A DNA stretch of 63,999 nucleotides, counting the filler, from Dirinaria sp. TL-2023a (Eukaryota): the NCBI GenBank assembly GCA_051941275.1. It is 8 parts of 8 records of this genome, joined end to end, with 100 filler letters (N's around TTAATTAATTAA, not from the genome) between each part and the next. Parts side by side here need not be neighbours in the genome. Positions count along the whole stretch, not along the records: positions 24,522 to 32,579 come from JAVEBF010001238.1; 7 more parts are not named here. One strand, written 5' to 3'. The translations under genes were made by a program, and so were the position numbers. Of the stretch, positions 1-63,999 are shown one piece after another; within the stretch, counting starts at the first letter, position 1, and every line of letters starts with the position of its first letter. The notes beneath the pieces were generated by a model. It saw only the letters and a list, made by a program, of their open reading frames with translations. It did not search any database and was not told the origin of the DNA.

Positions 1-26
1 AAAAAAAAAAAAAAAGCTTCCCCCCC

Positions 27-809
27 CTACCCCTTCCGCGCAATAATATAAAACCGCGGCTCCTCAGGCGCCTCCTCCGCCCTCGGACAAAAACTCTGCG
101 CCTTCTCGACCAAAACCTCGAACCCCGCATCCCTCAACAACTTCTTCCACCCCTCACGTGTATAAACCGTGACCAAGATGCGATTGCCCAAGAAAATATT
201 CTCGATGCCGGTGGCGCAGCCGGTCTCGGGATCGAATCTCGTGTCCGCGTTTTTCATGTGGTAGATGCCTGCGACTTCGTCGCCTCCGTCCGCCGTGATG
301 GTGCAGAGGAGGAGGTAACCTCCGGGGCGAAGCCACTGGGACCAGTTCCGTGCCATCTGGACATGGTCTTGGGGCGAGAGCTCGAAGTGGGAGAAACTCG
401 CTACGATGCCGTTGTAGGACTGGGTGTTATTATTATTATTATCGTTATCCGGGGAGGAGGAGGCAGCGGGGGGAGGGGGAACAAAGTCGAGCATGTTCAC
501 CACCTGGTATGTTCCCCCCGGCACCTGTTTCTGGCAGAGCGATACCATCCCCGCGGCGATGTCGATGCCGTGGTAGTGGTGCGGTCCGCTGCTGTGGTCG
601 GCGATGGTGCGCGCGATGGGTTTTCCCGTGCCGCAACCGCATTCGAGGATCGTGGAGTGGGGAGGGAGGTGGTTGAGCCATTGCTGCACGATCGCGACGA
701 GGCCTGGGTCTTGGCTGTAGGCTTCTTCGTATTTCATGCCTAGATCGCTCCAGAATTGGCTGTCGAGGACGCGGGCGGAGGAGGATTGTGGTTGGGTTGC
801 TGGTTCCAT
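27..809 (-). CDS. Class I SAM-dependent methyltransferase
   Basis: 260-aa ORF. Motif I ILECGCGTG, acidic post-I motif GIDIAAGMV, and later WLRPGGYLL motif. Confidence 0.85.
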   Translation of the reverse strand: MEPATQPQSSSARVLDSQFWSDLGMKYEEAYSQDPGLVAIVQQWLNHLPPHSTILECGCGTGKPIARTIADHSSGPHHYHGIDIAAGMVSLCQKQVPGGTYQVVNMLDFVPPPPAASSSPDNDNNNNNTQSYNGIVASFSHFELSPQDHVQMARNWSQWLRPGGYLLLCTITADGGDEVAGIYHMKNADTRFDPETGCATGIENIFLGNRILVTVYTREGWKKLLRDAGFEVLVEKAQSFCPRAEEAPEEPRFYIIARKG

Positions 810-2125
810 TTTTTTGAGATACCTGGGGAGGGAGGTTGAGTCTTTCTTTGGCTTGCTAAGGGAAGTTCTTTCTTGCTGTTGATTGGAGTTGGATGAAGAT
901 GGCGGAATAGGAAATCTTCAGTGTTCGGGGGCATGTAATTATGTATTTACAGACTCGTGGGATACATGGTTGACATAAGATATGACGCGTGGGGAGAGCG
1001 GGATATTCATGCCTGGGATCTGGCGGGGTTGCGAGCTGCACGTCGCTCAAGTTGGAAGGTGCCGGCTACCTATGCAAGAAGCAGACTGCATTGATTGCCT
1101 ACCTGGACGTAGGTACAAGGTTGTAGCTCATATGCCCCCAAGAGGGTGTAAAAAGAAAGATACATACATCGGATAGAAGATACGTAGTGAGAAACATCAC
1201 AACTAGGTATGTGTGAGTCAAAACTCCCAGAACACGGTAAACGATCTAGAAATGGATCTGAAAGAGCATACCTTATGCAAATCTATATATGCCTAAATTT
1301 GAAATGATGTTTGGTCGAGAGTGGTAATCAACCCCCACTCATTGCCGACATCTTCAAGATGAACCCAAAAATCTCCATGAAGCCATTGCAAACGCCGAGG
1401 GGTTTGGTAAAGTCCGAAGTTCGAACGCAAAATTCGGGCCTGAGCTTTTGCTTTTCTTTTCTTTTCTATTTCCTTCTTTTTTTTTCTGTTGATTGCTGGC
1501 AATACAAGGATGTTGGGTTCTTTAATGGGTGCTGGGCCTACCTCAGTTGAAGTTGTGTATGCATACGATCACAAATCTGATTGTTTTATTGGAAGGGTGT
1601 TGGTGGCATGTGATGTAAGATACGAGGTAAGGGCTGCAGGATATGCGCGGCATTGGACACAGGGTTAAACGGAGAAAAAGAGGTTGCGAAGGAAGCCGCC
1701 GAGGAGGGAACTGTACTGAGTAGAAAAGACAGCTGAGAAGAATGATGAAGAGGATTCCGATGAGAAGAGATGTGGGTCGAAATCGAACAGCGAGATGAAG
1801 AAGAGCAGGGGCCGGAAAATACCAAGAAGACACAAACCACGAGTATTAGGCGAGAAGGATTTGAGGGAACAAGCTTACGTCGTAGGTCAGGTCTGGAGTG
1901 AACGACAACGAGCGTGTTCTATCTCTGAACGCGGCACAGATTGCTTGAGAGGTGCATGTTGTCGAGTAAATAAACCTGATCTAGGAAAGAGAATGATTTG
2001 AAAGTCAATGGCTATAGTTCAAAGGTCTCGCCTTCGTCCGTTTGCCCGTCTGATTCCTAACGCCGACCATACGCCTTGATGGGGATGGATGTCCTGTAAC
2101 AGCGAGCAGTAGAGCAAAAATCAGA

Positions 2126-3619
2126 TCACGGATACGCATCGCCCCACATCTCACTTTCCTCCTCAACTTTATCATCGATAGTTGCAACCCTCCGTCCTTC
2201 CTCTTTCTCTTTCCTCTTCCTCTCTTCTCGCGTCACCAACCGACTGGGGGTCATTGGTGTAAGCGGAGTAAATGGCATGTAAGGGCTATAGGGCGTTGAT
2301 GGCACGCCAGTCCGGGGCCCTTCAAGATGACGGTTATGAGGTCTACTTTCGAGGACTGTGGCCTTGATCATTGATGGAGGCCTGGTAGTCCTATCTGAAT
2401 TGAGATTGCGCAGAGGTAGCGGAGCAGTACGGAGAGAAGACTGAGTACCAGGCACAAGGCTGTTGCCTTGAGTACGTATAGCAAGGGGAGGAGGTGCTCT
2501 CTTTGGCTTCTGTGATGAGTTGGTCCCATTGCTCTGCTGAGATTCTCGCGGGCTGGAGGTTTCGATTCTAGGGAGAGATGTCCGCGGGAATTCGGTATGC
2601 CTCGGGCTCATCCGATCAGCGTCTATACGTTCTTCCTGGCGCTGGTATGCCCCTCGCTGAGGTGGAGTGGGAGGTGGTGGACCTGGTTCATAGTGCCTTG
2701 GACTCAACGGTTCTGCGTCGCCGTATGTACTGTTGTACTCCGGTACTAGCTCCGGTGAGCCTATCGGTGGAGAGATGGGTAAGTTTCGAATGCCACGCTT
2801 CTTGCCAAAACTCCCAAAAGATGACCGAGACGAAGCACGGCTGGTTGTGGTGATGGGGGATGGTCGTGGATGTTTCCTGGGCGAAGTTGTGGTCGATAGG
2901 CCGGGCGACTTAGTGTCATTGCGGGGTGGGTATGATTGCTGCTGGGTCGCAGACGAGTTACGAAGGTGCTGTAGCTCCGGAGGATTCTGTTGTTGCTGGG
3001 TACTCTTGTTGAGCGTACTCGTAGACTTGAGCTCGTCATGCTCCATTACAGCTGCATATAGACGTTCCATTTCCAGCTGGTTCTTGGCTTTGTCGTCCTC
3101 GATGACGCTCTCGTCGAACGTCATGACGCTGCTCTGGATTGATGTCTTCTTGTTGTGGCCTGCGCTCCGTTGGAAGGAGTACCCCAAATCGCTCTTCTGC
3201 GGGCTTGGCCACATGTCCCTCGTATCCACTGTGCTGCTTGGGCTCTTTCCGTATGGAAGCTGACTTGTTGGTGATATCGGTGAAGGATCGAAAACTTGGG
3301 GAACGTCTGTCCTCATAGGCTTCACCATCTCCATTACCAATGTTCTCGGTGACGATTGGGCAGCTCGGCGAAGTCGACGGCCAACAAGAAGCAACGCGAC
3401 ACCGATGAAAACCACGAACAGGGCGTATGCTCCGATGATTGATGCTATCTGGGCTGGAAGGTACGCTTTATCCCGGATGGCGTTGGCAGCTGCTGGTGGA
3501 CCGTCTTCCGGAGCTGGAGCGGGGCCTTCGTCGATGCTTACATGCCAGATGTCTCTGGGGGTTGCGGCCACAGAGGAGAGGAGAAAAATCAGGTATTGTA
3601 GTTGGGCAACCTCGAGCAT
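2126..3619 (-). CDS. Hypothetical single-pass membrane protein with Pro/Ser/Thr-rich cytoplasmic tail
   Basis: 497-aa ATG ORF. Signal-peptide-like N-terminus, one TM segment (IASIIGAYALFVVFIGVALLLVG) followed by RRLRR, long low-complexity tail. Confidence 0.75.
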   Translation of the reverse strand: MLEVAQLQYLIFLLSSVAATPRDIWHVSIDEGPAPAPEDGPPAAANAIRDKAYLPAQIASIIGAYALFVVFIGVALLLVGRRLRRAAQSSPRTLVMEMVKPMRTDVPQVFDPSPISPTSQLPYGKSPSSTVDTRDMWPSPQKSDLGYSFQRSAGHNKKTSIQSSVMTFDESVIEDDKAKNQLEMERLYAAVMEHDELKSTSTLNKSTQQQQNPPELQHLRNSSATQQQSYPPRNDTKSPGLSTTTSPRKHPRPSPITTTSRASSRSSFGSFGKKRGIRNLPISPPIGSPELVPEYNSTYGDAEPLSPRHYEPGPPPPTPPQRGAYQRQEERIDADRMSPRHTEFPRTSLPRIETSSPRESQQSNGTNSSQKPKRAPPPLAIRTQGNSLVPGTQSSLRTAPLPLRNLNSDRTTRPPSMIKATVLESRPHNRHLEGPRTGVPSTPYSPYMPFTPLTPMTPSRLVTREERKRKEKEEGRRVATIDDKVEEESEMWGDAYP

Positions 3620-5041
3620 TGTCGTTTATCAACTATGTTGACTTGTTTCGAATGCCCTGGGTGCTTCGAAGTATTTCATGCGTGAATGTCTGAAACGGAG
3701 GAAAAGGGTCGTTGAAGAGAAGTGCATATTGGGACTGGCTGACTGGGTAGCACGGGCGGCTGCTGCAGTGCTGGGGGGGGTTTAGGATGTGCAGATTCGG
3801 TGGGGTTGGGAGGAAAGAGGTGATAGAGGCGATCGATTGGCTTGAGGAAGGTGAGAGAGCTGCAGTTAAGCGCCGAGATGGTGACTAGAAAAGGAATGGT
3901 CGGGGGATGGTCAGGGATGATTGCCAAGCAAGCCAGGATACTTGCAGAGGCTCGAGGGATTCGTCGTTCTTGGCAGGGCGAGCAACGGCACTTGCGGCGT
4001 TTTAGCTGCTTCTTCTTCTTCGTCTTCTTCTTGCAGCTTGTCAGTGGAAGACTTGGAGTCAGCTACTTTACCTTTCCCCTCCCTCGCCCCCTCTCTCCCT
4101 CTTCCCATCACAAAGAGTTGCCTTGATCACCTTCCGCGCCGTCCAGCCGTTGTCTCCGAATATTGATGTACCAGGTTCCTGATAGCACCACCAATCTGCC
4201 CACCACAAACGTATCATTGTCTCCGATTTCTATTTCGCCTGCGATACTTCGTGCGGCAAGATACACTGCTGCTGACATCGCTTCATTCCTCACCTCTTCC
4301 CCCTGCCACAATCGTACCCTTACTTCAGATGTTCGAGCTTCAGGGACTGCAGGCTCCTCCGTGGCTGCTCGATAAATATTAGTTCATTATCAAGATTTAG
4401 ATTTCCAATCAAACAGCTGATCACATCACTTACCATGGGAGTCGGGTCTTGAATGCAGTTCTGGTAGCTCGATCTCTTGCTCGGTGTGATCGTCACACGG
4501 TTCTCGGCGATGTCTATGGAGCCATCTTCGCAGCCGAGCCCGAATACGCCGGAAACCTACTCTGATGATGTTAGGCATCTAATGCGGCAATTAGTCTATC
4601 TTCAAACATGTTTCAGGCGTCTATGACTTGCATCCTGAAACTACTCAGTGCATTGTTTGATGAAGTGATTGTTTGATACGCGCAATGTCAATTCTATATG
4701 GTATAATCGGACGCGTCTCAGAAATTTTCAACACGGCATAACATATCTTGTTCATGTCGGTTCCCATTTCAACAAGTCGTCAATTCGTTTTTCCATGTGT
4801 AGCCGTTTCAAAGTGTTGTGGCACAGGCCGGGGAAGGGTAGTACTGATAGCAGGTCAAATCTCATTGAGAATGTTAGCAGAATTCAAGCACAGGCAGGGT
4901 CAGATGACACAACGGCTCAATCACATTGGCATTACCCAGTGTAATACCATCACAGCTCAGTCACACGATGTCTTTAAGGTAACCAGTAAGGTAATCAGCA
5001 CCAAACCTGTATATAGAAGAACGGTGGGCCCGGGGTTCCCT

Positions 5042-6053
5042 TCACTTATGCCATTTCTTGACAAAGTCAATCAAAGCATTGTCTACTTCTTGAGCATGTG
5101 AAGCACTCAGGAAATGCTGCCCATGCTGAACAGTAACAAGCTGAGCTTCTGGCGAGTTTGTGAACATCTTGATCTCTTCCTCGGCATTTTTGACCGAGTA
5201 TACCGGATCATCTGTGCCCTGTACTTATTGTCAGTGTCAATCCAGATTCACAGACACCACTATGAATCTTGCACTAACTTGCAGCCACATGACCGGGCAT
5301 TTCACATCGAAGATCCTCGCATGAAGTCCATCGCGATCACGCAAATTGATCGCTGCCATCCTGACTCTACGCCTCCCGTCATCTCCTTGGTAGTTACCCT
5401 TGATGGTCTTCAACCAGAAGTCTCGGACGCTGCTATCGCATTTCTTCCCGAAACCAAGATCGATCAAGAAGTTGCAATATTCGTCAGTGGGTTCGAAGTC
5501 TGGTGTTGTCTGCTTGGTGGTCCACTCATCGATATTGCCCGTGAGCGATGTTGGTCCATCCCAGCAGCCAAGCGTGCGGGAACGCTCCGACTCAAAATCG
5601 AGGGAAGTGCCGAGAGGAATGATACCCTCGATCTTTTCCTGGAGTGATTAGCTGAGATGCTGTTATAGCAAGAAGCTGCCTCAGGCGTACTTTATCCGGT
5701 CCCAGCAAGGCCATTCGTACTGAGATCCATCCACCTTGACTCGTACCGAGGACAAAGGCTTTCTTTACGCCCAATGCTTCCATGACCTGCAAATTCATGA
5801 TTGCGGTATCCCAGTACGTCCAATTCTCAGCTTTGGTCCTGGTCTGGCCATGTCCCAAAAGCTCGATGGCCAGTAAATTCATGGCAGAAGTGAGCTTCTC
5901 ATTCTGATATTGACTCTCGTAGAGCTCCGAGGATGTGGTAAAGGAATTCACAAGGATAAGCGTGGGCTTGGAGGGATCGTAGCTGCGTGGCATCTGGTAG
6001 CCTGCAGTGATCCCTCCAAGATGAGGGACCTGTACAGTCTTCGTATTCGACAT
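5042..6053 (-). CDS. Alpha/beta hydrolase (3 exons)
   Basis: GHGQT and GTSQGG nucleophile elbow in exon 1. Intron donors at ~5690 and ~5280. The last exon has GTDD (Asp) and GQHF (His) and ends KKWHK-TGA at 5042-5044. Confidence 0.85.
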
Positions 6054-7212
6054 TTTGAAGCCTTAAATTGGATTATGTATTGTGTGGAGAAAGACTCAAA
6101 AGTCAACTCGACTTTCAGAACGAAGCCCTTACGCAAATGGATCAACTGTACCGTATAACTTGCAGAGCAGAGAACAGAAATACCATAACTTAGAGCCTTT
6201 ATTACTCTTCCACGATTGATGTGGAGGAACTTTCTGATGCGGAGAAGAGCACGATTCTACGTCATCGCCTGCTGCAATTGATCAGAAGCATCCAACCGAA
6301 GAGCTTGGCTTGATGTTATTCCCGAACTATCGCTGGGAATATTGGGAAGTACACATCCAGAAAGCACATATTCAAGACCTTCAGTGCTCCATCAATTTGT
6401 AATAGAAAACCCAATGTAACGGCATTCGCAAGTAGAATAGCTCTAAAACCTGAGAGGAATCAAACCAGATGTCGCCCCTGAAGAAAAAGCCGCCTACCCA
6501 TTTGACTAAAACGCTACTTCAAATCCCAAACCCAGATATGTTAAAAAAGAAGAAGAAAAGAAAAAGGGATCTGAAAAGCACTCGAGCGAATACCCTCTGC
6601 TTTTCGGCGATGAGAAAACTCGAAAACCCTACTTATGATGCAATCTAATTGTTGCAACATCGACGCCTGGCCAAATTCAGGCTCAAAACCAACCTGCCAG
6701 AGAGAAAGATTCTGATTCGACCATGATTCTCTCCGGATTGATTTGAAGGACGAGATTGGAAACCTCTAGGCAATTGACTTTAAGAATAGTGCCCTCCCCG
6801 GCACTTCTAAATGCTACCTAGAGTCTTCTCTGGCTAGCGCAATCAGTGCCAAGACAGCATTGATAGAGACTTTGACTATCGTTGGCCTTGGGGGAAGTTT
6901 AGGTGGTTGCTTTACCAAAGAGGCTCACTAAGCACTGTCTGTAACCACTAACCAGGGCCTCCCTTGATAAGGCCCACGCCTCAAACTGCAGGGGCGTCTT
7001 TAGCCGCCTCAGCCGCCAACCCCAAACTTCGAAATGTCGTCACAATTTGTGCCGGACTTGGATTAATTGAACAGGCAGCAACATATTTGAACGTCGATAA
7101 ATACCATCGAACAGTATCTAAGCGCATATCCATCTACTCACAACCTGAATGCTCCTCTAAGCTCAGCTTCTCAAGCCGTAACGCTCTCTTCTTCCTCTCA
7201 ATTCCCCCCACA

Positions 7213-8095
7213 ATGGCATCAATCATCCGTCCCCTCCTGCAAGCGACCAACTTCTCCTCCCCTTTCCTTCGAACACTGGTCCCTTCAGTATCCCTTGCAT
7301 ACGCGCTCCAAGGTCTCGTAGCCATCCCCTCCATCGCGGCCCAAACCGAGCGGTTCTACGACTTATCAGGCTCCCTAACCTACATCTCCTGCACCGCACT
7401 AAGTCTATACCTGCCTACGATCCGAGCTCGCTACGCGGCCGCCGCAGCAGGGAGTGTGAAGCCAGCATGGCCGAGCCTGATCCAAGCAGCGATGGGGAAC
7501 AGCGCTGGACTAAACTGGAGACAAGTGCTGCTGAGCGCGGCGGTCAGCATCTGGGCGACACGATGTATGATACAACTCCACAATTCCCCACATCCTTCCT
7601 GAACATACATTCCCAAAAAAAAAAAAAAAAAAAAAATCCAAACACGCTAACATATCCCCTAAAGTGGGCTCCTATTTATTCCAAAGGATCAGCGCCGACG
7701 GCTCCGACTCGCGCTTCGACAACATCCGACAGTCACCCCCAAAATTCCTCGGCGCATTCTTCGCCCAAGCAACCTGGGTCTCTTTATGCCTGATGCCGGT
7801 ACTAGCCATCAACTCCGTGCCCGCGGGGATATTCGCCTCCTTACCCGCCTCAGTCGCCCTAACCGATATCCTCGGCCTCCTGCTATACACAGGCGGGCTA
7901 AGTTTCGAAGTGGCCGCGGACCGGCAAAAGGACAAATGGGTGCAGGAGAAGAAGCAGAAGAAACACTCGGAGGAGTTCCTCACGCGCGGGCTCTGGAGCA
8001 AGAGCCGGCACCCGAACTACTTCGGCGAGAGCACGCTGTGGACGGGAATCGCGGTGCTGGCGGGCGGGGTGCTGTGCCGCAACGCGGGCCAGGCG
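7213..8095 (+). CDS. DUF1295 / steroid 5-alpha-reductase-like membrane protein, 3' truncated by contig end
   Basis: ERFYDLSGS, DSRFD, EVAADRQK and GLWSKSRHPNYFGE motifs. GT-AG intron ~7565-7663. Confidence 0.85.
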
Positions 8096-8195
8096 NNNNN
8101 NNNNNNNNNNNNNNNNNNNNNNNNNNNNNNNNNNNNNNNTTAATTAATTAANNNNNNNNNNNNNNNNNNNNNNNNNNNNNNNNNNNNNNNNNNNN
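8096..8195. other. Artificial contig linker
   Basis: 100 nt: N-run + TTAATTAATTAA (stops in all six frames) + N-run. Confidence 0.98.
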
Positions 8196-9676
8196 TCCAT
8201 AGACCGAAACCCTCCAGGGGGGGACTTGGGTATCTTAATCTTATCTTGACTCAGGACTGGATTTTATACTATCTACTCTAGTCTAATGTAGTCTGATGTA
8301 ATCTTGTAGACATTACTTAAACCTACCTAAAAGGATAGACTGATTTTTATCTTCCTCATCCTCGTCGTTCTAGCGATACTTATCTAGGGTTGTACCGGTA
8401 AAGGGATGTGAGATCTTATCCCGACTTCTACTCTTTAATGCTTAATGCAGTGTATCGTGTATCGTGCAAGCAAGCTTATCTTTTCATTCGTAGCTATCTA
8501 TGCTTGACATATCAATCCATCTCCCTTCCTCTTTAAAAAAAAAAGAGAGAGAGAGAGAAATAAGTAATCACTCCTCCCCCGCCCTCTCTCTTCGCCCTCT
8601 GTCTCTTCGCCCTCTATTATCCACTCATTCAAATAAGGAAAAATCTAAGCTAAATAAAGGGGGAAAAAGGGGGGTTTGACTTCTACTTCTAACTCGTGAT
8701 TCGTGATGGGAAAGGGAGGGAGATGAGAGAAGAAGAGAAAGCCTGAGGAAAGGAGAAAAGACAGATGTACCCGTACATGACTAGCCATGCAGCTGCATCA
8801 TCCGAACAAATGAAAACGAAAAAAAAAAACAAGAAAAAAAAAGTCAAACATCCCCCAGGACAAACGATGACTATTATTTATGTATCACCTTCTAGATTTC
8901 CTACGCGTAAGACGAGGTATCGAATTTTTGGATTAGCTACCACTATTATTAGGAGTATTCATATATATGTTCCCTATTCCAAGCTCTCATCGTGCAGCAA
9001 TGAATTAAGTCTTCTTTGAGGATTTATAGGTCTAGTACGCGACTAGGAGACTTTTAAATGTTCTGATGTGTTTTTACGGAATTCGTTCGGCTTCTGGAAG
9101 TCTTTCGTGGCGCTCTTGTGCGGAGTCGTGTTAGATCTAGTCATGCGGTTGAAAGGGTTGCTGATCAGAGCCAATATTGTAGATCAGACACGGTCATTGT
9201 GTGCTGAGAAGATATCTGAGGATATGCTTCTGTGGGTGGGACTGTGGTTGGTTGAGATTGGCGATGGAGGGGTTCAGTGATCTAATAGTGGAGGAAGTAT
9301 ATGTTCGAAGCCCTTGAATGAGTTACTTCGTTGATTCTATCGTGATCCATCATCGCAGAGGTATCCATCATCGTAGAGATGGTTTGGCTTTAGTGGTTCA
9401 TCTCAGTGGCAAGTGCTCACGCTTCCTTCGTCATATGACTTGGCTTAGATTCAGTTTTGCGATTCTGATGAAGAGATCTGATCTCCTTATTTCGAAACTG
9501 TCAAATAGACTTGGCCCAATTGCCAGTATCTTCGCGTGAGATCGTCAATATCATCATGGTAAACCACGACTTTGTCGAGTCCGGGGATACGACTACGTTG
9601 AAACCACCCTTTCCAAATCATGGCAGCTTAAGTCGCAAGCTTCTCAGCTGAATAGATACTGCACTGGTCATTGCGT

Positions 9677-12558
9677 TCATATCAAGCTCTCGTATGCATC
9701 TAGTCCTTTCTTTTGAGTGTGCTGCGCGGAATTTGCAGACGCTGGGTTCATGCCAAGTCCGGTGTTGGATCCAAAAGATCCACCATATTGTGTAAGAGGA
9801 TTTGTTCGCTGAGCCTGAGATGGCGGGGGAGCGATGGAGAAGCTAGAGAATGCATTCGGCGTTGCCTGCGAAGACGGAGCAACCGATGAATATGACTGAG
9901 CCTGCGCACCCCGCAAAGTAGACGGAGTATTTGGGATGCTAGGCCAGGGCGTTACCGGAGTTGGAGGTTGCAGGGATGCAAATGAGTTCATTGTATGCGA
10001 ATTTGGCTGAACTGGTTTAGAGGCGTCAGCCGACAATGGCTGAAGTGTAGAAAACGCGCTCATCGATGCGTCTGGTGTAATGGCCCTGGAACCGTGGTTA
10101 CTATAGCTGTTCAAAGCTGAACTCGGGGTCGGGCTCATCGCGGGAGTCGACCACGAGAATACAGGCGCTTGAGCTTGACTAGATTGAGCCCTTTGAACTT
10201 GCGGTCTCATGCTAGCCCCAAGAATGTCATCACTCGGCCCATTAGCAGTTCCTCTCCCAAGAACTAGACGCTCGAAATCGCTTTCTCCCACATCGTCAGT
10301 CCCATTTCGTCCAAACAGAGCATCCGCCGAGCCTAGATTCATGAGATCATTGGTTTGGGAAGCGGCTGAAACACCGGAGCCGTTGGATGAGGACAGATCT
10401 CGCAATTTACGTATCTGCTCCTGCTCAATCTTCGATGATAAAGATTTGATTAGGCTCATGAATTCTTGAAACTGTTGAAGGTTAAGCAGAGGCCCTAGGC
10501 TGAAACTCCACAATATCGGGAGGACATCTGATGCCAAGAAGTCGGTGTCTGCAAGTTTGCCGACCTGCTTAAAGACGGCTAACGCTGCCATCATGACTGC
10601 AGGCTCCTTAGTCTTCATGGCTTTCAATAAGGGCACAACCTTTTCTTGCACAGTGTATTTGTCTAGTATTGCGCTGCTGTTGGGCTTCGCCGGTTTGGAG
10701 GCAGTCATTGCACCATCAAGACCATCGCCAAGCTCTGCGTTGTCCTTGGAAGAGCCACCACAAAGTATAACGAAGGCTTCTAGGCCACGGACCTTGATCC
10801 CAAGACTACTGGTTTTACTGAAGACAGCGGCAACCACAGGGAACACTTCGTTCTTGATGGTCGAGAAATCGAGCACCGAGAGAATTGTTGGGAGGCAGCT
10901 GAGCGACTTATCTACTATCGAGGTTGTCGAAGACTCCAGACCAATCTGTATAATGGGCAGAATGTCCACGATAAGTCAGAATGATGTCGTTTCGTTCGGT
11001 CTTAGCACTTACTTTCTTTGAATTCCTTTCCAGAACAATTCTCAGCAATCATGTCCATATTCTCAAGCACAACGACCAATCCAGCTTCTTTAGCAGTATC
11101 GCGGTCTGCGGGACCAGCTTTACCAGCTGGGGAAAGGAATATATCTCGTAGCTGTGGAATGACCTTCTCCGGAAAGACCCGCTTTGCAGAGGGGAGGATC
11201 TGGATGATTTTAAAAACGTTTTGAAGAATTAGAAACAGTAATTCTCGGTCCTTGGTCTCTTCCAGAAGCGCAGGCAGTACTTTTTTATCCAGCACTGCTT
11301 TTGGGAAATCGTTCAAAATCCTAGGCAGACCTCGCATGAACTGCGATTTCTCGTTGGGAGTCTTTGCTGGTAGAGCGTCGAGGAACCGTATTGAAGAGAC
11401 AAGAATGTTGTCAAAAAATCTGGATTGCTGGAACTCCCGCGCAGTCATGCGCTGGGCTGGCCTTCGGGTTATCAATCTAGGAAGGACAGTAGAAGCGAGG
11501 TCCTTGGGTAAAGGTCTGGAGGACAGAAAGTTGTTGCTTGACGAGGGAACGGATGATGAGGAGCTTAAAAGCTTCTTGTACGTAGACAGATTCCCGTTGG
11601 TTTTGATGGGCGATGTATGTGGTGAGTGATATAGAGCAAGCAACAGAAGGCCCAAGGAGAACATATCGGCCGAAGGCGAGATATTGCTGTCCAAGGCGAA
11701 GTCCGGGGAAGTATAGTCTAGATTCAATTGCAAAGATCGGGGTAAACGGGGTTCATGGTAAAGCACTTCTGACAGGGAAATTGGAGCCAAAGTGTTTTGA
11801 GAATTGGCGTTATCAGGGGGCCCAGCGAACCCAAACCCAGCTATCTTCCAGTCTGACTATGAGATTATCAGCGTTGGCCTATCTTAGAAGCTAAGTTCCT
11901 TATGCTACGAATGTAATAAAATGGAAGGTTCTCAAGCAAGGTAGCATGCACGACCTACCTTGGAATTGACGTATATTGCCTCAGGGTTGAGATTTCCATG
12001 AACAAGACCTGCCGACTCATGAAGGAATTCCAGACCTTGAGCCAGTTGCAGTAGCCCCTTCTGGATTTCCAATTCGTCAATCTCCAGCTCCCTTCTCCGC
12101 TTCTGCCCATCTGCGTCTTCAATAACGAAGCGACTAGGTCTACCTACAACTCCACCAGCTCTCTCCTGATCGTCCTTGTCCTGTAAAAGTCCCGCCAATG
12201 ATGCAGAGACCGGCTCTGTAGCAAATGTCAACCCATTCCGCGTTTCTTCGATGGGCTCTGCAAGTTCTAGGATACATGGATGACGTAGGCGCGCGAGAAG
12301 ATTACATTCCTTCTTGATCCTCGCTATTACTTCTTCATGTAGCTTGCGCAGCCCAGCAGCTCCTGACCGACCTCCCAGCCCTCCGGATTGGGGTTCAAGT
12401 GATTTCCTATCGAAGACGAAGACCGAGACGGCCTTCCCTGTAGACTTCTTCTTGCCATCAAAAACTTTCCATGCTCCGCAGATAGATGTGGGATTGGAGG
12501 CAATGGTGTAATTGGCGGAAATGTTGGACTGGAAGGATTTCAGAGCTGAGCTGAGCAT
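9677..12558 (-). CDS. SCY1: SCY1-like (SCYL2/Ppk32-type) pseudokinase with HEAT repeats, 3 exons
   Basis: N-terminus MLSSALKSFQSNISANY, LARLRHPCIL, VHGNLNPEAI, then DWKIAGLGF after intron 1. HEAT region and Ser/Pro/Gln tail ending GLDAYESLI. Intron 2 acceptor is non-canonical (see findings). Confidence 0.88.
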
Positions 12559-13194
12559 GGCTGTAGCTCAATGAGAGTGTTCGGACTATCTGTCTACCTT
12601 CAAAGACTGAATGTTATTTTCTGCTCATAGGCTTGCTTGAAGGCAGCCAAAGCGCATTTATACTTGGACAACTGGTGAGGACGCATTGTACACAGTCGTG
12701 TATGAAAGACAGAGAGGAATTCGAATTTGGGACTACTGGAACCAAACAATGAAGTAAGAATGGCATGTGGTAGATGCCAAGCTCGCCAAGATACTTCATG
12801 CAGCCTTAGTAATAAGACAAGTGCCAAGAAGATGGAAAATCTTTCCCCCGACTGCTGCGACAACAAGTGAACAACTTTCAGACGGTCGAACCAGACGAGA
12901 CCAGGGAAGATTAGATACTAAGGTAGGAGGTAAGGGCATCCATATGTTTCCCCTATTCGAGCTCGACTCTTTCTGCTCATATGTCAAATTCTTGCTGTGG
13001 CATCCGAGTATCTCGATTAAGCAGTTCTCACTGCTTTTGCGAAGAACGGCCGCGGGCCCTCGAGCTCCGTGGCAAAAAATTCTTTTCATTAATTATAACG
13101 CATTTCTATTTGCGGCAAATGCAGCCTTGAGCGAAGTATCGGCTGTGGATTGGTTTCTCAAACCGAAGAGGCAAATGCTAAGCGAGCAAAAATC

Positions 13195-13548
13195 TTAATA
13201 ACCAAACGTTCTGGCCGCCGTTACAACAGTTTCCCCTTTCTCATCACAATAGTTGGGCCAACTTTCCTGCAAGACCTTCGCATTATCGCCTTCCCCCATT
13301 CGCACCATGAATCTCTCTATGGCCTTTTCATCCTCGAATACCATCTCCAGCACAAGGTCGATCCCGCGGTTGGGCCCGATGGCCGTGGGAAGGGACGAGT
13401 CGGTGTAATGGCGTCGGAACTCCTTAGGCATGGTGTCGCCCATGACTCTATGGGTGAGGGGACTGTGCACTTCCTCGTAGTAGGCAACGAAGTCGTCGAA
13501 TGAGAGGGAGGGTTTGCGAGTGATGAAGACAAGGTTCATGATTGTCAT
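13195..13548 (-). CDS. EthD/Dabb-family small protein
   Basis: 117 aa. TRKPSLSFDDFVAYYEEVHSPL matches the EthD RKPGxSxEEFxxYYxxxHxPL pattern; downstream DLVLEMVFED. Confidence 0.8.
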   Translation of the reverse strand: MTIMNLVFITRKPSLSFDDFVAYYEEVHSPLTHRVMGDTMPKEFRRHYTDSSLPTAIGPNRGIDLVLEMVFEDEKAIERFMVRMGEGDNAKVLQESWPNYCDEKGETVVTAARTFGY

Positions 13549-14979
13549 GGTGATTGATTGGATTCACGAGTGCACGTGACGACGTGATCGTATTTCGTAG
13601 CTGCTGAAGAGTGAGGTACCTTACATGTACCTAAGGCCAGAAGACTTCCGTTCCTTATATGTCGAGGTATTACATCATAGTACGAAGGTATCCGAGGCCC
13701 GGCTGACTCGGCTGACTCGATAATCCATGACATCGACGTCGAAATATTTGATGATCAAAAGACTAAGGTAAGGTACCTACTCCGATCAATCCTGTCGCTT
13801 TTTGTTGCGCTTCCCAACGATCGTGAAGAATACTGTACATAAACACTGAGAACTATACAACCAGCCAAGGAAGCTTATTTGACAACGATGTCACGGTGCT
13901 GATACGAAGAAATCAAAATCACCAATATCATGGAATTGTTCTATTCCACAAGGGGAATTTTCAAACTCAAGGTACACTTTTCGCAAAAAATCTCTGGACT
14001 ATTCTATCTTTCAGCGGCATGAAGCGTAAAATGCTCCGTACTTACCCAACCTTACCTCTACCAGTTAGAAAAACCGCTAGGATCAAGGGTTAGAGCTATT
14101 CTCACTGATCCAACAAAGGCCACTCAGCCCAGCCCAGCCCAGGTGATCTATTGCAACAGAACTGGCGTCCATCAATCGAGCTCCTGGGCTGTAATTGCTC
14201 AAAAGGTATACATCTTGCCTGCCATCTGCAACACGATTACGACTCAGGGTTAGTAAATCGTGACTGAGCGCTCGCAAGGCAAGATCAGCAACCTCGCGTC
14301 TGCGTTGTCACAATGCACACGGGAACATGCATGCGGTTTTTTCTTCCCCGACGATGACAGGTAGGGGCATCTCCATTTCCATTCGACTTTTCATGCGATG
14401 AGCGGGGAGGGGAAGTCCAGAACCAGAGACAACTGCAGAACGGGCAGCTTCCATCTGCCACTGCGGCGCACCGCTCCCGTTCTGATTCGTTGGTGAGAAA
14501 GAAATCTCATTAGTCATATTCGGTAGCGCCAAAGCTATACTCACAATTTGAATCGCATCATCTCTTGATCGTCTTACGAGGCTATGCCAAGCCTCCGCGT
14601 TGACGAAATCCCATTGGCAGCATGGCAGGAATCGCCTATTCATGGGCAAAAGGTGAAGCCAGCAGTGCATCAGTTCATGCACCTTTCTTTTCGTGAAAAA
14701 CGATCCCCAATCGCACCAATCAAGCTTGTGGTTCGGTGCACAAGATGGAGCTGAATCCTCGAGTCGGTCGCCGTGTCGAGGAGTCTGGTCCCATCCTGCT
14801 TCGAGGCCAGTTTACAGCAGGGCGAGTACCTTATAAATGCTTGCGTTCCTCGACCATGGAGGGATCCCTCGGTCTCTGCTTACGTTCTATAGTCCAAGAT
14901 CAGAAGAGCAAGCTCATCTCGCTATTCAAGAAACACTGTGTAGCCACAACTCTTCGTCCCAAGACACGTCGCTTCAACA

Positions 14980-15754
14980 ATGTCCTCTCTACTTAAGTCT
15001 GTTCTGTTCTTGGGAGTCTCTACTCTCGCCCTCGCCTCCTTCATACCTTGCGGCAGCCAAGTGGCTCTAGAGGCTGTTGCCGCTGCCGGTGGTGCCGTTG
15101 TCCCTTCGGGCTTCTGGCAGATCTACCAACAGGACAAACAGCGTTCCACCAACCTTTTTCCTTCGTCGCCAAACGGCACTGCATTATTCTTTGTCAGTCA
15201 GGGCGACAATGCTGCGAACAAATTCGATCTCATTGTTTCCTTCACCAACATCCCAAACGGCCCAGGTCCTTATTCAATCGAGTTCTTATACTCCAACCCG
15301 GCCAGAGCAGGTTATGGTTCTGATGGCAATGATGTGATTAATACTTTTGCTATCACCGGTGCACTCCCGGTATGTCACATTTCCCTGCCCTTGCCCGCTC
15401 CTCGTATTGAATGCTGGAGGAGAAACGGCCGAGGTAGGGCTGACATGAATGTCCGTTATTAACGCGCAAATTACCTAGACCAACAACGTCGGTAATATTG
15501 TCCAACCGTTTCCAACCTGGGACAATGTGGACAAGCTCAGAGGGAGCTTGATCGGCACCTTCCACTTGCCTAGGGGTGACGAAGATCCCACCCATATCCA
15601 TCGCATTTTCATCAATCAGGTAACGTGGAACTCGACAATCAGTCTCCGGTTCAGCATCACCACCGATAGCTCGAACTCGGGATTTGTGCGCTGGCTACAG
15701 AACAATGACAATGTGGGCTTTGTTCCGGGTGTGAGAATCAACTACGGCGGCTGA
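14980..15754 (+). CDS. Secreted hypothetical protein, possibly But2-like beta domain (2 exons)
   Basis: Signal peptide MSSLLKSVLFLGVSTLALA. GT-AG intron ~15371-15478 joins the two ORFs in frame. TATAAA at ~14832. The But2-like call (FTNIP, PTWDN) is weak. Confidence 0.65.
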
Positions 15755-16258
15755 GATTCGATCAATCGAGCCTTTTGTGGCGTAGAAATTGGTCGACGTC
15801 TCGGCAATGAAGTAGCTGACCGGTGTCGAGACTCATTTTTCAAACTTATCGCTCGCGAAATAGCGGTTTTAGGATCACGGCTCTGATGATGACTAACGAA
15901 CTTGATGATAGTAAAGGATGGTTGTCTAGGCAGGGAAAGTAACTCGAGAATAGATACGTTCATTGGAAACCCCAAAAAAATCATTTCTTTTCTCCTTGAA
16001 AGTCCACAAAATTTCCCCAGACCAGTCCCGTGACCGTCTCTTATCAGATATATATAACCCTCATGAAGTGACCAATAACATTAAATTGCTGAGAAAACCT
16101 CTCAGATCAAGGTATCTATCAACCTTTTCCTAAATTGGGGAAAAGAAAAAAAAAAAGGCAAAATAGAAGATCTCAAATTGGTATATATACAGATCCAGTG
16201 AGGTTTGGAGGAAATTGGGGGGTTAGGGGGAGGTTTTGAGAGAGAGAGAGAGAGAGAG

Positions 16259-16358
16259 NNNNNNNNNNNNNNNNNNNNNNNNNNNNNNNNNNNNNNNNNN
16301 NNTTAATTAATTAANNNNNNNNNNNNNNNNNNNNNNNNNNNNNNNNNNNNNNNNNNNN
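16259..16358. other. Artificial contig linker
   Basis: N-run + TTAATTAATTAA + N-run, preceded by a (GA)n microsatellite at the contig end. Confidence 0.98.
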
Positions 16359-16933
16359 CAACACCGTCGGCACGCAGATCATGACTTATACCTTCGTGCC
16401 CCTGCTTCTGAAATCGAGGGATCCGCGCCTCTTGTTCCTCGCCAGCGGGACCTCGAGTTTGGCGGGGAGTTTGAATTTTGGGTTGCCCATGAATCGGGTT
16501 CCTGCTGAAAAGGGGTGGCCGAAGAAAGAGATGCTGGAAGCTGGGGTCGCCAATATCCCGGCATATCGGGCGTGTAAATGTGGGTTGAATATGGTGATGA
16601 GGGGTAAGTGTGTGAGAGAGACTTTGTCTGAATCTAAAATTTTCATTTTCATTTTCATTTTCATTTTCTTTTCCTTGATTTTTAATTTCGGTTTGACTGA
16701 TTTTATGTGATGCAGAGTGGGATCGTGTGCTCAAGGAAGATGGCGTCAAAGTCTGGTGCATCTCGCCTGGCTTTCTAGCCACGGGGCTCGGTGGCAATCC
16801 TGAGGCGACGAAGAACGCAGGTGCGGGCGATCCGGCTACGGCGGGAGAGTTTGTACGAGCGGTGTTGGAAGGAGAGAGGGACGGCGATGTGGGTCAGGTG
16901 CTTCTCCGGGATGGCGGCGTGCAGCCTTGGTAA
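16359..16933 (+). CDS. Short-chain dehydrogenase/reductase, C-terminal part (5' truncated)
   Basis: NTVGT, catalytic YRACK (YxxxK), then EWDRVLKEDGVKVWCISPGFLATGL after intron ~16604-16716. Confidence 0.85.
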
Positions 16934-17020
16934 GAGCGGCAAAGGCAACCCTCGGCCGGTTATGATTGTGTCTGGTAAATGTCAATGTTCCATTAGGGAT
17001 AGCACCAGTTACTTCTGCTA

Positions 17021-19069
17021 TTAGCCAGGCATAAGAGCTCCATCCGAAAGGTTCAAGAATTGCCCCAGATATGCCCATGAGCTGTCCTCCAGGGAGTATT
17101 GCACAGCTTCGCTACCTGTCCAATCAGTCTCTGTCTGCTCAGGTAGAAACTCCGGCAAGTCACGTGGAAGCAGGTCGGTATGGCCATTGGCCAGATCATC
17201 CATGACCGGAGTTTGTAGTGAAGACGGCCCGAAATCATTCGTGGACGGATTAGATTTGTTCATAACGAATTCCTGGTTTTGTCCACCGGGGACGCCGAAA
17301 CGCAGCAGCGTTGCATTGACCACTCTCTGTACCCTCCTGCAGTCTCTGCTCCTCACTGCTCCATCCACGCAGATATCTCGAGCTCGTTGTAATAGTTCGA
17401 TTATCTCGGGAGACTGTGAAAGGACACCCGAGTGAGTCTGACTAGTTGCGCAAAGTACCAGGCATAGCGCCATTACTCCAAATAGGTAGTCATGCCATGT
17501 AATGCTGCTCATAAACCAGCGCTGCGTCTCAAGCTGGCCGCCTGGAAGGAATTCTTCATAGGTATCATTGACGCACCGGACGATGTTTGATGCTGCGTCG
17601 CAGCAGAGTTCGATGCTGTGTACGCGCCCTCGAGTGACGTATGGGCGGTGGAGGACGCAAAGGCATTTGTGATACAAGAATGACAGGCACAAGCGGGTCA
17701 CAATCAGGGACGGAGAATCAACAGTAGAATCGCTTATGGGTAGTGGCCTTAAATTTGTCGGGAAAGTCGAGTAAGTATTCCTTATCTCAATATCGAGTTT
17801 GTCAACATCAGCGGACCCGTCCAGCCCCGTCGTCATAATGTGACGATGCACCTTTTCAAAAACAGCCACAAGCTTGTGCTTCGCATTGTAGAAATGTATA
17901 TCCGTTACCTCCGAGTCTGGCCGTGTTGGAGGCAGCGCTTCTGTATCCTCATCGAAATCAGAGTCTAGGAGGTTCCTGGGAGGTTGGGTGTCCCAAGTTG
18001 GGAATTGAATATTGCTTGGAAGTCCCAATTGGAAAGAGATCAGAACATCCAACTGCATACACAAAGACCAGGTACGCCGTCGCATCTCTCCCTCGAACAC
18101 CGAGAGCTGGAAGATGCTCGGATCTCGGTGGTAGCCCATCCTTGTTGCAAGTCGTACGATCAAGCCAAAGATGAGACCTACATCTAGCGAAACACCAAGT
18201 CCTGTCATGCACTTCGCCTGGGCATACAATAGAAGCGATTCTACCGAGAATTTCTTCGGCCGAAAATACTCGCCAAGGGCAAGACAGTGAGCGGAGGCGA
18301 TTTCATACCTGTTGTCCGCGTAGACGTTCGCCTGGCCTAGCGAAAGAGTATTTCTGGCTATATGGCAGATGGAGAAAAGGATAGAAACCCACAAAGGAGG
18401 CGCTTTCAGAGGATCTTTCCAGAACTCTTGGTAGTATCTACGAAAGTACGAAGCGTGTATGAAAGGTGCAACAACCCCTCGGCTTCGGAAGTAGGCGGCC
18501 GTGAGACGATCAGCCTCCTGTCTTGAAGGTAGGTGCTGATTTAACACTTGTTGAAAAGAGAGAGGGGACTCAGATCCGAGAATTATACTGCTCCCAATAT
18601 CCGTTTCACGATCACATATATCGTCATCTGGTTCGCCAGCTTCGCCAGGTACTATAATGGATCTGAGTCCCTGGATATCCTCAAGCATTGCAGACCAGTG
18701 AGTTGACCCGTTGAAGACGAGCCCGTCGGATGACGGAGCATTAGATTCCATGCTAGGCTCTTCTTGATTAACATGCTGATCTGTCAATTGGCCGGAAACA
18801 GTATTATCATGAGCGGCCGAGCCATCGCCGTGCTGTGCCCATTGTTGGACAAGCCGCTCCAGATGCTCAAGGCGTGCTTCAGCTTGCAAACGACGCTCAC
18901 GCTCGCGTTCTAGGCCGTTCTTGGCTCGCTCATATGTGCAGGAGGCCTCATCCCTTCTTCTTGTGCAGGATAAGCATGGAAAATTGCGGTCACACTTTAA
19001 TTTCCGTCTCCGACATTCAGAGCAGGAAAGAAGTTCTCGATTTCTCGTCCGTTTCTGAGTCGTCTCCAT
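17021..19069 (-). CDS. Zn(II)2Cys6 fungal transcription factor with middle homology region
   Basis: CSECRRRKLKCDRNFPCLSCTRRRDEASC binuclear cluster; MGYHRDP and EGEMRRRTW MHR motifs. Confidence 0.93.
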   Translation of the reverse strand: METTQKRTRNRELLSCSECRRRKLKCDRNFPCLSCTRRRDEASCTYERAKNGLERERERRLQAEARLEHLERLVQQWAQHGDGSAAHDNTVSGQLTDQHVNQEEPSMESNAPSSDGLVFNGSTHWSAMLEDIQGLRSIIVPGEAGEPDDDICDRETDIGSSIILGSESPLSFQQVLNQHLPSRQEADRLTAAYFRSRGVVAPFIHASYFRRYYQEFWKDPLKAPPLWVSILFSICHIARNTLSLGQANVYADNRYEIASAHCLALGEYFRPKKFSVESLLLYAQAKCMTGLGVSLDVGLIFGLIVRLATRMGYHRDPSIFQLSVFEGEMRRRTWSLCMQLDVLISFQLGLPSNIQFPTWDTQPPRNLLDSDFDEDTEALPPTRPDSEVTDIHFYNAKHKLVAVFEKVHRHIMTTGLDGSADVDKLDIEIRNTYSTFPTNLRPLPISDSTVDSPSLIVTRLCLSFLYHKCLCVLHRPYVTRGRVHSIELCCDAASNIVRCVNDTYEEFLPGGQLETQRWFMSSITWHDYLFGVMALCLVLCATSQTHSGVLSQSPEIIELLQRARDICVDGAVRSRDCRRVQRVVNATLLRFGVPGGQNQEFVMNKSNPSTNDFGPSSLQTPVMDDLANGHTDLLPRDLPEFLPEQTETDWTGSEAVQYSLEDSSWAYLGQFLNLSDGALMPG

Positions 19070-19766
19070 GCCGCTCTTGAAGTATGTTTCGGTTCAAAGA
19101 CAGACGGCAGCCGAAGTTTTGATGAGCCAGTATTTTTTGTTGCTGACTTTCTATTGGACGTGGTCACACCTAACAGCAGCAGAGGCTCTGAAGTAATTCC
19201 ATTCTATACAGACGGCATAAAATGCAATCCTTTCCGATTCGAGATATGGTATGATGAGCTCAAAGATATGCAGAAATTTGGAGGATCAATGCATGTAAGA
19301 TGATGAATTATGAATTATGAATTATGAATTATGCTCTGCACTTCGTGCGAGCTCGCTTGCGCTAGCCCGATTGAGATTTCCCGTTCACGAAGTCGACGGT
19401 CCTTGGCAGGAACCCCGAGATCGTCACCTGATATCTTGAGAAGACAACCAAAGATACTGTTATTCCAAGTAGAAAAGGAGGGAGAATAGGTGATTGAGGC
19501 TTGAGATCCCGATCATCACTTGTCACGCGGTACTGGGCAACACCTCAGCGGGACTGCAAACTTTTTCCTTTTACGATTTGGCTTACAAAAACAGCCACTG
19601 AGCCTCTTCTTCCTATTACATATACGCCAGACATGAAAGCCCGTCATCACCTCGTCCACCTTTTCCTTCCCAGACATTCCAGGCCTGCATCAACCGCGAT
19701 GCCCTACGCGAATGGAGCTGCAAGGCCAGCTAGCTCCCTCAATCCGGTATGCTTGGTACCAGGCAC

Positions 19767-21451
19767 TCACATGACATATAAGAGATTTGTATCTGGTCAC
19801 AGTCCATTAGCGTCGGAACTGGATGTAGAGTAGGCACGACAAGAAGTGGGAGAGAACAAAAGTAAGACAACGTACCGAGTGGGTGGCTGCAGCTCAGCTG
19901 TGGCTTTTGGGTATACTTGGCTTCGAGCTCGTCGCGGATGCTGTTGAGGAGCTGGACGTAGCTCTGCTGCGGGTTCTTTTTCAGCGCCGTGATGAAGGCC
20001 CAGGACATGGCGCCCGTGGCTTGGCCAGCGATTTGTGCATCTTGACTGTTTCGCACCACTCGTCAGCGATTACTCTCGGACCGAGAGATTGTAAGAAAAG
20101 CAGGGAAGAGATAAATGATCAGAGAGGGCAGGAGCTTACGAAGTCTGCGTATCCTTGGAGCCAGACCACATCACAACATCGGCGGGAGAGGTCTTGGTCT
20201 GCCGGGCTCTTTCGTAATTTGCCTCGCCTTTGGTGGCTTTCTTGAAGAATCCCATCGCAGTATTCGCCATGCCAGACATGTCGCCCCGCGCGTACGCAGA
20301 TACAATACCCAGCAGACCTTGCCCGGCTTCCTTTGCCAGATTGGGTTCTTTGAGCACACCCTGCGTGCTGTAAATGTATGGAAGATCGAGCGCCGAGCCG
20401 GAGTGGCAGGAGTCAAAGATCGCCGTGAGTCGAACGCCTGGTTGGAGAGACTGAACCATGATGCGGTGCATCTCGTCATCCACAATATGCCCCACTGCAC
20501 GGAAATCGACTGGATAAATGACTTCGTCGTATCCGTCCTCTTCGTCGCCATCCAAATCCGGCGTCTGCCCACCATGCCCACTGTAGTGGAAGAAAAGCGA
20601 GTCATTAGGTTTGGCATCCTTCACCAACCAGTGCATGGCTCTGATGATATTCGCTTTGGTCGGCTGGCTCATGGGGTTTTGCTGGTCGTCGGTCAAGATC
20701 ACCATGTCCTCCCTCGCGTAGCCGAAGTTCCCGTTCAAGTATGTGGACATATTGCGGACGTCATTAATACAGCCACGCAGCTGGCCTTTCTGGTTGAAGT
20801 AATTTATGCCAATAAGGAGCGCCTTGCGCCGGCCCGTGCACGAACTGTATTGGAATCCGTAGTGGGAAGGTGCGCCATGCCCGAAAGACTGCATTTGGGA
20901 CGGCGGTGGGGGAGGGGCGGAATGGTTCCCAGCGACGTAGGAATTCTGGTTGACAGTAGGGAGGCCTATTGCCATGACATGCTTAGCATTGCGCCGCTTC
21001 TGCAACAGTCTTGTCAGGGCTTACCTGGTCGTCCGTTGAATTGCGGCCCGCCCGGGGGAGGGGGACCGTAGCCCTGACCTTGGGTGGGCGGCTGCCAACC
21101 CCCACCACCGCCGTAAGGTCGAGGAGACGGCGGCGCCTGGGAGTAGCCATAGCCGGGCTGTGGAGGTGGAGGGCTGCCCTGGGGTGGGTAGCCACCGTAG
21201 CCTTGTGGACTGATGACAGTTAGCCGGGTCGATTTTGGGACGTGGAGGGGCACGTACGGATATTGCTGAGGTGGAGGAGCTCCATAGCCTTGTTGCGGTG
21301 GGCCACCATAATTGGGAGGAGGCCCTCCGTAGTTCTGTGGCGGTGGGTAGCCTTGTTGTGGAGGGGGCGGACCGCCGTAATTGGGCTGTGGTGGAGGGTA
21401 ACCACTGTGCTGTTGACCGCCGTGATAACCGCCTCCTGGATAGAAGGACAT
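19767..21451 (-). CDS. MCA1: Metacaspase (type I), multi-exon
   Basis: Pro/Gln/Gly/Tyr-rich prodomain, [11 protein letters not shown], catalytic HYSGHG and DSCHSG. C-terminus [22 protein letters not shown]. Confidence 0.95.
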
Positions 21452-22365
21452 CTCGAAAGAATTGCAGACCCTAAAAGGCCCTGGTAGACTGCTGACGGTA
21501 GATTGAGAGGTCTTGACGTTCTTTGAACGCTCTTCGATCAATCAATGCGACACTCAGGATTCGGCACGTCAAGAGCTTGGCGGGGTAGAACGGCAATGAA
21601 GATCCGACTCCGACGTTCGATGAGGTGAGTGGAATACAAGTGTGATAAGATAATGACTAGATCCTGGCACGGGAAGATGAACGAGGGAAAGGTGAAGGCG
21701 AGAGAGAGAGCTGGAAAGGAGTATTGTTATGATCGTTCTAGTCAGGGCAATAATAAAGTAATGAAAGGTTCGCGTCGGCAGCGAGGTTTGATTAATGGTA
21801 GGACATTGAGTGTAGGACCAGCTTTTGATGAAGGACAAGTGCCAGTGCCCGTCCCAGTATTATCATCGTGACAGCTCTTTCGCTCCATCAAAGCTACTGT
21901 ACTGATCATTTGGACACCTTATATAAAATTCGATTGATACTTCGTATTCTCGTCTCGGAAGCAAGCCATCATGTGGCCGACCAGTAGATATGCCTGCAAC
22001 CCGGTGCAGCTCTTTCAGCGCGGTTCCGCTTTCCCTAACCAGCTGCTCTCCTCAGCCGCACGCATCTAAAGCAACCTTGATTCGACTTCGTCCTCTTCTT
22101 CAGACAAGCCCTCAAGGCATGTTCATGCATCTTATATGACTTCTCATGATGCTTATGCCATTGCGTCGGAACTTTGTTGTAGCTGCAGCGTAAGCTTGCA
22201 GTCATTGGGCCCTCTCCTTCCCTTATTCGGAGAGCCCCGGCTAGGATGACATAGTAGTGCAGCTCGATAACGACTCGAAAATTAGGCGCCAAGATCTAGT
22301 ATGAGCATGCTCTCGTGTCTTCTTTGTTGATATCGACTGCTGTTCTCAACTCTTCGGCCATAATC

Positions 22366-23561
22366 ATGGGGTACTTCAACGGCCCTGAGGTAGCAGAAGC
22401 TTCGGGCATTCCAACTGTCGATTTCGCAGGCTGGGCTCACGGTGACAACTGCCAGAGGAAGGAAATTGCTGACCAGCTGGTGTTTGCATGCCGCGATGTG
22501 GGTTTCGTATACATCGTAAATCATGGCGTTCCCTCAAGCAGAATTAGAGACACGTTTGCGTGGTCGAAGAAACTTTTCGATCTCGACGCGGAGGAAAAGA
22601 TGCTAGCTCCACATCCTCCTGGTGGCGCCGTCCATCGAGGGTACTCGTGGCCAGGTCTCGAGAAAATATCTCAGACGTATGGTGATGAGGATGATCCGGA
22701 TCTTGTTAGGAAGCTGAGAGCCGTGTCCGACGTCAAGGTATTACTACCCATACGACTTCTCTTCATTTTTGATTGGAGATGCGTAGGAGAGCTACGAAAT
22801 TGGCAGTGAGCAGAATCATCAACAACCCAATATCTGGCTACCCGAAGAGGTCTTACCTGGTTTTCGCAGTTTTATGAATAGTTTCTTCTGGGAGATGGAC
22901 AAGGTCGCGAAAGTACTTCTCCAGGCGATGGCGATCGGTATCGGCCTCGAGGATGAGAATTACTTTATGCCTTTCCATTCGGGGCATAACAACCAGCTGC
23001 GGCTTCTTCACTATCCTCCAGTGCCTGCAGCCAACCTTGAAAACCAATCAATGGCGAGGATGCCAGCGCATAGTGACTGGGGTTCGATAACTCTCTCCTT
23101 CCAGGATGATTGTGGTGGCCTGCAGGTAGGTGTCGTTGAGCGAGACAGCGTATTAGCTAAGCCTATGAAGGTAGAGAACCCTCACCAAGAAGGCGATTTC
23201 ATTGCCGCTCGACCGCTTGAAGATGCTATCGTCCTCAATGTCGGCGACCTCCTCCAAAGGTGGAGTAATGGTAGGTAAACCTTGGCTCCATACTTTTGTT
23301 AGTGTGATTCTCATAGATCGCCTCCTAGATTTGCTGAAATCCACTCTGCATCGCGTAACGTTACCCCCAATGCAGGATCGCTTCACTGGTGGCGAGCGGA
23401 TGACCAGGGCGCGGCATTCAATACCATACTTTGTTGCGCCCGAAGGTCCTACAGTCGTGAAGTGTCTTCCGGCTTGCACTGATGAAAATCACCCGCCTAA
23501 ATACAGGCCAATCGAGTGGAATCAGTATATGCTCATGCGTGCTGGCATGATGTATGAGTGA
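22366..23561 (+). CDS. 2-oxoglutarate/Fe(II)-dependent dioxygenase (IPNS/DIOX_N type), 4 exons
   Basis: IPTVDF, ACRDVGFVYIVNHG, LRLLHYPP, HSD facial-triad motif, NVGDLLQRWSN, STLHRV, RHSIPYF. Three canonical GT-AG introns. Confidence 0.92.
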
Positions 23562-23817
23562 AATTTATCAGAGAGCCGTGTGTATGGTAGACGAGCAAAA
23601 GAGTTGTAATTGGAAGACTCTGTAGGTAGCCATATCGTTTTCCGACCTCTTATGAAGGCCAAGGCAGACCTAGCCACAACACTCATTATCGCAAACATCT
23701 CAAGCAACTAGCATCTGAAGGGCCAACAGCGTTAAGAGAAATATGGTTGATCTGTAGCTCGTTGGAGGAACAGTCATAGATCCCCCCAACAAAAAAAAAA
23801 AGAAAGAAAAAAAAAAG

Positions 23818-23850
23818 TTGCAGCCGAGTGGTTCGAACCCACGACCTTAA
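23818..23850 (-). other. tRNA-like 3' fragment / Pol III B-box followed by poly-T
   Basis: Minus strand reads AAGGTCGTGGGTTCGAACCACTCGGCTGCA then a long T-tract. I could not build a full cloverleaf. Confidence 0.3.
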
Positions 23851-24022
23851 GGTGGACAAAAACAAGAACCCCCGAAATAGCAACTTGTCTAGTGTCAAGG
23901 TCTAGTTCGCGAAGTCTACTGCCTATGAGGGACGACTTACTCATATCACAAGCGGCGCTACGGAAGATTCTATGGAAATCTGCTCTCTAATTAAATTATA
24001 TATTCTTTTTTTAATTAGGGTT

Positions 24023-24421
24023 CGCCACATCACTTTAAGAAATTCTCACCCTCTACTTATTGGACGTTTCCTGGTTTACTGTACTAGGTACAACATCCTA
24101 GAAACCATCTACGAAGCTTGTGGACGCAGGTCAGTAAAATGGGAATGCTACACTGCTCAACCCGGCTGCCTCGGAACGACGCTCACTTATAACTAGAAAT
24201 AATTTATGGGTTTTTGTGCAGAAGGTAAAGAAAAAGGCATTGCTACACTTCCTATTCTAGTGGCCTAGCTTTGAAGCTCAAATTTCTTAAGGTTGCCACT
24301 GCCGCCACATCACTTTAAGAAATTCTCACCCTCTACTTATTGGACGTTTCCTGGTTTACTGTACTAGGTACAACATCCTAGAAACCATCTACGAAGCTTG
24401 TGGACGCAGGTCAGTAAAATG
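24023..24421. repeat. Exact 119-bp direct repeat (24023-24141 = 24303-24421) ending at the contig end
   Basis: CGCCACATCACTTTAAG...GTCAGTAAAATG present twice, 280 bp apart. Confidence 0.9.
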
Positions 24422-24521
24422 NNNNNNNNNNNNNNNNNNNNNNNNNNNNNNNNNNNNNNNNNNNNTTAATTAATTAANNNNNNNNNNNNNNNNNNNNNNN
24501 NNNNNNNNNNNNNNNNNNNNN
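24422..24521. other. Artificial contig linker
   Basis: N-run + TTAATTAATTAA + N-run. Confidence 0.98.
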
Positions 24522-25072
24522 AGACAGTGCATGTGATGGAATGCTTTGATGTGGTATATGCCCTTGCTTTCATCCCATGGGAAACGAGCCGAGAGCGCGA
24601 GGCCATGGCTCTTGGCGTACTCGTCGGATAAGGCGACCACGACGGGGCTGGTGTCGATGGACTCCCAGAGCATATTGGATTCGGTGGTGTTGATGTCGAT
24701 GTAGTCCGTGTGCATGTAGTATGCGACGGGGTGGTCGTATCCCAAGCCACCTGATCGCTCATAGTCAGCATCCTTTGAAAAAAAAAAAAAGTCTAGCCAT
24801 ATGTCGATGAAGGGGGGGCTGAACTTACTGAACTTCGAACGGCCAAGGTCAGGCAGCTTCTTCAGAACATGGTTGTCCCTGAGTAGATACCCATTTGCGA
24901 AAAGCGAGATCGCAAGCAAAAGGGCGGATAGGATGGAGAAGCAGCGGTTGATGATGCTTCTGGTGATGCGTCTCGGACGAGGTTTCTCGTAGACGTGCTC
25001 ATGACCAGCTAAGCTCTCCTCGCTGGAAGAGAGCAAGTGAACATGGGCTTCGTCCTTGTAAGTGTCCATCAT
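24522..25072 (-). CDS. DUF3328 / UstYa-family oxidase, 3' truncated by contig end
   Basis: Short cytosolic N-terminus (MMDTYKDE), one TM anchor (FSILSALLLAISLFANGYLL), NMLWESI, FPWDESKGIYHIKAFHHMHCL (first HxxHC motif). 78-nt GTAAGT...GCTGAC...CAG intron at 24751-24828. Confidence 0.88.
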
Positions 25073-25192
25073 TCTTGATGTCTTAGGCTTGGGGACTGGA
25101 CTTTTTGCAGAGGAGAGAAGGACGGCGGCACTCCTATGTCCTAAGCCAGGACACCGGTACTTGTATGGTGTAAACCTGGGCAACGGTTCGTC

Positions 25193-25267
25193 TTCTAGAA
25201 TCCGGGACAACGGCACTTTCGTATTCTAGAAACCAGGAAAATCGGCACTTGTCTTCTATAAACCAGG
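25193..25267. repeat. ~30-bp degenerate tandem repeat (about 2.5 copies)
   Basis: Units start TTCTAGAA (25193), TTCTAGAA (25224), TTCTATAA (25254); shared CCRGG and CGGCACTT. Confidence 0.7.
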
Positions 25268-25405
25268 TGCTCGAGTGCTCGGACGTCCACATGGTGTAGT
25301 GGTATGGCCGCTGACTTGCTCCAAGGCTGGTTCGATACTGTGCTCACCGAAGGTGCGACAGTCACTATGTTGTCGTTATTCGGTGCAAACTTCATCTCCG
25401 ACGCA

Positions 25406-25600
25406 GTAGTTCCCAGCCAACTGATATGCAGCTCAAGTAGCTCAAGTAGCTCAAGACCAAAGAAGTGTATGTACTAAAGACCCGAAAAAGTAGTTCACGG
25501 CCAACTACCATGCAGCTCAAGTAGCTCAAGGCCAAAGAAGCGTGCTAAACACCTGAAAAAGTAGTTCAGGGCCAACTACCATGCAGCTCGAGTAGCTCAA
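25406..25600. repeat. ~71-84-bp tandem repeat (about 2.5 copies) with internal AGCTCAAGT sub-repeats
   Basis: GTAGTTC...GCCAACT...ATGCAGCTC(A/G)AGTAGCTCAA units start at 25406, 25490 and 25561. Confidence 0.85.
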
Positions 25601-25685
25601 CGTCCGCACGAGTTGTGCTACACAACTCATTCAATCAATCATTGGTCCATAGCATCAATCGCTCGACGATGGCCGTGCTTGAGGA

Positions 25686-25826
25686 GTCATCTGCGAAGTC
25701 ATCTGCAAAGTCATGCGCGAAGTGGTCCGCGAAGTGGTCCACAAAGTGACCTGCGAAGTAACCTGCGAAGTCGTCCGTAAAGTCATCCTCAAAGCCATCC
25801 GCAAAGTCATGCGCGAAGTCATCCAT
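25686..25826 (-). repeat. 12-bp minisatellite (~11.5 units), readable on the minus strand as xxFA tetrapeptide repeats
   Basis: Minus strand reads ATG GAT GAC TTC GCG CAT GAC TTT GCG ... The frame is open from ATG 25826 to stop 25635 (63 aa). Confidence 0.85.
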
Positions 25827-25919
25827 GTAACGGTTCTTGCAGAATTTTTGGTGCAACGTTTCTAGAACGCAAAATGGAACAGGCCAGAGAACTCGCTGGC
25901 TGAGGAGGCTGAGGAATGA

Positions 25920-25925
25920 TATAAA
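25920..25925 (+). promoter_or_regulatory. TATA box of the secreted repeat-peptide gene
   Basis: TATAAA ~170 nt before ATG 26097. A GTAAGC...TAG candidate 5'-UTR intron lies at 26040-26089. Confidence 0.55.
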
Positions 25926-26096
25926 GTTGTTCAAAATCTCCCAAGATTTTGTGATGCAGACAAGCACTCAGCACAAAGCCAACAAAAGCGGGAGAATAGC
26001 CTACCGGTATTGACGCATCTCTTTTCTCAGCATTCACAGGTAAGCAACCTTCCCGTCATAATCCGCCAATCCGGTTAAGATAAAGGTAGATTCGAA

Positions 26097-26354
26097 ATGC
26101 GTTCAATCGCCTTCCTCGGACTTCTCGCGGCCTTGTTTGCCAGCACTATCCAAGGCCTTCCACATAGTGGCTATGGTGAAGGGCCTGCCATGAAGGAACG
26201 AGAAGTAATGGTAGCCAAGCCCGTGCTCGAGGCCCGCCACTGTCCGAAAGCAGAAGAAGGGATGGCAAACCCGCCGGTACTCAACGCCCGACACTGTGTG
26301 ATGGATCCCCCCGTCTTGAATGCACGAGACAGCAAAGCCGGTCCAGTGATGTGA
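26097..26354 (+). CDS. Small secreted repeat protein; candidate RiPP (dikaritin-like) precursor
   Basis: 85 aa. Signal peptide MRSIAFLGLLAALFASTIQG, then segments ending MKER, KPVLEAR, PPVLNAR, PPVLNAR. Divergent from the DUF3328 gene on the same contig. Confidence 0.78.
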   Translation: MRSIAFLGLLAALFASTIQGLPHSGYGEGPAMKEREVMVAKPVLEARHCPKAEEGMANPPVLNARHCVMDPPVLNARDSKAGPVM

Positions 26355-29118
26355 ATGCTCGAAAACCGCTGGCCAATCCGCCTGTGTTTGACGCTTGATG
26401 TGGGTCATGGCCAATTCAGACGACTGCTCAGTATGCTAAAGTGAAACTTAGGGCACGCGAGGACAATGAACATGGCAGGAAACGAAGGACGATCTGCAGC
26501 ATAGGCGGGCGGAGAAGGAAATTCTGGGCAACTGGTGTTTGATGTAGAGTGTTGCAAGCGAGGACCATTTTACCTTTCACTCATTGAACCAACGCACTGT
26601 CATATGCTTTGATTAGAATACGCACAATCAACCTTTCATTAAGCTTTCCGTACTAGCAGTAGGTAGAAAATAATGAGAACATAATATCTTTGGTTCATCT
26701 TGATGCGACGAAAATGTAAGAGTTAGTTCCTCAGGTGCTAAAGTAAACTAGACCTTGAATGACGATTCGCTAATGGAGCCTAGTCGTAGAACCAAAGGAC
26801 CTTGTATTGCCTAATTTGAGATTTTGAATCCCTTAAGAAGTTGTGGAAGTGTCAGCAGTATTGTACCTATTCCACGACGAGGTTAATAAGCCTGAAACAT
26901 TTTGTAGATATAGAGTCCTGAAGCATTTCAGTGCCTTCTATCAATAGGTATACATCTTCAGAACTCTAAGAATGAATGCCGGATCACCTTAGCCAGCAAC
27001 GATGAAAAGAATCAGTAGAACGGTATGTTGTCATTGACGTAGCCAGTACGAGTACGCTGATTGAGGGTTGAGTTACTCGAGGTGGCCAGGTATGGCGAGC
27101 ACAGTAGAATCATGGATGACCGCTTAGCTCGTTAGAGGGATAATCTTGGGTATTCCTCGGGCGATCATTAGTTGGTCACACTAGTGGCGCTGATTCGTGA
27201 TCTCTGTAACACAGCAATGCAGCGGGAAATGCATGGAAAGTGGAATAAAGCCAGGACTGGGAGCTCATTATTGGTCTCCCACTGCACATACGGGAATGAT
27301 CGGATCCATCCGTCCGTACGAATTGATGCTCATGCAGCTGGATCATATGATTCCAACGCTGTTACGGAGGGACAATACTGCAGTTCTGGCTAGCGCAGTC
27401 AGCGAACTTGCTGGCAGAATACCTATAGACTTGTTTTGAATCATTGCCGCAGAGATCTGCTGGAGCTCATCGATGTTCACAAAGCCGCTGCTTCAGTCAC
27501 ACCGATTGCCTTAGCCAAGGTTTTATGTAGTAATACGTGAGTGGGTTCTCATGATCAATTTTCTGAGAAGGAGTACGATAGAAGTGGTAATGATCGACCT
27601 ACGACAGTAGGATTAGCGCCGCACTTTCAGCCTGACGCATACCTGTAGCCATTGGAAATCCATAATTCAGCGTACAAAAGCACATGCTGTCTGTGAGTAC
27701 CCATTGTGCATTTTCCATTCCAGTCAATGCGTACATAGTCTTGTTGCCCGGGAAAGTGCGACTGGGTGTGATTAAGCCTAAGAAGTTGCGAGAAACCAAT
27801 GATTCCCCAGTGTCTTCACAGAAAATATTATTCCAATTTATTTAAGTCATACGGTTCATGCGGTTCGGAGTTGCAGCTTCAAAATTATCGGCCTTCCACC
27901 GAGCCTTCAGGTCGAACAGCGATTCCTGGATCCAAGCGATCTGAATATTTTGAATGAAACTCTCGGTCCTAGTTAGCAGTGAAACATCTTCATAGCTCAA
28001 TTATGTTGTGCTGTTCTTCATATCAGGCAAGTCTGTCTGGTCCATGATGGCACAGCATAAGCTCGAGAATCGATCGAGTCAGCTGGGGAACTTCAGCGAC
28101 CATTAACTAGATGTATCACCATCGACATCCATAAAAGACATCTGCATAACTGAGTATGCGTAAAGCTCGGTCCCTGCTCGGTTTCTCCGTGTAACTTGAT
28201 TGAAATTTACAACCTGCGGACAATCCGGCTGCTATCAGCAATCAATTCAACGAGAGACGGGAAATTATCATTGACGTGCGGTTCCGCTCAGCCGGACCTG
28301 TTGTAGCGCCTCCACCAGACCATAGTCTTACTGAGGATACCAAAGGTAGGTCAGTCGAAAATCCGGACTATCCTTTGGTGATCATACCAGTGGCCAGAGA
28401 TGATGCCGATTGTCTATGTGTTCGAAAAGAGCAACATTCGTAGGACGCAAAGGACCGAAATTACCATGACTTGAGCAATATCTTATTGCATTCATTATCT
28501 GCAGCCGTCTAAGGGTTCCAAGACAAGAACCTTGATATACAGAGACCTCACTACGTCATCATGAGTGGTAGCCAGGAGGTAGGAAGACGAGATGATCTGC
28601 CAATCTTATGGCTCTTTCACATAAGCAAGATGTTGAAACAGGTTCTTGGAGCTCTACAGAGACAGGAGCAGCTGCAATTTCTTTTGGTCAAGGCTTGAAG
28701 GCGCTTGTTGGAAGTATTCAATGTAGTCTGATTTGACATCTTCAATACATGCGAGGAGATCATCGGAGCTACAAGTACTCATTCATCCGAAGCAGTACCT
28801 AGAAATCAATAGATGTCATGATCAGGTAGGAAAATATCTGTAGCAAAAAGATTTATTTGCACATGCCAAGACGCCAAGGTCCCAAGACCCTAGGCCTGAT
28901 CAGGAAAATCTAAATCGTAGCCGAAAATGACGTGTGTCAGCTGGTAAGGCGCGTGTTTAGAAACAGCAGACCGATATACTATATCTTCTTATATTGACCT
29001 GCCATAGACTCCACAGCATGCCTGATAGAATCTGACTGGGTTTTCGAGCTCTACTACAAAAGATCTATCGATCAGTGCAGGGACCCTGCTTACACTTAGC
29101 TCCGTGGGAAGAGAAAAG

Positions 29119-30384
29119 ATGCCGAACGACATGCCATGGCTCCATGATATTCTTGAGTCGGCACCACACGACATGGCAGATGGGCTCTTACCCTGGCATT
29201 TGGGAGTATTTGATGCCCATTGCCATCCCACTGACACTCCATCATGCATAGATAGCATCCCTTGTATGAAGGCTAAGGCTCTCACCATCATGGCTACAAG
29301 GGGAGAGGATCAAGACATTGTAGCCCAATTCTCGGACAGACTTAGCATGACACGGTCCTCAATACAGCATCTGATGAGTACAGATTCCGAGAGCAGCGGA
29401 GAATCTCAGATTGTACCATCATTCGGATGGCATCCATGGTTTTCCCATCAAATATATATTGACGCAAGTCCCGGTTCTGGAAGCGCCTTTAGCGAAGCAG
29501 AAAAGATTTATCATTACAAATCCGTTATTACTCCCGCACCGGAGGACGAGGAATTCCTAAGAGCACTACCCGATCCACGGCCTTTATCTGGCCTTTTGGA
29601 GCAAATCCGGAAATTTCTTCAGCAGTATCCGTATGCACTTGTGGGTGAGATTGGCCTAGACCGGTCATTCAGACTTCCAGAGAACTGGATGCCAAATGTC
29701 CACACGGAACGGGAGGCAGATATGACCCCAGGTGGGCGAGAGGGCCGTCGGCTTTCCCACTTCAAAGTAAACATAGATCATCAGAAATCAATATTGAAGG
29801 CGCAGCTTAAACTCGCTGGAGAGATGCAGCGAGCTGTCTCCGTACACGGTGTCGCGGCTCATGGGGTGCTTTTTGAGACTATTAAGGAATCTTGGCGTGG
29901 ATATGAGAAAGAAGTACTCAGCAAACGAGAGCGGAAGCAGAGAGAAAGCGCAATTAAAGCAACCTTGGAAGACGATGAGGCAAGTGATGAATCTTTTCAG
30001 CCAGGCCCAATGACTTCATCTCTACCTTATCCGCCTCGAATATGTCTTCATTCTTATTCTGGCCCGCCAGATACGTTGAGAGACTATTTCCATCCTTCTG
30101 TACCTGCTGAGATCTTTTGTTCTTTCTCTCTTTTGGTCAATCTCAAGTCTTCGACTGCTACAAAGACTGTGAATGTCATCAAAGCTGTGCCAGATGATAG
30201 AGTACTAGTTGAAAGCGATCTGCATTGTGCAGGGGAACAGATGGATGAATTACTTGAGCGTATGGTTAGATGTGTTTGCAAAGCTAAGAACTGGTCGCTA
30301 GAGCAAGGAGTGAAGCAGCTAAGAGCCAATTGGCTCCATTTTGTCTTTGGAAAAGACGCAGACGCTACAAGCCCGCCGATATGA
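29119..30384 (+). CDS. TatD-family metallohydrolase/DNase (Scn1-like)
   Basis: FDAHCHP, FGWHPWF, VGEIGLD, SVHGV, CLHSYSG and LVESD motifs. Confidence 0.88.
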   Translation: MPNDMPWLHDILESAPHDMADGLLPWHLGVFDAHCHPTDTPSCIDSIPCMKAKALTIMATRGEDQDIVAQFSDRLSMTRSSIQHLMSTDSESSGESQIVPSFGWHPWFSHQIYIDASPGSGSAFSEAEKIYHYKSVITPAPEDEEFLRALPDPRPLSGLLEQIRKFLQQYPYALVGEIGLDRSFRLPENWMPNVHTEREADMTPGGREGRRLSHFKVNIDHQKSILKAQLKLAGEMQRAVSVHGVAAHGVLFETIKESWRGYEKEVLSKRERKQRESAIKATLEDDEASDESFQPGPMTSSLPYPPRICLHSYSGPPDTLRDYFHPSVPAEIFCSFSLLVNLKSSTATKTVNVIKAVPDDRVLVESDLHCAGEQMDELLERMVRCVCKAKNWSLEQGVKQLRANWLHFVFGKDADATSPPI

Positions 30385-30887
30385 CTTAACAGTATTCTTG
30401 GAAGCAGCTCCGTATCAAGGTTATCACAATGATATACCCGTGATTGCAAAGCTCAGAGATCGTCCCTAGAATAGGGAGTGAAAAGGTTAAGATCTCATGG
30501 GCTGCACTTTGCAATAAACACTATGAGGCAACCGTCATAGCACAACGATTAGATCCACAACAGCACGATCTTGCCGACTGCATAACAATATATCGGTGAA
30601 TGTTCAGGGAAGCCTGTGAAAATTATGGCAGATTATCCCAACAATGATACAACCGCGCATGCGGTAGACAGCAGAAGTGTTACACCCCTGGAAGGCTCAC
30701 TACCTATGAATCTTTTCTGCTCTCTCTTTATCTCATTCAATTCCAAGTCCAGTGAATGCCCATTCTTGGTGAGTTGTGTTTTTCTGGGGGGAAAAGCATT
30801 GTGTAGGTCTTGAATCCCCACCACACTGTTCCTCTTACCAAAAATTCTACCCCAGCTATCATTAGCAGGCAGTTTTTGGAGACAATC

Positions 30888-31332
30888 ACCAGATTACAGA
30901 CTCTTTCAAGATCTCTACCGGCTTATCTACGAAATTCAATCTCCTGGTGGACCTGAATCTACTGATTACACTTCCGCTCCTCGCAAAGCGGCCTTCATAA
31001 TTACTACAGCAAGCACCTTGAGCGATCACCAGCATTGCAGACTGCTTCACGATTTGCACCAGCATATCTGCACAATCCAATCTTCCAGCAACCTGAGTCT
31101 ACTGATCCCCTTTCTTTCCTCGCAAGACGATCTTCATAATTACTCAACAGCGTTACAGACTCCGTCAAGATCTCCACTCGCCTAGTTGCACAATCCAATC
31201 TTCTGGCAATCTGACTCTACTGATCCTGCTTTCTCTTCTCGCAAAAAAATCTTCATAATTACTCAATAGCGAGCACTTTGTGGGATCAACAGCATTACAG
31301 GCTCCATCAAGATCTCCAACTGCCTATCTGCA
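30888..31332. repeat. Degenerate ~120-140-bp tandem repeat (about 3.3 copies)
   Basis: Recurring TTACAGACTC..CAAGATCTC, CAATCCAATCTTC, TCTACTGAT, CTCGCAA and CTTCATAATTACT blocks. Confidence 0.8.
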
Positions 31333-31402
31333 AAATAATAGCATTACAATCAGAAAGCTACTCATAATTAAATCTCCGAATATCTTTCTGTCGTTTTACA
31401 CA

Positions 31403-32211
31403 ATGGAAAGCTCGAATACCGCGACACCTAATGCCGCCGGCAGCAGGAAACGGGTAAGTCACCCCCTCCTTTCCTCTCCACCTACCTAACCTCTCTATTC
31501 TAAAAGACCCATACCCAAATGAGCACAAGCACCACCAACTCCCAGCAGACCACAACCAACCGCCGCCCACGAAGGCCCCATCCGCGCCATCGTCAAGGGA
31601 AGCAAATCCCGAACTACCTAGAAGAGAGCCACGATCTTCCGCCAAATCTTACACAAGAGGAAATGATTGTAGGGTATCCAAACCACTTGCGTGGTAAACT
31701 GCTGCTGCAGCTATCCAAGAACTGGACACCAACCGAAATCGCAGCGCATTGCCCTGCCCCAGAAATCAACAAGAACACCGTCGGCAAACGACTCCAAGCT
31801 GCACGCCAGCAGTTCGAACCGGGATACAAGCCGCGGACGCAGAAAAAGAGGAAAACCACAGCCCAAGCAGCTGAGGATGGCCAACCCGAGAACAGTGGCG
31901 CCACCTCAACAAGCCTCTTCCTCCCCGAGGAGACTTCCGCGCCAAACCCTTCCTCACAAGCCCCGCACCATGACGAAACCCAGCTCCTCAAGTTCCGCCA
32001 CCAAGAACAAGAGCTCCTCGAGGATCAAGGCGGGATCCTCCGCCACGCAGAGGCCATAGACCCCGATTTCACGAATCGGAACTGGCTGCCCACTAAGCTG
32101 CGAAAGGAAAATGTGGCGCTGGATCGAAGGGTCGTGAATCAGGCGGTGGTGGCGTGGGAGGAGGAGAAGGAGTTAGCGAGAGGGCTCGAGAGGGAGATGC
32201 AGGAGGGGTAA
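31403..32211 (+). CDS. Hypothetical, probably nuclear protein with YPNHL motif (2 exons)
   Basis: Exon 1 MESSNTATPNAAGSRKR; phase-0 GTAAGT...CTAAC...AAG intron 31454-31506 joins the 230-aa ORF in frame. Basic NLS-like QKKRK and GYPNHLRGKLLLQLSKNWTPTEIA segment. Confidence 0.7.
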
Positions 32212-32579
32212 GAGAGGCTGGAGGGCAGGGGTAAGGCGTAGTGGAGGTTTAGAATGAAGAAGAGTAAGAAGGTTGTTACATGGTAGGAACGGCGGAAGCA
32301 AGAAGAAAGCAGGACCCAAAGAAGTGCTTAGAAACAAATATTTCAAGAAATCATCATAGAGAATCAGTCACTACTTCAAATAGATCGCGATGGCTCTTTG
32401 CTGCTTCTTCGGTCTCTTAGATAGCATACCCAAGAAATCCAATCACGAACTCCTTAAATACCTCCATCCCTTCCCCCTCCCCTCCTCATCCAACGAGTAA
32501 AATCCAATCAACGTACATTAAAATAGTAAGCAAGCCTCTCTTGTCCATCAATTATTTCTCTCTTTCCCTATCCCCCCCC

Positions 32580-32679
32580 NNNNNNNNNNNNNNNNNNNNN
32601 NNNNNNNNNNNNNNNNNNNNNNNTTAATTAATTAANNNNNNNNNNNNNNNNNNNNNNNNNNNNNNNNNNNNNNNNNNNN
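32580..32679. other. Artificial contig linker
   Basis: N-run + TTAATTAATTAA + N-run. Confidence 0.98.
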
Positions 32680-33000
32680 GGGTTGGGGGATTTACTCAAG
32701 TTTGTGACGGTTGGGAAAAGGGGCGGTGGAGATGAAGGAGCAGTTTGACGATCTTTGGATGGAAAAAAAGGGTGGGATTGGGTTAACAGGAATTTTGAAC
32801 ATGCCTTGGGAAATTTAGCTAGGATTATAAAAACTACTTCTACGCTATAATACAAATGGCAGTGCCTACCTATCTCGCTTTCAGGAGCCAAGCGCCTCTT
32901 CAGCCCCGGCAAAAAGCCTTCGATGCATATGCCACAGCGGTTCGTTCGCCAGTCTCTTGATAGTAAGACAAATCGAAATGAATAGATTTGAGATGCTCGA

Positions 33001-36000
33001 TTACTGCCCCTCCTCCTGTTGCTCATCCTCAAAATACTCGAATTCTCGGGGTACTTCGGCTTCTTCTGACCCTTCTGCATCTTCATCCACCGCAGTCAAC
33101 ACGCCAGCAGCTTCCGCCGCCCCTCCAGAGTCTGCTCGGGTCGTGCTGGCCGCTTCTTGCTGGTTGAACGCAGCGGTGACACGGTCTTGTAGCGTTTCGG
33201 GTGCGGCTGCTGGCTTCACAGGCTTCTTGGCTTTAAGCTCCATCAGAGACTTCTCTTCAGACGGAGTCGTATCGACCAAGAGGATGACGCCGCCGGTGGG
33301 CTTCTTGACCGGCTCGTACCGACCTTCAGGGAAAGTGATGAATTTCCGCTGCATGGGAACAACTCGGGACATGTTTTCAAGATGGTAGCCGACTTTCTCT
33401 TTCTCCAACTTTTTCTTCAGACCGCCATCTTTGGATTCATCCCCTTCCTTTTTCTCCGCCCCATCGTCTTTCTCATCCTCTACCTTGACGGCGGACTCGT
33501 CAGTATCCATCTTATCGCCTAAACCGCTTGTCTTCGGCGTTGTCGGCGTTTGGTCAATATCCATGCTTTCTTGCCTCTGCTGCTTTTCCTTTTTCTGAGC
33601 TCTTCGTTTGGCTTGCGCGGTCGTGGACAGTACAGCAGTCTTCACCTTCTCAGGCGCATCTTCTGTCTTCGCTTCTTGCTCTGGTGGATAATCAAAGAGA
33701 CTTGGACGAGTCGCACTGTAGAATTTGAAGTTCGGTATTTCCAGGTCCTGGTCAATTGCGGTGATTGAGGTGGGAGCAAAGCTGAGAGACAGGAAGTGCG
33801 TCAGCGGAAACCAATACCAATACTGAATGAAGACAGCCATGCCAACAATGCCACCCATGTTCAAGTTGCCGGTCTGCGTCTGCAGGCTGATCGTGCAATT
33901 TCGGCCTCCAGCATCGATGATACCCAAAGAGATAGCGCTGCCGAATTTGGTCATCGCATCCTCATGGCGGTCTCCAATCGCTTTTTGGAGTGTCTTTCGG
34001 ATGGTCCCGACTTTGGGATTCATCGCCTCATTTTGCTGCACCATGATCATGGACAACGCAATCAGCGCACCTTGTCGCACGAAGTCTGTCGGGTCCTTGA
34101 TCATCGGTTCCAAGAGGTCGATAGCCTCGTCAAGTCCGGTCCCTGCGCATGAAATACCGAGTGCCATAGCTGCTCCGTATCGCACATGTGGGTTGTAAGA
34201 CTCGCTCAGAAGCTCCACCATGCGTGGAACACTGCTTGGCTTCCTGAACAGTATGAAGCCGAGACTGATCACCGCCATTCTCCGAACATCGTCGCTCACG
34301 TCGCTGACGGCTACATGGAGAAGCTTCCGTACAGCTTTGTTGCTTCCTGTACCGCAGTAGGCAAGGGAGAGAGTCTGTATACCGCCGTATCGGAGGATCG
34401 GATCTGGATCGTCCAGCAGCCCATTGACCAGCTCGTCCGCACCTTCTTGTCGGCCATACATGATGAGGGCCATACCAAGTGCAAGGCCTCTGACGATCTT
34501 CTCGTGCTGGGTGTCGTGAGCATACTGGATCATATCTTCCAGCGCTTTTATGCTGCCAGTGCCCAGCATGATCAAACCCATGGCAATACCAACTGCTTCT
34601 CCGTTCAGCGCCGAATCGGTGTACAGGACGCCCTTGAGATCCTCGTAGATGCCTTCATCTCCGGTGGCCATGCCTGCTACGCCGAGGCCTAGCGCGCCGC
34701 CGTGCTGCACGACTTCCTCGGTCGCCGTCTTGAAATGGTTGCGTATGAGGTCCAAGGCGAACGTCTCGTGGTTCGCATAGATGAGGCCCAGCGCGTACAA
34801 CGAGCCTCCTTGGCTGTAGGCCGAACCCGTATTGGTTCCTGAAACTTGATCCTTGGGCAGGTAAGGCTCCAGCAATTTTTGTCCTTGTCCAAGATTGCCT
34901 CGATGAATCACGCCAAGCGCTGCTGTGGCAGTAAACTTGGACCAATTGACCGCTTTACCAAGCCACTCCAGATTATCTCGAAAGAATTTGTCGTTCATCG
35001 TACCTGCGTGCATGAATGCATTTGCCAAAGTAACAGCGGTATGGAAGATGGAGTTCCTCGCTTCAAGGCTGTCCTTTATCTTGTTCAAGATCGCCATGTC
35101 GGTATGGTTGTTTCGGTACAGGAACTCCAGATCCAACTCAATCGATTTTGTGCCTTGAAGTATTGTTCTTATTGATTCGTAAGCCTTCTTTGCATCTTCT
35201 GACATATCCTCTTCTGATCGAGGCCCATCACTAGAGGACCCTTCAAGGAGTGGATCGCTCTCTTTAGCACCTTCGCCGCTGTCCTCCTGCATTTCCTCCG
35301 AATCCTCGGTCGCAGCAGGTGCAGGTGGCTTTGGCAATCCTTCTCTGACCTTTTTCAAGAATTCCTGAGTGCTATTGTCGTAAAGGTCGAAGGCGATTTG
35401 ATAGGCGATGGCTAGCGACTTTGCGTTTTTCTTTTGGACAAGCTGGACCAGCATCTCAGATGCCATTGCGTGCTCGTTCAAATAGACAATGCATCTGGCA
35501 ATCGAAAAATAGTCAGGGGATGGAATGTCTTGCAAGAGGTCGAGGATAAGCCGCAGAAGCTGTGTTGGCAGTGTCAGTATATTTGGAAGCCAATGGTGAT
35601 CGCAGTTGTAGCGTACCTCATTGCGCAGGGATCGCTCCTGAACAATGTCCATACATATCTCGAGGAGGTACTCCAATAGCTCTTCTCCACGCGGTGTTTT
35701 AGTTGCGAGCGGTTTGTTCTCTCTCTTTTCGTCTTCAGAGGCTCGGAGGAAGGTTTTCTTCAATACGTCCAGCTTGCGAGCCTCGACGGCAATGCCGACC
35801 ACTTGCCGATACCGTCCATCCCGAAAGCAGCGTTCGAAGAGCTGGTCTATGACCGCCTGCAGCTGCTGTTGGAAACCGCTTTGCGACGCTACTGAAGATG
35901 GAAGGGCTCCAGGAACAGCCGTTTCACCATCTATCTGTACCGACTGATCCTGATTGCTTATGCTGTCTTGACGAGAAAGAAGCGATCTTGATGGGAGCGT

Positions 36001-36471
36001 TGATTGCGAAAATGGAGTGGTGGGTGATGTCAGACTCGCAGAGGTGCTCGAGGCACCGTTCGTTGTCGAGGGAAAGGCAGTGATGAGTTGGGAGGGAGGC
36101 TGCTTTGTATTCGGTGACGGAGCAGATCCAGAAAGAGCGATATAAGAGTCGACACATTTCGAAATGATTGTGTCTTCAAATTCCCCTTCTTGGTCTATAT
36201 TGAAAAGCTTGCCGGCGCCCAAGGCAAATACCATGCTCTCATTGTATTCTTGCAAGTTATAGTAGACCTTGGCAGCCACCAGCGCGGCAAGCTCTCGCTC
36301 CGGAAAGGTTGGATCTTCATACAGCGCTTCGATTTCCCCTATCGAGTCGACGATCTCGGTCCATAGAGAGTCAATCTGCTCGTTAAGCTGTCGCAAAGCG
36401 TATATTTGCAGCTCATGATCAGGTTCCGATAGGTATCCAACCACGCCAGCGGCCGATGTGAGCCCGACCAT
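33001..36471 (-). CDS. RPN2: 26S proteasome regulatory subunit Rpn2
   Basis: MVGLTSAAG start, PC repeats, FFRDNLEWLGKAVNWSKF, QYWYWFPL. In-frame 57-nt intron 35560-35616. Confidence 0.97.
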   Translation of the reverse strand: MVGLTSAAGVVGYLSEPDHELQIYALRQLNEQIDSLWTEIVDSIGEIEALYEDPTFPERELAALVAAKVYYNLQEYNESMVFALGAGKLFNIDQEGEFEDTIISKCVDSYIALSGSAPSPNTKQPPSQLITAFPSTTNGASSTSASLTSPTTPFSQSTLPSRSLLSRQDSISNQDQSVQIDGETAVPGALPSSVASQSGFQQQLQAVIDQLFERCFRDGRYRQVVGIAVEARKLDVLKKTFLRASEDEKRENKPLATKTPRGEELLEYLLEICMDIVQERSLRNEVRYNCDHHWLPNILTLPTQLLRLILDLLQDIPSPDYFSIARCIVYLNEHAMASEMLVQLVQKKNAKSLAIAYQIAFDLYDNSTQEFLKKVREGLPKPPAPAATEDSEEMQEDSGEGAKESDPLLEGSSSDGPRSEEDMSEDAKKAYESIRTILQGTKSIELDLEFLYRNNHTDMAILNKIKDSLEARNSIFHTAVTLANAFMHAGTMNDKFFRDNLEWLGKAVNWSKFTATAALGVIHRGNLGQGQKLLEPYLPKDQVSGTNTGSAYSQGGSLYALGLIYANHETFALDLIRNHFKTATEEVVQHGGALGLGVAGMATGDEGIYEDLKGVLYTDSALNGEAVGIAMGLIMLGTGSIKALEDMIQYAHDTQHEKIVRGLALGMALIMYGRQEGADELVNGLLDDPDPILRYGGIQTLSLAYCGTGSNKAVRKLLHVAVSDVSDDVRRMAVISLGFILFRKPSSVPRMVELLSESYNPHVRYGAAMALGISCAGTGLDEAIDLLEPMIKDPTDFVRQGALIALSMIMVQQNEAMNPKVGTIRKTLQKAIGDRHEDAMTKFGSAISLGIIDAGGRNCTISLQTQTGNLNMGGIVGMAVFIQYWYWFPLTHFLSLSFAPTSITAIDQDLEIPNFKFYSATRPSLFDYPPEQEAKTEDAPEKVKTAVLSTTAQAKRRAQKKEKQQRQESMDIDQTPTTPKTSGLGDKMDTDESAVKVEDEKDDGAEKKEGDESKDGGLKKKLEKEKVGYHLENMSRVVPMQRKFITFPEGRYEPVKKPTGGVILLVDTTPSEEKSLMELKAKKPVKPAAAPETLQDRVTAAFNQQEAASTTRADSGGAAEAAGVLTAVDEDAEGSEEAEVPREFEYFEDEQQEEGQ

Positions 36472-37375
36472 GGTAGAGTATGGCGCCACCAAGATGTCGA
36501 TTTTTTGGGTCGGTAACGGCTTGCTGACGGGTCCGCTGCCTCCGATGGCGGTGGTTGAAGATGAGGAGGTACGTGCTTGAGAAAGGTGAAACACAATAGT
36601 CCTAGAAAAGTGAAAGGCTGGCCAGATGCTAGAACCTGAAGACAGTCCTAGAACGATACAGTTGAGGCCCTAGAACAGCTTCACTTGGATGTACAGTGAG
36701 GTCGAATTCTGAGCTGGCTCGCAGGTGTACGTGACGCTCTTGAACTAGCAACGGAAGATCGTTCTGCCGCCCGATATGACAGTCAAGGCGCTAACCCTCT
36801 TTCAGCTTCCCCTGCTTTGGGGGAAATAATATGTTAGATCTTGTGCAGGCTCAGGACCTGAATAATAAAAGTTTGCTTCAGGTCGAAAAATGGTCACAGA
36901 CCTCACAGACCTTCAAAGGTCGTCCATCACTTCTTCAATTCAGTATTCAATAGTGTAAAGTGGTCGGAGTAGAAACAGACTTTAGGTTTGGATCACATCA
37001 TCCTAAGGATATTCAAGACCACCCCTTCAGACGAAAGATTCAATGTTTCACTTCCCTCTCAAGATTTAAGGATTGTAATGAGCATAGAATACACTGCATG
37101 CCTCCTAATTCTACGAAACCATAGCATTCCTGCGTCTGATCATCGGCAATTCCGCTGCTGAAACCGCCTCCAAATCCTCTAGGCAAGCGAAGCGCATCTG
37201 CTTGACAAACAAAGACCACCGACCGCTTCGTGCTCCTGCCACATTCTCAGGCAACAGAGCAACACCTATCGGCCTGATTCAAGGTGCTCATGCGCCTAGC
37301 GAATATTCTCACGTTTGATGGGGTTATAGAGGCCGACCTCGGAAGATTGGGCAGAGGGAAACTGCAACACTCAGA

Positions 37376-40178
37376 ATGGATATACGGTCTCTAATCGACC
37401 CTGAGCCTCCAAAATCGGTCCCCAAAAGGGAATCGCCGAGCCAGAAGAGTGAGGCCAGACAGCCTGGCCAGGCTTCCTCGAACAATTACCAGGGACCTTT
37501 CAATGCACCGCCGCCCGGACATCATTCCCACCGTGACACAAGACCTCCTCAACCGCCCCCTCTCCAAGCGCCAGCACAGACCGAATTTGGGTCCTCCAGC
37601 GCTTCGTCTTATCCTTCAGCTTTGTCGCCTTACCAGCATGCCCCAGCCACTGCATTGAGCGGTGGACAGTATCCATTTCCCCAGCACACAAACCAGAGCC
37701 CCTCCCACGTAGCTATGGGGTATACCCAACGAGATGGGCATTCGGCTCCCTTGAGTGCCGGATACCCACCTTATGGGCAGTCGACCCCGTCAACTCCAGG
37801 CAGTGCGCAAACATACGTCAATCAGACCCGTCCGCAGTCATCGCACTCATCGACCCCGACCTCAGCACAAGCCCATGCTACATCTTTTCCACGACAGAGC
37901 CCCTCGAACTCTCGCTCTCAGAACCGAGGCCCTCCACAGAATTTACCGAACCAGCCATACCCGTCGCAACCTAATACTCCACTGGGTCCGCCGTCAACGC
38001 TGGGAAGAACGAATACAGGACTCCGGCGAGAGTCGCCGAGCCCGTATGGGCACAGCCGTACTCACTCTGGAGGCTCATTTGGCCATCCTCCCTTACCGAC
38101 TCAGTCGCCAATCGGAGAACACCAAGCTTTAGCTGGTGGGTCACCGCAAAGCTATAACGCAAGGCAATCTCAACCTGCTTATAGGGATCAGTCGGCTAGC
38201 GTTGAACGCGAGAGAAGTTTGAGTGTCAGTCCCAAAACAAGATTACCAAGCCAGCCAAAGGTCGACGTATCTAAGATGGTAGAGCAACGCCATCAGCCTC
38301 AAGGATATTCGGCTTCGGCTAGCGAAGTGTCTGCGGTTAAATCAGAAAGTCGAAGTTCCCATGATCAGTCTATGAATCACGGCCCAACTCGATCTATAAC
38401 GCTTGGCGTGAATGGGATTTTGAACGGGCCCGCAATCAATGAAGACAGTCAGCAAACAAGGGATCCACCAAAACCTCCCAAGCAAACTGGCTCGCAAGAT
38501 ATGTCATATTTACACGGCACCGCTCATCAGTACCCTAATTCCCCACCTGGACCCGAACTTGACCGAGTTTCTCGAACGCCACCGGTCAAGTTTCCAACAG
38601 CTTCTCCTACAGGGTCCTCGTCCGTGCGCCAGAGTAATTCGAGCCAGCATCCGGTTAATACCTATGACGGTGGTACACAGCCTCAAACTTCATTCTATTC
38701 CCCGAAATCGCACTCATCTACACAGTCGCATTTCGCGGCAGTCAAACCTCCCTTAATGGATGGTACAGAGGGAGCACCAGGCTCGACCGTTGTTCCACTA
38801 CAACACTTGAAAGCGGAGAATTCCGGGCCTTCGTTGAGCGCTGTACCCGTGCCTCTTCAGTCTACGTCCAGGAAAAGACAATACGAAGAACCACCCATAT
38901 GGGCTCAATCTTCCCGCAAAGGACGTCCACGCAATCCTTTCATGTGGAAGGATGGGGAGGGTCGCAGCAGAGCTGCAGCATCTGCCAAACGAGAAGCACC
39001 TGTGGCTAAAGCGCCACCTCCTCAAAGTAGCCAACAACCTCCCGCGAACCACGAGGGTAATGGGCATGTTGCATCCAGCAACGTTGTGCAGGTGCCTCGA
39101 CCTCAGCCAAAAATGGACGAAGTCGGACCTTTGGGACCGTGGGAGCCGAGTATATTGAACATCATCCCTTCCGAGGAAGTGACTCGAGTGCTTTCGGATT
39201 TTTTGTTTACTGAAGTTGTGATAAGAGACGACGTCGGTGTGGCCCTTGCTGGAGGTGGGAAAGCTCAAGGGGCGGTTTTGGAGATCGAGGCAAAACTCGG
39301 CCAGCTGATCGACAAGAACACCAATGATCGAATTCGCATACCTGTCATGTCAGAATGCGTGGTCTGTAGAACAGACCCTAGCTTACGTATCGCTTTCAAA
39401 AGTTCTATGACAGAGGTAAGCGAAGGCAGTCGTCGCTGTGTTTGCTCTTGAACTCAAAGTGCCAAGCTCACCAGACATGCAGGCCCAACATCGCGCTCTT
39501 AACGGTTTCCTGAATAAAGCCCTTGTAGATTCTCAGCCCCCGCAGCGTATGAAGATGGCCTATGTGCATACCTATGAGAATGACACCTTTTACGACATGT
39601 CGCAAAACGGAGCTCTTTCCCTTCCAGCATCCATTCGCAAGCAGATGGATCCAAGGAATCCAAGGACAATACCTAAAATACGTGTCACTCATAACAAGAA
39701 AACCGGAGAAGAGATCGCCAAGATCGTCAAAGCGCGAGTCGCCGACATTGACGTCTATAGTCCGCGCACAGCATTTGATTGGCGGGTAAGCGTTAACGTC
39801 GAGATGCGCATTGAAGGCGACTTGAGGGATCTCGTTGAACCAGGTTCGACTGGGAGAAAGGGCGCAGACAGGAACAAGGACAGGATGAGCTACAGGCATT
39901 TGGCTTATCAAATCGATCTTACTCAAGTCACATCGCCCGAGGTACGTCACTGAGAATTTTGCCAACGAAGCCTTTTCGGTTTCTGTCGTCAGAAGCTGAT
40001 ATCTTTGTTCCAGGCAGCCAGCAAATTTGACAAGGAGCATGAACTCGAGATCGAAGTCTCCAGTTTAGAAGTCCGAAGACAGGGGCAATTGGCCCGCGAC
40101 GGCAATGCCAACCAGTACGACGAGCTGGTTCGAGGATTCGCGGACAATGTTCGGATTCTGGCAAGGCACTGTCAATAA
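37376..40178 (+). CDS. CET1: mRNA capping enzyme beta subunit (RNA 5'-triphosphatase)
   Basis: PPIWAQ (Ceg1-binding WAQ motif), LEIEAKLG, FDWRVSVNVE, RNKDRMSYRH, QIDLTQV, EHELEIEV. Two GT-AG introns. Confidence 0.93.
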
Positions 40179-40719
40179 TGATTGGAAGGATTCCAGCATT
40201 TTTTTTTTTCGCTTTGAGAAGGTTGCTTCTTGCAGGCACCAAACAACTTCTTCTCTTCGTTTTGGCGGGTTATAATCGACGACTTTTGGACTGTAGGCTT
40301 AGTTATGATACCCCGAGGATTGAAATGAGGATTTGAACACGACTCTCCGATTGCACGATGTCTGTAGGACTGATATCTGACTCGATGAAAGACATGAAGT
40401 TGAGTACCTCTTTCAGCAATCCAAGACAACCCTAATTGAGCCCTTGATCCTTCAAAATTGCAAAATAAACCGCAACATTTGGTCATCCCGAGCAAAAAGT
40501 AAAGTAAGCCATCCTCCTCACCCTCTCAACCCTCCCTATAGGAAGAAAACAAATCCAACCCAAAAAAAAAAAAAAAAAAAAAGGGGCAGGGGAAATGGAC
40601 ACCCTGCGCAGCACTCTCCAACCCCTAACGCACTCCCTACCGCCGCCAATAACCTCACTACTCACGTCCCTGCTGGGCCCAACCTGCTACCGCACGCTCA
40701 TCCTCGACCTCTCCCTAAC

Positions 40720-40819
40720 NNNNNNNNNNNNNNNNNNNNNNNNNNNNNNNNNNNNNNNNNNNNTTAATTAATTAANNNNNNNNNNNNNNNNNNNNNNNNN
40801 NNNNNNNNNNNNNNNNNNN
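40720..40819. other. Artificial contig linker
   Basis: N-run + TTAATTAATTAA + N-run. Confidence 0.98.
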
Positions 40820-40845
40820 TTTCATCAGAGGTCAACAACGAACAC

Positions 40846-42180
40846 TCACATCATCTCCCCCCTCTCCATCTTCGCCTTGCCGTACTTCTTCAGCCGAATG
40901 GCCTGGACCCCGATAAACCCCGTCGTGTCCGCAGGATTGAAGTCGCCGATCTCATCCATGCTGCTCTCGCTCGCGTCGTAGAGCGCGGCGGTTCCCGAGC
41001 TGCGGCCGAGGATGTTCATCTTGCCTTTGTAGGCGCTGCAGCGCACGACGCCGTTGACGTCTTTCTGGCTCGCGGCTAGACTTGCTGAAAGACTGTTTTT
41101 TGGTTTCCAAATTTTTGAGGTTAGAGTGAGGGTTTTTTGGAATGGGAAGGGGGGAGGGGGGAGGGGGCAGACGTACAATTCCCTTTCGGCGCTGAACCAC
41201 AAGCCGTTGTATAGCAATTTGCTGAAATTGAAGGACACGAATTGGTCCCGTAGCGCTCTCACCTCGCGATCCAGGACCAGCCCCTCGAGATCTAGATGCG
41301 CGGATCGCAGTAGCTCCATCCCCGGGCTCTCGTAGCATCCCCGCGATTTCAACCCAATGAATCGGTTCTCCACGATATCGACTCGGCCGACGCCGTTCCG
41401 TCCTCCGATCTTGTTCGCGGCGAGGAACAGCTCCAATGGGTCCTCAACCGTTTGGTATTTGCCACCATCTCTGTATTGCAATTTCACCGGCACGCCCTTC
41501 TCGAACGTGATGGCGAATTCTTCCACTGTGTCGGGGGCGTCGGTTGGATCGACCGTCAGCTGCCACATGTCCTTCGGCGGGGTCACGTTCGGATCCTCCA
41601 GTATGCCTGCCTCGTAGGAGCAATGCACGAGATTCTCGTCCATGCTCCAGGGTTTGCTCTTCGTGCTCGTGACGGGAATGCCTTGCTGCGCCGCGAAATC
41701 AAGCAGGTCATTCCTGCCCTGGAAGCGTTCGAAGAACTCGGGCAGCCGCCACGGCGCAATGACCTGGATCTTCGGCTGCAGGGCGTAGAACGCCAGCTCG
41801 AACCGCACCTGATCGTTCCCCTTCCCCGTGCACCCGTGGCTCACGAACTGGCAGCCCGTCTCCTTCGCAACCGCGATCTGCGCCCGAGCGATGATCGGCC
41901 GTGCCAGACTCGTCCCGAGCAGGTATATGTCCTCGTAGATAGCATTGCATTGTATGGCGGGGATGCACGTGTCCAGCACAAATTCTTTGCGCAGGTCCTG
42001 AATTCGGCAGTCCGAGGCCCCGATCTTCAGCGCTTTGGCCCGTGCGGCCGAGAAGTCCTCTTTCTGGCCCACGTCGGCCATGAAGCAGATTACCTCATAG
42101 CCCTTCTCGAGAAGCCATGCGAGGATGCAGGATGTGTCGAGACCGCCAGAGTAAGCAAGGCAGACTTTCTGCTTGGCCAT
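40846..42180 (-). CDS. ARG1: Argininosuccinate synthase
   Basis: LAYSGGLDTS, YLLGTSLARP, HGCTGKGNDQVRFE, ENRFIGLKSRGCYE. In-frame 84-nt intron 41093-41176. Confidence 0.97.
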   Translation of the reverse strand: MAKQKVCLAYSGGLDTSCILAWLLEKGYEVICFMADVGQKEDFSAARAKALKIGASDCRIQDLRKEFVLDTCIPAIQCNAIYEDIYLLGTSLARPIIARAQIAVAKETGCQFVSHGCTGKGNDQVRFELAFYALQPKIQVIAPWRLPEFFERFQGRNDLLDFAAQQGIPVTSTKSKPWSMDENLVHCSYEAGILEDPNVTPPKDMWQLTVDPTDAPDTVEEFAITFEKGVPVKLQYRDGGKYQTVEDPLELFLAANKIGGRNGVGRVDIVENRFIGLKSRGCYESPGMELLRSAHLDLEGLVLDREVRALRDQFVSFNFSKLLYNGLWFSAERELYVCPLPPPPFPFQKTLTLTSKIWKPKNSLSASLAASQKDVNGVVRCSAYKGKMNILGRSSGTAALYDASESSMDEIGDFNPADTTGFIGVQAIRLKKYGKAKMERGEMM

Positions 42181-42703
42181 TCTGTGAAGGGTGGTATGAG
42201 TAAGTGTGCGGGAAGGTTGGTAGAAGACTGACTTCAGTGTGGAAGAATGTAGAAGCGCGTATATCCAGCGAGATAATCAGGGAAAAATTCCGTAAATAAT
42301 AATGGGAGGGGTGAAAAGCGAAATTGAGAAATTCAATTGAGGAATGACGTTCCCTTCGGAGCTTCAAGAAAATGAATGTTTCTCTTCACATGGGGAAAAA
42401 AAAAAAGGGTTCTGCAGTCTTATCGATAAGTTAAACCCGAAGCTAACACGCCATTTCCGATGGAAGCCGCTCTCGCTCTGGCCACTCTCAAGTTCGTATC
42501 TATCGCTGTTCTGGACGATCAGAATGATCTTACTTATTGTGCAAACTGCTGCAGGACATATGCGTACATGAGTTCATGGCTTTCATGATCATGAAAGTTG
42601 CTTCTGAGACCTGATGCTCGAATACCAAAGTCTGCCGTCTTGGCCCGCCTTAGGGACCTTACCGTTTTCCAAAACCTTCCACGCTCTATAGCCGTTGGTA
42701 TCA

Positions 42704-44572
42704 TCATAAGCTCACAATGAGCCCTGCAAATAGTGCTGCGGTCATGATCCATGTATTTCTGTGGAATCTAGCAGCTGACCCTTGAACGCCAGCAACTGCA
42801 CCCGGAAAGTTACACGAGAGCTCGCCTGTCGAGTTGAAGCCGTACGTATAATTTAGACCATGACCTTTCAGAGGACAGGCGAAGCCCAAGCTCGCCGGGC
42901 AGCTGCGAACCACTTCGTAGCAGATATCAGCACACGGTAGGACCTCTTTATACGGACCAGGCTGGATTTGCCAGTCAATCATGGGATTGCGAGAGGAGTT
43001 CATGTATCGGGCGGTCTTGTTCGACTGGCTGAATGTAGGATCACTGAGGTTCGTAGCTGCACTTCCATTCGGGTAATTCTGGCCAACCGCTCGAGGTTGC
43101 AGGTAAGGAGCGTTGTTCGAATAATCCTCGCAACGGGGGATTGTGACTGCGCAAAGCCAGGTCTTGTACGCGTTGTCGCAATCATTACAATCTCTGGCAA
43201 GAGAGTATTGAGCCGAAGATGTAGTATCGCAAGCTATCTGCTGAAGCGAATTGCTAAAGTTCTGGTAGAGGTTCGCAGCATATGTATCGTACAAGGAACC
43301 GAGCGTAGTGAGATTCGGCTGTGTGTGCAGATTGGACGGAACGGCGTAGGCGACATTTGAGCAGAAAGACAGGTTGAAGATCACGGCACAATTGTTATCG
43401 GATTTGGTCGTAAAGCGAACCGTGTTGTAAACAGTCCCGCCTCCGCCGGGAATACCGCTGCCGGATTTGCCAGAGTTGCCAGCAATAGCCTTGATACCGT
43501 AATAGGCCGCACTGCCGTTCAATGTTTTAACATAGAAGTGCTGCTGTGGTTTGCCTAGCGATAAAGGCATCATACCACTATCCACATCGCCTGTCGCTGA
43601 CCCATTGATATTGCCTTTGATTTGAGCATGATTTTGAAGTCCACAGAACGAGTTTTGTAGGCCCCAGATTGCCGGATCCTGTTGATTGTGAACAAAAATA
43701 CCAAACGACGTTGATTCATTGGAAGTTGAAGAGAGTAAAGCAGAGTTCGTGTCGCTATCAACAAGTACCATTTCTGGTTCCTCGCTATAGGATGCATAGG
43801 GTTGGTCGGTAGAAGCCGTAAGTTCATAGCTGTATATTCCCTTAAAGCCAGGACTATTTGCAGGGGCCACAACGCCAAAATACACGTCAGTCGATGCAGG
43901 AACAACAGTAGAGCCCAAGCCATATATGATTGGTACCGCAATTTCAGAATGACTGGCATCAGGCTTTGGCGTTTTGGTCGAAATATACAGCTGCAGTGGC
44001 GGCGGCGCTCCATTCGGATTTGATGAGGTCGGCGCAGGCTGATCGCACATATTCAAAGTGACGTATAAAGTAGCAGGATTGGTTTGTCGACTCTCCAGTT
44101 CCGCCCGCTTTAGCTCTGACGAGCCATCGACGAGCGACGCCCCTTCAGTGCCAGCCTCGGCCAGGCTTGATGGTGCATTTGATGGCTGGAATATTTTTCT
44201 GGCCCGAAGGTCTTTCCCAGGAAACCTATAATATTGGCTGTCTCCAGCATCGATATTATTTTTGCCAGGTTCATTGTTATTCAACGTTGCTGTTTCTTCT
44301 GCCCTTCCGGTCATACTCCTATCCAACCCAACAAAATTGGGCTCATAGGAGCCAAGCTCCTGTTCTCCATCGTGACCCGATAACCCATAAACCTCTGAAT
44401 GGAGATCTAATATTCGAGGATTGTTATGATCCGCTTGGATGATCGCATTGGTGTCAAGCGCATTGCTAAAGTGTGGGAATATGACGGCGGCATTGATGAT
44501 GATATCGAGGAAGACTATTGGAGCAGTGAACCCTTTCTGTAAGCGTGGGAAGTTCAACATGAGCAGCCGCAT
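42704..44572 (-). CDS. MID1: Stretch-activated Ca2+ channel regulatory subunit Mid1
   Basis: YEPNFVGLDRSMTGRA; Cys-rich C-terminus (FCSNVAYAVP, CNDCDNAYKTWLCAVTIPRC, SRNPMID, YKEVLPCADICYEVVRSCP); hydrophobic tail. Confidence 0.92.
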   Translation of the reverse strand: MRLLMLNFPRLQKGFTAPIVFLDIIINAAVIFPHFSNALDTNAIIQADHNNPRILDLHSEVYGLSGHDGEQELGSYEPNFVGLDRSMTGRAEETATLNNNEPGKNNIDAGDSQYYRFPGKDLRARKIFQPSNAPSSLAEAGTEGASLVDGSSELKRAELESRQTNPATLYVTLNMCDQPAPTSSNPNGAPPPLQLYISTKTPKPDASHSEIAVPIIYGLGSTVVPASTDVYFGVVAPANSPGFKGIYSYELTASTDQPYASYSEEPEMVLVDSDTNSALLSSTSNESTSFGIFVHNQQDPAIWGLQNSFCGLQNHAQIKGNINGSATGDVDSGMMPLSLGKPQQHFYVKTLNGSAAYYGIKAIAGNSGKSGSGIPGGGGTVYNTVRFTTKSDNNCAVIFNLSFCSNVAYAVPSNLHTQPNLTTLGSLYDTYAANLYQNFSNSLQQIACDTTSSAQYSLARDCNDCDNAYKTWLCAVTIPRCEDYSNNAPYLQPRAVGQNYPNGSAATNLSDPTFSQSNKTARYMNSSRNPMIDWQIQPGPYKEVLPCADICYEVVRSCPASLGFACPLKGHGLNYTYGFNSTGELSCNFPGAVAGVQGSAARFHRNTWIMTAALFAGLIVSL

Positions 44573-45047
44573 AGACTTTTATGAGAGAAGACCCGCTTGC
44601 TCTCTTGCCCTTCGTTCAGTAGCTGGAGAAAGTAATTAATGACCATTGAGATACGCCTTTGGAACGGTCTCAAATGGAGGTGCAGCAACTTGATGGTACG
44701 GAAACTGCAACATGAGCAATTTGACGACAAGAGCGAACTCGCGGAGTATCTTAAGATAGGACCACGGGACGATACAAGAGATAATGCGGTTCGAGGCTGT
44801 GTGGCACGAAACCTGAGGCTGACGATGGAATCGGGCCGTTGTTTCGCCGCAATTACTCCTCTAGGATATGATGCCTCGGATGCATCGTCCCCTAGACATT
44901 ACATGCTTCTTCGTCTTCTTTCCTTTCGAGGTGTAGGCTCCAGCATATTTACAGGTACTAATTGACATTGTGGTGCGAGGCGCATCATATCGAGCTATGG
45001 CAGCCGATATATCAGCTATTTTATCATCTTCGTAGTGAGAGCTGGAA

Positions 45048-47818
45048 ATGTCAGGAAAGCGCATACTCGATGCAGCAGCGATATTCAAAGCTTCTCGGAC
45101 TGTGGCCGCGAGAATTTTAGTACATCGCAGACGCCAATGGGACGAATATAGCAAAACCTCCACGCTAGCAAAAGCTGTCAGGAATCAAACAGGTCGCATT
45201 ACTCTTGCGGTACGAGCAGCGTCAGCTCTTACGGACCGCTTCAATGGACCCGGCCCCGCTTATTCCACCAAGGCCGGTGGTATCAGCAAGGTCGATAAGG
45301 ACTCGTCTGTGCCATCGCAAAACAGCGTTGGAGGTGCAGCAGAGACGGTCAAGCAGAGGCAAGGTTTAGAGCAGGATCACTTCTACGAGAAGTCGCCAAA
45401 AAACACCACTGCAGAACCATTACACGAAGATCAACTTGGTATAAAGCAAGAGCAGGCAAAGAAACACCCTCTACCTGATGGCTCCATCCCACCTTCAGGT
45501 GCAGGTGATTCTCATGCGAAACCTGATAAAGAGGTGTTTTCAGAAATACCGTCTTACGAAGCCGCCAAGGAGCCGTTGTCTGAGGATGATGAGGCACCTG
45601 CGGACAGTCTGAAGCCTTCTTCATCCAGCGGCTCTAGTATACCGGTGCCTCAGGATGAGAAGCAGGCCCTGTCGGCGAACAAAGCGAAGAGATTACAGCG
45701 GCAAGCAGAAAAACAAATCCCTTCTCAGGCGGCTGAGCCTCCCCCTACCGAGGCATCAGATCCAGCTTCTGCAGTATCCTCAAATGTGGAGACGAAGGAG
45801 CTAGGTGTGAACCAGGAGCAAGATACTTTCTACACGCCATCTCCGAAGACCGGAGATGTATTGTCCGCTCTTCCGCGGGTAAAGCTTCCAAAATCTACTG
45901 AGGACACTCAACGAAGCAACCCTCGTGTACCCGATGAGCATATCAACCAAGATGTTTTCTACTCTTCAGACCCGGTGCACGGAGAAGGGGCAGTCCCTCA
46001 AGATCAAGCTTTGCCTGGGCAGGACGCTCCATCAGAAGAGATGTTCTCCGAGCTCTTTCATAGTCCTAAAGTTGCAAAAATGCTTAAAAATCAGCCTCGT
46101 AAGGACAGTTCTAGCAATGTAGTGGATCAAATGGGTGAGCAAGCTCTCCAGCCAGGCAATGCCAAGTCAGGAAAGGGCAATGATCAAGGATCCGCCGGTA
46201 AGGTAGAACATGAAAATAAAAAACAGCCGGGCCGTGTAAACGCGACCAGCACTCAAGAGACTCGAGATCTATCTGCAGAAGACGATGCAAGGAAACTAGC
46301 TGAAGATATGGCTAGGGATGCCGGATCATCTCAGGTGCGTTCAAAAGGCACGCTTCAGGCTTGTGACATCATTACTGATGGCTGACAGCGTTCGCGTAGC
46401 TAGCGGGAGAAGCAGCTGCGCAAGGCAAGGAGGTTCCGTATGAAATGCGCGAGTCCCCGGTGCCATCATCGCGTTTTGGCCGACTCTGGCAGTATGGAGG
46501 TCTTGCAACATCGATGGCCTTTGGCGCTGTTGGGGAGAGCTTTCGCCGTGTCAGCGGTAGTGGTGAGACTGGCGGATCCTTGATGCTCAGCGCTGGTAAT
46601 ATGCAACGGCTTGTAGCCAAGCTTTCAAGGATGCGTGGAGCTGCGTTAAAGCTGGGACAGATGATGAGCTTTCAAGGTCTGCACGCACCCACGCCGTTGT
46701 TTGCTATATGTTATTGAGACTTTCTAGACTCAAAGATGCTTCCTGGGCCAATCAACGAAGTGTTGCAGCGAGTCCAGGATAGTGCCGACTACATGCCGGC
46801 TTCCCAGCGCAACCATGTCCTTGCAAGTAACCTTGGCTCGGGTTGGAGAGACCTCTTTTCCTCATTCGACGAAAAGCCCATTGCCGCAGCTTCGATAGGC
46901 CAAGTACACCGCGCAGTGCTGAAATCCACCAATATGCCCGTTGCAATCAAAGTTCAATATCCCGGTGTAGCCAACTCCATCGACTCAGATCTCAACAATC
47001 TATCAATTCTTCTGACGGCTTCTCGATTATTGCCAAAAGGACTTTACCTTGACAAGACCATCGCCAATGCCCGCATAGAGCTGGCGTGGGAATGCGATTA
47101 TCTTCGAGAAGCTGAAGCCGGAAAGCGCTTTCAAAAGCTGCTGCAAGATGATCAAGATGTTTTCACCGTTCCATCTATCATCGAGGAAGCTTCATCGCCT
47201 CAAGTGCTCACTATGGAAATGATGACCGGTACTGGAGTCACCAAAGTCCGCAGCTTTACCCAGGAGCAGAAGGACTGGATTGGCACGCAGATTCTCCGCT
47301 TGTGCCTCCGAGAAATTACAGAATTCAAATACATGCAGACCGATCCTAATTGGACGAACTTCCTCTACAACGATGAAACAAAGAAGCTCGAGCTCCTCGA
47401 CTTTGGTGCTTCACGTGACTACCCGGACAAATTCATCGTCCCGTACATTAACATCCTTCAAGCCGCTGCCCGCAACGACCGAGCTGCGGTTCGTGATCTG
47501 AGCATCCAGCTAGGGTACCTTACCGGATACGAGTCCCAAACCATGCTCAATGCGCATGTCGACTCTGTCCTGACGCTTGCAGAACCTTTCAGCGATGGAT
47601 CTCCAGAGGTATACGATTTCAGGGATCAGACGATTACAGACAGGGTGAGAGGTCTGATACCTGTCATGGTCAGGGAGAGGCTGGCGCCACCGCCCGAAGA
47701 GACATATAGTCTACATCGGAAGCTGAGCGGAGCGTTCCTGCTCTGTGCTCGGTTAGGGTCAAGAGTTGGGTGTAGAGAGATGTTTGAGAAGGCAATGCAG
47801 AAAGCCAGTGCAGCTTGA
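45048..47818 (+). CDS. COQ8: ABC1/UbiB atypical kinase Coq8 (3 exons)
   Basis: [59 protein letters not shown]. Confidence 0.95.
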
Positions 47819-48849
47819 ATATAGAATCCTTCATATCAAGGATCCGTAATGGCAGACATTGAACAGATATGTTTTGGAAAACCCATACTGGGATAGATTC
47901 TCCAGGCTCTTTTCGGAGGAGTATAGAGTGAAAGCACTGAATAGTTTTCTTTCTATTGGGTTGAAACTCCTTGAGCTAGCAGTGTTTTCCTATCAGACCG
48001 TGTTCGGCAGATACTGAAACAGAAGACCCTCAATCACCTTAGTCCCCCTCCAAATAAACTCCCATAATTGATACCTCACAATAATTCCATTAATAAACAG
48101 TGTTCCCGCTCAGACTATGTGTCTCAAGACATGCATTCCTGTTTTAAGCGTATCCGGGGCAGATTGAACAGACTGTACTCAAAACCTAGATCGGGCTAGA
48201 CTAACCCCTTAATTGGAATAAGGTTGTACAGTTAGCGATTGGGAGTGAACTAAAGGGAAACCTTTGTTGGGTTAGACTGTTAAAGCCAGATTGGCACTCA
48301 TCTACAATTTTGTCAGTCATTTCTCAAGCAGAATATGATATCTGTGGTTATGAGAGATCTATGGTAGAGAATAGTTCCTGAGCTCTGTGGAATTTTGACA
48401 ATTACGAGTAATGTGTAGAGTAAAGCATACCAAGCACATACTCATGGACAAACTCCGATCTTGAAAATCATTGAGAAAACTTGTCAAGTATCTTGCCTCG
48501 TATCGACCATGGGTTACAATTAGGGTGCTGAAGCACTCCCGAAAACCTGTCTCACCTGATTTCGAGCCTGCTGCAGAAGAAATTACTTCGAACTATGAGT
48601 TGACTGCGAGACATCTTTTTCATGGGGGTTCCAAAAGAACCCTCTCTCAACCCTACCCCCTCAAAACCCCGAAACAGTGAGAACTAAACCTATCGCATCA
48701 CAATATCTCAGCATCTACCTGCGCACCAGCTCTCCTCAACCCCATCCCTCCTGCCTACCTACCAATCCCCTCCAAAACCAAGTCCCACTTACCTTCACTT
48801 CCTTCCTCCCCCGGAATAGAAAACCACACCACACCACACCCTCACCTCT

Positions 48850-48949
48850 NNNNNNNNNNNNNNNNNNNNNNNNNNNNNNNNNNNNNNNNNNNNTTAATTA
48901 ATTAANNNNNNNNNNNNNNNNNNNNNNNNNNNNNNNNNNNNNNNNNNNN
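48850..48949. other. Artificial contig linker
   Basis: N-run + TTAATTAATTAA + N-run. Confidence 0.98.
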
Positions 48950-50515
48950 GGGATATACTTGATGAGAAATAAACTGGGCTGGTCTAGTTGTAGCATAACG
49001 TAGTATACGAAAGCGGAAGAGGAAAACAAAATTTTATCTCGATTAAAACAAACGGTTCTGAATCCCCAGAAATACAAAAGGACACCATGAAGGAGATAGA
49101 AAGATCTATTATCGAAGCATAGTACTACTGCTCAGTGCTCACAGTGATGAAATATACTAACGATCCAATCAAAGACGATCTGAACCCGCCACATCAACGC
49201 CGAGTCGAGTTCCTGTTCGGTATAGCCCAGACTCTATCCACACCTAACTTATGTACTAGGTAGCTTATTCAGGAGAAAGCTCTTGGGTAATTAAGGTCTC
49301 CGTTGAAGTTTTTCGGGGAGGGGAGGGAATAAATAGAAATCTCAAGAGAGAGAGAAGGGGGGTGGTAAGAGGGAAAGGAAATCAAAGTGAAAGCATGGAT
49401 ATGAATATCAGGCTTCTTAGATAATTTAATACGTATTTCAGATACGAAAGATGTCAAACCAGCCTGTGGGCGAATCGGGGATTTATATGTTTTTTTTTTT
49501 TTTTTTTTTTTTTTTTTTGAAGAGATGAGGTAGTATACCGAAATTTTGTTTAAGATGAGAGCTGGCTGGGTGCCTGGGTGGCTATTGAGGGATGGGGATG
49601 GTCGGGCATATGTGATTGTTAAAAGCAGTCTTTGAAGCCGTGTTGGAATTGATAGGATATTGTAGGAACCAGATTTTCTGAAGGCTTGTTGTGCTGATAT
49701 TAAGTATCATGAGTTACTTTGGAAAATCATTTCGAGACTAAAGTAGCTTAAAATTTTTTTTCTTTCTTGTTTCGTTTTTTGGCTTTTTTATTCCTTTTTC
49801 ATTTTGAACCGGATGTTTAAAAAGGGGGAGAAAAGAAAGAAGATTTGGGTTTTCTCCTTTACTTACGAAAAATGACTTTCAACTGATCAGAAGGAATTGC
49901 TTGTAACTGAAGGAAATCAAGCGAGTTCAATTTAAGTTAATCGCTCTCACTTACATAATGGACATAGTTATATGTATCAGACAACGTTGGGCTTTCCATC
50001 CCGCGATTAAACCGTTATCTTATCGCAGCCCAGGTAAACGAAGAAGAATTGGGGAATGCTACCTTCCTAAGTAGGAGAAGGGGCGGCGTCGTCTCCCATA
50101 TTTCTTTTCCCCCCTCTTAATCCAGGAGTTAAAATTGGCAAGCAGCCTCAAGCAAGCACGCTGCTTCTCGCTTACCAATAATTTACGATTGGTCCAAAAA
50201 GCATATTCTTCCAATCAAATGAAGAAAGAAAGGAAGCGAGCAGCCACTTTTTCGTTTACAACCTCCGAATGCAGACTGGTGCATGCGAGTTGAAAAGGCA
50301 GGAACCCGAAAGTGATCACCAACCTGCTTCCGGCTCTCGGTAAAGTATCCTGGGGTGGGAGCCTGGGGATGTTATTGAGATGGTGTAGGACTAAGTACCT
50401 TCAGCGTCGGCGCGTACCATGTATATATAAAGGACCTTTCAGGAAGCCAGACCTCCAACATTACAAAAAAAAAGAAAAACAGGAAAAAAAAAGGAAGGCA
50501 TCGTACCTCAGTACC

Positions 50516-51574
50516 ATGCTAGTTCTCTGCAGGATCATTTTTGCTGCGATACTTGCGTATCAGGCTGTAGCCATTCCGTTGGTCACGATTGCGGATTCGC
50601 AAAACTTGACCAGCGGCGCGCTCTCCGTTCTCAGGACTTATGAGAAATTCGGCGCAACGGTCCCTCATGAAATAAAACTCGCAGCCAGAGGCAACTCTGG
50701 CTCCGTCACCGTAACTCCCACCCAGTATGATACGGAGTATCTCCTACCTGCGCAAGTCGGGCCTCCCTCAACTCCCAAGACATACCAACTCACTCTCGAC
50801 ACCGGCTCCAGCTCTTTTGTCATTTACAGCAGCACCACCTCCCAAACCCTCTCCGAAACCGTCACGATCGGCTCCATCGTTGTGCCCTCGCAGACCGTGC
50901 AATTCTCAGCACCGAGTGGGACCTTCGATCCCCCGGATTCCGACGGGAGTCTCGGTCTCGCCTTCTCGAACCCCAGCAACAAGGTCCCTGCACCCCCCAA
51001 GACCTTTTTCGAGAACGCGGCTCCGACTCTCGCGCAATCCCTCTTCACAGTGAATTTGAAAAAGGGAAAACCAGGCACATTGACATTCGGAGCCATCGAT
51101 ACATCGCAGTACAGTGGCACGATCACCTATGTCTCCGTGAATAGTGCAAACGGCTTCTGGGAGATCACGAGCAACGGGTACGCGATCGGCTCGTCTGCCT
51201 TCGTCAGTTCCTCCATCGACGCAGTCGTCGATACAGGGACCACACTGCTATATCTCCCCACCGCCGTTGTGAAAGCGTACTATGCCAAAGTATCCGGAGC
51301 AACTTACAACAGTAACCAAGGTGGATATGTCTTCCCATGTACGGCCAGTCTGCCGTCGATCACGTTGGGTGTTGGCGCTTATAGAGCGGTGACGCCGGGA
51401 AGTTATGTGAATTATGCTCCTCTCGACACCAGCAGCACGACTTGCTTCGGCGGCATACAAGCTGATACGGGCATTGGCTTTTCGATTTTCGGGGATATCT
51501 TTATCAAGAGCCAATTCCTTGTCTTTAAGGGGCCTGCACAGCCTATGCTTGGATTTGCGGCTAAGCCACTGTAG
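50516..51574 (+). CDS. Secreted pepsin-like (A1, aspergillopepsin-type) aspartic protease with an internal N-lobe deletion
   Basis: Signal peptide, propeptide YEKFG, DTEY, LDTGSS and VDTGTTLL catalytic motifs, GGYVFPC, CFGGIQ, IFGDIFIKSQF. TATATAAA at ~50423. Confidence 0.9.
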   Translation: MLVLCRIIFAAILAYQAVAIPLVTIADSQNLTSGALSVLRTYEKFGATVPHEIKLAARGNSGSVTVTPTQYDTEYLLPAQVGPPSTPKTYQLTLDTGSSSFVIYSSTTSQTLSETVTIGSIVVPSQTVQFSAPSGTFDPPDSDGSLGLAFSNPSNKVPAPPKTFFENAAPTLAQSLFTVNLKKGKPGTLTFGAIDTSQYSGTITYVSVNSANGFWEITSNGYAIGSSAFVSSSIDAVVDTGTTLLYLPTAVVKAYYAKVSGATYNSNQGGYVFPCTASLPSITLGVGAYRAVTPGSYVNYAPLDTSSTTCFGGIQADTGIGFSIFGDIFIKSQFLVFKGPAQPMLGFAAKPL

Positions 51575-51946
51575 CTTGGTTAGCGAAGGATATTTTTGTA
51601 TAGCCGGATATGGCTTTCTTTCGTTTTCTAGAGCTGGGTTTGATGGCCTCCACGCTGCTGCAGAGCCGTGTATTCGAATGGCGCGATAGAGCGTAAGCAG
51701 GCTTGGAAGAATCTTCGAGCGTTATTTTGAATTCTGCTGTTGAAGGCGGTTGAGACTCGATCGAACAAATTTTGCGGCTATAGAATGAATCCATAGGACA
51801 ACACGTTTGAGAGTTCCCATCTGTGACACCTTTTCCGAGCTCTTACGAAGGCAGTAATGTTAATCATTGCAAGCTTCAGCACTCTCTGTATTCTAGGCAC
51901 AGCCTTCAGTGTACTTCCGCATTCTCGCAGATCGAAAATCTTGAGT

Positions 51947-53436
51947 TTACAGCTTTGATGTTCCCTTAGGGCGCTCGAGCAACCTAGTCTGGTACTGATA
52001 ATTCTTTACCAACTGTCTGACCGCCAAATCTAGCATGACGTCCTCGGAGCCGCCAGGTATGCGTGCGCTTAGAATATCTCGATATATGCCTGTCACCTTG
52101 TAAGCAGATCTCAAACACGATCTCGCCAAGACATTGACCCACGTTCAACAAGTTCTCCCTTTCCAGTAGTGGTAAGTCCATTACCACCAAAAAGCAGGAC
52201 GGCACATCTGGCACACTCATCCAACACCATGCCCGCCTGGGCTTTGGCCAATGCCGTGAGCCCACCCAATTCAACATCCGCCTCGGCTTTGCTCAGCTTC
52301 GTCATCTGATATACAAAAGCTTCAACCCAAGCCCACTGACTTTCAAGCAGTGCACCCGCCTTGGCCAGTCGATGTCTCACGACCGGTTGCTCTATCAAGG
52401 TTTTGCCAAAAGCTTCTCTCTGCATCACGTATTGGAAGGCTGCTGCGAGAGCTACTCTAGCTTGACGTGTGGTGCCGATCGAGATGGTAAGGCGTTCGTG
52501 GTTGAAATTCGTCATAATGTATTTCATGCCTTGACCCTCTTCCCCAATAAGGTTTCCGACGGGAACGCGTACTTCGTCAAGCTCAATGAATGTGGTGCCG
52601 CCAGTGCGGCCACCTGCAGTGATGATTTTTCGCATGTTAACGCCGCGCGTACCAAGCAATGGGACCAAGAGCAAGGAAAGGCCTGCCGGGCCAGACCCTC
52701 CGGTGCGAACGGCCATTGTAGCGTAGGATGACCATAGTCCATTTGTTATCCTACATATTTTTAGCGAAATAGCTTCAAACACACAACAAGCCTACCAGTG
52801 ACATACCATTTCTTCGTGCCATTGACTATATAGTATTTTCCATCGGCCGACTTCTCTGCCGTGGTATGGATACCTGCAACATCGGAACCTGCTTCAGGCT
52901 CCGTAATGGCTATGCATATCCTCTTTCTGCCTCGTAACAAGTCTGGCAGGAAGCTTTCTTGCAGCTGTACGCTCGCGAACTTCAACAACGGCGGGACGCC
53001 GAACGCCATTCCTGTGGTGATCGAAGCCGACGGCCCCACAAGTCCACTTCTAGCCATCTGCTGTTACATTAGCAGCATGCACGGTCTTCTGTCCGCCTTC
53101 TAGCGATACAACCTCGTCACAAAATATAGCCGTGTGCACATAATCCCAATCTTCCACCTTCACAGTCCCCAGGATATCGTGGATGCCCAGCTTGTTGAGC
53201 CATGCGACAGGCAGGGGCGCGGGCAGAGATGGCAGCAGCATGTGCGCACGGGCGAACTCTTGGAAGACATGCTCCGGAACCTCTTCATTCCGCTCCCAGT
53301 CCATACAGTGCTGGGTGAAGTGCTCGTCGAGCCAGCTCCGACACGCTTTCTGCCATTGCAGGTGCGAGCGGGAGTAGTATGCCGAGGGTAGGCCGGCCAG
53401 ATACGGTGGCTCTGAAAAGGGGACTCTTGGTGGCAT
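51947..53436 (-). CDS. Acyl-CoA dehydrogenase (4 exons)
   Basis: CIAITEPEAGSDVAG, VNGTKKWITNG (spliced), NFNHER, REAFGKTL, LFGGNG, IPGGSEDVM. Confidence 0.93.
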
Positions 53437-53880
53437 CGTTATTACTGTGCTCTTTGAATGCGAGTCAGAGTTTCATAATGTAATGTACAGTACATCCATA
53501 CTCTGGTGCTCTTTAGATTAATAAGATTATAGTTGGGAGAGTGCGGAACCTAAAGTTGTAGTATCCATTAAGGTCATGCTCGGGGGCAAACGCTAAGGTA
53601 GAAGAGGGTTAAGGGCTGAAGGTAAACGCGGGAGGGCTCAGAGGAGTCAGGGCGGTGGCCGAGGGCATCTTCCGAGCCGGAGTCATGAGTGTGGGTAGTG
53701 CGTACTAACTGCGTACCGAGGTACAGTACTGAGTACCTTGGCGAGCTTGGCAAGGTCTTTGGCGTAGGCTTACCTACCTTAAGTACATTTTGAGCTACTA
53801 CATACGACTACTGTATGTACTTTACTCTCTGCGAGATTCTAGCCGAGGATCAATGCCCTGATCTTTACCAATCGCCAGTG

Positions 53881-53906
53881 CAGCAGCAGCAGCAGCAGCA
53901 GCAGCA
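53881..53906. repeat. (CAG)8 microsatellite
   Basis: Seen directly; intergenic. Confidence 0.9.
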
Positions 53907-55438
53907 CAGTAGTGTCTCTGAGTGCCGACTCTGTCGCATACTTTTCCCACCATCATACCTACATGAAATCGCGTGCGATCCTCGCATGTGCCTGCTCGAC
54001 CCATCGATTTGGCACGAATGAGGGGATTTCAGCCTTACAGTACTGTACATAGAGGGGGATTGCCTTCCTTTTTCTAAACGGGTAATTCCTCCGCGTTCAT
54101 CGGATGGTATTAGTCACTATCATTTGTGCGGAGTGGATGCTTCCGATTGGGGCGATGCTTGCGTATCCTTGGCTACGTCGCTTCCTTTCTCCAATATGAA
54201 TGAGGTCGAGGATCTACAAGTCGTAGCGGACATTTAGACTTCCGATCTAAAGGCATCTCGGAGCGCGGGAGTGACGCACATGGGGTTTAGATCTGCAGGT
54301 AAACATCTGTACTGTATGTACTCTTTCAAGATACTGCATCAAACGCAATGCAATAATCGCTCAACCCTGCTAAGACACCAGCCCCAAACGCAACCCAACC
54401 TCGGAAGGGGAAATCCTTGACGGGTTAGAAACGAAGCAAAAACGCTGTCTCAGGCTCTCAGCCCAGATATCTGCTAACATGACGGCACGGAACGCAGTAA
54501 CGCCGTAAACGTTTGTCACGCAGACGGAACCGGTTCAACGGGCAATCGCGTCAATGCGTTCCGTGTACGCTTGGATACTTCGGCGAACAAGTTGGACAAT
54601 AGACAACAGGCAGAGCGATGAAGGAAACGCTCTCTTTTCGATACAGCTATCCCACGGTCGTGCGCGCGATCTGAACTCTACTGTTTGAATTTGAACGAGA
54701 AAAGTGCAAGGTTTCGACACTGGCTGTCCTGAGGATTCTTTCAACGCCCTTCGCATCCTGGACGAATGCTGCCTACTCATGCCATTTCCTCTGCCAGCGT
54801 CAGCAGCGCCACTAGTGGCGTCGACTGGAGGTCTTTTGGGAAAGCATTCATGATGATCATTTAACGATCCAATGAGCAACCAACGGCTCACCTATCCTAC
54901 TCAAAGTTCAACCGTACCATATGAAAACGGAATCCAGCATGGGCGTGCATCACGCTAGCACAAACTCAGATACTGTATAGGGTCCTTCTCCGCAGAAGAT
55001 GGCCTGATGACCGAAAGCCTGGGTTCGAATCAGTTGTTCCAAACCAGTATGGAGACGCAGTCGAGCCGGTCTTGCCATCTGTATCATTGGCAGGTAAGAG
55101 CGAAGAACAGTTTTCTCGTAAGTTTTTCAGAGCTTCTTCTATCCTTTTGCCATCAGCACCTTGCATCTGGTAAGTCGTGGCAGGTCACTGCAACTTCATA
55201 AGGCAAGTGTTGCATTTTTCTGCTATGGGCTGATACTTGGAAACCCAATGCCAAGTTAGATAGAAGTCTGTGTACTTCACTTTTGTCGGGTCTCGATGTA
55301 CTTCCGTACAGTAGCTGAGGTTACGTATCGTCCTGCATTCCGACGCAGCTGCACTCAAATACAGGGCAACCACCCATATTTCATAGTCTCCCCGAAGTCC
55401 CTTTGATAAATTCCAATCGAATCGGAAACAGATACACG

Positions 55439-56773
55439 ATGGCATCGCCCTCAATCATCTCCAACCCATTTTCGCTGATTATCGTCCAGCGTCTTACTAT
55501 CGCGCTCCTAGTCGCTTTCACATCTGATGTCTCTCCTCTCAGACCATTGACTTTTCCTATCATTATAGCCTGGAACATTCATCTGCTGCCCCGATACTAC
55601 GAATCAATACCCCGCGTACCATGGGTGGCATTCCTGGCAGGCGAAAACCTGAGCGGCGTGCTGAATTATGCGGAAAAAGTCCTCATAAGGCGGTGGAGTT
55701 TCGAGGTCAACCATGAGACCACTGAAGATTCGTCCTGCAGCCCTAAAGAAAACCATGCCAATGGTGCCGTGCGGGGAGCGAAAGTCAATCTTGATCACGG
55801 TGATAGCCGCAGCGCAAAAATCTGGAAGCGCCTCCGATTCGGGTTCTATATCGCCTTTTCAGATCGATACATCGCATCCTCATACCAGACCTCAAACACG
55901 CCACCCTATTCGAGTTCTCAACCGACCTATATTCCGTCGCGATTTCGATTCCTTCTTCGGAAATGCACCATCGTGACGACATGCTACTTAATCATGGACT
56001 TGCTGGCCCTCAGGCGCGAAACGTCCCGATATCCAATCATCTTCGCTTCCTCCCAGATCCCTTTCTTCAGCCGCTTGTGGTACGGAGCTCTCACTGCAGA
56101 TGAGCTCGCTTTCCGAACCGTTACGACTCTCGGGGTGTGGTTCGGCGCGTACTGTGCCATCCAAGGCTTCTACAGCGCACTCAGTTTCTTGGCCGTTCTG
56201 CTCGGAATATCGAGACCAGAATTGGAACGACCGGTTTTTGGCAATGTGATAAGGGAGTCCTCGACGCTGAGGGGGTTTTGGGGCAGAGGCTGGCACCAGT
56301 TGTTAAGAGGTCGGTTGGTGGCTGCTGCGGACTGGCTCACGTATGGGGTTCTGTGGCTTCCTCGACCTGGCGAGACCCGGTCTTCGGAGTTTGCGCGCAT
56401 TGTGACAAAGTATACGCATCTTACGTGTGTGTTTCTCGTCTCCGGGCTCCTCCATTCGAGTATCGATAGCGCGAAGTGGATGAGCTGGGAAGAATGGGGC
56501 TCCCTTATGTTCTTCGTGCTGATGGCTGTGGGCATCATGATCGAGGATGCGGTCCAATGGGTCTGGTCCGAGGTCGTTGTCCCCAACATCGATGCTAATG
56601 GGACGATGAAAACCAAAGGAAAGTGGTGGATGACGGTGATCGGACACTTGTGGGTGGTTTGTTGGCTCACGGTGGCTACCCCTTGGTATGCTTATCCGAG
56701 CTTGACCAGGAATAGGGGAGAAAGAAAAGATGACCTGTTGCCCTTCGGCGTGGTTAAGTGTCTGAAGACCTGA
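55439..56773 (+). CDS. Membrane-bound O-acyltransferase (MBOAT_2 / wax-synthase / Tri7-like)
   Basis: Multiple TM segments, PVFG...STLRGFWGRGWHQLLR and FLVSGLLH (catalytic His). Confidence 0.88.
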   Translation: MASPSIISNPFSLIIVQRLTIALLVAFTSDVSPLRPLTFPIIIAWNIHLLPRYYESIPRVPWVAFLAGENLSGVLNYAEKVLIRRWSFEVNHETTEDSSCSPKENHANGAVRGAKVNLDHGDSRSAKIWKRLRFGFYIAFSDRYIASSYQTSNTPPYSSSQPTYIPSRFRFLLRKCTIVTTCYLIMDLLALRRETSRYPIIFASSQIPFFSRLWYGALTADELAFRTVTTLGVWFGAYCAIQGFYSALSFLAVLLGISRPELERPVFGNVIRESSTLRGFWGRGWHQLLRGRLVAAADWLTYGVLWLPRPGETRSSEFARIVTKYTHLTCVFLVSGLLHSSIDSAKWMSWEEWGSLMFFVLMAVGIMIEDAVQWVWSEVVVPNIDANGTMKTKGKWWMTVIGHLWVVCWLTVATPWYAYPSLTRNRGERKDDLLPFGVVKCLKT

Positions 56774-56977
56774 TGGGTGCATGGCTGGTCCCCCGTTACC
56801 ACTTGTGTCGCCCGCGTTTGATTCGATTTCCTCAAGCCGCTTATCCCGCTTAACAGATTGAACCAAACCAATTTCTCAACTACATAAATAGACATTCTCA
56901 CTGTCCCGTTCGGTGGCAAGGTGCAGCCCCTTTCAAGCTTCACTACGCTCCAGGAACCAGTCGCACCCAATTTGATT

Positions 56978-57077
56978 NNNNNNNNNNNNNNNNNNNNNNN
57001 NNNNNNNNNNNNNNNNNNNNNTTAATTAATTAANNNNNNNNNNNNNNNNNNNNNNNNNNNNNNNNNNNNNNNNNNNN
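56978..57077. other. Artificial contig linker
   Basis: N-run + TTAATTAATTAA + N-run. Confidence 0.98.
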
Positions 57078-57290
57078 AAACAAAAACAAAAACAAAAGCT
57101 GAACAAACAGCGGAATGTAATAAGACTCCTTAATGAACTGCTACCATCATGTACATACATCTTTAGTACTCGTACAGCCGGAGAAACTTTATATATACAC
57201 TGGTATGAGTACCATTTACAGCGGAATCAAACCAAATACAAGAACAACAACGAAACAGGCCCCCTTTCCCTTCCCTCAATTCGCTCCTTT

Positions 57291-58927
57291 TCACAATTCC
57301 GAATTTCTCCTCCGACGTTTTTTACACGGCTTCTTCTTCAATTTCTTGTTTCCTGTCCCCGTCCCCGTCCCCGTCCCTTGAGACCCAGCAGTGCCAGTAG
57401 CAGCAGGAGGCAGTGGATTGGATGACACGAGAGCGTTCGGTGCTTGGGGAAGGACAGGCATGGAGGACGACCTTGTCGGGCGGCGGGCGGTGCAGGGTTT
57501 CTTCTTGAGTTTCTTTTTGGGAGGTGATGAGAGGGCACTGTTCTGGTTTGGTGATGGGGTGGAGGTTTGGGGCTGCGGTTGGGGTTGCGGTTGGGAAGGG
57601 AAGGAGGTCGGAGGGCGGTTGCATGGCTTTTTCTTCTTCTTTTTGGAGGGGGAGAGGGTTGAGAGGGCTGCGGCGGATGGTGAGGATGCAGAGGCTGGGG
57701 CGAGGGATGGTGGTGTATCTTTTGGTGTGGTGCTGATAGCCATCGCGTCGTGGTAGGGTTGGAACGAAGGGTTCTGAGCTTGCGCTTTTGGTTGGGAGTC
57801 TGGGTTGGAATGGTCTGGCTGTGTTGGGGAAGATTGTGATGGTATAACGCTTTCACTTGAGGTGGAAGTGGGGTTCACTGAGAAAGATGGCGCAGCTGTC
57901 GATGGTTTCTGGTTGTTGTGTCCAGCACTAGAATTTTCCAACGGTTGTGCATCCGGCACCTTTGGTACCGCTGGCGCATCGTCCTTGGACGCTTTCATCG
58001 CTGTCGAGCCATAATCACCCTCTTGAGCAGGCGTAAGGGACGCTTCTCCGTGGATTGGCGGGCCGGGCATTTGGTAGACCAACGGTTTGTAAATGTCGAT
58101 CTTGATACCGGGCTCATTCGCTTTGTAGAGGCTTGTTCCGAGAGTGCCGGAAGGAAGCTTGTCACTACCAGAGCCAGTAACCTGCAAGTTAATGCAGTGA
58201 GGGTAATTTTGAGCGCCATTGACCTTGATGGCGTCATGAAGCGCGATGATTTCGTGGCGAAGAACGTAGTTCCCTGCAGCGATCGTCGAGGGCACAGTCA
58301 CAGTCCAGCTGTTGTTCGCTTGCCTTAATCGGTCTGCGCCCCAGAAGCCAGCCTGGCCTGCAGCAAGCGATTCACGCAGCAAACCACTCGCATCAATCTT
58401 GTTGAATCTTAGCCTCGTTTTGTCAACCTTACTGCATGGGCCGTGGCAATTGGCCAGGTAGTCGATGACAGGCCCATGATGGGTTACAGGCCATGGCGTC
58501 CATTGCAGCTCAACCGTCCGCCCTGCTGCAACTTTGACAGATGCAGCGCCAGGCGTAGCCCCCACATGGCATATTATATCTGGAGTACCGTAAGAGGCTG
58601 GGTATACGGGGCCATTCAAGATGTCTCGAGGGATCGACCACTCCACCAGGTTTGGGGGGGATTTTTGATATCCGAGTTGTGGGAGATAGCCTGGATAGCT
58701 GCTGTCCTGTGAGTAAGAGAACGAGAGTTTAACAATAGAATAGCGGACCGAGATTTGCAAAGGGAGCAAATTCCGCTTATGGAAAGGAAGTCTTCGTGTT
58801 GTAGGCGATGAGATAAATTCTGGACCTACTATATGCCGTCAGCGACAATGCCGGAGACCTGGCCATGAGCGACAACGCTAGTGCAGAGCGCCAAAATTCC
58901 CAAGATGGCGCCCATTGAGAATAACAT
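57291..58927 (-). CDS. AA9 lytic polysaccharide monooxygenase with long disordered C-terminal extension (2 exons)
   Basis: Signal peptide then His1 (VVA|HGQV), DIICH, HHGPVIDYLA, GNYVLRHEIIALH, GAQNYPHC. Intron from ~58828 to ~58699. Confidence 0.93.
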
Positions 58928-60186
58928 CTCTAGCTGCAACTGTCTCAGGCCCACAATATTCGGCCTGTATTTAAGTGTCTCTGCTGCAAATGGAAATGCG
59001 CAGATGCTAGGCAATGAGGGGGCAGTAGGGACAACCGATTAAGAGAAAATGCTAGCAGGAAAGGAGTGTGAGGTCGTGAGAGCGAAAGAAATGAAATGCA
59101 CCGACCAGAAGTGAGATCTTGTGCTGAGACAGAGAGAGCAAAATGAAGGATCATTTTTGCAACCTATGCCAAAAAGCGGATCACTTAGAAAGTTATGGAG
59201 CTTCCCCAGGACTCTGCAGATATGGGATGAATAGTCGAGGAAACTTGAGGCGGGCCATTACGCATTGGTCAAATGATCCTCCCGGGACGAGTCGAATAAA
59301 ATGGGCCGTGCTTCATAGTCCAGTCTTTTCTTTGAGTAGTGGTTTCAGGGCTGGTGTGGCTGAAGATGGGTAGGATTGTGCTGTTGCTGCAGAACTACCA
59401 AGTACATACTAGGTACGGATACCTAGCGACAAACCTCCAGGTTCTGAGCAAGCTTCCATTAATACCATGCAGTCGGAAGTGTTTGAAAGCCGCAGTGATC
59501 AACGCGGGGTACATGTTCACCGTAATTAGGCACTGTAGTCTTTCTGAGCCTTTGGCTTGCTAGTGTTTTTGTCGCCCGAGGAAACAAAAATAGGGATCAA
59601 AAAAACCGTGAACGAACCAGAGCTAGACTGGAATGAGAACATTCTGAAACCCATGTTTCGTGCAAGTACGTTACCATGCTCGCAAATAGACAAATAGCCT
59701 ACATAAGCGTGCTTGCTACAATTTATATAATGTACTCACGGTTTGTTAGGGAGAGAATTCCAATCCGCGTCCAATGGTAAGACTGATTATTGGAACTGTA
59801 GGACCAGATGTCTCTGAAATGGAAACATTTAGGATGAATTGCAAGCATCCAGAGTATGGTCTGCGCTTCTTTGCCTGCGTTTAGCACTTTAGCTCTGTCT
59901 CACCATGAGTCCGTACCGCAACCTCGCTAATAGGCGCGCTTGCTTCTGGGAGAGCTCTTGAAAGAGTAGGCAATAATCATGGAGAGCGTTGCGGTGAGTA
60001 GAAGCCAAACGCAATGAGGCTGCCAACATGGGCTAGGATCAACTCCACTGAATAAGGAGTGAGGCGCCGTCTGGTGGTGTTAGGTATTTGATTTGGGGAG
60101 CAAAGATCAACGGCATTGAAGTTGCAATAAGTACCTTATTTGTCTGTCGGTCCGTTGGGCATCGCACTTGTGTACAGTACTCATCG

Positions 60187-61407
60187 TCACGCGTGAACTT
60201 GAGTGTCTGATAGGCTTGAAAGGGACCGCTCGTCGTCGACCCATTGCCAAGCCAGTAGTTTCCAATTGAGTTCAGGTCGCCAGAACAGACCGTAGCTTGC
60301 TTGAGATCCGACCGTTTCTCCTGTAAGTCCTCCTGTATGCGGCATTCGCTCCGCAAACACAACCTTGCCGAAGCGAGAATGTAGTAAAGCCATTGAGCAC
60401 ATGATGCAGGGTTCGTGCGTGACATAGATTTCGAGGTCGAGGCAAAGATACCCGCCAGCCGCTAGCGTAGCCCCTGCAAGTAAGTCACGTTCCATCGTAA
60501 GCACCGGCTCATCCGCGAAACCGCTGTGCTTCATGCCCATGTGCTCGTCTTGCAGGGCTGCTTTGAGCATGTCTTTCCGTTTCCGTGCGATGAGTCCAAT
60601 GGTTCTCATGACAGCATGATGCATGACATTTCCGCTCCCGTGTTTTGCAGCATCTGGTAAATCAGCCCATCTTGCATCCGCGGCCGCAACCACAATCGAA
60701 GGATGTGCCGGATTGCTGCGATTGACCGTGACTGCGCCGATAGGTAAACCAAACGAAGCTGTTGCAGTTTCAGCGCCAACCCTCTTAGCCAGCGCTATAT
60801 AGGATGCCACATTTGCAATTATTTCATTCTCTGCCCGAGTGATAACGCTCGAATGCGGGCCGAAGGGATTGCTTCCCTTGTAAACGGTGGGCCAGTACCT
60901 CTGAGTCCAGGCCTCTGCCTGGTCCACTGACGTTGGAGGGAGCAAAGGAACCGATACTGTTTGTAAATGGAAGCGACGAGGCTTAGCGCCAGTGTGAGTG
61001 CTAGACGACAGCAGTCTCAGGACTTCGTCGGCGTTTAATGTTTTGGTTGCGCATATCAAGAAATGCAGAGTATCCTTCCGAGGAAAGTCATCAGACGTAT
61101 CTTCTCCATACGACTTCTGGAGATGGCTCGGCAGGAGTGCGGGCTTAATGAATCTGCGAAGGTGTGGTAGTTTTATGGGATATCTCGGATTTATAGCTTC
61201 ATCGATGGCGCTGTTGATATGATCAGTCTGGTCCACTCGGCATACGGATTTCACGTACCGTAGCACTGTGTTTGCGAATTTCGCAGGTACCTCGACGGTG
61301 TACGCCTCGATCGTTTGGAAAGATGTATCAGTTTCCGCTTTCGTGCGCAACGGGATCAAGTAGCCCTTGGATGGAAAAGATAGTGCATAGTTTGACTCTT
61401 CGAACAT
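60187..61407 (-). CDS. TAD3: tRNA-specific adenosine deaminase subunit Tad3 (start uncertain)
   Basis: HLRRF, YWPTVY, HAVM pseudo-catalytic motif, YLCLDLEIYVTHEPCIMCSMALLHSRF, LNWK. 48-nt in-frame intron 61211-61258. Confidence 0.9.
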   Translation of the reverse strand: MFEESNYALSFPSKGYLIPLRTKAETDTSFQTIEAYTVEVPAKFANTVLRYVKSVCRVDQTDHINSAIDEAINPRYPIKLPHLRRFIKPALLPSHLQKSYGEDTSDDFPRKDTLHFLICATKTLNADEVLRLLSSSTHTGAKPRRFHLQTVSVPLLPPTSVDQAEAWTQRYWPTVYKGSNPFGPHSSVITRAENEIIANVASYIALAKRVGAETATASFGLPIGAVTVNRSNPAHPSIVVAAADARWADLPDAAKHGSGNVMHHAVMRTIGLIARKRKDMLKAALQDEHMGMKHSGFADEPVLTMERDLLAGATLAAGGYLCLDLEIYVTHEPCIMCSMALLHSRFGKVVFAERMPHTGGLTGETVGSQASYGLFWRPELNWKLLAWQWVDDERSLSSLSDTQVHA

Positions 61408-61801
61408 CGGTAATGCAGTGTCGCTATCGTCAGTGGGAGCGACATCAACCTTGCTGGCCAAGCCTGCATGCTTCGGGAAATTTATACGGATTGTGCCAAC
61501 ATCATTGCGTGTAATTGTGCCTTGACACCCGGACAAAGCGTGGGCTAGATGAGCTTCCTTCAGATCTGGGTTCAGTTTCCCGCAATTCCATGCAAGATTA
61601 AGATACGAGTACTTTTACTTACTTCAGTGGTATCATACCATGCGGCGTCTGCACTATCGGTACGGCTTCTTGGCATTTCACTATTCTAAAAAGTGACCTC
61701 ATGATGAGGCAATGGAATAAAGGCCTTGGATACTACATTTTGCATTACCTTGCAGACTCACGGTTCATTCTAGGAATACTGGGTAAAGCGAATTCTTGGT
61801 T

Positions 61802-62754
61802 ATGCCTCCACCAGATGCGCAGCTTCACCCAGCTGCTACCGGCCCCGCAAAGTCACTTGTTGACGCTCATAGTGGTCCACAGCCATTGAAGCTTTATGCA
61901 GGTTGGTTTTGCCCTTTCGTACAGCGAGCCTGGACCGTTCTCGAAGAAAAGAAGATCCCATATCAGGTAATACTGTCCAGTCAATGCCTTTCGGCAGGAG
62001 TAAGGTTTGTTAATAAAGTATGTCAAGTACATCGAAGTTAATCCATATCATAAACCACAATCCTTACTTGCGCTCAATCCGCGCGGTCTTGTCCCAACGC
62101 TGCAGTATGACAACAAGCCTCTTTATGAGTCGACAGTCATTTGTGAATTCTTGGAGGACGCCTATCCCGATCATGGCATTCAGCTGCTGCCTCGGGACCC
62201 GTATGTGCGGGCGCGGATGAGGATCTGGGTTGATTTTGTCGGTACTAGGATCATACCGGCATTTCATAGGTTTTTGCAGTTCCAGCCCGGTCAGCAAGGG
62301 GACAAGACCATCCAGGATGTTCGAGGAGAATTCTTAGACACCTTGCAACAGTTTGCCGAGGCAATGGATGCGGATGGACCATTCTTCTTGGGCCATGAAC
62401 CATCATTAGTGGATTTTGTCATGGCGCCATGGGCTGTCAGACTGTGGTTGTTCGATCATTACAAAAATGGGTTGGGCATACCAGAGGGCGAGGTAGGGGA
62501 GAAGGAGCAGAATTGGGCAAGGTGGAGAAAGTGGATGAATGCGATTGAGACAAGGGAGAGCATCATCCACACGACGAGCGAGAAAGAGCATTATCTGCCG
62601 ATATACCAAAGATAGTACGTCGTCTTCCCCCCCTCCTCCCCCGGAGGTCTGTGCGGCAGCACCAACACGAGGGACTGACAGTATTTGTAGCGCTGATAAC
62701 ACAGCTCAAAGTGAGTTGGCAAAGGCCACGAGAGCTGGCAGAGGAGTGCCTTAA
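61802..62754 (+). CDS. Glutathione S-transferase (omega-like, Cys-GST), 3 exons
   Basis: GWFCPFVQRAW active site, NPRGLVPTL, LYESTVICEFLED, SLVDFVMAPW. Confidence 0.92.
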
Positions 62755-63999
62755 TTCTGTGAAGCCACAACATGGCTTGCTGTCGGCATTCATTGTAGTT
62801 GACACCTGCAGCTAGGCGGCTCCTAGTTCACCAGCAAAGTATGCCTCATGGAGCTCGGACCATTCGACAAGGAACAGTGCATCATTCGCGTGGGGCATTG
62901 TACATACTTGGGACAGAAAAACTCCGTAGCCAACATGCATCCATTACTCCCACCCCGGACCTTGACTCAAGCGATCCAAAGTAAGGGTATCGTGAGAAAT
63001 CATCAGTTAGTGGGGATAATTGGCCAAGCGCGCACCTGGTGACATTGAGTGAAACTTTCGAGGTCAGAGACGAGACTACGCATCTGCTGAACCCTTCTAG
63101 TGTCCAACTGCCATCCAAAGTTCCAGGCTATATCTTGATAGAAACATAGTATATAGTTGCGTTGGGCAAAAAGTAAGAGGGTGTGACGCTGTGACCCCGA
63201 GAGCAGCCTAGAAGAATAATGCCATTATTAACAGATAAAACCCTATGTTGCTACTTGGCTGGGGTTAGGTAGGGGGTAGGGTAAGGTATATTGGAGCATG
63301 ATGAGGCTGTAAGTCGAGTTCGGTCGCAAATAGGTAATGATAATGCCTCGAAACCCAGCTTTGCTGTTTTAATGATGCAATGCTGATCATTTAGTCTAGG
63401 AGTAGACTCGTCGGCCTTTTTTGGTGGCGGGATATACTGTACCAACATACATTTAAGATTCGTCGTAGTCAAAGCGCGCACAAGTTGCCTCAGCGGACTC
63501 GGAGCAGTGGAAGTAGGTAAGATCAGGTAGAGTGCCAAGGTATGGTACGGTGTCTAAGGTAGTTGTCTACATTATTACCTCACCTAATGTACCTTATAAG
63601 AATAATGGAAGTACCTTACTTCGTTCGTACCTGTAGATCTTCGAGCGGGCCGCCGAGTAGGTCCCCGGGCCCTCGGCCAGTGATGAGTGCTCGCCAGCTG
63701 GGATGGGACTAGTCAGGAACCGTTTCGGTGAGGCTGAGGAGCTAACTTACTAGATTCCTTCTGCGTTACCCCATATGGGATTGCCTAGAACACTGCCAGT
63801 CTAGTCGCGGCACATCCGTCATCTAATCCGGAAGTGCAATCTCCATTCAAGCCTGCTAAGTTATCCTTTAGAGCGTCCGGCGATCAGAATCCGGGCTTAT
63901 TCCGTTGGAGTAAGTCCCCTCTACCTTATTCGAATGGTCGCGGCTTCGACGAAGGAGGCTGTCAACTGCTGATCCCCTATCCCAGATCCCTCCATCCCC

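Follow-up and report, generated by a model that had tools for sequence, protein, structure and literature searches.

A DUF3328/UstYa gene divergent from a secreted single-Arg repeat precursor in Dirinaria sp. TL-2023a: a candidate two-gene, dikaritin-like RiPP pathway

The closest described counterparts of the locus reported here are asperipin-2a (AprA/AprY) and epichloecyclin (GigA/GigB), in which a secreted multi-unit precursor likewise adjoins a DUF3328 gene (PMC7329392, PMC10540207, PMC9233826) and, as those sources describe them, this gene suffices for cyclisation and few other tailoring genes are found, as here. Their precursors carry dibasic sites and give Tyr-based cross-links, whereas the family described below has single-Arg LxxR sites and an aromatic-free conserved part. 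Ustiloxin, phomopsin and victorin also combine a DUF3328 enzyme with an ER-targeted repeat precursor, but are described with at least two DUF3328 genes and Tyr/Phe cross-links, and in ustiloxin and phomopsin with a tyrosinase (PMC7329392, PMC9233826). CctR, the cyclochlorotine hydroxylase, can be likened to our enzyme by description, sharing the membrane anchor and the HxxHC motif type. KEPs have, like our precursor, a signal peptide, repeated units and Arg-terminated sites; however, the KEP survey defines them by at least three repeats of 8 or more aa between KR, KK, RK or RR (PMC7329392), an arrangement absent from our precursor and largely so from its 29-sequence family. K2PP effectors share the LxxR sites, although their cleavage frees one folded domain and not short repeated peptides. 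In lichens, a RiPP survey presents DUF3328 clusters without a recognisable precursor and, in its accessible text, no repeat precursor in two lichen clans (PMC12048977).

The window analysed is a stretch of 63,999 nucleotides made of eight N-joined parts from the Dirinaria assembly (27.7 Mb in 3,105 contigs), of which the study contig, C1238 (JAVEBF010001238.1; 8,058 bp), occupies positions 24522-32579. A sequence-only reading of this DNA had placed a DUF3328 gene with an HxxHC motif about 1.0 kb head-to-head from an 85-aa secreted repeat precursor, and the arrangement is confirmed: the two genes are divergent, with 1,024 bp from ATG to ATG. Their features are as follows.

24522..24750, minus strand: DUF3328 exon 2, up to the first HxxHC motif (24524-24538), cut by the contig end; supported by relatives, the enzyme tree and RNA, with PF11807 below its cut-off
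24751..24828, minus strand: predicted intron 1, 78 nt, GT..AG, in frame and stop-free, in agreement with the spliced relatives P0008 and P0009
24829..25072, minus strand: DUF3328 exon 1, coding for the cytosolic N-terminal part and the membrane anchor (24899-24955), exon boundary as in locus L065
25073..26039, no strand: shared upstream region, in which a 59-nt repeat occurs three times (25387-25600) and 12-nt units form a tandem array (25668-25843)
26040..26089, plus strand: 5′-UTR intron of the precursor gene, 50 nt, GT..AG, with an RNA joint at 26039-26094 (run X1)
26097..26354, plus strand: precursor ORF, 85 aa, with a predicted signal peptide (about residues 1-20), a pro-region and three LxxR sites
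26217..26237, plus strand: first LxxR site, KPVLEAR, at the end of the pro-region (from sequence, as are the three units below)
26238..26291, plus strand: unit 1, a variable part opening with His-Cys, then NPPVLNA and Arg
26292..26327, plus strand: unit 2, a variable part opening with His-Cys, then DPPVLNA and Arg
26328..26351, plus strand: unit 3, degenerate, with a spacer-like start and the core motif gone, likewise in P0001

The precursor gene, single-copy in the Dirinaria assembly, runs from its ATG at 26097 to a stop codon at 26352-26354, and its predicted signal peptide rests on the hydropathy of the N-terminus (mean 2.7 over residues 4-15). Its Arg-terminated segments end, in order, in LEAR, LNAR and LNAR, and two of its units are intact. 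There is no dibasic pair anywhere in the protein, single-Arg LxxR sites standing in their place, and its units contain no Tyr, Trp or Phe, with His confined to the variable part. The repeats are constrained at the protein level, the two PPVLNAR copies differing in 6 of 7 codons with every change synonymous; the same layout recurs at 74% identity in the precursor P0001. The locus thus has two dikaritin features, a multi-unit precursor that is ER-targeted by hydropathy and a linked DUF3328 gene, and lacks two others, dibasic Kex2 sites and an aromatic core residue; because these two are missing, the pathway is, judged by its sequence, dikaritin-like and not a dikaritin.

From its start at 25072 (minus strand), the DUF3328 gene can be followed to its HHMHC copy of the HxxHC motif at 24538-24524, directly after which the contig ends. 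Its product has one N-terminal membrane helix (residues 40-58, mean hydropathy 2.0 over 19 residues). The truncated, unspliced piece scores 19.9 bits against PF11807 (E=7e-4; cut-off 25 bits), whereas the full-length relatives P0008, P0009 and P0013, 65-67% identical to it over exon 2, score 76-85 bits. A second HxxHC is present in the orthologs P0008, P0009, L065 and L069, at a position that in our gene would fall beyond the contig end, and searches of the assembly by family, by DNA and with three proteins did not find this 3′ half. A close relative of the enzyme, KAL9005344.1, is known from Gyalolechia gomerana. This relative and a lichen metagenome RNA run, the one sequencing run found for the assembly, make the organism probably a lichen-associated ascomycete. 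None of the solved structures matched P0008, and the protein-atlas look-alikes, which scored below 0.9, were left out of the analysis.

Transcription was assessed with run X1, the assembled RNA contigs of a close relative, 12 of which fall on C1238, mostly 90-95% alike; uncovered stretches were given no weight as evidence. Both the precursor and the DUF3328 gene are covered, which attests transcript presence in one sample, not co-regulation. One contig has a joint at 26039-26094, with a GT start, that agrees with the 5′-UTR intron of the precursor gene, and none of the RNA joints listed bridges predicted intron 1 of the DUF3328 gene. A second contig extends 255 letters past 24525, beyond the end of C1238, and its first 30 letters there are in frame and ortholog-like, without the intron found at that point in L065 and L069.

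On the precursor side, the readable one, no further tailoring genes were found: this side holds a TatD-family gene (PF01026) at 29029-30381 and ORFs without Pfam matches. One of these is a 235-aa frame at 31504-32208, where a spliced X1 contig has a joint at 31452-31506. X1 contigs also lie over 27240-27526 and 28060-28260, where no ORF has a Pfam match, and may reflect an unrecognised gene or library DNA. Within the shared upstream region, the 12-nt array at 25668-25843 contains on its minus strand an open Asp/Phe-rich frame, again with no Pfam match.

Two profile searches, cluster look-ups and the loci described below gave a precursor family of 29 distinct sequences, near-copies included, one of them, KAF2659358.1, from Lophiostoma macrostomum; two further profile-search candidates, P0017 and P0022, carry unrelated repeats and were removed. 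The family unit is xxxx-DPPVLNA followed by Arg, and relatives hold 2-8 units. Over 92 units, the positions left free by the search pattern show D in 76, P in 77, N in 85 and A in 77, while conservation at the P, V/I and L that the pattern required is partly built in; the four residues ahead of DPPVLNA have an entropy of 2.5-3.0 bits. Tyr, Trp and Phe are absent from the family-wide conserved motif, and 18/29 sequences have no dibasic pair anywhere. The last unit lacks its Arg in 27/29 precursors, and DPPVLNA is the exact C-terminal end in 21/29, or 27/29 counting close variants. Such an end fits cleavage at the Arg sites with subsequent trimming, and every unit would therefore have an identical C-terminus. 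The sequence-only reading had also called the precursor one of unrecognised type, and this still holds, no such type having been found in print: a full-text search of the accessible literature for the DPPVLNA-type motif returned two unrelated papers, and no title or abstract opening among those listed on DUF3328 RiPPs mentions such a precursor family.

Our preferred reading, which we consider moderately probable, is a minimal two-gene, dikaritin-like RiPP pathway yielding a modified peptide centred on DPPVLNA, from a precursor family not in print. Because the repeated unit lacks the ring-shaped residues that such enzymes usually join, the probable product of the pair is a modified peptide of a kind not yet described. 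The precursor would enter the ER through the signal peptide suggested by its hydropathy, and kexin would cut each L-x-x-R behind its single Arg, presumably in the Golgi, with Kex1 then removing the Arg to leave released units ending in (D/N)PPVLNA. The membrane-anchored DUF3328 enzyme, with a lumenal two-copper HxxHC..HxxHC site, would oxidise an unactivated C-H within D/N-P-P-V-L-N, as the chemistry of its family suggests, and the variable N-terminal residues would be spacers or accessory extensions, His-Cys being a late gain in the Dirinaria lineage.

We propose unit release in the Golgi and oxidation within D/N-P-P-V-L-N because of the precedents of Kex2 cutting at LxxR, single-Arg cleavage of fungal repeat proteins, C(sp3)-H activation by DUF3328 enzymes and GigB-dependent cyclisation. 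Kex2 is described as favouring Arg at P1 together with Leu at P4, and as cutting LxxR pro-domains in vitro (PMC8528282; bioRxiv 2020.05.27.120113); against cleavage at LNAR, Ala at P2 is missing from the preferred residues as given in the accessible text of PMC8528282. Cleavage at single Arg has been observed for fungal repeat proteins (PMC9769878). DUF3328 enzymes are described as oxidases with a membrane anchor and two coppers, capable of activating C(sp3)-H bonds, CctR hydroxylating an aliphatic C-H with Cu/O2 (PMC12435403), and gene disruption links GigB to the cyclisation of epichloecyclin (PMC10540207). The aliphatic chemistry of CctR would suit a Pro/Val/Leu core, although the substrate described for it is a cyclic peptide made non-ribosomally. 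If the pair is functional, a side-chain cross-link from the Asp/Asn or C-terminal heteroatom to a Pro, Val or Leu carbon (-2 Da) is the outcome we would put first, by analogy, at slightly under an even chance; these heteroatoms are proposed since the conserved stretch has no Tyr, Trp or Phe. Hydroxylation, desaturation or halogenation of the unit comes next, as a possibility of only slightly lower standing. The calculated [M+H]+ values without modification are 1777.836 for unit 1, 1195.560 for unit 2 and 725.383 for DPPVLNA. Against an aromatic-free core, the cyclic dikaritin-type products covered in the review PMC9233826, as far as its available text goes, are cross-linked via Tyr or Phe.

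A functional pair could also be read the other way round, with the variable N-terminal part (here His-Cys-...) as the core and DPPVLNA as a follower or recognition sequence doubling as a protease site. Both intact units of our precursor and of P0001 open with His-Cys, and recognition sequences are described as often being the conserved parts of RiPP precursors (PMC12048977). A follower would likewise persist in the last unit, so that an Arg-less end is compatible with a variable core as well and, taken alone, such an end does not separate core from follower at the sequence level. The composition of the variable parts (EGIA, DGKA, VGKA, TELE, VIA) nevertheless speaks against their being the core: they share no common reactive residue, vary in length and, in 54/92 units, have Ala as their last residue, resembling X-A dipeptide spacers, and it is because of the missing reactive residue and the spacer-like ends that we favour DPPVLNA. 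Cys occurs in 3/29 sequences only, which counts against a His-Cys core, and units containing HC in 2/29 (our precursor and P0001). The cores proposed from sequence, HCVMD and HCPKAEEG, therefore fall in the variable, lineage-specific part, since HC starts are found in 2/29 sequences while the conserved DPPVLNA ends 21/29 exactly, and we do not retain them; a core in the variable part seems to us unlikely. P0037, which carries a Tyr-Pro-rich insert, also has Cys in both later units, which suggests that the variable part gained Cys independently more than once.

A scan with the enzyme alignment returned seven related loci (L065-L071), and in four of these (L065, L066, L069 and L070, from two other lineages) the enzyme is again divergent from a precursor, located 643-760 bp upstream and composed of a signal peptide and xxxx-DPPVLNA-R units. 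L065 and L066 are identical across the 2.2 kb compared, L069 is 97% like L070, and over exon 2 the two lineages and our gene show 64-73% nucleotide identity among one another. The remaining three of seven loci have no precursor: L067 and L068, of one lineage, have an open DUF3328 frame and no precursor within the DNA read around them, and upstream of L071, a distant copy, the DNA is AT-rich. Searching 15,934 six-frame segments with the precursor profile matched the pair loci and C1238 only, with no match beside the other DUF3328 genes of the Dirinaria genome. In a tree over 76 columns, the 17 rows of related enzymes group as a single clade (96/100 branch), apart from 19 paralogs in the Dirinaria genome. 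Four of 16 clade enzymes lie on contigs equal in size and source to that of a precursor (P0003/P0043, P0009/P0035, P0010/P0031, P0024/P0034), a match on size and source alone for which simulation gave about 0.02 expected; the other 12 have no size-matched precursor contig, several of theirs being shorter than 3 kb. Scans of metagenome contigs for precursors, with patterns taken from the non-conserved pro-region, and of prokaryote genome contigs for the enzyme found nothing. The proposal that a DUF3328 enzyme and a secreted repeat precursor belong together is thus borne out by linkage in 4/7 loci and X1 RNA on both genes, and we state with high confidence that the pair is real and conserved.

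In the DNA read for L065-L070, a single DUF3328 enzyme was seen and no tyrosinase, and apart from the precursor the nearby genes are limited to a pair of MFS transporters, an FAD oxidase and a membrane protein of PF20684. The MFS and FAD-oxidase genes were considered as core pathway genes and set aside, having no close matches in the Dirinaria assembly. This synteny of MFS, PF20684 and FAD-oxidase neighbours would also be expected if linkage were no more than inherited gene order, the precursor giving linear unmodified peptides and the enzyme acting elsewhere. In L067/L068 the enzyme frame is still open though the precursor is gone, which favours a separate target; non-ribosomal peptides are reported as substrates of some DUF3328 enzymes (PMC12435403), and many repeat-protein peptides give linear products (PMC9769878). 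However, our pair has other genes around it (TatD) and the neighbours of L065 have no close match in the Dirinaria assembly (best 49%, 26% and 43%), so that on the readable side the pair has persisted longer than its surroundings. The genome-wide peak of DUF3328 genes immediately beside repeat-precursor genes (PMC7329392) also counts against inherited order, and we regard linear products as quite improbable. That the locus is decaying, with the enzyme truncated or the precursor losing cores, is very improbable. In favour of decay, the assembly lacks the enzyme's 3′ half, the third precursor unit has degenerated, and the PF20684 gene that comes after the precursor in relatives is missing; against it, the break falls at a contig end in an assembly of 3,105 contigs, the relative's RNA reads on in frame beyond it, the layout is retained by P0001 at 74% identity, and the repeat differences in our precursor are synonymous.

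Returning to the DPPVLNA-centred pathway, the PF20684 (PTH11-like) gene that adjoins the precursor in L065, L066, L069 and L070 allows us to speculate about an ancestral three-gene signalling module of precursor, DUF3328 enzyme and PTH11-like receptor, with an aromatic-free cross-linked peptide as the ligand of the receptor, an idea that we hold to be distinctly unlikely. In favour of a module, the PF20684 gene of L067/L068, where the precursor is absent and the enzyme frame open, has a frameshift and no first exon; against it, one deletion could account for the loss of both precursor and receptor exon. No PF20684 gene was found on C1238. The Dirinaria genome has at least 139 PF20684 loci (150/274 candidates scored), and one lies within 5 kb of 7/17 DUF3328 loci versus 1/32 PKS loci (p=0.001); 9/39 O-methyltransferase loci also have one (p=0.21 versus DUF3328), which counts against a DUF3328-specific link. 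A DUF3328 list including C1323, removed on being recognised as a P450, would give 8/18. In a tree of 57 hand-chosen rows out of these at least 139 loci, with L068 left out for its frameshift, a supported subclade (97/83) takes in 7/10 of the genome's own DUF3328-adjacent receptors versus 9/45 others (p=0.004 in this hand-chosen sample). The DUF3328-adjacent label requires 9 changes in the tree versus 11.1 when shuffled (23/500 shuffles as low), which means that the receptors concerned do not make up a single clade. Also against the module, PTH11-like genes have been reported in gene clusters before, at 4.2% and mostly of PKS/NRPS-like type according to PMC12842992.

Elsewhere in the genome, classical Tyr-containing repeat precursors, most with KR/RR, lie by DUF3328 genes on C402 (L050:7564-8156), C207 (L051:6349-6762), C497 (L055:4414-4887), C2329 (L027:660-1281) and C24 (L057:9100-9645), giving Dirinaria several predicted dikaritin-like loci. 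Short signal-peptide genes, intron-split or single-exon and showing few repeats or none, are found beside DUF3328 on C1744 (L047:47-400), C119 (L045:8179-8700), C30 (L043:2862-3014), C432 (L048:7125-7650), C250 (L060:7764-8110) and C25 (L082:6304-6501). By eye, a candidate precursor is present at 12/17 DUF3328 contigs, with none seen at C921, C1732, C1443, C611 and C1207. On C811 (L079:2235-4640), a PF20684 gene from the subclade of the DUF3328-adjacent receptors and a small signal-peptide ORF lie tail-to-tail, with no DUF3328 gene seen within the 10 kb read.

Surveys based on dibasic sites have a blind spot here, as they miss LxxR-type precursors. The receptor lead, if true, would provide candidate ligands for a large fungal receptor family. 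If the DPPVLNA-centred pathway is true, a DUF3328 copper enzyme would cross-link or oxidise an aromatic-free ribosomal peptide, extending fungal RiPP chemistry beyond the Tyr/Phe rule in what would be an easily tested two-gene system.
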